Assembly (NCBI RefSeq): GCF_009914755.1
Contig: NC_060935.1
Origin: the human T2T-CHM13v2.0 reference genome, Homo sapiens
Strand: one strand, 5' to 3'
DNA: 64,000 nucleotides
The translations under genes and the position numbers were made by a program. Positions within the stretch are counted from its first letter, which is position 1. Each line of letters starts with the position of its first letter. Positions 1 through 64,000 of the stretch are shown one piece after another. A model generated the notes under the pieces. The model was not told the DNA's origin, made no database searches, and saw nothing but the letters and a program-made list of their open reading frames with translations.

Positions 1-859
1 ACCTTTGTATGGGGAGGAGGGGATTTGGTCATTGTTACCGGGAGAAAATTTGCCGCTTTTCATGAGCTTCTCAAAGAGGCCTGTGGACTCATTCTGGGCA
101 CTGATTAGGAAACCTGTTCTCACTCAATTGTGCTTCAGTTTTTTTCTCACCAAGTGGCCTGAGACTGCCTACTTAATAGGGTATTGGGTGGCAATAGTTG
201 AAATGCTGTTAGAAGATTTTTAGTCCTGACTATCCCAATTCCTATTGTTAAAGAAGAAAACAAACAAAAACCCATGAGGACAAAGGAGAAAATCCACAAG
301 AATCATTCAGAAAATTCTGTTGGCATGGCTCATAGCTTGGAGGCACTTTCTTTATTCTGAGTAGTTAAAAATCCAGAGTGTGCCTCAGGAAACCTGGGCT
401 TCAATTTTAGCAGAGCCACTAATATTACAGAAGCCACATATCTTCTCTGCACTGCAGATTTCTTCTTTTGTAAGACAATAGATGATGAAGATGATGGACA
501 ATGATGTTAAACATTTACTGAGCTCTTACTACTCATCAGGCACCACTCACTTAACATTTATAACAGCCCCATAAGGGAAGGACTCTGCGTCATTCCTGTT
601 AGAGAGATGGGGAACAAAAGCCCCAAGAGAGGGTTCCAGCTAATGCAGTGGGAGGTAGCAGCTCTGCATCCAAACCCAGGTCTAAGGACACAGAAACACG
701 TGCTAAATGACCACTCACAGTGCTTTTTGGGTCTGTTCTCTGTTGAAGCTTTATGGGAATTATTATTGTCATTATTATTGAAATTAGTCACAGCCTAACC
801 CCGCTCTTATCAGAAATATTTTGAAAAATGCCATTTGCTTGCTTGCTTTCTGCTTTCAG

Positions 860-949
860 GGACCGGAACACCCGAATCCTGGGAAGAGTTTCAGCGCCCG
901 AGGCTTCCCACGACACTGTTACCTTCCGGACAGCGAGAAAGGGAGAAAA
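860..949 (+). CDS. DTX4: DTX4 penultimate coding exon (Deltex C-terminal domain): [30 protein letters not shown]
   Basis: Polypyrimidine acceptor ...ctttcag|GGA and donor AAA|gtaaga; 90 nt, phase 0-0; the peptide is the Deltex DTC motif HPNPG..F.ARGFPR.CYLPD and joins in frame to the exon at 5849. Confidence 0.95.
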
Positions 950-1169
950 GTAAGACCGGAAGTTTCCACATAGAACTAGGTTTTAGAATAGATCGGGCAG
1001 TTTACTTCTATGTCAAGGCCTAAAGTTTTGCTTCTTACAATGCACAGACCAAAGAGAACTGTGTCTCTTTTAAGTCTAGATGCACACAGTAACAAGGTCA
1101 AATTTGAGTCAACCATAGGTGGGGTGGCTACGATTAGAATTAGGTGGGTGGGAGTGGACATTTAGTTTG

Positions 1170-1530
1170 TGTATTAGCCTGTTCTCACGCTGCTAATAAA
1201 GACATAAATGAAACTGGGTAATTTATGAAGGAAAGAGGTTTAATTGACTCTCAGTTCCACGTGGCTGGGAAGTCCCCAAAATCATGGCAGAAGATGAAAG
1301 GCAACTCTTATATGGTGGCAGTCAAGAAAGAATGAGAGCCAAGTGAAAGGGGAAACCCCTTATAAAACCATCAGATCTTGTGACACTTATTCACTACCAT
1401 GAGAACAGTATAGGGGAAACTGCCCCCATGATTCAGTTATCTCCCACTGGGTCCCTCCCACAGCATGTGGGAATTATGGGAACTACAATTCAAGATGAGG
1501 TTTGGGTGGGGACACAGCCAAACCATGTCA
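1170..1530 (-). mobile_element. THE1-type MaLR solo LTR
   Basis: TG...CA termini, THE1 consensus-like ends, 5-bp TSD gtttg at 1165-1169 and 1531-1535. Confidence 0.85.
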
Positions 1531-1596
1531 GTTTGTTTCCTCTCTCGGGTATTAGTGGCAATAATTCATCTATTTTAAGATCCTGTGTCTAGAGCC

Positions 1597-1740
1597 CTGC
1601 TGCTTAAACGCTGGTCCTGGGACCAGCGCCAGTGGCACCACATAGGAGCTTGATAGAAATGCAGAACCAGAAGCCACTTCATCTTAACGAGATGCGTAGC
1701 TGATCTGACAACACATTGAAGCTGGAGAAACACTGGTCTG
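1597..1740. mobile_element. MER5A-like hAT-Charlie remnant
   Basis: MER5-type motifs (gagcttgatagaaatgcaga; tggagaaacactggtct). Confidence 0.55.
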
Positions 1741-2135
1741 GGATAGGGATCTTAATATGTAGATTATTTTCTTTGTATGTACTTTCATATTATTTGACTT
1801 TTTCCCAAAAGGGCAGAGAAAACAATCATTGGGTTTCTGGATTCCTAGTGATTCATGATTAGGCTTCAGTGGTTCTATGAACTCTAAAATTAGAATAAAA
1901 AATTTATGTTTGTATTTCTATGGATGAGGCCAGAAAATCATTGGATTTTCAAAATCTTTCCCGATCTCAAAAGGAGTAGGAACCATTGATCTAAAGGGAG
2001 TATTGGGGGGAATATTAGACAAGATATATTTTAGTGAGCTTTCTCTCCAAATTTCCGCTGCTTACTTCAACAAGTATTTATTCGTCATGCACTTTGCTTG
2101 TCAGCAGCTATGGCTATGCTGTTGCTGTGGGTCAG

Positions 2136-2511
2136 TGTCTTAGTCTGTTCTGGCTGCTGTAACACAGTGCCATAGACGGGGTGCCTTATAAACAATAGAC
2201 ACTTATGTCTCACAATTCTGGAACCTGAGAAGTCCAAGATCAAGGCACAGGCGGGTTTAGTGTCTGGCTAGGACTTGTTCATATGAACCCATCCTGGTTT
2301 GTAAATGGTGCCTTCTCACTGTGTCCCCACATGGTAGAAGGGGCAAGGGGTTTCTCTGGGGCCTCTTTTATAAGGGCACTAATGTCATCCATTAGGGTTC
2401 TGCTGTCATTACCTAATCACCTCTCCAAGGACCCACCTTCTAATACTGTCACCTTGGGGGTGAGGATTTCAACATAGCAATTTCGTGAGGACACATATTC
2501 AGACCATAGCA
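2136..2511 (-). mobile_element. MLT1A-like MaLR LTR
   Basis: tgtcttagtctgttctggctgctgtaaca...ttcagaccatagca termini. Confidence 0.7.
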
Positions 2512-3429
2512 GCAGCTTCAGTCGGCTCCACGTGTCTTCCTGTTCTGCAGGCCAGGTGGAAGGAGCAGCCCTCCTGTGGCCCATGCCCTTCCCATGGAAG
2601 GGGGCAGAGGACAAACAGAGAACCCAAGCGGAAGTGTGTAATCCCATTTAGAGCCCCTGGATGCTTGTTACTTCCACTCACCCTTCACAGGCCCCAACAA
2701 GTCCTGGGCAAGCCAGATAAGGGGTGGGACAGTGACCTTTCTACAGGGAGGCACTTTGGGTTTCATGTCAAAGGGTATGGATATGGTCTCCCCCTACAGG
2801 TGGCAGGCAGGTATTTTGGAAGAAATAGAAAATCAACCACACTGAGAAGATGTGCGAGTGCAGTGTCCCCAGATTAGGGGTCAGGACCATCCCTGATACT
2901 GTTTACCTTGAAGAGCCAGATTTCTGTGCTTGAGCCCTGGAGCTACATCCCAACTGTTGGCGAAATGCCTCCACTGTAAAGTCCTGCGGTTAAAACTAGA
3001 ATCCTGTTGCCAAGAGCTGCTTTTCTTCCAGGCCTCCCTCTTTATGTTAATGACATATTCAGAGTCCCTGGTACCCAGATGGGCACATTAACCTTCTTGG
3101 ACTCCTGTTCTTATCCACTGCATCCATTTAGCTCATTCCTCCCTGCACTCACTGCCTTCCAAACCACTAGACTCCTCTTCTAACCCTGCCACTGCCAACA
3201 TAGATAAGACTTCATCTTTTACCTGCTACCAGGTTAGTTTCAAACAGTTTCTAGAATCAAGCTTTTTGTGTGTAAAAGAAATAAAATGAAGAAACAACAA
3301 AGTGCACTCTTCTCAGCTTGACATATAAGACCTACTACAGTGTGAGTTAAACCTTCTCCTCACACCAATTTCTCATCCTTATCCTTCACATTTGCTGTTC
3401 CAGGACCCTAACCTTGGGCTTCCTTGTAG

Positions 3430-3950
3430 ATTGAAGTATAATTAGAGGATGGGCTTTGAAGCCAGACCAGCCTGGGTTCAAGTCCCATTTCTGCCATTTA
3501 CTAGCTGTGGGAACTGGTTGGCTTCATGTCTTGAAGTCTCAGTTTCCTAATCTGTAAAATAGTGGTGATGATTTGCATCTGTATGGACAGGATGTTGGAA
3601 AAATTAAATGAAAATATCATTTGTAAAATGCACAGCATAGTGACAGCAATTGTAATTTATCCATGCCTTGGGTTTATATTTGTTTACTATGTCTATACAT
3701 CCTTCTCTATTGATATGCCCCCAAATCCTTCCCTTCCTTTACTACTCAGCTCAGAAGCAACCTCCATGAATTCTAGACTGATTCCCATCTGAGAGTCAAC
3801 AGAGTGGTGATTCAGACCATGGGCTATGGAGTCAGGCAGTCCTGAAATCAATCCCTTAACCCCACCGCCCCTAGCCACTTACTAGCTATAAGACCAAGGC
3901 AAGTCTTTTACCTTTTGAGCCTCTGTTTCCTTGAGAGGGATGATGAGAGT
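3430..3950. mobile_element. Two MIR SINE fragments (~3430-3650 and ~3815-3950)
   Basis: MIR core motifs ctgggttcaagtccc...ctcagtttcctaatctgtaaaat and ccacttactagct...gagcctctgtttcc. Confidence 0.6.
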
Positions 3951-3951
3951 C

Positions 3952-4961
3952 CAGTTTTCTGTCATTTAATGACAGGGATATCATTATTATTAGACAGCTT
4001 CATCATCATACAAACATCGCAGAGTGTACTTACACAAAACTAGATGGAATAGCCTATTACACAGCTAGGCAATATGGTATAGCCTATTGCTTCTAGGCTA
4101 CAAACCTGTACACCATGTTATTTTATTGAATACTATAAGTAGTTGTATAATGGTAAGTATTTGTGAATCTAAACATTGAAGAGGTACAGTAAAAATACAG
4201 TATAAAAGATAAAAGTGGTATATCTGTATAAGGCACTTACCACGAATGGTACTTGCAGGACTGGAAGTAGTTTTGGGTGAATCTGTGAGTGAATGTGAAG
4301 GCCTAGGACATTGCTGTGCACTACTAAAGACTTTATAAACACTGTACACTTAAACTACACTAAATTTATTAAAACTACTTTTCTTTCTTCAATCATAAAC
4401 TAACCTTAGCTTATTGTGACTTCTCCATTTAAAAACCTTTTAACTTTTTTCACTTTTCACCTGTTTGTAACAACACAGCTTAAAACACAAACACATTGTA
4501 CAGCTGTAGAAAAATATTTTCTTTAATCCTTATTCTATAAGCTTGTTTATTTTTAAAAACTTTTTTTTTTTTTACTTCTGAAACTTTTTGTTTAAAATGA
4601 ACACACGAACATATACCTTAGCCTTGACCTACTAAGGGCAGAATCATCAGCATCACTGTCTTCCACATCCATATCTTATCCTGCTGGAAGGCCCTGGGGA
4701 CAATAACAGGAGTGGAACTGTCATCTCTTATGATAACAATGCCTTCTGGAATACCTTCTGAAGAAACTGCCTGAGGCTGTTTTACAGTTAACTTTTCTTT
4801 TCGTAAATAAGTAGGAGTGCACTCTACAATAATGATTAAAAGTACAGTATAGTAAGTACAGGGCAATAGGAATTTCTCAGCTCTATTGTAATCTTGTGAG
4901 ATCACCATTGCATATGTGTTCAGTCATTGACCAAAATGTCACTATGTGTGGCACATGGGCA
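3952..4961. mobile_element. Tigger3-family (Tigger3b-like) DNA transposon
   Basis: Diagnostic gagtgtacttacacaaa...ctagatgg...tagcctattgcttctaggctacaaacctgtac; degenerate terminal inverted repeats. Confidence 0.75.
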
Positions 4962-5848
4962 TACCTATATCATCTGATTACTGTAACGATTATATGTCCC
5001 AATGCCCAACACTGAGAAAGTAAACACTCAGGAAATAGCAGCTCATATTTCTAATGTCTGCTTTCATTACTAATACTATTATGGTTTCCTCTCCTCCAGC
5101 CCATACCATGTTTACAGTAGTTCAGTTTTCAACCCAAGACATTTTCACTGGATGCTTTTTCTTCATGCTGGACACTACTCTGACCAAGGCCTGGAACAGG
5201 GCATTAGCCACTAGTCTTGCTCAACAAACATTTTTTTTTTAATTTAACTGATTTAGAACATTCTGCAAGCCCCAAAACTTTCTTTGAGCCTCAGTTTTCT
5301 CACCTCGAGAAAGTCAGAGTGCTCCAAGATGTCACTAGAAAAATAGTGCACAGCTTCAGCTTTGGATAAATTAATACTACATTGAGGTAGTGGTGGCAGT
5401 AATGAAGGGCAGAACTTCAGAAGTTCTCAGATCATAAGCGCCTTCAACTCCTAGATCCTGTCTTTCAAAATGCAGCCGTTATGTTGGCAGATAACATTTA
5501 TCAATTAGTGCGTTGTAGGCACTGGTGTGAAAATACTTTTCATGGAGTGTCCAGTAAGATGTTCACAACGTTTAGAGGCAGATTGTACCATTGCCATTTC
5601 ATAAAAAAATTAATGTTCAGAGAGGTGCTATAACTTCTCCAAGGTCACACAGTTATTCAGTGACAGAGCCAGGACTCAGCCTGTAGCTCCCAAACTCCAA
5701 GTCCAAATCTCTTTCTTTCCCCTGGGCTGCTTAGGGTATCATGATGCAGGAAGGGATGGGGCCCTTGGGAGGATTCTCTACCGTCCAAGGGATAGTCTTT
5801 GACTGCCAATTAATGTCTGCCTTTCATGTCCCACTTTTATCCCTCTAG

Positions 5849-6082
5849 GTTCTGAAGCTGCTGCTCGTGGCCTGGGATCGCCGCCTCATTTTTGCCATTG
5901 GCACCTCCAGCACCACAGGCGAGTCAGACACCGTCATCTGGAATGAGGTCCACCACAAGACAGAGTTTGGCTCTAATCTCACTGGCCATGGCTACCCAGA
6001 TGCCAATTACCTGGATAATGTGCTGGCTGAACTGGCTGCCCAGGGCATCTCTGAGGACAGCACTGCCCAGGAGAAGGACTGA
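5849..6082 (+). CDS. DTX4: DTX4 terminal coding exon: [77 protein letters not shown]
   Basis: Acceptor ccctctag|GTT; Deltex C-terminal motifs WNEVHHKT and GHGYPD; TGA at 6080-6082; same frame as ORF 5867..6082. Confidence 0.95.
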
Positions 6083-7870
6083 GGCCAGAAAAGCTTTGAG
6101 GTGGGAGGGGCCATGGAGACTGCAGGACAGGAAGTGAGGAGAGTGAGTCAATGTAGAAGAAGTTGGTGTCCTGCCCTCCCAACTTTCTATCCTCCCCTCC
6201 TGCCCTGTGTCCATCCCTCATCCCTCCCAACCACAGTGGGAGCCAGACTGAATATAGCGACATCATTCATAAATCTCATCCAACACAAAGGGAGATGGGA
6301 TGAGGGCCATCCTGGGTCTGTTCCCATGGAGTTTTTGGTGCTGGGTAGGCAGGAATCCCCTCCCTACCCCACCTCCCAAGTAGGGGCATGGTCAGCACAC
6401 CTAGGGTATGGGCAGTGCTTAGGCACTCCATATCCTGGCTTTGGGAAGCCGGGGTTTCTTGCCTCAGCCGGCTTCTTGCTACTTCCACTCTGCTTTGAGA
6501 CTGGAGTTTCTGCTATTCTCCCTCTGCTGGAGGCAGGGAGCTCTCACTGTGCAAGGTTGGGGGGTGGGCAAAGGGGTGAATCACTAAACTGCTGTGACAT
6601 CAGAAACTGATGCCTTGGTGTAGAGCAAGGAAGCACTTCTTCCCAAGAGGGTCGGAGAAGGAAAAGCCTCTGGGAGCACATTCTGCTGTCATCACAGTCC
6701 TTGGCTTCTCTGGGCCCTCCTCTCCTCCTCACAGCTCTCACCTGTCCAAAGAGGCATCTGGTTCTCTCATGTGGATGGATGGACTCTGGGGTTCCTCTTT
6801 GGAGTGGCATCCCATGATGCTGTTTCTAGACCCTCTCTGATCAAACCAGAGCCTGCATCCCACTGAGCATCTGAACTGTCCTCAGGGAGAGGAGCCCACA
6901 GCCTTCTTCCCAACTCATTCTAGACCAGCTCAAAGATTCCATGAGTTTCATCGAGTCACTGTGAGTGGAGCCCATGCTGGGCTCTGTGCCCTCTGTGTCT
7001 GTGCATGCGCGTGTGTGTGTGGGCGTGTGTGCATTGCTGGGCCAGCTTGAAGGGAAGGCCCGTCATGTCCCTGCACTCTGTTTTGCAAGATGCCAAACCC
7101 CAGTTCTGATGGGGCTCCAACAGCCAGGCTGTGGTCCTTTGACGTTCCTCACCTGTTGCCAACCTATCCCGTAGTGAACTGAAACCCCAATGAAGACAGA
7201 ACTGTGCCTGGGGAGATGCAATGAGGTGAGGGCTGAACTCATCCTTTTATATTTCTTTTCAAGATTGGATCAGAGCTCATCTCCATCCAGTCTTGTTTCT
7301 ATGAAGGCTTCAATCTGTTTCCATGCAAATTTGCTAATCAGAGCCCAGAGCTGCTGGGTCCCTCATCTCCCTCATCTATTATAGATTGACTTACAGCAGG
7401 GAGAGAATCTCTTTAGCTCATTCCTAATGGAGTTGGGATCACAATATGGTCTGGTCCAATCTGCATCTTGTTGTGTCCCAAGACCCTATCTCCTCCCCAA
7501 CATTCTTATTGCCTTTGGCTCCCAGTAAGGAACGAATTGGGGGCCAGGGAGGAGAACAGGGGGGATCAAGAAGGGAAACCCAATTCCCCCTTTGAAAGTG
7601 GGTTCTTTGAACTATGTGTTTGGGGGAAGTTCCTCTGGATACTAATTTGAATTTATATACCTCATGTTTTGGGGGTTTGACGTATATATATATATATATA
7701 TATGCATATATATTTCATAATATTTGGAAGGTTTTTGATGCTAGAAAAATGGAAACAAGAGAACCTTCAAAAATGGTACTTAGATGGGAACTGGAGGCCA
7801 ATCTTTCATAAAGCCAGCCCCATAGCTGCTTGCTGTTAGGCCTCCAGCCATTTTGACATTGGGGTGGATA

Positions 7871-7910
7871 GTCGATTCACCTGCCTGTCAGTCGATTCAC
7901 CTGCCTGTCA
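7871..7910 (+). repeat. Perfect 20-bp tandem duplication gtcgattcacctgcctgtca x2
   Basis: Read directly. Confidence 0.95.
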
Positions 7911-9692
7911 CCCAGTTCTGTGGATGTGCTGGTGCTGAGCCTTTGCTCTCTTTCCAAATGGTTACAGGGATGTTGATCAGCTCCACCAGAGGGAGCTCTG
8001 ATGGGAGGAATTGCTCTGCCATCCTTGTCCCTGTGTCTCCTGTCGGCAGGCAGCCATTGTATCTCACCAGCAGACCAGGAGACTGGTCCCAAGGTTACTG
8101 CACCACAGGGCAATTTCCTGCCATAGTTAGGAAGGAAACACCTGAACTAAATGGAAGAGACATCCCTGCGGTGTTTAATATCACACCCATGCCCTTTGTC
8201 AGGTTACCATGTACAGAGATTACTTGGAGAGCCTCATGCCGTCTCTACCTTCGCACACTGGTCAAGTATCTGCTGAGCTTCTTGGCCGCAAGGATGCAGA
8301 AATAGGCTGAGGGTCCATGGGAAGAAAGACACAATGAGGCAGTAGGAGGTGGGGAAGAAAAGAAGACAGACTTTCAAAATGGAATTAGGCACTGGGGAGA
8401 GATCAGTTTCCCCACATCAGGGAGAAGAAGGTATAGGTGGGGAAGGGGGTGGCCAGGAGCAGAAGGAAGAAGACTCAAGATGGAAAGGGAGCCGCTGTGC
8501 CTGTGGCAATACCACTTGGAGAGGTCGACTTCATACCTTCAAGCCTTTTCCCCTGGGCTTTTGATTGTGTCTGTGCCCCCTTTCTTGTCCTCTCTGCAGA
8601 TGCCCAGTAGGGGCTACCTCATCCTCGTGCTGTTCTTGTGTGGCTTTCTGGGCAGTAGGGATCTTGAATTTCCTTTCTAACACTGTGCCCGGCAAGGCGG
8701 GGAGCATTCCTCTGCCCTTTGTCTTGTGCCAACCTGGAAAGGTGCAGTCTAGATTTCAGTGAGAACCCTGCCAGCTGAGCCCTGTGCATCTACTACCTTG
8801 ACACAGAGTGTTTTCCCACTAGAAGCTCTGCTCTGCTCTCCTGGCCCAAGTAGGGGATTCCATGCCTTCCCTTTCATGGTCTTAGCACCAGCAGCCTAGT
8901 TTCTCCCTTCCAGAGTCTCCAGGGATGACAAATTGGATTGGAGACAAACCTCGTCAGATGCTCATCCCCTAAAAGGTTAATTGTGTATTTGTGGCTGCGT
9001 GTGCCTTTGTGTTTTCATTCTCTTCCCATTTTTGTACATTTTGGTCTTCTCTGTGGTTTTATACTTGGTCAAAAGTACTCGTCTTGGTATTGCACTGTTG
9101 TGTGCATGAGAAAACTGGGGGAAGGCTCACTGGTACAAGAAAGGACCCCTGACCCCTTTCCTTCTCTGTGGTCCCCGGCATTAGATTGGGGGTTCTGGGA
9201 GAGGCAGGTGAATGTCCTAAGTGAATTGTTCTGTTTGTAACTGGAATGTTTTTGAAGTCTTTGGTGTTGCTCCGTGAAAGGACATCGCCACCTGGTGCTC
9301 ATGAGGTGTCTTTGCAGAACAATAAATGGCAAATGAACAACCACAAAATTGTTACTCTTGTTGGCCTTCTGCTGTTTGTAGATTAGTGCACCTATCTGTG
9401 AGGGATTTGGGTTACCTCCCTGAGTCTGTAAGCAACCACAAGCCCTGCCACTGGGTGGGGGAAGTCCCTCCCCAACCACTTAAAAACAAATTTTCCACAT
9501 ATTACCCACCCACACATTTGACCTGGCTAGACTTTGTTTGCCTAAAGGAACAGACCACATTGCTGGGAAAATGAGTAAGTGAACGTGTGGGAGAAAAACA
9601 CTTTTAGAATCACGAATATTCACTTTTAAAGGTCTCTTTGCCTGGCTGCAATATAGTGTGTGTTTAAATTATTTACAGGCTGTTGTTTCTCA

Positions 9693-9706
9693 AATAAATG
9701 TTTAAT
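9693..9706. terminator. Opposed poly(A) signals: AATAAA (+, DTX4) at 9693-9698 and ATTAAA (-, MPEG1) at 9701-9706
   Basis: Sequence caAATAAAtgTTTAATatta lies between two convergent genes. Confidence 0.6.
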
Positions 9707-10890
9707 ATTAATCATTCCCAAACTGACAAGAACACAAAAATAAAATGCAAATACAGAGCCAGCTTTGTCACCCAAATCTGTGTCTATTTCTGATAGTCCA
9801 TGGAATGTGGTTTTCTTGGAAGCCAGGGTTGGTCTCCCCACAGACCCCAGGCTAAGGTCACCAGTTAGGAACCCAGGACTTGGAAGGCAGAGCCTGTGAG
9901 CTCTTCCATCAGGGATCTGACTCCGCAAAACGACTTGATGAATGCAATTGGCAAACTCCCATGTTCGGACTTCATATGCATGAGCCGTTGGACAGAGGGT
10001 TTCTTAGTATATACTTTAATGCATGTTTATGTGCAATCTTGTTAGTGGGTATACAAGTTTGTGAAGAACTTCTCATTTCAATAGGCAGTTAATGTAATGC
10101 ATTAAAAGCCTGGGAATTTGGGGCTATATTTTTCCTTTCTGACTCAATAATCTTCAAAGAATTCATAGGAAAGTCAGTACTTGCAGACAAGTGGTTAGCT
10201 TGGCTAAAATGTACAAAACACCCAGAACCCACAAAACACTCAGAGGTTTAGGAGAATGTTTTAATGCTTAAGAGGCAGGATCAAGTGAAGAGGTTACAGA
10301 AATCAGTGTCTCTGGCTGGGCAGTCAAGAGAGCGGGCTCAAATTCTGTGACTCACTTCTCTGTGTCTCGGTTGGAAATGAATGGGTATCCTGGTTCCCAC
10401 CTTCCCACACACTGTGATACTTCAAACTCCTTGGGTGAAGGGCCTCTTCTCAGCCCAAGATCTTGATTGTGAACATTAACAAAGAGAACAGTCATCCTCC
10501 ACAGAAGATAACTCATTAATGACATTTGATTCAGTGAATAAATATATCATTTAAAAAAATATTGTAGGGGGATCATGAAAGTAGTGGAGGTAATTACAAT
10601 CAGGAGAGATTGGTATTAAAATTGAGCAAAGTCCCAACTCTCACCAGATGACAATTATGCATCCTGCTAGATGCCCCAGGGCTGTCAGCCTGGAACTGAA
10701 ATAAATGTGTTATAAGTGGTGCTGGATGCCTTTTTCAGTTCATTTGAAAACATGGATTTGATCATGTCAGCTCCCTTTCTGCTGGAAAAAAAAGTAGTTT
10801 GCATAATTGGTGTTAACTACTCTGTTTTGATTCTACAGAGTAAGTAATACTCAAATGTGGTCTTACTTTAACTTCTTGCCTTTGTTACCC

Positions 10891-10917
10891 CCAGAACCAT
10901 GCAGACATTGAAATGTG

Positions 10918-10956
<39 letters not shown>

Positions 10957-11021
10957 CATATAACAGGAGGACAGGAAAGGTAAGGACCCAGAACAATGAA
11001 GACTTATTGAAATGTGGTATG

Positions 11022-11067
<46 letters not shown>

Positions 11068-11098
11068 CATATAACAGGAGGACAGGAAAGGTAATGAC
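10891..11098. repeat. ~100-bp tandem duplication, each unit containing a (TG)n microsatellite
   Basis: Unit ccagaac.atg.agac..ttgaaatgtggt-(TG)n-ttcatataacaggaggacaggaaaggtaa occurs twice. Confidence 0.9.
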
Positions 11099-11887
11099 CA
11101 TCCATGGAAGATGAAGGGGTAGTACTTAGCACCAGAATCTTTTCCAGTTTTTACCCATCTTTCATTACTCCTTGTCTCCAAATCATCCCTTCCTTAATAA
11201 CTTAAAATAACTTAAAATATTTTCTGAGGACTTGATGACACCAGTCAGAAGTCCAAGAGTGGTCTGGTATAAGGGAGTGTTCATCAAGGGGCAGCTGGAA
11301 AAAGTGGAATTGGCACAGGCAACATCTTTCTTTTCAGATGTTTGAGGTCACCCAGAGGAGATAACAGTCTGTCAACATAGAGCCCTCAAAGTTAAAAAGC
11401 AGTAGCCAGGCAAGACTTGTGTCTTTTCAGGGCTCTTCCAGGCTCTAAGAGTGTGAAATTCAGACAGGTTTTTAAAAATCAAAATAAAAGGAGAGTAGTT
11501 CTTACAGGCAGAAACTCTTAGAGCTCACAAATTGGAAACAACTGCAAACTTCAGAGTAAATTCATAGCTTCCAAATACAAATGTTCACATTGTCCCTCCG
11601 CTATTTTTACACAAATGCATTCAGGTGAAGACAGCAACACACATTGGGAAAGGACATCTGCTTCCTATTTTAGTCCCAGAATCACTTTTGCTTCTAGTCC
11701 CAACTGTTCCCTCTCCCCAATCCCAACCTTATCCATGTAACAGTATGAATTTCCTGGCCCAGAGACCTAAACAAGAAGTCACGAATATACCTACTTTTGG
11801 TTGCACTTGCCATTTCAATGCTTAGGAAAACAGAGTGGTCAGCAATGACCACACTGGAGATGAGAGAAACCATTTTCGGGGAGAGAT

Positions 11888-14038
11888 TTAAGCTGGACTC
11901 TGCCCCTGCTCTTGGTAAGTGGTGTCTCCAGTTGCTGCAGTGCCTGGAACCAAACTCTGCCTTTCCTCAATTGCCTGATATGCTTTCTTCTTGAACTTCC
12001 GGGTGCCGTAGATGGCCAAGGTGATAACAACAGCCAGAATGGTGGTGACCCCCACTGTGACCCCAGCTGCAGCCCCTCCTGACAGACCACCACCATCCCC
12101 ATGGATGACATTCATGGCCCTCCGCAGCTCTATCGGTTCTCCCAGCCTCCACTGGTGGGTCTGGGAGTCTTTAATCCAGGATCTCGCATTCTCAGAATTG
12201 GTCACTATGACAGTATTGGTGGCAGCCTGACTCATGAGGGGTGGCCGGGTGAAAGGTGGGAGCCTGGCAGGGGGCAGGGACCCTCCTGTGAAGAGCCCGG
12301 ATTTGACGCAATAGGACACTTGGCATCCATCGCTGATGAGGGCTGGGTGCTGGCTGAAGCCCCCGGGGCACTTTTTCAGAGACGGTGCCCCTAAATCTCT
12401 GGATATAGCAGGATCTACCAGGGGGTTCCCAACTGTGCAGCTAAAGAACCCGCCAAAGGGGACCGCAAACCTGCTTCCCAACTCATAGTCCTGAGAAACA
12501 CATACCTTGAGGTTTTCAAAGAGTCTCAGTGGAAAGTAGCCGGCTGGGCATGACTGTGCATTTGTCATGGGGTTTATGCTCTTGCTGCTGAAGAGGCCCC
12601 CAAAAAGCAGTCCTGAGTTTTCAGGTACTTGGCTGCTGGTCACACACCAAAAAGCCCTAAATTCAGCTTTTGCCACCTGGAACACATCTTCACACACGGT
12701 CTTGCAGAAGACGAGGAGAGTGCACTTTCGATGACACTCCAGGTGGTTGTAACCCTCCTCGTGGATCTGGGATAACAGGTGCACCGGGGAGTAGCCAGAG
12801 GGGCAGGAGAAATCACCAGTGAGTGGATTCTTCTGCTCCAACTTTTGGCAGAGGAGGACATCCCTATTCCCTGAGAGCTGAGTGCATTCCTGATAAACCC
12901 CACCGAAAGAGAAGTTGGTCATTTTCCCCTCGCAGGAGCCATCATCCGTGTTGGCCTGAAAATTGAAGTTGGGAGAATTGAGATCTGTGCAGCCAGGGTA
13001 GGTGTTGAATGTATAATAGCGCTTCACAGCAGTTTCCACTGTCTTTGACACCTTCTTCACCAGGGGGCCTGGCAAGTCAGGTAGCATGTTGGGGTTGATG
13101 AAGAAATGCAGCGGCAGGCCAGAGCGGTCGATGGCCACCAGGTGGTTGGTGATACCCTGCTGCCAGGCCTGGAGGGTGATGCCTGGGTAAAAAGGAACCC
13201 CTCCAATGCTCTGCACCCTGGAGTTGGTTCGGTTTGAGAGGTAGCTCTTGGTGAGGACATTCTGCGAGGTATAGTTTTCCTCAAATTTGAAGTTCACGGT
13301 GTTTTGAAAGGCAAGTCCAGCAGAGGCGGTCACGGCACTACGACTGCTCTGGCTGTCTTGGAGGAAGGAGGCCCTGAGGTGGTCCTCCTGAATAAGAGCA
13401 GCCCCAGCGTCGACACTGGTGGTGACGTGGGTGCCATAGTTGAGCACCAGGAGTTCTGCCAGGTAGGTGGCCATCCTCGTCTGGTTGTTCTCTAGACGGT
13501 CAGAGATGTCAAGGAGTTCCTTCCTAAAACCTGAGCTTAGCTCTAAAGTTGGGTTGATTTTGACTGTGTAGACGAGGTTTCTTACCTGAACTCGGGTAGT
13601 TATAGCTTGGTCCTTCACTTGGAGGGTCTTCATCCTCTGGAACTCAGTGGAAAACTTGCCATTGACTTTGGAAAAAAGAGAGAGTTCTGTGTTGATGGAG
13701 TAGGAGGTGCTACTCTGGTAATTTGCCCAGGATTCCAGGATTTCTGAGTTCATCTCCAGGTTGCTCTGTTTCTGGGGAATGGTGAAGATTTCATCAGGGA
13801 TGATATACTGTCCATCCTCTGTTGTCCTGCAGTTGGAGTAAGTCAATTCCATAACTCGTCCCATGTCCACATTCCGCAGATTGTCCCAGCCCCCTCCAGG
13901 TAGGACTTCCAGGACAGGTAGTTTCAAGGCATTCTTGCATTTTTGAACTCCAACTTCGTCCATCTCTCCCGAAGGCTTGCCTGATTTAGCCCATGCTGCC
14001 GCTGCCCAGAAGAGGATGGTGGCCCTGAAGTTGTTCAT
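11888..14038 (-). CDS. MPEG1: Macrophage-expressed gene 1 / perforin-2 (716 aa): signal peptide, MACPF domain, Cys-rich EGF-like and P2 regions, C-terminal TM helix, cytosolic tail
   Basis: Single uninterrupted 716-aa ORF; Kozak gccATGa; MACPF signature YGTHV...G; TM segment [19 protein letters not shown] followed by basic RKFKKK. Confidence 0.98.
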
Positions 14039-14099
14039 GGCTCAGACAGCCCCAGCCACTCACCAGCCCTACACAGCGGCCAGCAAGCTTTGGGCAAAC

Positions 14100-14870
14100 T
14101 AAGATGGAGAAAACAGAAGCAGATGATGAAGCGGAAAACTCATGAGTTCTCTAAAAGCTACAAGTTCCTCTTTAAGCTAATTTAATGACAAAATGGGGAA
14201 ACGAGAGTTGGTTGGAATATTAAAGACCATCAGGTCTTTGAAGAATTTATGCCGTACTAAACATGCAAACACACCCCTACATGCCTAACAGGTAGCTATC
14301 CTAATTTTTCCCCCAGCTCTGGCTGGTTACTCTGCTGCAGGGGTGTGCACTTAGAAAAAAATCCCGACCCCACACCCTACTGCTTCCTCCACCAGAAAGT
14401 TTGGCTTTGCTTTTTGCTCATTCTCTTGGACTTGATGTTTCATATTTTCCCTGACTGCTGTCTCTTGGGACTCCATTATCAGTTTTCTTTTACTATAAAT
14501 GCAGAGGCAAATGACCACACCACCCTTACTGAAACACCCTGGCTCCACCATACCTATGCAAGCTGTTAGTCAAGGCCAACCCTGGGTTTCCTCTTTGCCT
14601 GAGGGTGGAGGCTGTTTCCACAAAAGAAAGGAGTGAAACTCTTGGACACTTGTCCTGTGGGTTTCACTGTTATGAACCATAGCAATTCTGTCTTTGGGGA
14701 TGGCATTGTCTGGAGCACAGCTGACAGGGCCTGAAGAGGATTCGGTTGCAATATGCTGGGAAACCCCAATTTGCATTGTCCTAAGCATTCAAAGCGAGGG
14801 CAAGGAACTCCTACACTGTGTTGTTTTCATTCAGATAGAAATGTTCAAGACAAAACCACACTATTATCTA
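14100..14870 (-). promoter_or_regulatory. MPEG1 proximal promoter with PU.1/ETS, IRF-like and RUNX motifs
   Basis: AAAGAGGAACTT on the - strand at 14162-14173 (PU.1 box); GCGGAA at 14131-14136; further GAGGAA on - near 14383-14389 and 14586-14594; GAGTGAAACT near 14631-14640; AACCACA near 14854-14860. Confidence 0.65.
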
Positions 14871-15567
14871 GATTTTGATTTATCAACAGCAGACAGGGGC
14901 CAAGGAACATATGTGTATGTGTACACACATTTATATATCCTCTGTGTGTGTGCATTTTGTATGAAGTTGGTACCTGTTATACCTTTAATTTTTTGTTCCA
15001 TTGCTAAGTGTGTGTAATCAGTTTAGGTGGATAAAAAAGAATGTGGCTCTTCACTACCCAATATTTTTTCTAAAAGCAAAAATTCATTTGCTATATCATT
15101 AGAAGAATATAATTACATGAGTTTCTTTTCAAGTTCCAATGCCAGCTCTATTAGAGCCCATAATTTAAAACAATGGTGACAGGTTTGATTGAAACCCAAC
15201 TCTGTTAATTCTTTGGGACAATTAGGCTATGTCTTAGTATGCTTAGTGGTAGCCAGGGAATCCAGAGGACTTAGTGAAGCTCCCAGTTGCATCCTTAACA
15301 TTCCCAAGATTATACCATGAACTAGATACAGTACTGAGACTGAAAAAGTCATGTTGCAATTCACAGGTATCACTACACCATCACCTGTATGCATCCTGGA
15401 AGGAAGGTTCCAAGGAGTTGAATTCCTCTGTTGGTTATTAATGCAGCAAAGAAGTGTTTTTAGAAAGAATGAGGCTAGTTATCTTGCTTCCCAGGCTGGG
15501 CTTCACCAGTTATTATCAAAACCATGATGGTGTTCTATAAATCTAGAAATACTGCATTCCGGGTATA

Positions 15568-15872
15568 TTTTTTTTTCCAAGACAGGGTCTTGCTTATTGC
15601 CCAGGCTTGAGTGCAGTAGCTATTCACAGGCATGGTCCCACTACTAATCAGCATAGGAGTTTTGACCTGCTCCATTTCCAACCTGGACCCGTTTAGCCCT
15701 CCTTAGGCAACCTGGTGATTTGCTCCAAGGAGGCCACCATATTGATGCTGAGCTTAGTGCAGACACCCAACTGGCATAGCACACTACAGCCCAGAACTCA
15801 TGGATTCAAGCAATCCTCCCACATCAGCTTCCCAGGAATCTGGGACTGCAGTCATGCACCACCACACCTGGC
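15568..15872 (-). pseudogene. 7SL (SRP RNA) processed pseudogene
   Basis: Alu-like ends flank the SRP S-domain (gacctgctcc, ccctccttaggcaacctgg, ccatattgatgc); poly-T on +; degenerate TSD cattccgggtata / cattctggttcta (10/13). Confidence 0.9.
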
Positions 15873-16504
15873 CATTCTGGTTCTATTTGTGCCACAGTTA
15901 TCATGCTTCTGGGAAGTGACACCAGCCACCTAAGAGGGATTAATTTATGAACCAGTGCCTAGTCTGTATTTGGCTAAAGAACCAAATCTTTGCACAGGAT
16001 GTTCTAGTTAATTTATAAATCAGTTAGCCATAAATTTATACCTCAGCAGCATGATCCCAGAATTAGAAAAATGAGAGTTGAATGCCCTTGAGTACTTCCA
16101 ATAAGTCTGTTGAAATACCTACATACTTCTCTTCAAACTATTTCTGGGATGGTTCATCAAAATTAGAATACTCTCACACTGCTTTGGAGACAAGCTGACA
16201 ATTTGTTACCCTCTGCTTTCTCTTTAGTAGACCCTGTTGAGAGCTCACTCTCCTGAAATGAGAATACAAGCAAGGTTAATACAGACAATTCTATATTCAG
16301 GTGTTCCTATGTCTCCAGACGTCTAGTCACTGTATTTTTTATTCTATAGACTTTGTCTTCATTTTATCATAGGAAAAAAAAATTGAAAATAGCAGAAAGA
16401 GCCAACAACGGTAAAATTACATTGTACCCATAAGACAAAATATTGTATAGCCATCACAATTATTTAAAACTATTTTAATAACATGAGAAATTCTTATGCC
16501 ATAA

Positions 16505-17118
16505 TGTTACTGGAAAGGGTTCCCAATGCAGACCTCAAGAGAGAGTTCTTGGACTTTGTGCAAGAAGGACCAGGGCAAGTCCACAGAGTAAGGTGAAAGT
16601 AAGTTTATTAGAGAAGTAAAGAAACAAAAGAATGGCTACTCCATAGGCAGAGCAGAAGTATGTGCTGCTTGATTAAGGATACTTATCATTATTTCTTAAT
16701 TATATGCTAAACAAGGGGTGGATTAATCATGAGTTTTCTGGGAAAGAGGTGGGCAATTCCCAGAACTAAGGGTTCCTCTCCTTTTTAGACTATACAGGGT
16801 AACTTCTGGAAATTGGCAGTCATGGCACTGGTGGAAACATCTTTTAGCATGCGAATGCACTACAATTAGTGTATAATGAACAATGAGGATGACCAGAGTT
16901 CACTCTTGTCGCCATCTTAGTTTTGGTGGGTTTTGGCTGCCTTCTTTACTGCATGCTCTTTTATCAGAAAGATCTTTGTGATCTGTATCTGTATCTTATG
17001 CCAATCTTCTATCTCATCCCATGACTTAGAATACTTAACCCTCTGGGAATGCAGCCCAGCCTTCTTTTACCCAGCCCCTATTCGAGATGGAGTTATTCTG
17101 ATTCAAATATCTCTGACA
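16505..17118 (-). mobile_element. MER41 (MER41B-like) ERV1 solo LTR
   Basis: The - strand starts TGTCAGAG..TTTGAA..AGA..ACTCCATCT.GAATAGGGGCTGGGTAAAA (MER41 5' end); TG..CA termini; 4-bp TSD ataa. Confidence 0.88.
16736..16765. promoter_or_regulatory. Tandem GAS (STAT) sites TTCTGGGAA (16736-16744) and TTCCCAGAA (16757-16765) within MER41
   Basis: Both match TTCNNNGAA; they are mutual reverse complements, 21 bp start-to-start. Confidence 0.75.
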
Positions 17119-17332
17119 ATAATGTTATGAAAAAAAAGAATGATAAACATTCAGCATGACCCCAACTATGTACATAACTAGAGGGATGTACGCCAATGCA
17201 TAGACAGTAATTACATCTGGTTGAGAGGTTTTTCTAAATTATTTTAATTTTTTCCTCTTTTCTGTGTTTTTTGAGTTTTCAACAATGAGCATGTATTTAT
17301 TAACTCGAGAAATTTGTATTCAGAGCCTATTA

Positions 17333-17781
<449 letters not shown>

Positions 17782-17799
17782 CTATGGATTATGTGACTG

Positions 17800-18360
17800 C
17801 TGTGCTCAAGGAAGTTCTCTTTCCAGTTCTCTGGGAAACAGTGAAAGGAGAAGTGCAAATGATGGGAAATTTGGCTTAACTTAATTTTACATACCAGGAG
17901 CAGAAGAACTGCTCATAACAGTCACATATGAGGAAGTGGTGACCAGTGCATTTTACCCACAACTTTTCTGTTTTATTCTGTTCACCAGAAATTTCCTTTG
18001 CTTTTTCTTGTACTGGAATGCATATGCAGTCACATAACCTCCCCAGATGGCCACACTTGAGGAGTAATGGCCTGTGGCTAACACTGATCTCTAAAAGAAA
18101 GAGGCATCTTGTCTACAAAAACTTTGCATCTGCGTTGCTGAACGGCGATTTCACTTCCTCCAAAAAGAGGCAAGAAGGAAGTCCCACATCTGCTTTCTTT
18201 CTCTGTTTGATCCCGTGCAACCTTCTGACACCATCTCATTCAGCGCCAAACCGTGATTCATATCTGAGGTTCGCTTCTGTGTGGGCTTGGAACTAATCCA
18301 GGTGTTTCCTACTTCTGCATTTCACCTGTGGTCTAAAATGGGGAGGAAAGTCTAGTTGCA
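17800..18360. promoter_or_regulatory. Candidate myeloid enhancer: PU.1 site plus EICE
   Basis: GAGGAAGT at 17930-17937; TTTCACTTCCTC at 18149-18160 (= GAGGAAGTGAAA, ETS-IRF composite); TGTGGT near 18327; several CpGs retained in non-repeat DNA. Confidence 0.55.
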
Positions 18361-18934
18361 TTTGCTGGGACAATTCCCTTTCAGCAGGAATCTAGGAAAC
18401 CAGTGTGAAAACTGATGGTTAAATAATTACTAAGTAGATCAGAGAACTATGGCTTTTAAAGACTTTGCAGTAAACTTTGTTATGGAAAATCTGGAAAGTA
18501 TCAGTGAACAAAGTGGCAGTATTTTCCTTTCTGAACAGTTGATTCCTAGCCTGACGTTTTAAGAGTTGCGTTGTCAGCTTCTTCCCCTCAGAGGCTCTTC
18601 TTTCCACCAGGATCATTTGGTGATCTGACCACAAAACTAAGAACATAGTGATTTCATGACTCCTTTTAATCTGGAGGGTGAAAACAGGAGGCCCATGTGA
18701 AGTGTTGCATATTCCCATTAAAAGCTAGGCCAGAATTTGATGGCCTAAGCCATTTCATTTCTGTTCTCTATTAGCACTCTTTTTCTTCCTCTCTCTTCCA
18801 CTTTCCTTGATCCATTTTCTCATCATCAATTATTCCCCTTCTGCTCTTTTTTTTCTCTTTGGCGTTTGCAAATTTAGATTTGGAGGACACATGTCAGTGA
18901 TTTGAGGTGGTACTTCCACTGGACTAAAGAGGAG

Positions 18935-19236
18935 CTGGTTTGAGGGTGTGAGCCTGTAGTCTCAGCTATTCAAGAAGCTGAAGCAGGAGGATCCCTTGAG
19001 CCCAGGAGTTCAAGGCCAGCCTGGCTAACATAGTGAGACACTGAAAAAAAAAAGCAAGAAAGCAGGAAGGAAGGAAGGAAGGAGGGAAGGAAGGAAGGAG
19101 GGAGGAAGGGAGGGAGGGAGGGGAGGAAGGGAGGGAGGGAGGGAAGGAAGGAAGGAAGGAAGGAAGGAAGGAAGGAAAAGAAAAGAAGAGACAAGAAAAG
19201 AAAAAGAAAAACAAAAGAAAAGAAAAAGAAGAAGGA
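18935..19236 (+). repeat. Monomeric Alu (FLAM-like) with an expanded polypurine tail containing (GGAA)9
   Basis: Alu monomer ~18935-19053; purine-rich tract 19054-19236; (GGAA)9 at 19142-19177. Confidence 0.85.
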
Positions 19237-20715
19237 CACCCTGATGTGGCAAAAGCTTAGCCCTTTTGGCCTGTAGGCTTCCACACTCCTCTTCCATGTC
19301 ATGGCAGACATCACTGAGCAGTAATACCCTTGATTTCCACTGAGCCCTGAAGTTGCCTCAACATCATTCTCAACACAGTTCTCTAGGACATTCTAGTGAA
19401 AGCCTAATTCATCAATCCATTAAATAAATACTCCTTGAGCATCTGTTATTGGTCATTTGAAGAGTCTAGGAGACAGAGTAAGCCCTGAGAGCCATTGTTT
19501 CCTCTCCGTCTATCCTCCAAGCTACGCTCTACAAAGATTGAGCATTAGGACCAACTTACTTCCACTGCCCATCTGCCTTCAGGCTCCCAAATAACATTAG
19601 CCTAATATAAAAAGTACCTCTTGCATTATCCTTCAGCCGAAAACAGTTTAGTATGAAGAGCTTTGCACACACAGGACTGGAAACACAGTGGAATTTCTCT
19701 TAGGTCCTCATTTCTCCAGTCTCCACTTCTTCCCTCTCATGTAACTTCCTTCTTAAGGAAGATATGAATAAAAGCAGTGATGGAGTTGCATTTGGTCTCT
19801 CTGGATTAACTGCTGTCAGACTTCATATTTCTAAGTTTGTTTCATTATTAGGTAACATAAAACCAGTCTCACGTTCAATCTTTTCTTCTTTTACGATGGG
19901 ATATTCAGATAAACTTTGAGAAGAAGCAAAGTAAAATTGCCACCATTTTTCTTTCTGCCTGAAATCACCATGAATAAGTTAAGGTGAAAACAAGCAATTT
20001 AAGTGAAGTGATTCTTCTATCACAGAATTATATAGAATTTGGAGCTTTGGGTCCTCTATTGAAATGTTCACATTGCCTCTTCTATTTATTGATAATCTTA
20101 ATACGAGATTAAGAGCAAAGCCTGGACTGTGAGTCTATTCAGTCCCTCAACTTTGTTCTTGCTTTGCTAGTCACTCAAATATCTCAACTGCTAGACTGAC
20201 AAATATAGATGGAAAATAGAGGTTTCAGAATTGAAATACAGGCAACATTCTGGCTCAATAGATGACTTTGTGCAAGTCCTGGAGTTTCCCTAAGCCCTCA
20301 TCTTACCAACTGTGAAACACAAACAATAGGAGCTTCCTCTATACAGTAGATGAAGTTGCTAAGAGGATTGACTGCAATCATCCATGTAAATCTCAACGTG
20401 GTGCAGGCAGGAGCTCAATGTATATCAGCTCTCAGCTTTGCTTGCTGTACAGTCTTCAGGATGGGAGTGGGGGGAAAGGCATGTTAGAGCATCTCAGAAG
20501 CTTGACTTTCCTCCCCAGTTATGGATTTGACAGTATGAGAAGTCATATTGACTCAGAGAGACCACCTGACTATTGTTTACTAATATCCTAAACAAAGGTA
20601 TGAATATCTTTCAGAAAAACAATCTGGTTGCAATGGCATCTGGATTAATGACACAGGTAAATGAGAAGTGATTGGTTGGTTGCTTTATCAAAAAATTCAT
20701 TTTAGGAGTGTTTTA

Positions 20716-20930
20716 CAAAGGGGTTGCCAAACTTTTTTCTATAAATGAGAAGCTAGTAAATATTCTGGGCTTTGCAATCAAATGGTCTCTGTGGTAACTA
20801 CCTAGCTCTGCCACTGTAGTACAAAAGTAGGTGATAGGAAAATCAGTGAGCATGAGTGTGTTCCAATCAATCTTTTTAAAAATAAGTTGAGGCTGGATTT
20901 GGCCTATAGTCTGTAGTTTACTGACCCTCA
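20716..20930. mobile_element. MER58A-like hAT element
   Basis: aggggttgccaaactttt...tagtaaatatt...ctctgccactgtag...gtttactgaccct. Confidence 0.7.
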
Positions 20931-22114
20931 ATTTAGAATGATAGAATTATAGAATCTCATATTTAAAAAGGACCTGTCTTCCCAGCCAATGATTTAACAT
21001 CCTCCAATAAAGTCTGACAAAGTGGTCATCCAACCTCTGCTTGGATGCATCCAGATCATGGGGGCTCCCTAGCTCCTGTGAAGACAGTTCTGATCTTAAA
21101 ACACTCCTGCTTCAACTGATCCCAAATGATCTGTTTGATCTTCTGGTGGCTGACCGCATTCTTCTTCTATGCTGCGACTGTCTTGGCAGTGATGCTGTAT
21201 ATTGTATCCAAGCATAATAAGATGGTAGCCTTAGATGGCCATGAGCCTAGAGGTCCTGTGAGGATGTGACTGTATCTATCTTGTTTACTGACTAATTGGA
21301 ATGAACGAGGACCACAATGCAAGGGTCCCAGAGGCCTCCTGTTGGGTCAGTTTTTTTTCGTTACTGGAGAATTTCAGTGGTTTTCAGGTCAGAGATCAAG
21401 ATGAATAGGGCAATTAATGTGCTTGAAGAAGCACCAGTTAACTTTCAAGAAGAAAATATTTCAATACTTCCACAATCCCTCAAAGTGTGGATTTTCTTCT
21501 GAAAAAGTCCTACATGACCCAGAAGAGTCCTGCCCTACATGATAACTGTGAGGCAGGAGACACCCAATTTCCTGGGAGAGCTATGAGGCTTTCCTCAATT
21601 TCAACCTAACATAAGTGGGAAATATTTACAAACTTAGGGACAATTTAATATGTAAGAAAATTTTGCAGTGAGCATTAGGAAGGGTTGTAGAGGCAACCTC
21701 AATTGAAGAGCTATCTTTTGAGGGGCAGGTAAAAAGAGGGGTGGGGGCAGTGACTCAAACCTGAAGTGCTCTCTGTAGCACCTGGGCAGTGCCTGCTGTT
21801 TATCTAGGTTGGGCTACTTCCTAAATTCTCCAAGCTAATTTCTGCTTGTCCTCATATTTCAGTTTAAACATGATTTCTTCCTAGAAGCCACTGTTGAATC
21901 CATAGGCCTATGTTGTAAGATAACAATTTATGTGCCTCCCTAGATTCCATCAGCAGCACCAGCTTCCCAAGCCTTGGCTACTCCCTCTGTGTAGATTCCC
22001 AGGTTGTCCTCCATCCCCTCACCTCCAAAACCACTTGCCTCTCTCCCAGGAAGAGGCCTGGGCTCTGGCATGGTCTCCCCCTCCCCAGTGGTTCCTATGC
22101 AAGTCCAGCAAGAG

Positions 22115-22300
22115 TAGGGTTGCTAGATTTAACAAATACAAATTCAGGGCACCCAGTTAAATTTGAATTTCACATAAACAGTGAATATGTTTTTTAGTAT
22201 AAATATGTCTCATGCAATACTTGGGGAATAAAAAAATTATTCATTGTTTATCGAAAATTCAATTTTAACTGAGCATCCTGTACTTTATCTGAAGACCCTA
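22115..22300. mobile_element. MER53-like palindromic DNA-transposon remnant, probably nested in an ERVL-type LTR (~21910-22720)
   Basis: tagggttgctagat...ccagttaaatttgaattt / aattcaattttaactg...accct inverted arms. Confidence 0.6.
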
Positions 22301-25300
22301 AACATGAAGGACCTTAAAGAGATTCTGGTTCCTCTCATCATATCTGGACTCCACTGAAGCACCAAGTCATTGTGTGTGGCATCTGGCTTCTCCAGTGTCT
22401 GGCCAGAGGTGCTGCACAGCCCAGAAGTTAAGAGGACTTAATTCCACAGGGCAGTGAACATTGATGAATTAGAGCTGAGATACAGGAGAGATCTAGCAGA
22501 CAATTTCCTCTCCTTTCTTCCTCCAACGGACTGTCCTGAGCCCTGGTGGTTACGTATGGTCTGGTTAAAGATATTAACCACCTGTGTTTTTCACTGAGTT
22601 GCGATCAGCTCAGTAATACACCCCTCTAGATTTGCTTCCTCTCCTTCTCTACCTTATCTCCCTTGCTCCCTCACATTTGCTGCCCTTGGATTGCACCTCC
22701 CAATAAACCGTTATTAAATGATAGGGCATTAAATAATACCAGAATCTTCCTCTTACATGCTCCAATAGCACCCCTTGCGTTATTACTCTGTATTTCAATT
22801 GACTTTTTGTTTGACTCTCTCCTCCAGTGAATGTAAGCTCTTTAATGACAGAGGACTGTGTCATTGGTTTATCATTCTCTTATTGGAATGTAGCAATGTT
22901 TGGTACATAGTTTGCTTATATTGAATGAATAAAGACGTGAATAAAACAGACAAATCTGACAGCATTTCTCAAACATTTCCCTGGAAAAGCAGGCCATGAC
23001 TCATTGAGATGGAATACTCAAGCTTAAGTAACGTTATTATGAAATTTTTATTTGAATTTACTACAATATTTTTGAACAGTTACCCTGGGTCTAGTTTGTG
23101 CTATTTGTGTTTCTTACTATAAAAGAATTGGTTTTCTGGTCTGAAGTTATATCCTTGGCAAACGTGGGATGGTGTAAACTTGATGTCTTACATAATGAAT
23201 CAATTACAAAGCCTAAAGACAGTGCTCCTCTATGCCAAAAGCTTTGGCCTTATTTACATCTGATCTGGTCTTCAAGGCTCTGGCCCTGCAAGGCTGAACC
23301 CATAGCCAGTTCCGTACCCACCTTGCTTCCCATCTTTGCCTGATATCTGCAGCTAATGAGTCTGTCCTAAAGGTACCTGGTCTTACCCCTCTCCCTGTTC
23401 CTAACCCTCCTACATAGATATAGAAGCTGGGTGGGGCAAAGGTTGGGAAGGAAGAAGAAACTCTCACAGAACCTGACTTGCCCCAATTGTAATAACACTT
23501 TCATTATGCCAACAGCAGGAGAAGGACTAAGTAGGGGAAAACTAGGAAAGAGAACCAGGTCAGCATAATGCAAATACAAGACAGGAGGCATTTATTTAAA
23601 ATTTCTAGTTATTAGAGAGCCAAATAGGAGCTTTGCTAATTAGAACTAGGGTCCTCACTCCAGCTTTTCCTAGATCCTTGATAGGTCTTTCTCTCTTTTC
23701 TACTGGTCCTCTCTTCAAGTTAGATTTTTAATTTTTACCTTGAGAAATTAGGGCCTCATGGGACAGAAAAAGTAGCACAGGGCTAGAAACCTGGTAACTT
23801 TGATTCTATTCCTCATTCTCCCACTAACCTAAGGGTGACTTTAGACAAGTCACTTCCCCTCTCTGAGTCTCTGTTTCCCCATCTGTAAAATAAAAAAGCT
23901 TGTTGAGATTCTCTCCAGCATCTGAATGACACACAGTCTGTGATTCTGCAATCCAGTGATAACAAACTTCTTCAAAATTATGACCATGATGTTTTACTTG
24001 AAAAAAAAAAAGAATATCTTGTTGAATCCAGGTCATGGTGTGGAAATTTTTCCGTGTTTTGTTTCTGCTGATACTTCCCCTTTGTGACTTGCTTCCTTGT
24101 GTGGTTTGTAACTTATGAGTCTTGAGCTGCATTTCCACTGGGGTTGTTTGCTGTGGGAGGCTGGTTTGCTCCGGTTTATGGAACTGACCCTCCAAGATAG
24201 TTTTAGCTTTGCCTCTGCTGAGGCCTACTCTATCAGTATATGAGGACTTAGATTCAATATACTGAATAAACTTATACTGAATATGCTGAGTATATGAGGC
24301 CTTATGCTGAACCAGTGTTTATGGTAATTTCTTGGTTTGGGAACAATGTGAACAAAAACGTCACACCTATGTGGTCATAAGCCTTCTTGACTCCCAAGAC
24401 AGTTCCATCACCCCCTTGAACATTGTACACAGGACCAGCAGCCTGGATCCCCACCCACAGCCCTTAAAGCCCCAAGACTCTGCCATTAAGTCTACGTAAG
24501 GCCCAACAAGCTCCTTAGCTGCAGGGCTTCAACTCCCACTTACTGCTCTGATTTTGAGTTCTCTCTTTTTGGCCTTCAGGTATTTCCCTTTCTTGGTTTT
24601 GAGCTTGAATCTTTGTGTTTGAAGAAATGTGTCTATACCTGAGTATATGCAGGGCAGGGTTTCCATGCATCAGCTCACCCAGCCAAGTTCTCTTTTGTTA
24701 TAATTATTTTGTAATTGTTAACTTTTTCTTAGATGTAACAGGTTGCCATGCATGTATTGTGGTTTCAGGGCTGTGGGAAACAAACTTTCCTGCTGTCACA
24801 CCCCTGCCCTGAATAAAATAATACTTTCACAGAAGTCTAAAACCCTTTTTTTCTGAAAGTAACAACTTTCTTTCCATAGGGAGAGCTCAGGCTGCAAATG
24901 TAATTAATCTGCCTTCCCTCTCCCTGAACCGCTAGAATAAAGATGAAGAACTGCTATTTCACCAAGTGATGACAACACAACTTTTCCTGAGAGTCGGGAG
25001 AGGGCAAAAGAGCAGCTAGTGATTGCATCAGTGAAGTGGGGAGAGAAAAAGACAGAGAGAATTGAGGTCTGAGGGTGGAGAAAGGTCTGGAGACTAACTT
25101 CACTGGCAGTGGGATGTTAACAAGAGCCAGATCTCTGCAATGTTCTTCTCCTTTACTTTCATGGTGGGTGAGATAATATGAAGGAATTCTTCATAGAGAG
25201 GAAAGATTATGGTCAGGACATGAGGATTCAGGAGCAGTCGGTGTGAATCCTAGCTCTGCCACCATCTTGCAAATTGCTTCCTTTCTCTGGGCTTTCATTT

Positions 25301-26139
25301 TCTCACTTACAAAATTAGAGGATTATATTAAATTTGTGGATTATAAGCATTATTCAGCTGTAGAGCCTTTCTTTTCCCATGTAAGCTTACATGGAAACCA
25401 AAAATATAAAACATATGAAAGAAGAGCTCCCTCGGTTGAGCAGGAAGCAGGGCGCCAAAGCCCAGAAGTTCACTTCCTCCTCACCTCTCAGAGCAGGCCT
25501 GGGATCCCTGGAACACAATTTGAAAACTGCCAGTCCGTATATTCTCTTATGGTTTCTTCCATTTGAGGCATGATAATTATGATGAGAAGAAGTTTTCCAA
25601 GCCACAGGATTCATGGGATAGCTGAAGTAGCATGATTTCCTTGAAAACAGGAAATCAGAGTCGCCAAACAGTGGAGCAAGGGTTTTCAGACCGTACTGCA
25701 TTCTTCCTTCTAGAACCTTTCACCTCCTCTTGGGTAAGTTGTCAACAAGCAACACCCAGCTGTTGTGTGATAAGTGGAAAGATTGCTGGGCCAGAAAAGA
25801 GTGCTTTCATTAACCAGCTGTGAGACATTAGCAAATTTTTTCCCCACTGGGAGCTCCAGTTATTTGCTTGTAAACAGAGGAGAGTGGGTAGAGCAGTCAC
25901 TAAGAGATCATGGATAGCTCTAAAAATGTTGTGAGGTACAGTCAAATTAATAATGTACTCCTCCCCAAATTTGTTGAGCAAATACTGAGTCAGGCACCAG
26001 TTGCTTTGTCATGAAGATTATAGAGTCATTCAAGGACAGACATTGAACACGATGCACTATGTGAAAGGGAAGTTCAAGATGCTGAGAGAACGTAGCAGGG
26101 AAGTGAATGTGGCCCTGGGGATCAGCATGGCCCTCCAAG

Positions 26140-26560
26140 ACAGACGGAGAGGGAGATGGAGATTCAGAGACAAAGAGCCACACGTGGAGACAGAGACAGA
26201 GAAACAGAGAGAGAGAGAGACAGACAGAGATATGGAGAGAAACAGAAACAGACACAAAGAGAGAGAGACAGAGAAAGAAGAGACAAAAACAGAGTCAGAG
26301 ACAAAGATAGACATAGAAGAACAGAGAGGAATGACAGAGACAGAGATAGAAATAGACAGATATATAGAGATAGAGACAGAGATATATACAGAAACAGAAA
26401 GACAAAGAGATAGACATAGAGACAGAGAACAGAAACAGAGAGAGAGAAAAGAAACAGAGAGATAGACCACGGATAGAGATACAGAGACAGGGAGACAGAG
26501 ATAGAGAGACAGAGTGAGTCATAGAGACAGATAGAAAGGCAGAGACAGAGACAGAAACAG
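26140..26560. repeat. GA/GACA-rich low-complexity tract within an L2-like region
   Basis: (AGAGAC)/(AGAT)-type repeats; source of the spurious ORFs at 26001-26643. Confidence 0.9.
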
Positions 26561-26562
26561 AT

Positions 26563-26993
26563 TGTTTTCATCCATTTTAAATTGCTATAAAGGAACACTT
26601 GAGGCTGGGTAATTTGTAAAGAAAATAGGTTTAATTGGCTCACAGTTCTGCAGGCTTTATATAAAGCACGGCACCAGCATCTGCTCCTGGAGAGGACTCA
26701 GGAAGCTTTGAATCATGGCAGAATGCAAAGGGGGAGCAGGTGCATCACACATCGCATGGCGAGAGTGGGAGCAAGAGAGACAGAGAAGGTGGATGTCCCA
26801 AACTCTTTCAAACAACCAGCTCTCAGGTGAACTAACTGGGCAAGAACTCACTTATCACCAAGGGGATGGTGCTCTTCCATTCATGAGGGATTCGCCCCCA
26901 TGATCCAGTCACCTCCCACCAGGCCCTACCTCCAACATTGGGAATCCCATTTCGAAGGGAGATTTGGAAAAGACACATATCCAAACCATATCA
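26563..26993 (-). mobile_element. MST-type MaLR solo LTR inserted in the GA-rich tract
   Basis: MST consensus-like body; ends ccaaaccatatca; 5-bp TSD cagat. Confidence 0.85.
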
Positions 26994-27261
26994 CAGATAG
27001 AGAGACAGAGACTGAGACATACTGAAAGAGAATGGAGATAATGTTGGGAAGTCTAGGGTGACTACAGATTACAGAGGTGGCTGTGGTTTGAGCAGAGGCT
27101 GGAGAGACAGGTATAGGAGTGGATTTTATCATGCATTGTATATGATAAGAATTGGGGACTTCATCAGTTAATAAAAGGTTTTATTCAGGAGAGTAAAATG
27201 ATACAATTTCTCTTTTATAAGATCCCTCAGGATGTTCCATGGGGGTGGGTTGGAGTCATTT

Positions 27262-27691
27262 TGTGTATCATTGCAGTAAGTTCCTATGGCTGTCTCAACA
27301 AATTATCACAAATTTATTTTCCACCTATCAGGGATTGCGGGAGCAGTTAATAAGGAGAGGGATGGATGTTTTAAAGTCTACCACTGGATTAAGCCAGGTA
27401 AGAAAAGTCTGACACACAACAGTGTGCTTGAGGTCAGAAGTCTAAAATTAAGGTGTCTTCAGAGCTGCATTCCCTCTGGAGGCTTCAGAGGAAAATCTGT
27501 TTTCTTGCCTCTTTCAGCTTTTGTATTCTTAGCTCACGGCCCCTTCTCCGTATCATTCCAAACTTCTGCTTCTGTCGTCACGCCCCCATGACCAACTCCT
27601 TTATAGAACATAAGGTAACACATTCACAAGTTCTGAGGGTTAGAATGTAGACATCTTTGGGAGAGAAGGGCTTATTTTTCAGCTGACCACA
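27262..27691 (-). mobile_element. MLT1-type MaLR LTR interrupted by a ~100-bp foreign insert
   Basis: MLT1 motifs on both sides of the insert (ggctg..acaaattatcacaaa; gaggtcagaagtctaaaattaaggtgtc..cattccctctggaggct; gaggg ttagaatg..gacatctttgg). Confidence 0.65.
27321..27421. repeat. Inverted copy of 29919-30019 (101 bp, 9 mismatches by hand alignment)
   Basis: Manual ungapped reverse-complement alignment. Confidence 0.9.
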
Positions 27692-29036
27692 ATCATTATT
27701 GAAAGGCGATGGTCAAAGCTTCAAACACGTATGCCCTTTAGTGCCCTCAGCAGGGTGGATGGTAGGATTTCCTGTGATTCTTTACAAATAACAGTGATAA
27801 TACTTGGCAGTGAAAATAAATATGAAAAGCTGCCTGGAATGTCCTCTAAGACCTGCCAACTCATTCCACATTGTTTATTGAGCCCATACTGTATTCTTGA
27901 CTATCACTGTATGTAGTTTTCCATTTCAAATAATAATCACCCTCACCTGGTATATTCTCCTCCTCAGCAAACTGTCAGTGAGAACAATAGTATGATATGA
28001 TATTTATATCTCAGCACATGGAAAAGTAGTAAAACAACATGTGTGTTTTACTATTGTTTTATTGTTTTATTCCTGACTCTACTCCACATCTCTATAGGCA
28101 GGAGAATGTGTTGGTTTCATTGAAGGTAAAAGTATTTGTCAAAGTGTTTGTCAAAATCTCTTAAACTGCCATTGAGCAATTGATAAAGGGAAGAGGGTCT
28201 TCATTTGCTCCCTTACAATTTGATTTTATGCTTTGATTTAGGGATGGATTAAAGGACTTAATATTTTTGAGCAGATATTAGAGACCATCTTCATTAGGAG
28301 TTATCCCCATAGGTTTTCAGATTTTTAGCAGTCTATCTTTCCCTGCAGTTTTAGCAGTCTTTGTCACAAAAAGGGAGTTGTGGTTCTGTTAAAATGATCA
28401 TAAATAAAAGTACTAAAGTCATAATCCTGATAGAAAGGGAGCAGTTCCACATTACATGGATGAGTTACCAAAAATTAGGTTATGATGCTGTTCTGTGGTT
28501 TCTTTTAAAAAATGATTTTCCTTCTTATTTTAATTGGATCCAAGAAACCACAAAATGTAGAGAGATTCAAAACACACTTGAGGGTTGACTTTACATGTGT
28601 TAGAAGTTTCACTGATTTCATAGTTCACAAAATTTATTTTACTTACATTATTTAGTTTGACCCTCACTCAAACTTGTACAGGTAATTTATATGATGGAAG
28701 AACAGCTATTAATATTTCCATTATATACATGAAGACAGTGGGATGTCTACTTTATCTAAAAAGACACACAATTTGAGTAAGAAACCAAGCACAATTCTTC
28801 GAATTCCTATCCTAATGGACTTTCTAAAGTGGGCATTTATGATTTCTTTTCTTCTGGTGGCAGTGGATTGACATTTCTGATATTTGTTACCAAAAGAACC
28901 ATGACACATTCTCTTTCTAATGCATCATCTTTCTGTGTAAAGCAAAATCTTGGACTTTATTATATTCTACTTTGCTCCAAAATATTTAAGCAAGCATCCT
29001 GCAAAGATATATAAAATATACAAAATAAAAAATTTA

Positions 29037-29692
<656 letters not shown>

Positions 29693-30261
29693 GTGCTCCC
29701 AGAGTGACTAAACTTCTTGCTACAGATGTCCCACAAATTTCACTCAAAACTTGTTAGTGGCCAACGTGGAAAGAGTTTATGTTTCCATGTTCAATGATAC
29801 AGTACAGATTGTTAATAGGATGAATACAGGAAAATTGTAGTGAAGAAGACAGTTGTCAGAGGGTCTATTTCTTCTAGAGTCTTTCAGTATAAATCATTCT
29901 TTGTGGATTCTGATGCAATGTTGTGTGGCAGTCTTTTCTTACGTGGCTTAATCCAGGGGTAGACTTTAAAACATCCATCCCTCTCTTTATTAACTGCTCC
30001 CCCAACCCCTGATACTTGGTACATGGACACTCAAGACTGTTTTCCTTTGCTAGAGCCTATAGCACAGCTGGTCAGTCCTTTAGCTGAGTGTAGACAGGGG
30101 CTGTAAGCTGGATAGAGCCTCCTTGCTGTCATTAACTTTGGAAAGCATTACTTACTCATTATTAATTCAATTCTGTTTATGTTTTAACATTTTGGTTTCT
30201 CCCTTGTTTTACGGTCATTTATGAAAAAAAATTTACAAAATTTCTCCATTAAGAAATTCAT

Positions 30262-30594
<333 letters not shown>

Positions 30595-31229
30595 TTATAT
30601 ACAGCTCATCACTCTTGGTAAATAACTTAGGTGGCGATCTTATTAAAACTGATTCTATTTAGCAGAAGCAAGCCAGTTCTCCTTTCTCTTTCTGAACTTA
30701 CATCTTGCCTGACTAGAGAAAATATTTAGGCAGTTTTTGAAAGAATTTGCTTTAATATTTTCTTCTTTGTCTCTGAGTGGTACCAAGCATGCAAGTGAAA
30801 ATGTGTATTTTCAATGAATGACCTTGGTGTCATGTAAATATGCACTTGAGATGTTCTTAATTTATTAGTGTATGCCAGAGTATATTTTACTTCACATCCT
30901 TTCCAGCCTTATATATCTTATCTCACATAAAAATGATGAAAATTTCTATCTCATAGTGTGGTTGTGAGAACTGAAAGAGAAATAGTGTATGTAAGGACCC
31001 TTTCTGTCATCTGTAGTATTTTGTAGGTAAAAGAGGAAAATAACCCAATCTAACAGTGTTGTTTCAAGGATTAAAGGGATACATATAAAGAGCCCATCAA
31101 AGGGAATAACATTAATATCATTCTTCCAAAAAGTGTAACGTGATAGGTGCCCTGTTATATAGATGGCTAGACATTCCCTGGAAACAGCAATTCAACCTCT
31201 CAGTTTCTACCATAAAAATTGCATATTAG

Positions 31230-31518
<289 letters not shown>

Positions 31519-32587
31519 TTAGCATAAAGCAGCATGTTCAATTACTGTTTGTAATAGATTGGTAAAATCTGGAAACTACCTAAATATCCATCAATGGGGG
31601 AATAGGTACATAGATTTTGTGTATCAATTCTATGAAACAATTTAAAAAGACCGAGGTAGATCTATTAACACAGAAGGAGCTCCAAGAAATAACATTCAAT
31701 GAAAAAAAAGCAAGGTGTGGAATGATCACTCAGCATGATAACATTTATGTAAATACACACAGAGCCGCATAAAATAGTGTTATTTATTTTCAATTGGTAC
31801 ATATATATGAATGTGAATATGCAGAAAAAGTCTAAATTTACATACCAACTCTTAACAGTCATTACCTACTGGGGAGCACAGAAAGAGATTGAAATTGAGA
31901 ATAAGGTCAAATAAGCATTTTCTCGGCTAGTGTATGAATTTTTTCAAACAAGGAATCTGTGTATATGTTATAGAATTGAAATCCAACTTTAAAAAACTGC
32001 TGGGCACAATGCTTGACATAATATAAGCATCTAATAAGTGTTAGTTCCCTTACTGTGGAATAAAATCTCTAAATTTCCTACCAAATGAATTTGGATGTAT
32101 TTATTCATTGTCCAAAAAATATTTATTAAGCATATAGTTTGACCTACCCATGTTCTATGCTTTGGGGAAAGAATACAGAGAAGTTTAGACAACAATATTA
32201 ACAACTCTGGAAGAAGACAGTAAAATAAGAAAAATAACAAAATCTCACAAATGCTGATAGATGAATTCGAGGATGTAGAAACACTGCAGTAACACTTAGT
32301 CTAGTCTGGAGGAGTCAAAGATCAATAAGGGCCTTACAAAAGAATCTTCGGTCTAAGCCTTAAGCCCTCCCCTACACAAACTGCCAGTAATTCCAGGGGT
32401 CAGAGAAGAGATCAAATGAGAACAGTATGAATTGCAAGGGAATTAAGGAAGAATAGTTATGGCCAAAACAGATGTGATTTAGGGTTGGTTGTGATTATTC
32501 ACATGGTTTATACACACAACCATTAAAGATGCAGGTCTTCAGAAATGTTTCTCTTTTGCCCAAGAACCATCATGTAAAATGGGCTCA

Positions 32588-32878
<291 letters not shown>

Positions 32879-34454
32879 TCAATTATTTGTTCAAATATCC
32901 AAGAACCCTCCACTGGTAACATATTTTGGGGAGCCAGCCAGGAGGTAATCCCAAAGTTTGGGATTTATTTTTCTTCTCTTTTTACCTTTTCCTCTCTCCT
33001 CCATATATGGGAACACTTTTTTTTATAGCTGCCCTGCCTGGAAAAAGGAAGACTCTTCTATCTTTCTGGTTATAGTCCTGAATGCTATGTGTGACACAAG
33101 CGGCAGCTGCAATGCAGCTTGGGAGCTCTTCCATGGCAAATACACACACTTCAAGTGATTTAAACCTTCTTTTCTTATGCTAAAATTTCCTATAAGGTTA
33201 ATCCTTAACTGCAAAAGATAATGTCTTTTAGGTGTTTTGACCTCCTTTCTCCAGCCTCCAGTTCCTATCATTAAAGTTCATGGCCAGCACTCAAGTGGAA
33301 TAGGAAGCCTGGGAAAGTGTGGCCTTATCAAATTACAAGGATGCTAGAAGTCAAGGCCTTCATCCAGGGACAAAGGGAAAGCTCATAGTAGGCCATTGCC
33401 TCTGGAGGGAAAACATAAAAAGTGACACCAGGGCCCACCTAAGGTCAGAGACATCTGACACTCTAAGATTGGACCCCAAAGGGGGACTTCCCAGGGGATC
33501 CTATTCCAGACCTTATCCTCTCCAAAGGGGATGCCCTTGGTAGAGGTTCAGAGGTCTAGTATTAAGCCATCCTTAGAATTTTCTCTCGCAGATGACAATG
33601 GGACAGTTTGGGCATTCATGGGGCTTATTTGTTGCTGCAGCAGTTGGATTGTGTTCTGGTGATTGTTTGTATGTCTTTGATATAGCCATGGGAAATTAGG
33701 ATTTTGTAAACTTGATATTCTTTTGCAATACGGTTTGACGCTAATATTGTTGGGAATTCTGGAGTTTGCTATTGAATGGGAAAGTGGGTTGGACTTGCGT
33801 GTACCCAGGCTTTTGTGCTGCAGTTCTAAGCAGGGTCGGGCCTGGCTAGTATGTGATATTCTCCTTTGGTGCTGTTTGTCCCCAATGTTCTTTGAAGTCT
33901 GAGGAGGTTTGGCCTTTAAAAATCTAACTGCCATGGAAACTGCTTTACCCAAGATTTTGGTTCACAGCCTTCATTGGATTACCTACTGGGCAAAGAAAGT
34001 AAAACCAGTGAGCTTGTATTACTATCTCATGGCTAAAGTACCTAGGCAAAAGCTATTGTATCTTCGTTTGTGTGTGTGTATACATGTCTAGATGTGTTTA
34101 TTTGTATGTACTTACTGTTATACATTGTGTCTACCAAATTGGCTTATAAGTAAAAGAGCACTCATAAATTAAGTAAATAAGTCCACGCAGTTTTCAAGTT
34201 CACATAACAAGTATAACTTTACTAAACAAGCTGGCTTTAAAATTATTGGTAAATTAAAAATAGAAATGTCTTCAAAATTGTCAGCATACATTTTTGTCTG
34301 GATTTTATATTTGTCTTTTGTAGATATTTTGAAGTGTCAGGGTTTGGCATAGAAGGTTATAAAACTATAAACCTAGCCGAAACAAAAAGATCTTTGTGCA
34401 GATTTTTTAATAAGTAATACTAATTATGTTATTGGTTTAATGAAAACACCTGAG

Positions 34455-37400
34455 GGGAGAGGGACCAAGATGGCTGAGTAGAAACAGCTTCAGTCTGCAG
34501 CTCCCACTGAAACAAACGCAAAGGACAAGTTATTTCTGCATTTCCAACTGAGGTACTTAGATCTTCTCATTGTGACTGATTAGGCAGTTGGTGCGACCCA
34601 TGGAGAGCAAGGAAAAGCAGGGTGGGGTGATGGTTCACCCGAAAGCTGCCCAGGGCAAAGGGACCTCCCACCCCAAGCCAAGGGAGGCAGTGAGGGACTG
34701 TGCTACCTGCCTGGGGTACTACACTTTTTCTATGGATTTTTGCAAGCTGCAGATCAGGAAATTCCCTCATGAGCCTACACCACCATGACCTTGGGTCTCA
34801 AGCACAAAAGTGGGCAGACCCATGGCAGCTGCTCCAGTCGGTGGCTGTTCAGGCAGGCACAGAGCTCCAGGAGTTTTTACATGTTCTGGTGGTTCCCAGA
34901 ACTCCAGTGAGGCCAGGGAACTGTCCACTCCAGTGGAAAGGAGGCTGAAGACAGGGAGCCAAATGGCCTCACTCAGCAGGTCCCACTCCCATGGAACCCT
35001 GCAAGCTAAGACCCATTGGTTTGGAATTTTTGCTGGCCAGCACAGCAGCCTGGAGTCTGCCTAAGATGACTGAGTTCCTGGGGTGAAGGGTGACTGCCAT
35101 GACAGGCAGTTTTCCCCTATCAGTGCTAGGAACACTGGGTGGTCTGGACTGGGTGGTACACCCCACAGCACAGCACAGTGGCTGTGACAGATCGTGGCCT
35201 GGCTGCTTCTTTAGGTGGGACCTGGATCCATCCTTCCTTACCAAGCAGGGCCTCCCTACAGGAATTCCAGCAACTCCATCCAGGGGTTTACAGACAGAGC
35301 TCACATCTCCCTGGGACAGAGAACCTGGGGGAAGGGACAGCCACAGTCTCAGGTTCAGCAGACTTAATCTTTCCTGCCTGCTGGCTCTGAAGAGTCTGGG
35401 TAATTTGGACAAGGGGGATTCCCCCAGCACCATGCACCAACTCTGCTAAGGTACAGCCAGTCTGCTTCCATAAGCAGGGCTCTGATCCCGTGCCTCCTGA
35501 CTGGGTGAGACCTCCCAACAGGGGTCACCAGAAACGTCATCCAGGAGGGTTCTGGCTGGCATCAGGTTGGTGCCCCACTGGGATAAAGCTTCCAGAAAAA
35601 GGAAAAGGCAGGAATTTTTACTGTTTTGCAGCTTCCACTGGTGATACTCAGGTGAACACAGTCTGCAGTGCACCCCCAGCACACTGCAGCAGACCTGCAG
35701 AAAAGGGGCCTGACTGTTACAAGAAAAACAAACTAACATAAAGCAACAACAACAACATCAACAAAAAAGACCCCACAAAACCCCATACAAAGATCAACAG
35801 CCTCAAAGATCAAAGGTAGATAAATCCATGAAGGTGAGGAAAAACCTATGCAAAATTCCTGAAAATTCCAAAAGGCAGAATGCCTCTTCTCCTCCAAATG
35901 ATTCCTGAATTTGGAGCAAGTGAATGAGGCTGAAGCTGAGATGGATGAACTGACAGAAGCAGGTGCCAGAAAGTGGGTAATAACAAACTTTGCTGAGATA
36001 AAGGATTATGTTCTAACCCAATGCAAAGAACAGCCATGATAAAACATTACAGGAGCTGTTATCTAGAATGATCAGTTTACAGAGGAACGTAAACAACCTG
36101 ATGGAGCTAAAAAAAAAAAAAAACACAGCAAGAGAACTTCATGATGCAAACACAAGTATCAACAACCAAATCAACCAAGTGGAAGAAAGAATAACAGATC
36201 TTGAGGACTATCTTGCTGAAATAAGGCAGTCAGACAAGATTAGAGAAAAAAAAATAAACAGGATATAACAAAACATGTGAGAACTATAAGACTACATAAA
36301 AAGACCAAACCTGTGACTGATTGGAATACCTGAATACCTAAAAGAAATGGGGAGAATGGAACCAAATTGGAAAATGCACTTCCCCAACCTAGCAAGACAG
36401 ACCAACATTCAAATTCAGGAAATCCAGAGAACCCCAATAAGATACTCCACAAGAAGATCAACCCCAAGACACATAATCTTCAGATTATCCAAGGTCAAAA
36501 TGAAGAAAAAAATGTTAAGGGCAGCCAGACAGAAAGGCTTCACTTAGAAAGGGAAGCCCATCAGACTAACAGCAGACCTCTCAGCAGAAACCCACAAGCC
36601 AGAAGAAATTGTGGGCCATTCAACATTCTTAAAGAAAATAATTTTCAACCTGGAATTTCACATTTGACCAAACTAAGCTTCAAAAGTGAAAAAGAAATAA
36701 AATCATTTTTAGACAAGTAAATGCTGAGGGATTTCATCACCACCAGGCTTGCCTTGCAAGAGCTCCTGGATGAAGCACTAAACATGGTTGGCAGGGGGAA
36801 AAATACCAGCCACTACAAAAAGATACTGAAGTACACAGACCAATGAAACTATGAAGCAACTGCATTAACAAGTCTACAAAATTTACCAGCAAGCATCATG
36901 AGGACAACATCAACTTTGCACATAAAAGCACTAATTTTAAATGTAAATGGGCTAAATGCCCCAATTAAAAGACACAGAATGGCAAGATGGATAAAAAGGC
37001 AAAACCCATTGGTGTGCTGTATTCAAGAGACACATATCTTGTACAAAGACACACATAGGCTAAAAATAAAGGAATGGAGGAAAATTTACCAAGCAAATGG
37101 AAAGCAGAAAAAAGCAGGAGTTGCAATCCTAGTTCCTGACAAAATAGGCTTTAAACCAACAAAGGTCAAAAAAGACACAGAAGGGCATTACATAATGGTA
37201 AAGTGTTCAATTCAACAAGAAAAGCTAACTATCCTAAATATATATGCACTCAATACAGGAGCACCCAGATCCATAAAACAAGTTCTTAAAGAACTGAAAA
37301 GAGACTTAGACCCCCACACAATAATAGTGGAGACTTTAATACTCCATTGTCAGTATTAGACAGATTATCAAGACAGAAAATTAGCAAAGATATTCAGGAT

Positions 37401-40400
37401 TTAAATTCAGCTCTGGACAAGTGGACCTGATAGATTGCTACAGAACTCTCCACACCAAAACAACAGAATATACATTTTTCTTGGTGCCACATGGCACTTA
37501 ATCTAAAAGTGATCACATGATTGGAAGTAAAATACTCCTCAGCAAAGGCAAGAGAGCTGAAATCATAAGAAACAGTCTCTCAGACCACAGTACAATCAAA
37601 TTAGAACTCAAGATTAAGAAACCCTCTCAAAACCAAACAACTATATAGAAATTGAATCTGCTCTTGAATGACTTCTGGATAAATAATGAAATTAAGGCAG
37701 AAATCAAGAAGTACTTTGAAACTAATGAGAACAAAGAGACAATGTACCAGAATCTCTGGGATGCAGCTAAAGCAGTGTTAAGAGGCAAATTTAGATCACT
37801 AAATGCCCACATCAAAAAGCTAGAAAGATTTCAGATCAACACCCTAACATCATAACTAAAAGAACTAGAGAACCAAGAGCAAATAAACTCCAGAGCTAGA
37901 AGAAGACAAGAAATAACCACCTCAGAGCAAACTGAAGGAGACAGAGACATGAAAAACCCTTCAAAAAATTAACAAATCCAGGAGCTGGTTTTTTGAAAAA
38001 AATCAATGAAATAGATAGACTTCTAGCTAGACTAATAAAGAAGAGAGAAGACTCAAACAAACAATCAGAAATGATAAGGGGGATACCACCAATGACCCAC
38101 AGAAATACAAACCATCATCAGAGAATACTATGAAAACCTCTATGCAAAATAAACTAAAAAAATAGAAGAAATGGATAAATTCCCAAACATGTACACCTTC
38201 CCAAGACTGAACCAGTAAGAAGTTGAACCCCTGAATAAACCAATCACAAGTTCTGAAATGGAAGCAGTAATGAATAGCCTACCAATCGAAAAAAAAGAAA
38301 AAAGCACAGGTCCAGATAGATTTATAGCTGAATTATATAAGAGGTACAAAGAGGAGGTGGTACCATTTCTTCTGAAACTATTCCAAACAATTGAAAAGAA
38401 GGGACTCCTCAATAACTCATTTTATAAGGCCAGCATCATCCTGATACTAAAACCTACCAGAGATGCAACAAAAAAAGAAAACTTCAGGCCAATATCCCTG
38501 ATGAACATTGACACAAAAATCCTCAATAAAATACTGGCAAACCGAATCCAGCAGCACATCAAAAAGCTTATCCACCACAATCAAGTCAGCTTGATCACCA
38601 GGATGCAAGGCTGGTTCAACATACACAAATCAATAAATGTAATTAATCACATAAATAAAACTAAAGACAAAAATCACATGATTATATCAATAGATGCAGT
38701 GAAGGCCTTCTATAAAATTCAACATCCCTTCATGTTAAAAACTTTCAATAAACTAGGTATTGAAAGAACATACCTCAAAATAATAAGAGCCATTTATGAC
38801 AAATCCACACCCAGTATCATACTGAATGGGCAAAAGCTAGAAGCATTCCCCTTGAAAACTGCATAAGACAAGGATGCCCTCTCTCACCACTCTTATTCAA
38901 CATAGTATTAGAAGTTCTGGCCAGGGCAACCAGGCAATAGAAAGAAATAAAGGTTATTAAAATAGGAAGAGAGGAAGTCAAATTGTCTCTGTTTGCAGAT
39001 GACATGATCCTATATCTAGAAAACTGAATTGACTCAGCCCAAAAGCTTCTTAAACTGATAAGCAACTTCAGCAAAGTCTCAGGATACAAAATCAATGTAC
39101 AAAAATCACAAGCATTCCTATACACCAACAACAGACAAGCAGAGAGCCAAATCATGAATGAACTCCCACTCACAATTGCCACAAAGAGAATAAAATACCT
39201 AGGAATACAGCTAACAAAGGAAGTAAAGGACCTCTTCAAGGAGAACTACAAACCACTTCTCAAGGAAACCAGAGAGGGCACAAGCAGATGGAAAAACATT
39301 CCATGTTCATGGATAGAAGGAATCAATATCATGTAAATGGCCATACTGCCCAAAGAAATTTACAGATACAATGCTATTCCCATTTAACTGTCATTGACAT
39401 TCTTCATGGAATTAGAAAATAAAACTATTTTAAAATTCATATGGAACCAAAAAACATCTCGTATAGCCAGGACAATCCTTAGCAAAAAGAACAAATCTGG
39501 AGGCATCATGCTACCTGACTTTAAACTATACTACAAGGCTACAGTAAACAAAACAACAGGATAATGGTACAAAAACAGGCACATAGACCAATGGAACAAA
39601 ATAGAGAACTCAGAAATAAACCCACACATCTACAACCATCTGATCTTTGATAAACCTGACAAAAACAAGCAATGGGGAAATGATTCCCTATTTAGCAAAT
39701 GTTGCTGAGAAAACTGGCTAGCCATATGCAGAAAATTGAAACTGGACTCCTTCTTTACACATTATACAAAAATTGACTCGAGATGGATTAAAGACTTAAA
39801 AGTAAAACCCAAAACTATAAAAACTCTAGAAGAAAATCTAGGCAATGCAATTCAAGACATAGGCATGGGGAAAGATTTTATGATGAAATTGCCAAAAGCA
39901 ATAGCAACAAAAGCAAAAAGTGACAAATGGGATCTAATTAAACTAAAGAACTTCTGCACAGCAAAAGAAACTACCATCAGAGTGAACAGAAAACCTACAG
40001 AATGAGAGAAAAATTGTGCAATCTATACATCTGACAAAGGTCTAATATCCGGAGTCTACAAGGAACTTAAGCAAATTTACAAGAAAACAAACAACCCCAT
40101 TAAAAAGTTGACAAAGGACATGAACAGACACTTCTCAAAAGAAGACATATATGTGGCCAACAAATATATGAAAAAAGCTTATCATTGATTATCAAATGCA
40201 AATCAAAACCACCCTTCTCACATCAGTCAGAATGGCGATTATTAAAAAGTCAAGAAACAACAGATGCCAGTTAAATTGTGGAGAAGTGGGAATGCTTTTA
40301 CACACATTTGGTGGGAATTTAATGTAATGTTCAACCTTTGTGGAAGACAATGTGGTGATTCCTCAAAGATTTAGAACCAGAAATATCATTTGACCCAGCA

Positions 40401-40930
40401 ATCCTATTAGTGGGTATATGTCCAAAGAAATATAAATAGTTCTACTATAAAGACACATGCATGTGTATGTTTATGCAGCACTATTCACAATAGCAAAAAC
40501 ATGGAGTCAACCCAAATGCCCATCAATGATAGACTGAATAAAGAAAATGTGGTACATATACACCATGGAATACTATGCAGCCATAAACAAAAGGAGATCG
40601 TGTCCATTGCAGGTACATGGATAAAGCTAGAAGCCATTATCCTCAGTAAACTAATGCAGGAACAAAAACTCAAACACTGCATATTCTCACTTATAAGTGG
40701 AAGCTGAACAATAAGAACACACGAACATGGGGAGGGGAACAACACACACTGGGGCCTGTCAGGGGAGGACACAGATGATGATAGCATTAGGGAAAATAGC
40801 TAATACATACTGGGCTTAATACATAGGTGATGGGTTGATAGGTGGCAGCAAACCACCGTGGCACATATTTACCTATGTAACAAACCTGCACATGTACACC
40901 AGAACTTAAAACAATAACATAATACAAAAT
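34455..40930 (+). mobile_element. Full-length, inactivated primate LINE-1 (older L1PA, ~6.5 kb) inserted in the ERV internal region
   Basis: 5' UTR with ccaagatggc; broken ORF1 from ~35830; ORF2 endonuclease fragment ILNVNGLNAPIKR (36898) and RT fragment [14 protein letters not shown] (38258-38866); LFADDM motif near 38988; many stops and frameshifts; TSD aaaaca(c/g)ctgag at 34443-34454 and 40931-40942. Confidence 0.95.
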
Positions 40931-43900
40931 AAAACAGCTGAGTCTTCTCTGTTATTGGTGAAAATGTCTGTGTAATTCACTTTAAGGTTCTTATTTCAGT
41001 GAACACTTGATATCCATAGATTATAAAATGGTTAACAAGGAAATGTCTGAGTTTAAATGATGGTGTCTAACACCTCAGTTTTCAGAAGTAACCTAAATAA
41101 ACTGTTAAAAATGAAATAATTGAGTACCTATAAATAGGATAAATGTTTTAGGTAAACTTTTTGTGTAATTTAAAATCTGAAAATTATTTTTGATGCTCAT
41201 TGAATATCTGGATCACTTCCAATTATGAAAGGGTTGTGATATGGGGAAATATGTTTCTAAAAATTGTGGAATTGTTTTTATCTATAAAATGCTCATATCT
41301 GACAGTTCAAGATTTCTTGCTTTTAAGGGTTTCACTAAAAGTTAAGGCTACTAAGGACAAGAATTATAGTTAATATATAATTCTATACATAAAATGTGCC
41401 AAAAGATGTGCTATTAATGGGAAAAATAATAAAAATTAAAAGTTAGTTCAATTTACATATTTGAAAAAGTTACTTATGACACAAGGTAGTAAGAAATCTG
41501 TAAGTAGGTCAAAGAGATAGGAAGACAGTTATGCTTACAAAGATGTATTTTTGGTAAGGAAGGTTATAAAGAAAATGTAATAATTTTTATGAGAAAGGAT
41601 CTTGTATGGTAAATTTTTTTGGCCTAGAGTAAAATGACTGGTTATCTAAAGAAGAAGAAGAAAATCTGGGACTGAACAGAAAGCCCAGGCATGTCATGGA
41701 TGGTCTGTGTAAGTCATATATAATTTTTTTGTTTCTCTGTGTGTCTATCTTCATGCAGATAGAGTGAAACTAGAAAGCTGAAAAAGTTTAGATAATAAAA
41801 TATTATTTAAAACATGATAAGGATTTGTAGAAATTTGGCTAATTAACATTCTCATATTTAAAACTCTTAGTCTTGATTAAAGTAAAATAAGAAATATTGT
41901 AAAGAAATGCATTGGCAGTTTGGTGATTCTTTTTCAGTGCAGATAAGCATGAAGCCAGATTTAGTGTAGAGCCAAATTTCACATATCTGCTTGCATTGCT
42001 TCATATGATGTTTACTGTTTTGCATGGATATTGCTGGCACTGGAGTATTTACTGATCATGTACCTAGAGTGAATATCTTGATTTCACAGGATTTATTGTG
42101 ATATTGGTAGACTTAAAGATATTAAATTGTGTATCAGGAATAAAATATTCATTCTATAGGCTTTTTAGGCTCTAGGCAACATGTTAACCTCCAACATAAA
42201 CTGAGTAGGAAAAATTTAGGGTTGGTTTTCTGTTTATTTGTTTTTGCTTCTAAATTTTCATTTGTTTGCTGTTTTTTTCTCCTTTGGGTTGGCTTGTGTA
42301 TTCATATATATAAAACCATTGTGGCTTTTTTTTAGTTTCTGGGGGAAGGTTTTTATTTTGTTCTGTGAACAGTTATTTTGTTTCCTGTGCATTTCTCGCA
42401 AGTCATCAATTGTTCTCTTTATCTGGAATTCCTAGGCTATATTTGTTGGGCCTGTAGGAATTGACAGAGCACAACAGCCATTTAGAATTTACTTGGTTTT
42501 ACTGGCCTCTGATGATCTAGAGAGCTATGAGAGCTTTAATGCTCCTGGCAAAAGAAAATTACATAAAAGATTTTTAAATAAGTTCTGAACAGAAATTGTA
42601 CATTATTTATTATTTGAAAAAGTAGGTGAGAATAAAAATGTTTAAATGATGTTTATTTCCAAGGTAATTCAATTCAATTAATAATTTGAGTAGGTTTCAC
42701 ATCTTTCCCTTTAGGTAATGAAGAAATACTATGATATGGCTACAAAGTTTTAATATTCAAAAAAGATTGGCCTTGTCATTAGAGAAATTATATTGATTGG
42801 GATTTCTCTCAAACTAATCTAGTTGTATTCACCATTATTAAAATTAAGTGACACTCAATTGGACTAAGTAGCAATAAAAATATGAGACTTCCTAGTGATT
42901 TTTTTTTATCCCAAGCCATTTACTACTGATGGGCCTTGATGTGTGTGCTTGAAAACAAAACATATGCAAGTGTTAGACTGGTTTGAAGATTTGGGTGGTG
43001 AAAGTTAGCTAATTAGATGTCAGTGCTCTATCTAGAAGCCAATCTTGGAAATATGTGATAATGCCCTTTTAAAATAGCTGAAAAGAAATTATTTTGTGTT
43101 TGTTTTCACTTCATTCTTGTTTGGTTGTATAGCATTTAAGTGAAAGGAGATTTTTTATCCTTATACTAGTATTTGCATTTACCATCTTTTAATGATGGAG
43201 AGAAAAGTTAGTTGTCTTACTTTGATATGTTTGGCATAGGACCTATGACACTTTTGATGTTTTTGGTCACAGTTCTGTCACTAGAATGCTAGCAATTAGA
43301 TATATGCAATGAGTAACCTACTTTAATACAATGGTTTGAAGTACCACAGGCAGTAACTCCTAAACACCAAATCACAGTGTTTTAATTTGTAACATGTTAA
43401 AGAGAATAATCAGACTTTCTGTAGTACAAATATCTTATTAACTACTGCTTGTGCTGGTAAGTTACAGGGCTTTGACTCCTGGGTTGGAAAAAGGCAATAA
43501 CCCCTGCTAAATTATGAACATTAACACCAGTTGAAGCATCATCATCAGACTCAGGAGAAGAGCGCCATCAAAATGAACTGCTTTTGTGAAACACAAGACT
43601 AGAAATTAAACTATTCAATCCCTCTAGGCCCCAGGACTATCATGGAAGAGGTGGGCCTGTGAGATTGTAAGGGCCCATCTGATGGACTAGATTAGTTCAA
43701 AGATTTTCTATAATTAAACATTAATATAAAAAGGACACTAATGAAAGACCAGAATCTGGGCCCATGTGTTACAATAACAGGGCTTTCTTGGAGCATTGAT
43801 CTGATGTTTAATAGAAAATTGAAAAAGGTGATAAAAAATTATGGAAATCTTGCCTTATGGTCAAACTGATTAAAATTAGATTTGTTTATAAGGTTTTATT

Positions 43901-45398
43901 AAAATTAGTTTTAACATTAGTAATGCACCACACAAAGGTAAAATCTTGGTTTTCACTTTTGAACAAAGTGTTTGTTCAAATATTAAGAGATAAAAGATTT
44001 TGTTTACCTCTTGAGTGAACTGCAGGGAGAAAATGGAGGGGAAAGAGACAGATTTAGTTGGCCTCATGCTGTCTTAAGTATTAGGTCTTACTGTTTGGGA
44101 AACTGTGTTTCCTTTCTATGGAAGAGTAAATGTTTTTGTATTATAATTTTGGCTATCTGAATGGCAATTTTATAGTAACTTGTGATCTTGTTTTGTGATA
44201 TTGAGTGTCAGTGAGACCTTTGAAATCTGACAGACTTTCCAACAGCAAATTTTCGAGTTTTAAATTCAGTCTTTTGACCTCAAATTTTTTGGATCTTAAG
44301 TTTCCTGAAGTTCAAGAGAGACATGTTGGGCTTATTAGACTTATTTGTAATGTTAGAATTATACAGGAAGCATTATCAAATCTGAGATGTATTTCATTTC
44401 CTTTGAGTTATATTTATATAGATGTATTATTAATATGTGTTCCAGGATTATATGAGATTCCTAAAATTCTGATATGTCTTAATATAGGTTGTCAGTAACA
44501 ATAAAAAATAATCATATATTGTTGTATACCACATTTCCTTGTCAACTATGTCTTTTATCTGTGGCTGTCTTAAGACTTTTGTCATCCATCATTGATGTTT
44601 TGCTTTGATCCTTCTCAATAAATGTGACTTATAATAAGCAGTCCAATGCTTGCTTCTCTGGAGGAAATCATGAAAGGACTCTTGAATACAAGTTTCTGAT
44701 AACTTTGGAGATTGTGTCGTTGAATTAGAGAGAAAACTTCCAGGGTACCAATTGAAAGGCTGTGTGTTCATAAAGATTGCTAACCTAACATGAAGTAGAG
44801 TAGGAGTTGATTGCATGGACTGAACTAATGAAAGACAGAAATTATTTTTATGGCTTTTGTTGTTCCAAATATTGCAATTCTTTTTGTTTTGTGTCTAAAG
44901 TCTGGAGAATCTTTTTCTTTTGAGTTATTTATAGCCTTGAAATATACTTTAAGTGTATTGAGTATGCTTTTTTAAACAGAATTTGAGTCATTTCCCTCTC
45001 TCTGACTAATTTCTCCAGAATTTGTAAACTATTTGTGAATATCATTAATTCATGGCAATGGGTTTGTTTGCATAGAGTAAATAACCACATGTTTTCTTTT
45101 GTAATGTAACACAGTTGAAGGAACTGGTTATTTTCTCAGGGCTTTGACTGACATGGTCTTGTGAGATGTTCCAAGAAAGCCAGTTTAGAAGAGACTATAT
45201 GCACAACGATTCTTGTTGCACTTTGTCTGGGTAATCAGGACAAGTATATGGGACTGAAGCTTATTTTGCAGGTAGATTGGTTCTGCTGTGATTTGTCTTT
45301 GGTGGAACTGGTGGACTGGAGACAGAACTATTATATGTCTCAAAATTAATATAGCTCCCAACAACCAACTCCTTATTATACCTTTAACTGCAACCACC

Positions 45399-45635
45399 AG
45401 ATACAAATGAGCCATCCAACTCATACCCCTTTTTGTAGGGCTACTAATAACAGCAGGAGTAGGATTGGAAGTTAGCGGGATTGCAACTTCCCTATCCTAC
45501 TACCAATGGTTGTCCAAGGGTTTTATGGAAAGCTTGAATGACATTGCCCAGAGTATTGTAACATTATGAAAACAAATAAACCCCTTGGCAGTGATTGCTT
45601 TGCAAAATAGAAGGAGACTAGATCTTCTAACTGCC
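45399..45635 (+). pseudogene. Retroviral env TM-subunit remnant: RYK*|AIQLIPLFVGLLITAGVG...[23 protein letters not shown]
   Basis: Manual translation shows a furin site with CGA>TGA, a hydrophobic fusion peptide and a gamma-type immunosuppressive domain LQNRRxLDLLTA; two in-frame stops. Confidence 0.85.
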
Positions 45636-45845
45636 TCCTGGGTTCATGCCATTCTCCTGCCTCAGCCTCCCGAGTAGCTGGGACTACAGGCACCTGCCAC
45701 CACGCCTGGCCAATTTATTGTATTTTTAGTAGAGACGGGGTTTCACCATGTTAGCCAGGATGGTCTTGATCTCCTGACCTCGTGATCTGCCCGCCTCGGC
45801 CTCCCAAAGTGCTGGGATTACAGACATAAGCCATCGCGCCCGGCC
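45633..45845 (-). mobile_element. AluY-like element missing its 3' end and poly(A), inside env
   Basis: Alu 5' end at 45845; sequence stops mid right arm at the env junction. Confidence 0.85.
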
Positions 45846-46577
45846 GTTTGTTAAATATTTTAAGCAAATTCTTTTCCTCTCGCCTAGAGACCATTAAGCT
45901 TTAGATGATCATGTGAGAAGGTTTCCACACAGTTCCAGGTGAAGACACCACCAGCCATCAAGAAGCTACCCTGTCCCCACCAGACAGAGCAGGATGAGAG
46001 TACTGTGATCCCCAATATGTAGGGACTGCTCCCGAAGTCAGCATGAAGCAGTTACAGAAGAAAGACCCTTGGTTCCTCTGCCTCCCATAAAGGTTTATGG
46101 GGATCATGTCTCTCAGGGGGGAAATGAGGCAGGAGAATAGGGTCTGGAGTCAGGGAATCTAAGGACTTCCTAGAACTAAATCAAATAGAAACCCCAACTT
46201 TCTATATCCAAGTCAATAACTTTGTAACTTGACTTCAGCTATGTCAGGAAACATCCTCTTCTTTTGCATAGGGTATACACCAAATCAATAACTTTGTAAT
46301 TTCACTTCATCCTCTTCACTTACATAGGGTATAAACCAAGTAACCAATGGGAAACCTCTAGAGGGTATTTAAATCCCAGAAAATTCTGTAACCATCGCTC
46401 TTGAGCCACTTACTTTAACCAGCTCCCACTCTGTGGAGTGTACTTTCATTTCAACAATCTGTAATTTTCTTTTATTGCTTTGTTTATGCATTTTGTCTAA
46501 TTCTTTGTTCAAAATGCTAAGAACCTGGACACCCTCCACTGGTTACAATAGGACTATGTTATTGATATAACTGCAAT

Positions 46578-47006
<429 letters not shown>

Positions 47007-50000
47007 TTACATTTTAGCAGGGTTGAGCCGCATAGCAAGATAAAGAGGAATGAAGTTCTAATGCGGTAATTCCCAGATGAACACTATATTTGAAGTGTGG
47101 TGGGCATTTATGGTTCAGATGATTTTCTAGGGTATGATGAAGAAAATATAGAAAGACTGACATGAGGAAAAGAAATGTGCTGTCTACCTTGATCATTTCT
47201 GTCCCCTCCTCTGTTACAGTGCCTAGCACATTACGTGTGTCCAATGAATAGTTTGTTCACTGCTTAAATAAAGGGTTATCAAATCATTACTATGTAGATA
47301 CTGTAAACTTGTCCTAATCCTAAAACCACTGGGCCTTCCTTATTTTAAATATTGCATAGACGTCCAGAAAATTCTGGGATAGATCTAAAACACTAAAATA
47401 ATGTAATATCAGAGCTAGAAACCAGCAAGCCTAGCCTTTCCCATCATAGGTAATAAAACTAAAGCAAAAAGACATGAAGTAAAGATCTGTACCATTTATT
47501 GGTACCAGATATAAAAAGTAGCATCTATATTTTATATCTTCAAGAGAAGCTCTTTCTGCTTTACCTTATTCTAAAACCTAGAGTCTCAAAGGTAGCTAAA
47601 GAAGACCCCAAGTAAACTAGATGGTTTTTCAAAAATTGCAGATACACACTTGCATATACCCATGACTCTAGAATAAAAAAAAAAAACTAGCCTGAAAGTT
47701 AAATGAAAAAAAAAATGCTTGTTCAAGTTCTATTTCTCCTGCTTCTTTGTAATGTGACTGTTGGAAAAATTATTTCCTTCTCTGAATCTTAATCTCCTCA
47801 TCTCTTGTATGGACAATAAAAGTATTAGGTTAGATCAGTATTTTCTAGTCCACATTCCTTTATTCCTTACTTCCGTTTGTAAATAGAAGAAATGCAAAAA
47901 CAAATTTTTTTCTGCAGAATTTCAGAATATTAAATAGATAAAGTCCAGCTTTCTGGTCAAAGTCAGAGGAGTAGGAGAGAAGGTCCCAGCATCTTGCCTG
48001 CTCCAACTTCCCCACCTTCATGAGTGTTTCTCACTCTCCCATTCTGTGACTCTATGATTCAGCAGTAATGATTCCAAGGAAAGAAAAGGGGCAGACTCAT
48101 TTACAGCTCCTTACGCTCTACATTTCAGTTAGATGGCTAAGATCAGATGCTTGGAAAAAGAATGAAACCCATCTCTGCCAGCACCCATAGTACATGTTTT
48201 GGACAAAGAGATAAAAAGTATTTGGATGCAGCTATGTTAAATTGGCTACCAACTCCAAGAGAAGGACTTGGTGGGGGTTGAAAGAGACGCCAGTTCTCTC
48301 CCAGTTACCACTGGTTCTGTTTAGGTTGTGGGGTACAGCATGTCCCAGAGAGCACCTCTGGGCATCTTGGGTAGCTACCTGTGCTCAGGGATAAAGAAAA
48401 TGCCAGCTTTGTTTGGGTACAGTTGATTTCCATTGGCTCAGCTTCCATGTTATTCCTAGTTCCTGGTGTGGTTCCAATAATATATCCCTGGAGTCAATGC
48501 AATCTGAGACTGGTTTTTGGCTCCAAAATATGTGACAATTTCAGACAATAGCAGTTACCTTTGTAAAGCACTAGATATTTTACAGAACCCTTCTGACAAA
48601 GATAGACAGAGAGAGAGAGAGAGAGAGAATTTTAGGAAAACAATAGTATAGTTCAAAAGTAGAATGGATAGCCCAGAAAGCTTTAAATTTCTCATCACTG
48701 GACGTGTGTAAGCAGAAGATGGTACACTTGACAGTGACAGGATTTAAGATTTAAAAGACAATCTGAATTAGTTAACCTTATGGGTTCCTTAAAATCCTGA
48801 GATTCTGATTCTGTGAAACAAAAAGAAAGAAGAAAGGAGATTGTCATGTACTAACATTTTTTATTGTGTGCATAGGGCCTCTTGTAACACTTTATTTCAT
48901 AATATCCTCATTCCTCCATACACCACTGCCCCTATAAGGACCTGAGAAATGGATGGCAATTTTTTTAAAAAATCACCTGATAACACTTATCTTTCAAAAG
49001 ATCAGTGGGCAGGGAGTTTAAAAGAAAAATAACCTCTTGCTGTTTGACTAAGGCCAGATTTCCCTCATGTACGTGTTTTGTTTTTGATTTATCAAATATC
49101 CATCTTGAAAATACTTGAAGTCTATTTGTGTGTCTTGGGGAGGACATACAAGAAACAGAAGGAAGTGGGCATTGTGTAAACCCACAGCACACCACAGCTT
49201 CTTTCAAGGATTTGTGAAAGATGGTGGCCACACCCTGTTGATGTTGGCAGCTCTTCAACTTGCATCCAGATGAGAAAAATGTTACAATTTCCCTTCTCCA
49301 CCCAAAACCCCATCAGCTTCTCCTCTGCCAGGGCCAGAGTCTCCTACTGTGAAGCTAAACAAATTATACTCCCTCCTCGAGTTCCCAGCTCTGGGCATCA
49401 TGCCTACATTCTTGGGGTCTCTCTCTGAGGCTAGATATTGGAGAAATGATTACTATGGCCAATTCAGTAGTTTGTAATTAAATCTTTTTTTAGGGAAAAA
49501 AAAACCCTAAACCTAAAGAATCCTCTTTTTTTTTTTTATATATCTTATTGCATACTGAAGGGTGTGAGGATAGTAAACTAGAAGACTATGGTGCTTTACA
49601 ATTCCTGCCTCCCTTGCTCCCACCTTCAGAATGGATTGTTCTTTAATACTACTTGAAACATTATCGGTAGAATCAATAGAACCCTCTTTTCATGTCATCT
49701 CCAACTCCAAGAATTTTTTTGTGGGGGGACTCAGGCAATTTTAAACTGATTGTTCATAATTCGCCTTCAGACTCTCTCAAATTCAATTCTTCCTCCTTAA
49801 CCTGCAAATGGACCTCCTTAAAGCACAGATCCAATCATGTCATTTTTTGCTCAAGAGCGTTCATTAGTTTTTTTGTTCACTGATGGCCTGATGACATCCA
49901 AATTCCTTATCCTGATCCTCAAATCTGTCACTGCTCAGTGATGCTTAATGAACATGGCATGGAACTCAAAGAGAGAAAATATAAACAGAAGGCCATTGAT

Positions 50001-53000
50001 TTGGCAAGAAGGAAGGGAGGTGTGGTCTTCCCAGAGCAATTTCAACAGAATGGTAGGGGTGGAACTCATTGGTCTCAGATAGGGATATCCGGAATGGAGC
50101 TCAGAGGGGATTTGAACAAGGCCAGGTACTGACGGAAGTTATGCCAGTTTAGCAGTGGAAGGAGAGAAGAAAATGGAAGAGTAGGTACAACAGCTGGCAA
50201 TGTCAAACGAAGGAATCCTCAAGATTGAGGAAACTCGAACAGGTTTCAAGACTGCTGCAAAGGCTTCAGTGCTTTTCAGAGAGGGATACTCTGAGGCAGT
50301 GGTTTTCTGCCTTGGCTGCTCACTGGATCACAGCCAGTCATTGGTAGGGCCAGAATTTAACTAGTGCCTACAGTCACAGGAAAAGATAGCTGCATGAGAA
50401 TGCAGGCAAGTGGTAATGGAAAGAACAAAGAACCCAGAATCAGGATGAGAGAGGCTTAAAGAGGGAGGTGGTGGCACAGAGGACAAAGTTGTAGAATTTT
50501 ATACTTTTGCTTAAAGCAGGTCTTGTCTGTCTTTGTAAATAACTATTTTAGCTCATTGAAAGTAACATAAACATTCATTTATTTATTTTGCTGTAACCAG
50601 AATAAATAGGAGAAGATGTTCTCCGAAATCTGTTCTCAGTCTTCAGATAGACTTATAAACCAGCCTGGTAAAACCTAGAAAATAGTTGCCCAACCACATC
50701 TGTAGGGCATCTGTGGCCTTCCACCCATAGTGCTTGCTGTCTGTTCTTTGAAGAGACTCTGATTCTTTGATCCTGCTTGGAGTGATGGCGGGGGTAGGCC
50801 CTCTTCTGGGAAGCCATAATAATATGGTATCCCCTGCTGAGAGAGCCCACCCTGAGCTTTTCTTTGAAAAGCTTTCTGAGACCAGGAACACGGCAAGCAT
50901 GGAGTCATTGGGAATCATGTATCCAATTGACTCTCACGCATTGCGACATCGAGTTATCCCTTAAAATAGACCTGGAAATAGCTCTGAAAATTATCCAGAG
51001 CTGATGTGACTTGGGAAAAGTATAATTACCCTGAACTTGCTTGATCTTGAAAGTGGCATTTTGTTGGCAGGGCTCGATCTCAAGGAAGAGAGGCAGTTGT
51101 GGCTGGAGGCGGTCAGTTAGGTTGGTGAATGTTCACTGGAGAGGGCTGCCCAGTTGCTTCCCAGATGGTGAGAAAGACCTATTCTATGGGATGCCATAAA
51201 AAGCCATACAAGTGAGGACATCTCAGTCTACGTGGATGTTGATGGTTTGGGGAAGGGAAGAGGGGCAAAGATATAGGTCATGATGTATCCGTTTATTTTA
51301 CTGAATCATTAATTATTCCTGAAAATCTAAAATTAGTCTTGAAATTTTCTCTGCCAGATGAGGCAGGATGACAGAAAAAATAACAAAAACCAGGTTCTTT
51401 CTGTGCACTGCCTACATCATGTCTTTGATTGAGGTCTCAAGACATCACTCTTCTCAAGTTGCTCACCAATGAGTTCAATAAATTTAAAAGCAACTACACC
51501 TGGCTGGTAATGTCAAAGAATGCCTTCTTACCCATTTATTGCCTCTCCTCAAGACCAAATTTCAAGCTCCATAGTGCAGAAAAAAATCTAGATTGACTAT
51601 CTCACTGTGATTGTTTCATTTTTCTGTATGCCTCTCAGGTCGACATTTGTTTAGCCCTCTATGTTTAATGGTGCTGTGCTAAGTATGGTGGCAATGAGAA
51701 AGATGCATCAGACAATGTTAAGGTTGATGTCCCTCTAGTGCTCCGGCTGTACATTGTCTTGAAGGGATGCCTCACCAACTTCAAATTCTATGCCACCCCA
51801 GTCATATGACTTGGCAGCCCCATTCCAGCCCTCACCATAATAGAAAATTGCTTAATTCCAAAATCTCAAACTCTAAAATTTCCCTTTACTAAAACTGCCT
51901 GTTCTACTCTGCAACTCCCAGCCAATCTATTCTTGGTTTTCATGATTTCATGCTTCTCAGGCTCTCCCAAATTCCTAAGCTCATTATCCCAGCCCTCAGT
52001 GATTCCCACTACCATCCCTCACCATGTTGTTTTTTTCCCATGATATCCATAAGCTTAGTCAGGCTGCTGGTGGGCTTAGCTATTCAAATGAGCCCTCTTT
52101 TCCCACAAGGACATTCACTGCTTCCTCGAATTTTTTCTGAGCCTCTTTTTGATTTCCTATCCTCTTCCCCACAGCCACCTCAAGACAACCTTTCTTGACA
52201 CCCTTAACAGGATATGATTTCTCCCTTTTCTGAACTCTCATACCTTGTACTTGTTATGCCCTCATGGTTCTCAGCACTTTCTGATTCAGATAATAGTCGT
52301 GTCTATTTGTGTAGTTTCTCTTCGAGGTCTTTTAGGGTTAAAGTTCTTATTCATCTTTATATTTCAGAGCTTAGCACAGTGCCTGACATCAAAAAGATGC
52401 CCACTGACTGTTTTCTGAATTGAATAGGATGACTTTTCCAAAAAGGAACTTTTAAAAAATAATAGCTTCATCAGGATATCAGCTGCAAAGTTTGGAGGGA
52501 GTAGCTTTACAGAGAAGCATAATAAAATGCACACTGAGAATTATTAGTTTTCTATTGCTGCATAATGGATTAACACAAATTTATCAGCTTAAAACAACAG
52601 ACTTGTATTATGTCATAGTTCTGTAGGTCATAAGCTCAACACAGCTTTGATAGGCTCTCTGCCTATAGTCTCCCTCCTGAACAGGGTAAGTGAGGACATT
52701 GAGGCTGTTTGTCTCTACCCACCTTTTCAAGCAGAATGTCACCTCTTTCTGCAACTTGTCAAGTAGAAAGAGAGGACATTTTAACGTTCCTTTTGCAGAT
52801 GAGAAGTCATAGGTTGAAGTTACTTGGAAATAACTTCCTGCTTATTTTAAGGAGGAATTTTTCTTAAAGTCAAAATTTTTTTTATATTTATCCAAAGATA
52901 AAAGGGGCTGACTTGAGAGGTTGCAAACCCTTTGGATAAAGAGAATTCTGGAAACAGAGCAGAGGTGGATTTATTCAGCCTCTTTCAGACATTCATGCCA

Positions 53001-53017
53001 AGATATTTGTAGAGATA

Positions 53018-53330
53018 GGCCGGGCGCGGTGGCTCACGCCTGTAATCCCAGCACTTTGGGAGGCCGAGGCGGGTGGATCATGAGGTCAGGAGATCGAGAC
53101 CATCCTGGCTAACAAGGTGAAACCCCATCTCTACTAAAAATACAAAAAATTAGCCGGGCGCGGTGGCGGGCGCCTGTAGTCCCAGCTACTCGGGAGGCTG
53201 AGGCAGGAGAATGGCGTGAACCCGGGAAGCGGAGAGCTTGCAGTGAGCCGAGATTGCGCCACTGCAGTCCGCAGTCTGGCCTGGGCGACAGAGCAAGACT
53301 CCGTCTCAAAAAAAAAAAAAAAAAAAAAAA
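53018..53330 (+). mobile_element. AluYb8-lineage element (young)
   Basis: Yb diagnostics: gcagtcc duplication near the 3' end, aacaaggtg, gggtggatcatgagg, gggaagcgg, gagattgcg; CpGs mostly intact; 23-A tail; perfect TSD aagatatttgtagagata. Confidence 0.92.
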
Positions 53331-53818
53331 GATATTTGTAGAGATAATCCCAGCTGGAGTGTCAACTATTTAAGACAAAGAATATCTTGTTAGGGCCATT
53401 GTGGAAAGGTGTTAACATTCTGTCCCCTTGAGTGACCCTGGTGCTCAGGCATGCCTGGCCCCTCCTCTGCTGATCATTAGCTAGGTCATCTTCAGCAAAT
53501 GCAAGCTAACTTGTACTCCCTCGCCCATCAGATGTGGTCTCATAGCCAGGCTGTCATGAAGACCGAGTGTTCATGGATATAAACTTTAAAAGAGTTATGC
53601 CCATGAAAGGCAGTTTTATCATTACCTCTAGCCACACCACCACCTTTGTGTTAACTTTTCTGTTACTGGAGCATCTTGGGATGGACCTCCCGCTACTGGT
53701 TATTGAAAAACTGACAAGTTTTACATTGTGGTATCTCATTTTAGGAGACACCCAGACACATAATACTTTGTTCAATTTTACAGGCCACCTCATATTCACT
53801 GGTTAATTTGGTCTTCTT

Positions 53819-54217
<399 letters not shown>

Positions 54218-54799
54218 TTACAAGTCAAGCCATACTTTGAATGCATAAAGAGAAATGGCTATTTCAAAGAAATGTGGTGAATTTATTCATTCTACTTCTA
54301 AGGTGTTGCCTTTCTTTCCTTCATCATTTGACTCAGTTCTGTCCCAAGAACATGGAGTTACCCAATACATGTCTTGTTGATGAATGATATATTTGGACCA
54401 TGCCATAGTAACAGGTGGGGAATGGCTGGAATCCTGGCAGTCTTGGTTCATCATGGCTCTACCGGAGCTTGAGGTCTGAGACTGTGCAGGGTTACGCAGG
54501 GACCACACAATAGTGTACTAGGTTTCTTAGTTTAAGGGTGCCCACTTTCATTGCTATCAGAAAAAGAGGGTGGTTTTGTTGTTGTTGTTGTTTATGGTGA
54601 CTTACTCAGGAACAGAGAATGAAGTAGTATTTTACTAGATTTTAAAATTTTTCTAAGGATGTTTAATTTCCACGGCTCGCTTCCTTTTTCCCTTCCATTT
54701 AAAAATCTCTAAGGAACATCTACCGCAGAAATGGTGCCTTCCCAAGAATGTCACCTTTGGTCCTGTGTACTTTCAAGTTTCTTTCTTTCTTTCTTTTTA

Positions 54800-55170
54800 A
54801 GCTTCTGTACTGAGGCATACTTCATATATTATAAAAGACACCCACTTAAAATGTGCAATTCAATGGTTTCTAGTCTATTCACAGTTTTAAAATCATCACC
54901 AAAATCTAATTTTAGAAACTTCTATTGAAAGAAATCACATACTCTCTCCCCAACCGTATCCCAAGGCAACCACTAATCCTCTTTCTGTCTTGAAATATCT
55001 GTCTATTCTAAAGGCTTCATTGAAATGGAATCTTACAACCTATGGTCCTTTGTGAATGGCTTTTCCACTTAGCATGATGTTTTCAAGGTTCATTCATGTT
55101 GTATGTAGTATGTGCCAGTACTCTATTCCTTTTTTATGGCCAAATAATATACCATTTAACAGATATGCCA
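54800..55170 (-). mobile_element. Old L1M 3'-end fragment
   Basis: ggcaaccactaatc..ttctgtct, aaatggaatc, tggcttttccacttagcatgatgttttcaaggttcattcatgttgt. Confidence 0.7.
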
Positions 55171-55855
55171 TCCTCTTTCTTTTGATTAATCAGCTTTCAA
55201 TGCTCTGAGCCACCAGATCTCTTACCTATTCTCAGTATTTCCCTCTCTGGGGAGGCCATATCTCTTTCTAGGGGAGATTCAATCTGTGTTTTGCCATAAC
55301 TAGCCCCAACTGCCTTATTGCTTTTCATAATTCTAGTATCTGAAGGGTTTGCACGTCTGTTTATATGGCCTGTTTTTTTCCCTGCTGATTCTCAGTTACA
55401 GGGGCTTGACTCTATATGTTTGCTTTTTCTCTTAGCTATAACATTTTTCTTGTTTGTTTATTTTCTTGAACATAATCTACGGGAATTCTTGCTTATTTAC
55501 AATGAAGATATAGCCCTCTGGGTTTTCTCTGCAGGTTGTCTTCAAGATTACCTGGAGTGTTCCCTGAACTTGATCTTCTGACCCTTCACCACACACATAG
55601 TCTACACAGCAGGATCTCCAGGTCACCAGCTTCAGCAAGACTCCCAAAAATGAAAGCCTTTTTTGGCCCTTGTTTACTTCCCTGGTTTCCTGGTTTCACA
55701 TCATTGGTGGCTCAGCTTATTCCTCATTTTCACTAAGTGGAAATACATATTTAAGATGATTTTGTTTCAAATCCAGCATGTCAGTTGTTTCAGACAGGAG
55801 AGTCATTTAGATATATATAATTCACCATTCTGCATGATGCAGAAATCCTTAGTAA

Positions 55856-56178
<323 letters not shown>

Positions 56179-56573
56179 TCCCATCTTCTTTCTTTGACAT
56201 GTCAGTAGCATCTATTTCATGATTTAAGACAATTGCTTTTCTTGATGTCTTTATGGGTCCGATATTGCCATGCCTTCTTGGTTTTCATTCATAAGATCTT
56301 GTTTCCTTGTATACTTGGACATTTGTATAACCCAACTTTCCTTAGAAGGTTATTTGGGAGAATTGTTTGAGTCTGGGTTTAAGATTCTTTTTTAAGAATT
56401 TGGAGAGAATTTGCATTTGCTTTGACTAGCATTTGAGGGAACTTACAACCTGGGACTTTAAAATAAGTTATCAGCTAAAGATTCCTTGAACTGCACAGGT
56501 AGCGTGAATTAAGACCACAAACCTCCATTAGGTCTTGCAGTTACAAATTCGAAGATCCTTACTCTCCCCGTAG

Positions 56574-56747
56574 GATCTTTACTTTAGAATGACAAGGGAC
56601 ATCGCCCCCAGGATCGGATATCCTAAACCCGTCCTGCTGCATTCTTCCTTCTTCTCTGACCTGCAGGGCATCCAGAACAAAATGAGTGCCAGTGACCCCA
56701 GCTCTTTTATCTTCCTCACCAACATGGCCATGCAGATCAAGACCAAG
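56574..56747 (+). pseudogene. WARS1P1: WARS1-like duplicated exon A: [58 protein letters not shown]
   Basis: ccgtag| acceptor and |gtgagc donor; 174 nt; class I aaRS KMSAS motif; matches recalled Trp[21 protein letters not shown]...QIKTK; the symbol is from recall. Confidence 0.9.
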
Positions 56748-56984
56748 GTGAGCAGTGCCCAGGGCACAGGACAGCCAGTGGGAGTAGAAACATGCCCCGG
56801 GGGGACACACACAAACACACACCATTGCACAGTCCTTTGGGCCCCAGCCACCATAGCGATGCTGAATTCCAGGAGTCCAGGATTCCCAACTATGCTCCCT
56901 GCAGAACTCAAGGCAGCCTTGTCCCTATTCCCAGGTATCACATGAATTTGTTTTGTGTCCTTTCATTTAGCTAACATTTTGAAT

Positions 56985-59966
56985 TTCTTTCTTTCTTTCT
57001 TTCTTTTTTTTTTTTGAGATGGAGTCTCACTCTGTCATCTAGGCTGGAGTGCAGTGGCATGATCTTGGCTTACTGCAACCTCTGCCTTCTGGGTTTAAGT
57101 GAATCTCCTGCCTCAGCCTCCTGAGTAGCTGGGATTACAGGCATGCCCCCCCAGGCCCTGCACCCAGTTAATTTTTGTATTTTTTAGTAGAGACGGGGTT
57201 TCTCCATGTTGACCAGGTTGATCTCGAACTCCTGACCTCAGGTGATCCGCCCGCCTCAGCCTCTCAAAATGCTTGTATTACAGGCATGAGCCACCACGCC
57301 CAGACAATTTTTTTTTCCTTTTCTGCTTTTCTTACCAACGCTGTACTAGAAGCAAAGTCACGACGATGTTCTTAAAGTTATAATTAATGTGGATATTATT
57401 AAACAATGAAAATGAGTTTTGTATATTTCTGATCATCAGCTGTGTTCCAGGGGCTGGACCGGGTGCCTTATTTATGTTATCTCATTTTTAATTCTCACTG
57501 GGAGGTAGCAGGGCTAATCCTTTTAAAGATGAGAGAAGGCCTTCTCTTTTTTTTTTTCTTTTCTTTTTCTTTTCCTTTTTATTTTTTTCTTAAGGAAAGG
57601 GAAGATAAACATCCATTTGCTATTTTTTTTTCAGCCCCGCAGGCCCACCCACCAGCCAGCCTACATGGTGCCAGCCCCTCCTGCAGGGCCTTGCCTGAGC
57701 CTCTCCCATGACTGCTGCTTTCTCTGCCTAGCTTCTGGGCAGTGCCCTGCCAAGATAGAGACCTGTGCCTTTGCCCCAACATTCGTCTGCTCCTTCTACA
57801 CGATCCCAAGTTATCCAGTTAAGAATCTGCTCTGGAATTCTCCTTGGGAGGCTGAGGCAGGAGAGTCACCTGAGCCCCAGAGGTCAAGGCTGCAGTGAGC
57901 GGTGATCGTACCACTGTACTCCAGCTTGGGTGACAGAGAAGAGACCCTGCCTCAAAAAAAAAAAAAAAAGAAAATTTGTATGATCTTTGTATATTAGAGC
58001 TTTCTCAAATGCTCATTGAAAGAATGTTGAAGGAATTGTGCCAATCTTTGCTGACTTTTATTTTTCCCACCTCTTAGCCCTAATTACGCCATGATTATCT
58101 TCAATGATTCCTAAAAGTCATTTCGTTAGTTTTAGAATTTTTCAGCTCCTAAACTTTGCCTGTTTTTAAGCGGAGACCTGCCTGCAGGCCCTTTCTACCT
58201 GTTCACTTTTGGTGGGTTTTGCTTTCCCTTATTGCCTTATTCTCGTGCCTTCTTGTTCTGCTTTCCATGGTGGAGAAGGCAGAAGCCAGTTGGGTTGGGT
58301 GCTGCTTTTCTGTCCCCTGTTAACACCCCACTACCTGTCCCAAAGAGCCAGCTGCCCTCCCTGCCATCTCCTTTCCTCTGAGGATGGCTTACTCATCCTT
58401 TTTCTTTTATTTATTTATTTTTTTAGAAACAGGATCTTGCCCTGTAACCCAGGCTGGAGTGCAGTGGTACAGTCATAGTACACTGTAACCTCGAACTCCT
58501 GGGCTCAAGTGATCCTTCCACCTCACTCTCCTAGGACTTTGGGTGCATGTCACCACACCAGCTAATTCCTTAATTGTTTTTGTAGAGACAGGGGCTCACT
58601 ATGTCTCACTAAGTTGCCCAGGCTGGTCTTGACCTCCTGGCCTCAATCAATCCTCCCACCTCTGCCTCCCAAAGTGCCGAGGCAGGAGGATCTCCCAAAC
58701 TCCTCTCCCAAGTTTCAGTTCAATTAGTGCTTTGGCTTTCCCAACTCTAGTCTCCTGTATCTCTGACGATGGGGGAGCACAAAGCTAATCTGCCCCCCGC
58801 CTCTCCTGCAGTGAGCCCCATGGTAGCTCAGGCTTTGCAGGAAGGAACAATGGTGGGGCTGCCGGCTGTGCACCTTGGCCTTTCTATGGTCCAGAATGTG
58901 ACAGCACTCACACCTTTGACTTCCACACTTGGGCCCCTAGCCAGTTTCCAGGCACAGGATGAGCAGGACTCATGAGTGGTTCTGTGTTCTCTTCTGGTGC
59001 AGATCAGTAAGCATGCATTTTCTGGAGAGAGAGACACCATCGAGGAGCACAGGCACTTTGGGGGCAACTGTGTTGTGGACGTGTCTTTCATGTACTTGAC
59101 CTTCCTCAAGGATGAAGACAAGCTCGAGCAGATGAGGAAGGTGAGCAGGGAGCCCCAAGGACCCAGTCATCCCATTTCCAACCACCCACTCCTGCATATG
59201 GGTCCTGGAAGCTCCAACAGCTGGGCATTAAGGGTTTGTAGGAGCCTTGGGAACTGGTGCCTGGGCCTTAGGAACAGGTGCTCAACTGAAACAAGATGAA
59301 AACTGAGTAGAGGCATTCACGTTTTTTAAACATGTGCTCAGAAACCTCGTGAACAAATCGCAAAAGGGCAGATATAAATTACTATTTATTTAGTAGCCAC
59401 ACAAAACAGTCTCATCTTACTAGTCACCAGAGAAACATAAGTTAACATGATCAAAGCTGAGACAATTCACTATAGAATTACCAGAGTTTTTGTGTTGCCC
59501 TTGACTGTGTTTTCAATGATTGTAAACCAGATGCTTCAAGGCACACCCATGTGAGTGTTCATCCACACAGCCTCAGTGAGCAGTTTGGTACCAGGTACAA
59601 AGAGCCCAAAAATGTTCAGAGCTTTGCCTCAGTTTTCCAAATCTTGGAATTTTTTCCAAGGAAATAATCCTGAATATGTAAAAGCTTTCCACACCAAGAC
59701 ATTAAAATGATAATAGCAAAAAGTTCAAAAGAAACTGTATAACAGAGGAAATGTTAAATTAGAATTGTTACAGGATAGGTTATTATGGGGACATGAACTA
59801 TTTTAAAAGAGTTTTCATATGCAGGGTATGGTGGCACACATCTGTAGTCCCAGCTACTTGGAAGGCTGAGACGGGAGGATCCCTTGAGCTCAGGAGTTCA
59901 AATCCAGCCTGGGCAACATAATGAGACACTCATTTCTTTAACAAAACAAAAAACAAACAAAAAAAA
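56985..59966. mobile_element. Alu elements in the WARS-like introns: ~56985-57303 (-), ~57843-57972 (+, monomer), ~58400-58680 (-, J-like), ~59820-59966 (+, monomer)
   Basis: Alu consensus motifs with poly-A or poly-T tails. Confidence 0.8.
59003..59140 (+). pseudogene. WARS1P1: WARS1-like duplicated exon B: [46 protein letters not shown]
   Basis: gtgcag| acceptor and |gtgagc donor; 138 nt; matches Trp[37 protein letters not shown] with one codon lost. Confidence 0.9.
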
Positions 59967-60574
59967 GACTTTAGTGACACAGGAGAATATGCCTAGGATA
60001 ATGAAAAAAGAACACCAAATGAAAAATGCAGTGAGAGGTTAATTGTTTAAATGAAATGCACAGGGAACGAAATGTAAAGAAAATGTGCCAAATGTTAGCA
60101 GTGGGCCCCACCTCTGGGCACTGGAATTGTAGGTGATTTTTTTCTTCAGTTTGCTGCTGTTTTGTGGTTTGGGTACCTTATTAAATTTGTTTAATGAGCA
60201 TGTACTACAATCAGAAAAAGAAAAACATCAGCAAGATTTTACAGAGGCCATAAGGCTGCCAGGAATTATTGTTGTTTATGCTTGGGGGAGCAGTCCCTAG
60301 CGTCGGTGGAGGTGGGGACTGCCCTCCTCATTGGCCCTTTCACTATGAGAGACCAAGTTATGGCTACTGCCACAGCCAGGTTTCTAGTTGTTTTAAGAAA
60401 AGTGTAGCTGAAGGTACAGCTGTTTGTCATGGTAACAACAGATTTCACTTCTAAGTGCCACTTGCACGCCTGGCTCTGCAAGGGTGGTGTGGGCTGACCT
60501 GGTGTCTGAGGCAGGAAGAAGCCACTTAGGGCATGTGGAGCCATCTCTCACCATGGCTGTCTTTTTGAGGGCAG

Positions 60575-61795
60575 GATGACACCAGCAGAGACATGCTCAC
60601 TGGTGACCTCAAGAAGATGCTCATAGAGGTTCTCCAGCCTGTGATTACAGAGCACCAAGCCCAGTGCAAGGAGGTCATGGACGAGTTAGTGAAAGAGTTC
60701 ACTAACGAATGAGTTCAGTCGTGCTCATTTTATATATGCTTATAAAGAGACGTGATTTATCAATAATCCCAGCCCAATCAAAGTACCGCTACCTGTAGTC
60801 TTCCGTCACATGATCATTACTGGGCTTGGTTTCTCTAAGCCTGTGTATGTTATCAATACTGTTTATTCCTCTGAGTTTCATTATTTCTGTCTCTTGAGGG
60901 CAAAACATTGTGGGTGATTGGTGCTGACATTGCATGGTCAGATAGAGAAGTCCAGCTGTGAATCTCTCCCCCAAAGCAGCCCCAAGGCATGGAGCCTTTG
61001 GCTGGAAGTCCATGGGCCAACCTGTTCTGTCCATAGAAGACTCCTAGGGCTCCCAGTATACTCTTAAAACCCACTCTATTTTAAAATATATATTCTATGT
61101 ATGCATATATGGAAGTGAAATATCATTATTGTAACCTAAAAAGTGCTTTGAAATGTTGATGTGGGGAAGTTTATTGAGCGCAAGATGTATTTCAGCCCAT
61201 GACTCACCACGAAAAAAATTGATAGGTAAAAGCTTTGCTACACATTTGACTAAGAAATCAGCCAGCTTTAAAGCTGCTTTTAATCATAAAGAGTGAACAG
61301 AGTTGGGCAGTTTTTATTAAATTGAGTCTTGGGGGTGAAACTTTCCGGTTTACTTAACTCCAGACCATGCATGTATTCTACTCCGGAAATCATGCTCATT
61401 TCCCTTGACTAGTGTTTTCCCGCCAATGGATCCTAGACCCTCCATCCTGCAGAGTCAGCGGTGTCTTTTCCCCTGACTGTGTCAGATGCTGAGCAGTCAT
61501 TACCTCTGCAAATGTTTCATTTTGACAATTGACCGCAATGGAAGTCAGTACAGAGCAATGCACTGGCTGTGTCCGGGATGGGTGGACGTAGCTAGGAAGA
61601 AAGTCACACAAGCAGCCCTAGAGGCCCTCACTGGTGTCTGGACAGGCTGCATTTAATCACATGCCATGTTCAGGCTTGGAAGAGAAATTCCAAATTTCAG
61701 GGGAGCCCCTGGTCGATATATCTGGGTCTCTCCTCTTGAGCGCTCTGCCTTCCTGCCGCCCCTTGGAGTAAATAAACTTCTTTGGCTCCCGCACG
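60575..61795 (+). pseudogene. WARS1P1: WARS1-like terminal exon C: [45 protein letters not shown] (stop 60710-60712), followed by the 3' UTR
   Basis: gggcag| acceptor; matches [22 protein letters not shown]...IVKEF; the downstream sequence resembles the WARS1 3' UTR and has AATAAA at 61771-61776. Confidence 0.88.
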
Positions 61796-64000
61796 AGGTG
61801 CTGTGCTCTGTCTGGGAGGTCTGAGGAGGGAACAAAGTCCCCTCCCTTCCCCTCTTCATGGATGGCCTTGAGTCTGCTGGGGTCAAAATCTGGGGAAAAC
61901 GCACAATCCCGGGAACCCCACCGTGCCGAGTCGTAGGCTCCCAGGAATGGGCTTGTGCTGGGACAGCCGTTAGCAGTGTCTTGGTGCGGGCTCCCTCTCA
62001 CACCTCATTTCACATTCCCAACAGCTGGTGGAGAACACAAGTAGAGGTTGTCCTTGTTTCTCAGAGGAGGGGCCAGCCATGGGGTGCTTGGTGGGGCTGT
62101 GTAGTGATGGGGAGCACAGGCTGGGAGCCAGGCCAGGCCCCATTCACATGAGGCCCAGGGCAGAGTCCAAGCTGCAAGGGAGACTTGGGCTCACTATACC
62201 GGACTATCCTCATTTTGCAGGTGGGGAAACTGAGGCTTAGGAGAGGGGAACATGGCTTGTCCAAGGCCACAGGGTGACTCTGACACAGTGAGCCTGTCCT
62301 GGCTCTTGGTGCTTCTGTCTCCACACAGATACACAGGAGCACCATTTTACAAATAAGGGAATTAAGGTTCCAGTCCTGGGAGGCTGGACGCCTGGGTTCA
62401 AGTCCCACTTGGGTACTGGTGTGCAGCATGACCTCACGTAGGCCTCCTTTCCCAGCCTTGATTCCTGCTGGGCTGAGCCCTTCTCCCTGCCTTCCCAGGC
62501 CCAGCCTCTGCTCACCTGGCTGGCTGTGGCCAGTGGGAGTGAACCACTTACAGAAGATAGCATCTCACCAGCCATGTTGCCCTGGGCAACTAATACAACT
62601 TATTGTAGCTCCATTGTACCTGTGGGGCAGGTGCAATGAGGGACAACAAGTGAAGTCAATGACAGCTGCTGCTGTCATGGTCCACCCAGCCAGAGTGTCT
62701 ATTGGCAGGGCCTGGGCAGGGCTGTGGGCCCAGAAGGGAGTGAGCCAACACAGACCAGCTTCTTCCCTCATCAGCTGTGTGACTTTGGACAGGTCACTTA
62801 ACTTCCTGGGACCTCCATCTTCTCCCCTGTAAAAAGCAGTGATGCCTCCTATTTAGGGTATTAGGAGGGGTGCCCTGGGTCCAATAGTCAGGTGACTTGC
62901 CCAAGGCCACCGCTGGTCAGGGCAGAGGAGGGCTGCACACCTCCCATACCTCCCCCATTTTGCTAAAGTCCAGGGGTTTCCGAGAGAATTTTTCCCTGAG
63001 AGACAAGGGCACATCTGGATTAGGATGGACAGGAGCAGTGGCCCCGCAGGTATTTGGAGATGAGGTGTGAGGCCGGCTGCCAGCACCACCATGGTGCCGT
63101 AGGCTCTGCCGGAAGAGCACTCCTACTCCAGCTGGTAATGTCCTCTTGTCAGACAGATGTGGTACTGACCAAGCTTGGCCTTGCTGCCCTGTGGTCCCCA
63201 GCCTGGAAGGGAGACCAGCCAACTTTGTCTGAAAGGGTACGGTGTATGAAGAGCAATGGGTAGGGGAGCGGGGATCCAAGGTAGAGGGTGGCTGAGCACA
63301 CAGGGACAGCTGCAGAACAGCTTGCCGCTCCAGGATAGTGCTCGGGGAGAAACAGGTCTGCCTCTGGCCCCCAGCCCCCGCCTGCAGCACCAGCAGATGT
63401 GATGTGTTCTCCCCAGGGCCACGCTGGCTGGGCCTTGCCGCAGGCCCAGTAATCTCTGATCATTACGGTAGAGGTTGTAGAGACAATGAGTACAGGGGCC
63501 GCTCCTGTACAACCTGCACCCCCTCCCCAGTGACAGCGCTCCGGACACACATGGAGCCAGCTGCTCAGTGACACAGGCTCAGGGAAGCCAAAGGCCCCCA
63601 CCTCCCAGGGTGCAGCTGCTGCTGGAGCTGGGCCAGGAGTGCTACCAGGAACCCTCCTTCCAAGCCCGAGCAGGTGTGGTCTTCTTGACAAAGTGGTCCT
63701 GGGGTCAGCATTTGATGAACAGTGGAAACTCTCTCTTAGCTGCCTCCCTTTCCCAGCATTTGGCCAGAGCATCTCAGCCTCTGCATCTCCTAAGCTGGAC
63801 ACACTCCCAGGAATCCACTGCAGGACTTCATTCATTCATTCACTCATTCATTCATTCCACACCCTCTGAGCACATACTGTGCACCAGCCCTGGAGCCAGA
63901 TGAAGTCCTTACACTGCTCACAGGCTCTTGTGGGAGGAGGGCAGGTAGACAAGTGACCACACACCCAGACAGGGCCTCAAGAGAGCAGAGCAGGAGACAC

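What the first reader, a model, noticed from the sequence alone, without database searches (positions are those of the whole stretch)
16505..17118. MER41 LTR with two intact GAS sites ~2.5 kb upstream of MPEG1: candidate retrovirus-derived interferon enhancer for perforin-2
Seen: a complete MER41 solo LTR (TSD ataa) carrying TTCTGGGAA and TTCCCAGAA 21 bp apart (two helical turns, compatible with cooperative binding of STAT dimers), and a YY1-type CGCCATCTT near 16910. Known: MER41B copies with this tandem GAS act as IFN-gamma/STAT1 enhancers (e.g. near AIM2), and MPEG1 is interferon-inducible. Inference: this primate-specific insertion may supply or boost IFN induction of MPEG1. Both sites look like CpG-decayed versions (TTCCGGGAA to TTCTGGGAA) that still match the GAS consensus.
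Basis: partly seen in the sequence, partly recalled or inferred. Interest (0 to 1): 0.8.

Follow-up and report, generated by a model that had tools for sequence, protein, structure and literature searches.

The report
MER41B-type solo LTR upstream of MPEG1
An ordinary relic of an ancient primate retrovirus sits 2.4 kb upstream of the perforin-2 gene and still carries its family's paired interferon-response sites, so it could help switch the gene on, but nothing here shows that it does.

Summary
Window 16505-17118 is a 614-bp solo LTR (TG...CA ends, ATAA target duplication). It carries TTCTGGGAA and TTCCCAGAA 21 bp apart and CGCCATCTT at 16910.

It belongs to a dispersed family: 3566 first-look candidates in the genome, and 40 scored copies at 76-79% identity over the full length. 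It is of the GAS-bearing, MER41B-type class. It matches a published MER41B-derived 26-mer at 25 of 26 bases. It carries the 43-bp segment that the GAS-less class lacks.

The paired sites are a family feature, not a local one. 13 of 30 similar copies keep both cores, and 103 genomic copies keep the strict 30-bp module. Both sites have lost a central CpG, so each is one base off the published STAT1 optimum.

The copy is more decayed than its relatives (branch 0.133 against 0.089). Its module is not unusually conserved.

MPEG1 is interferon-inducible in mouse as well, and mouse has no MER41.

Binding and enhancer function could not be tested. No held paper links MER41 with MPEG1.

Verdict: a plausible but unproven candidate of a well-known kind. 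Interest is modest.

The parts
16501..16504 (.). Left target-site duplication ATAA
   Evidence: The same 4 bases follow the LTR. 9 of 29 other copies have an exact 4-bp flank repeat and 9 more have one mismatch.
16505..17118 (+). Solo LTR of the MER41 family, GAS-bearing (MER41B-type) class, 614 bp, TG...CA. Its sense direction points away from MPEG1.
   Evidence: Full-length matches to 40 scored genomic copies at 76-79% identity, out of 3566 first-look candidates. Alignment with 29 copies. Profile match 1-635, E 1.5e-186, and the only such element in the window. The target duplication follows directly, so no internal proviral sequence is present.
16697..16722 (-). Published MER41B-derived signature 26-mer (motif M2 of STAT1-bound HeLa sites)
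   Evidence: 25 of 26 bases match, with 0 expected by chance. The motif and its attribution to MER41B come from PMC2897888 Table 1.
16736..16744 (+). GAS 1, TTCTGGGAA (CpG-decayed form; sister copies that keep the CpG read TTCCGGGAA)
   Evidence: The same 9-mer occurs in the probable AIM2-upstream element.
16745..16756 (+). 12-bp G-rich spacer AGAGGTGGGCAA. The A at 16747 is the minority state (6 of 30 copies A, 22 G).
   Evidence: That this spacer is the MAZ site reported next to the STAT1 motif in MER41.AIM2 (PMC11046693) is my inference; the figure is not held.
16757..16765 (+). GAS 2, TTCCCAGAA (CpG-decayed form; sister copies that keep the CpG read TTCCCGGAA)
16910..16918 (+). CGCCATCTT, matching a YY1-type core (GCCATNTT, recalled motif). 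It is a family feature.
   Evidence: GCCATCTT is intact in 12 of 30 copies, and 7 of 30 read CGCCATCTT.
17119..17122 (.). Right target-site duplication ATAA
14128..14137 (+). Context: ISRE-like GAAGCGGAAA, one mismatch from GAAANNGAAA, 28-37 bp upstream of the MPEG1 start. It is a possible LTR-independent interferon element.
   Evidence: Any function is inference only.
15907..15915 (+). Context: lone TTCTGGGAA between the 7SL pseudogene and the LTR
   Evidence: A single site is at chance level.

Best explanation
The element is a solo LTR of the primate-specific MER41 endogenous retrovirus family, of the class that carries the family's STAT1 module (MER41B-type). It inserted with a 4-bp duplication 2.4 kb upstream of MPEG1 and is oriented away from the gene. 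This part is shown. Its two GAS-type sites, 21 bp apart, were inherited from the LTR. Each later lost its central CpG by methyl-C decay. Because that CpG lies in the free middle of TTCN3GAA, the loose consensus survives, while each site moves one base off the STAT1 optimum TTCC[C/G]GGAA. This too is shown by comparing copies. The copy is therefore sequence-competent for interferon-gamma-induced STAT1 binding, possibly as paired dimers. That is shown for the family in HeLa cells but not for this copy. My best reading is that it is one of the many such copies that are either unoccupied or occupied without being required. It would be a passenger or at most a minor, redundant booster of MPEG1, whose interferon inducibility is older than the insertion. 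The functional half of this statement is inference. The identity half I hold at about 0.95.
For: Identity. Full-length homology to a family with 3566 first-look candidates. TG...CA ends and ATAA/ATAA flanks, with 4-bp flank repeats in 9 of 29 sister copies. A 25-of-26 match to the MER41B-derived M2 motif. The genome holds a long class (219 matches, typically 61 bp between anchors) and a short class (572 matches, typically 18 bp), which differ by 43 bp. That matches the 43-bp deletion reported to separate MER41A from the STAT1-motif-bearing MER41B (review PMC9963469, passages). This copy is of the long class. The MER41B consensus is reported to have two GAS 21 bp centre to centre (PMC2897888 section 8).

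Ordinariness of the module. 22 of 30 copies keep GAS1, 19 of 30 keep GAS2 and 13 of 30 keep both. 103 genomic places match the strict 30-bp module against 0 for the reversed control.

No sign of special conservation. The module's agreement with sister copies is 0.849 against 0.813 for the whole LTR, and 161 of 631 sliding windows score as high or higher. The copy as a whole is more diverged than its relatives: star-tree branch 0.133 against 0.089.

Low prior for occupancy. [quoted passage not shown] 292 called sites lie in MER41, out of about 7,197 annotated copies (PMC2897888 sections 7, 8, 18).

MPEG1 inducibility without MER41. Perforin-2 is induced by type I and II interferon in mouse cell lines and MEFs as well as in human lines (PMC4626811, passages). 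MER41 is reported as primate-specific and absent from rodents (PMC11046693, PMC2897888). An ISRE-like GAAGCGGAAA sits 28-37 bp upstream of the start.
Against: Several results keep the enhancer reading alive. (1) The probable MER41.AIM2 element is a MER41-type fragment (E 3.1e-19) lying 3.8 kb upstream of the PYD exon of the only minus-strand PYD+HIN gene. It carries the same decayed TTCTGGGAA as its first site, 21 bp before TTCCCGGAA. That element is reported as necessary for AIM2 induction (review), so the decayed first site is compatible with function. (2) The LTR holds the only tandem GAS in 64 kb. The 2.6 kb between it and the MPEG1 start has no exact GAAANNGAAA and only one lone GAS. (3) MPEG1 is listed as IFN-inducible in HeLa, HUVEC, HEK293 and other human lines. 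MER41B shows about 20-fold induced STAT1 tags in HeLa. (4) Although the copy is more decayed overall, its 30-bp module has no change outside the CpG positions and one polymorphic spacer base. (5) I could not consult any binding data, so 'unoccupied' rests on priors alone.
Confidence: 0.6

Rival explanations
1. The LTR is a genuine interferon-inducible enhancer. After IFN-gamma, STAT1 dimers, perhaps paired through the 21-bp tandem, bind 16736-16765 and raise MPEG1 transcription from 2.6 kb away, as reported for MER41.AIM2.
For: It belongs to the subfamily class with strongly induced STAT1 binding (PMC2897888 Table 2). Both GAS cores and the spacer are kept. GAS1 is identical to that of the probable AIM2 element. 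It is the nearest element of its kind to an IFN-inducible gene. No exact ISRE core lies in the intervening 2.6 kb. Reported MER41 enhancers act from 220 bp to about 20 kb. SECTM1 has a comparable MER41 with tandem GAS 5 kb upstream.
Against: There are no binding, chromatin or deletion data for this copy. Both sites are sub-optimal. In the probable AIM2 element the second site keeps its CpG. 13 of 30 similar copies have the same two cores. Occupancy of predicted sites is low. Mouse Mpeg1 is inducible without MER41. Schmid and Bucher found no MER41 upstream of 10 genes with shared human-mouse IFN-gamma induction. RefSeq's functional-element list in the hub table has an enhancer at 14077-14276 but none on the LTR. 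MPEG1 was absent from every supplement I could search, though those tables may be cut or not gene-indexed.
Confidence: 0.2
2. The LTR is a regulatory element, but not through interferon. It would be a constitutive myeloid or trophoblast enhancer bound by other factors that recognise MER41 (GATA2/3, MSX2, SRF and others).
For: [quoted passage not shown] The LTR has three WGATAR matches. MPEG1 is constitutively expressed in phagocytes and inducible in Jeg-3 choriocarcinoma cells.
Against: WGATAR matches are frequent by chance. Neither MPEG1, DTX4 nor my recalled coordinates appear in the 6 searchable supplement files of that paper; file 1 was not searched. There are no chromatin data.
Confidence: 0.1
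3. The LTR acts on another gene, such as DTX4 about 44 kb away, or on an unannotated transcript started by the LTR itself.
For: MER41 contacts have a reported median range of about 163 kb (PMC6292174). The LTR's own sense direction points away from MPEG1.
Against: MPEG1 is by far the nearest start. The hub table lists no transcript between 14100 and 56589. Nothing was found in supplements for DTX4.
Confidence: 0.03

Closest known systems
MER41.AIM2, the MER41B-derived IFN-gamma enhancer 220 bp upstream of AIM2 (Chuong, Elde, Feschotte 2016. The paper is not held; it is known here from the review PMC9963469 and PMC11046693, passages).
   Same: Both are MER41-type LTR sequence with two GAS 21 bp apart. 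The first site is the identical 9-mer TTCTGGGAA. The spacer is G-rich and ends in GGGCAA. The orientation relative to the gene is the same (LTR +, gene -). Both sit upstream of an interferon-inducible innate-immunity gene.
   Different: The probable AIM2 element is a truncated, far more diverged fragment (profile positions 206-499; only 68-90 bp align by BLAST at 73-76%). The MPEG1 copy is end-to-end. The AIM2 second site keeps its CpG (TTCCCGGAA), whereas here it reads TTCCCAGAA. The AIM2 element is promoter-proximal, whereas this one is 2.6 kb out. AIM2 function is shown by deletion; here nothing is shown. That L032:1339-1368 is MER41.AIM2 is my inference from gene structure, not from an annotation.
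The MER41B subfamily as a whole: STAT1-bound LTRs in IFN-gamma-treated HeLa (Schmid and Bucher 2010, PMC2897888, sections 6-9, 18 and 26 read)
   Same: Tandem GAS at 21 bp, the adjacent M2 signature 26-mer, and a location within 10 kb upstream of a gene, as for 1,183 of 7,197 MER41 copies.
   Different: Membership of the bound subset (292 called sites in MER41) is unknown for this copy.
MER41A-type copies (the class lacking the STAT1 module)
   Same: The same LTR family and the same flanking anchors ATTCATG ... CTCCCCTTTT.
   Different: They lack the 43-bp segment holding both GAS (572 short-class against 219 long-class exact-anchor matches). The window copy has the segment.
The SECTM1 upstream MER41 (5 kb from the start, two high-scoring tandem GAS; PMC2897888 section 18)
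   Same: A MER41 with tandem GAS a few kb upstream of an IFN-gamma-regulated gene.
   Different: I did not examine the SECTM1 copy's sequence.

Membership tests
MER41 LTR family (ERV1-type solo LTR) | End-to-end sequence homology to the dispersed LTR family | tested here: met
   40 scored copies at 76-79% identity, mostly over 1-614, from 3566 candidates. Profile match 1-635, E 1.5e-186.
MER41 LTR family (ERV1-type solo LTR) | LTR termini TG...CA with a short (4-bp) target-site duplication and no internal proviral sequence (solo) | tested here: met
   TGTTACTG...CTCTGACA flanked by ATAA/ATAA. Exact 4-bp repeats in 9 of 29 sister copies and one mismatch in 9 more.
MER41 LTR family (ERV1-type solo LTR) | A link to the published family name | tested here: met
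   25 of 26 match at 16697-16722 to motif M2, which Schmid and Bucher attribute to MER41B. No RepeatMasker or Dfam call was available.
MER41B subfamily (GAS-bearing) | Presence of the 43-bp segment absent from MER41A, carrying two GAS 21 bp apart | tested here: met
   The window copy has the segment. The long and short genomic classes differ by 43 bp.
MER41B subfamily (GAS-bearing) | Formal subfamily assignment (B rather than E, which is also listed with 21-bp spacing) | not testable with these tools
   No Dfam or RepeatMasker library is held. PMC2897888 Table 2 lists both MER41B (1069 kb) and MER41E (135 kb) with 21-bp tandems. B is favoured by the M2 match and by abundance.
Interferon-inducible MER41 enhancers (functional class) | GAS motifs matching TTCN3GAA | tested here: met
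   Each site is one base off the optimum.
Interferon-inducible MER41 enhancers (functional class) | IFN-induced STAT1 (and/or IRF1) occupancy | not testable with these tools
   No ChIP data are held.
Interferon-inducible MER41 enhancers (functional class) | Induced H3K27ac or accessibility | not testable with these tools
   No such data are held. The RefSeq functional-element list in the hub table has no entry on the LTR.
Interferon-inducible MER41 enhancers (functional class) | The neighbouring gene is interferon-stimulated | tested here: met
   From the literature only: PMC4626811 Tables 1-2 and supplement legends (passages), and review PMC7937864.
Interferon-inducible MER41 enhancers (functional class) | Loss of the element lowers induction of the gene | not tested
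   This needs a bench experiment.

The most novel reading that the evidence does not exclude
Regulatory turnover at perforin-2. In humans and other anthropoids the IFN-gamma/STAT1 arm of MPEG1 induction in non-myeloid cells would run mainly through this retroviral LTR, which holds the only tandem GAS in 64 kb, with no exact ISRE core in the 2.6 kb between it and the start. It would have replaced or overlaid whatever element serves mouse Mpeg1. Deleting the LTR would then blunt IFN-gamma-induced perforin-2 and the killing of intracellular bacteria in epithelial or endothelial cells.
Probability: 0.12. Interest if true: 0.55.

Novelty: new member of a known kind. Interest (0 to 1): 0.3.

Why it matters
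Perforin-2 is reported as needed for killing intracellular bacteria in interferon-treated non-immune cells (PMC4626811). If a primate-only LTR tunes its induction, human and mouse models of perforin-2 regulation would differ. The locus would also join AIM2, APOL1, IFI6 and SECTM1 as a case of retroviral wiring of innate immunity. If it does not, as I think more likely, the finding is a routine example of a MER41B copy that merely lies near an interferon-stimulated gene. It is also a reminder that a preserved TTCN3GAA pair in this family is common: 13 of 30 copies.

Tried and rejected
1. Chuong et al. 2016 was asked for by PMC id and by DOI and is not held. What I say of it comes from reviews and citing papers.

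3. I searched supplements for MPEG1. All returned 0 occurrences:
- PMC6292174, 1 file.
- PMC10069462, 6 files with file 1 not searched; DTX4 and recalled hg38/hg19 coordinate prefixes were also tried there.
- PMC10203045, 8 files.
- PMC12583588, 9 files.
- PMC5747502, 11 files.
- PMC10688052, 8 files. This paper turned out to be about LINEs.
- PMC11046693 has only an unreadable PDF.
These blanks are weak evidence. Files may be cut, may list coordinates rather than genes, and my coordinates were recalled.

4. File S2 of PMC2897888 (4446 STAT1 sites) would have been the most direct look-up.

5. I looked in the PMC11046693 methods for the MER41.AIM2 sequence. Only unrelated primers are given.

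6. Testing whether the GAS module is specially conserved in this copy gave a negative result: 161 of 631 windows score as high or higher.

7. An ISRE in the LTR was rejected. There is no GAAANNGAAA even with one mismatch.

8. A second MER41 copy in the window was rejected. BLAST and the profile search find only the element itself.

9. Technical note. A BLAST run with -evalue 1e-100 returned only 15 of the 30 loci. That alignment was discarded and redone with all 30.

10. Presence or absence across primates could not be tested, because no primate genomes are held.

Full report
WHAT IS THERE

Window 16505-17118 reads TGTTACTG...CTCTGACA and is bracketed by ATAA on both sides. TTCTGGGAA lies at 16736-16744 and TTCCCAGAA at 16757-16765, 21 bp start to start. 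CGCCATCTT lies at 16910-16918. MPEG1 starts at 14100 on the minus strand (hub table). The LTR edge is therefore 2405 bp upstream and the first GAS about 2.64 kb upstream.

A single TTCNNNGAA is unremarkable: 36 in the window against 26.6 +/- 5.0 in shuffles. Two of them at this spacing occur once in the window against 0.01 expected.

WHAT IT IS

The stretch is one copy of a large dispersed family. The own-genome search gave 3566 first-look candidates. All 40 scored were 76-79% identical, and most covered positions 1-614.

I aligned the window copy with the 29 other copies that were fetched.
- Their lengths are 613-636 bp, and nearly all share the TG...CA ends.
- 9 of 29 have an exact 4-bp flank repeat and 9 more have one mismatch. 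The ATAA duplication is therefore the family's integration signature.
- The duplication follows the LTR directly, so this is a solo LTR.

The family name rests on print, because no repeat library is held.
- Schmid and Bucher (PMC2897888, sections 6 and 8 read) report a 26-base motif from STAT1-bound HeLa sites that 'resembles' MER41B. It matches 16697-16722 at 25 of 26 bases.
- They also state that the MER41B consensus has two GAS 21 bp apart centre to centre.
- A review (PMC9963469, passages) relays that MER41B carries the STAT1 motif and MER41A lacks it through a 43-bp deletion.
- I reproduced that split in this genome. Exact-anchor matches fall into a long class (219 matches, typically 61 bp) and a short class (572 matches, typically 18 bp), which differ by 43 bp. 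The window copy is of the long class.
- B against E (E is also listed with a 21-bp tandem) cannot be settled without Dfam.

THE TWO SITES COMPARED ACROSS COPIES

At site 1 the 30 copies read mostly TTCCAGGAA (9), TTCTGGGAA (8) and TTCAGGGAA (3). TTCCGGGAA survives in 1.

At site 2 they read TTCCCAGAA (11) and TTCCTGGAA (5). TTCCCGGAA survives in 1.

Because the CpG sits in the unconstrained centre, its decay never breaks TTCN3GAA. It does move each site one base away from the published STAT1 consensus (TTTCCCGGAA; GATTTCCGGGAAATG).

Keeping both cores is common.
- 22 of 30 copies keep site 1, 19 of 30 keep site 2 and 13 of 30 keep both.
- Genome-wide, 103 places match the strict 30-bp module with its spacer, against 0 for the reversed control.
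- By my hand count of the 100 rows listed there, 5 carry exactly the window's 30-mer. Only 9 rows at site 1 and 12 rows at site 2 still hold the CpG.

IS THIS COPY SPECIAL?

It is not, by sequence.
- Its mean identity to the others is 0.813, the lowest of the set (the others are 0.827-0.857).
- On a star tree its branch is 0.133 against 0.089 for a typical copy. At 2.2e-9 per site per year (a recalled rate) that is roughly 60 against 40 My, in the range of the published 45-60 My. The set was chosen by similarity to this copy, which may bias the comparison.
- It has lost 15 bp after 16818, where 28 of 29 others keep at least 12 bases, and about 12 bp elsewhere.
- The GAS module agrees with sister copies slightly better than the LTR average (0.849 against 0.813), but 161 of 631 sliding windows do as well or better.

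COMPARISON WITH THE VALIDATED CASE

In the HIN-200 cluster, the only gene on the minus strand has HIN exons at C1:158,200,581-158,203,319 and a PYD exon at 158,210,303-512. From recalled gene structure this should be AIM2.

In the 30 kb upstream, a single stretch resembles the window LTR.
- By BLAST it is 68-90 bp at 73-76%.
- By profile search it is 280 bp, profile positions 206-499, E 3.1e-19.
- It reads TTCTGGGAA, then 12 bases, then TTCCCGGAA (L032:1339-1368), about 3.8 kb upstream of the PYD exon.

If this is MER41.AIM2 (reported 220 bp upstream of the AIM2 start and required for its induction), then the decayed first site is compatible with function. The difference lies in the second site, which there keeps its CpG.

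WHAT BEARS ON FUNCTION

In favour:
- MER41B shows about 20-fold induced STAT1 tags in HeLa.
- MPEG1 is listed as inducible in HeLa, HUVEC, HEK293 and other lines (PMC4626811).
- The 2.6 kb between the LTR and the start has no exact GAAANNGAAA and one lone GAS, at 15907.

Against:
- Occupancy of predicted sites is low: under 4% above PWM 30 and under 18% for the best sites.
- Only 292 called sites lie in MER41, out of about 7,197 copies, and 1,183 of those copies lie within 10 kb upstream of genes.
- Mouse Mpeg1 is induced by type I and II interferon although MER41 is absent from rodents. The LTR therefore cannot be the origin of inducibility.
- Schmid and Bucher found no MER41 upstream of 10 genes with shared human-mouse IFN-gamma induction.
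- An ISRE-like GAAGCGGAAA sits 28-37 bp upstream of the start and could carry the response. This last point is inference.
- The hub's RefSeq functional-element list has no entry on the LTR.

LITERATURE

No held paper contains both 'MER41' and 'MPEG1'. None of the 15 listed papers holding at least three of six related terms mentions MPEG1. The MPEG1/STAT1/enhancer/ChIP-seq search returned nothing on a human MPEG1 enhancer, judging by titles and abstract openings. The supplement searches were blank, and the decisive site list was out of reach.

VERDICT

The element is a typical, somewhat worn MER41B-type solo LTR whose paired GAS are inherited and weakened. That it enhances MPEG1 is possible: I put inducible STAT1 binding in some cell type at about 0.3 and a measurable effect on MPEG1 at about 0.15-0.2. 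It is unproven, and the kind of element is well known. A single look at public STAT1 ChIP-seq would settle most of the question.

Noticed in passing
window 14128-14137: GAAGCGGAAA, one mismatch from the ISRE core, lies 28-37 bp upstream of the MPEG1 start. An AGAGGAACT ETS/PU.1-like stretch lies nearby in the core promoter. It is a possible LTR-independent route for interferon or IRF input.
   Followed up: partly
window 15907-15915: A lone TTCTGGGAA, the same 9-mer as GAS1, lies 35 bp beyond the end of the annotated 7SL pseudogene. A single site is at chance level.
   Followed up: partly
window 14758-14767: GGGAAACCCC matches the NF-kB-type pattern GGGRNNYYCC about 660 bp upstream of the MPEG1 start.
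   Followed up: no
whole window: Exact GAAANNGAAA occurs 13 times against 5.5 +/- 2.1 in shuffles, and 0 of 100 shuffles reach 13. All 13 lie outside 13900-17118. Several look like A-rich repeat tails.
   Followed up: no
L012:2170-2722, L018:2368-2608, L029:2745-2973: Three of the fetched loci hold a second, more diverged MER41-like stretch beside the main copy. These could be nested or tandem LTRs, or the two ends of a provirus remnant.
   Followed up: no
L032:1321-1600 (G000:C1:158,214,321-158,214,600): The MER41-type fragment upstream of the probable AIM2 gene is truncated (profile positions 206-499). It is much more diverged than the 30 full-length copies, yet it keeps the tandem GAS.
   Followed up: partly
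window 16910-16918: The CpG in CGCCATCTT survives in this copy (7 of 30 copies keep it; 8 read CACCATCTT, which breaks the GCCAT core), while both GAS CpGs are lost. The LTR holds only 3 CpG in all.
   Followed up: partly
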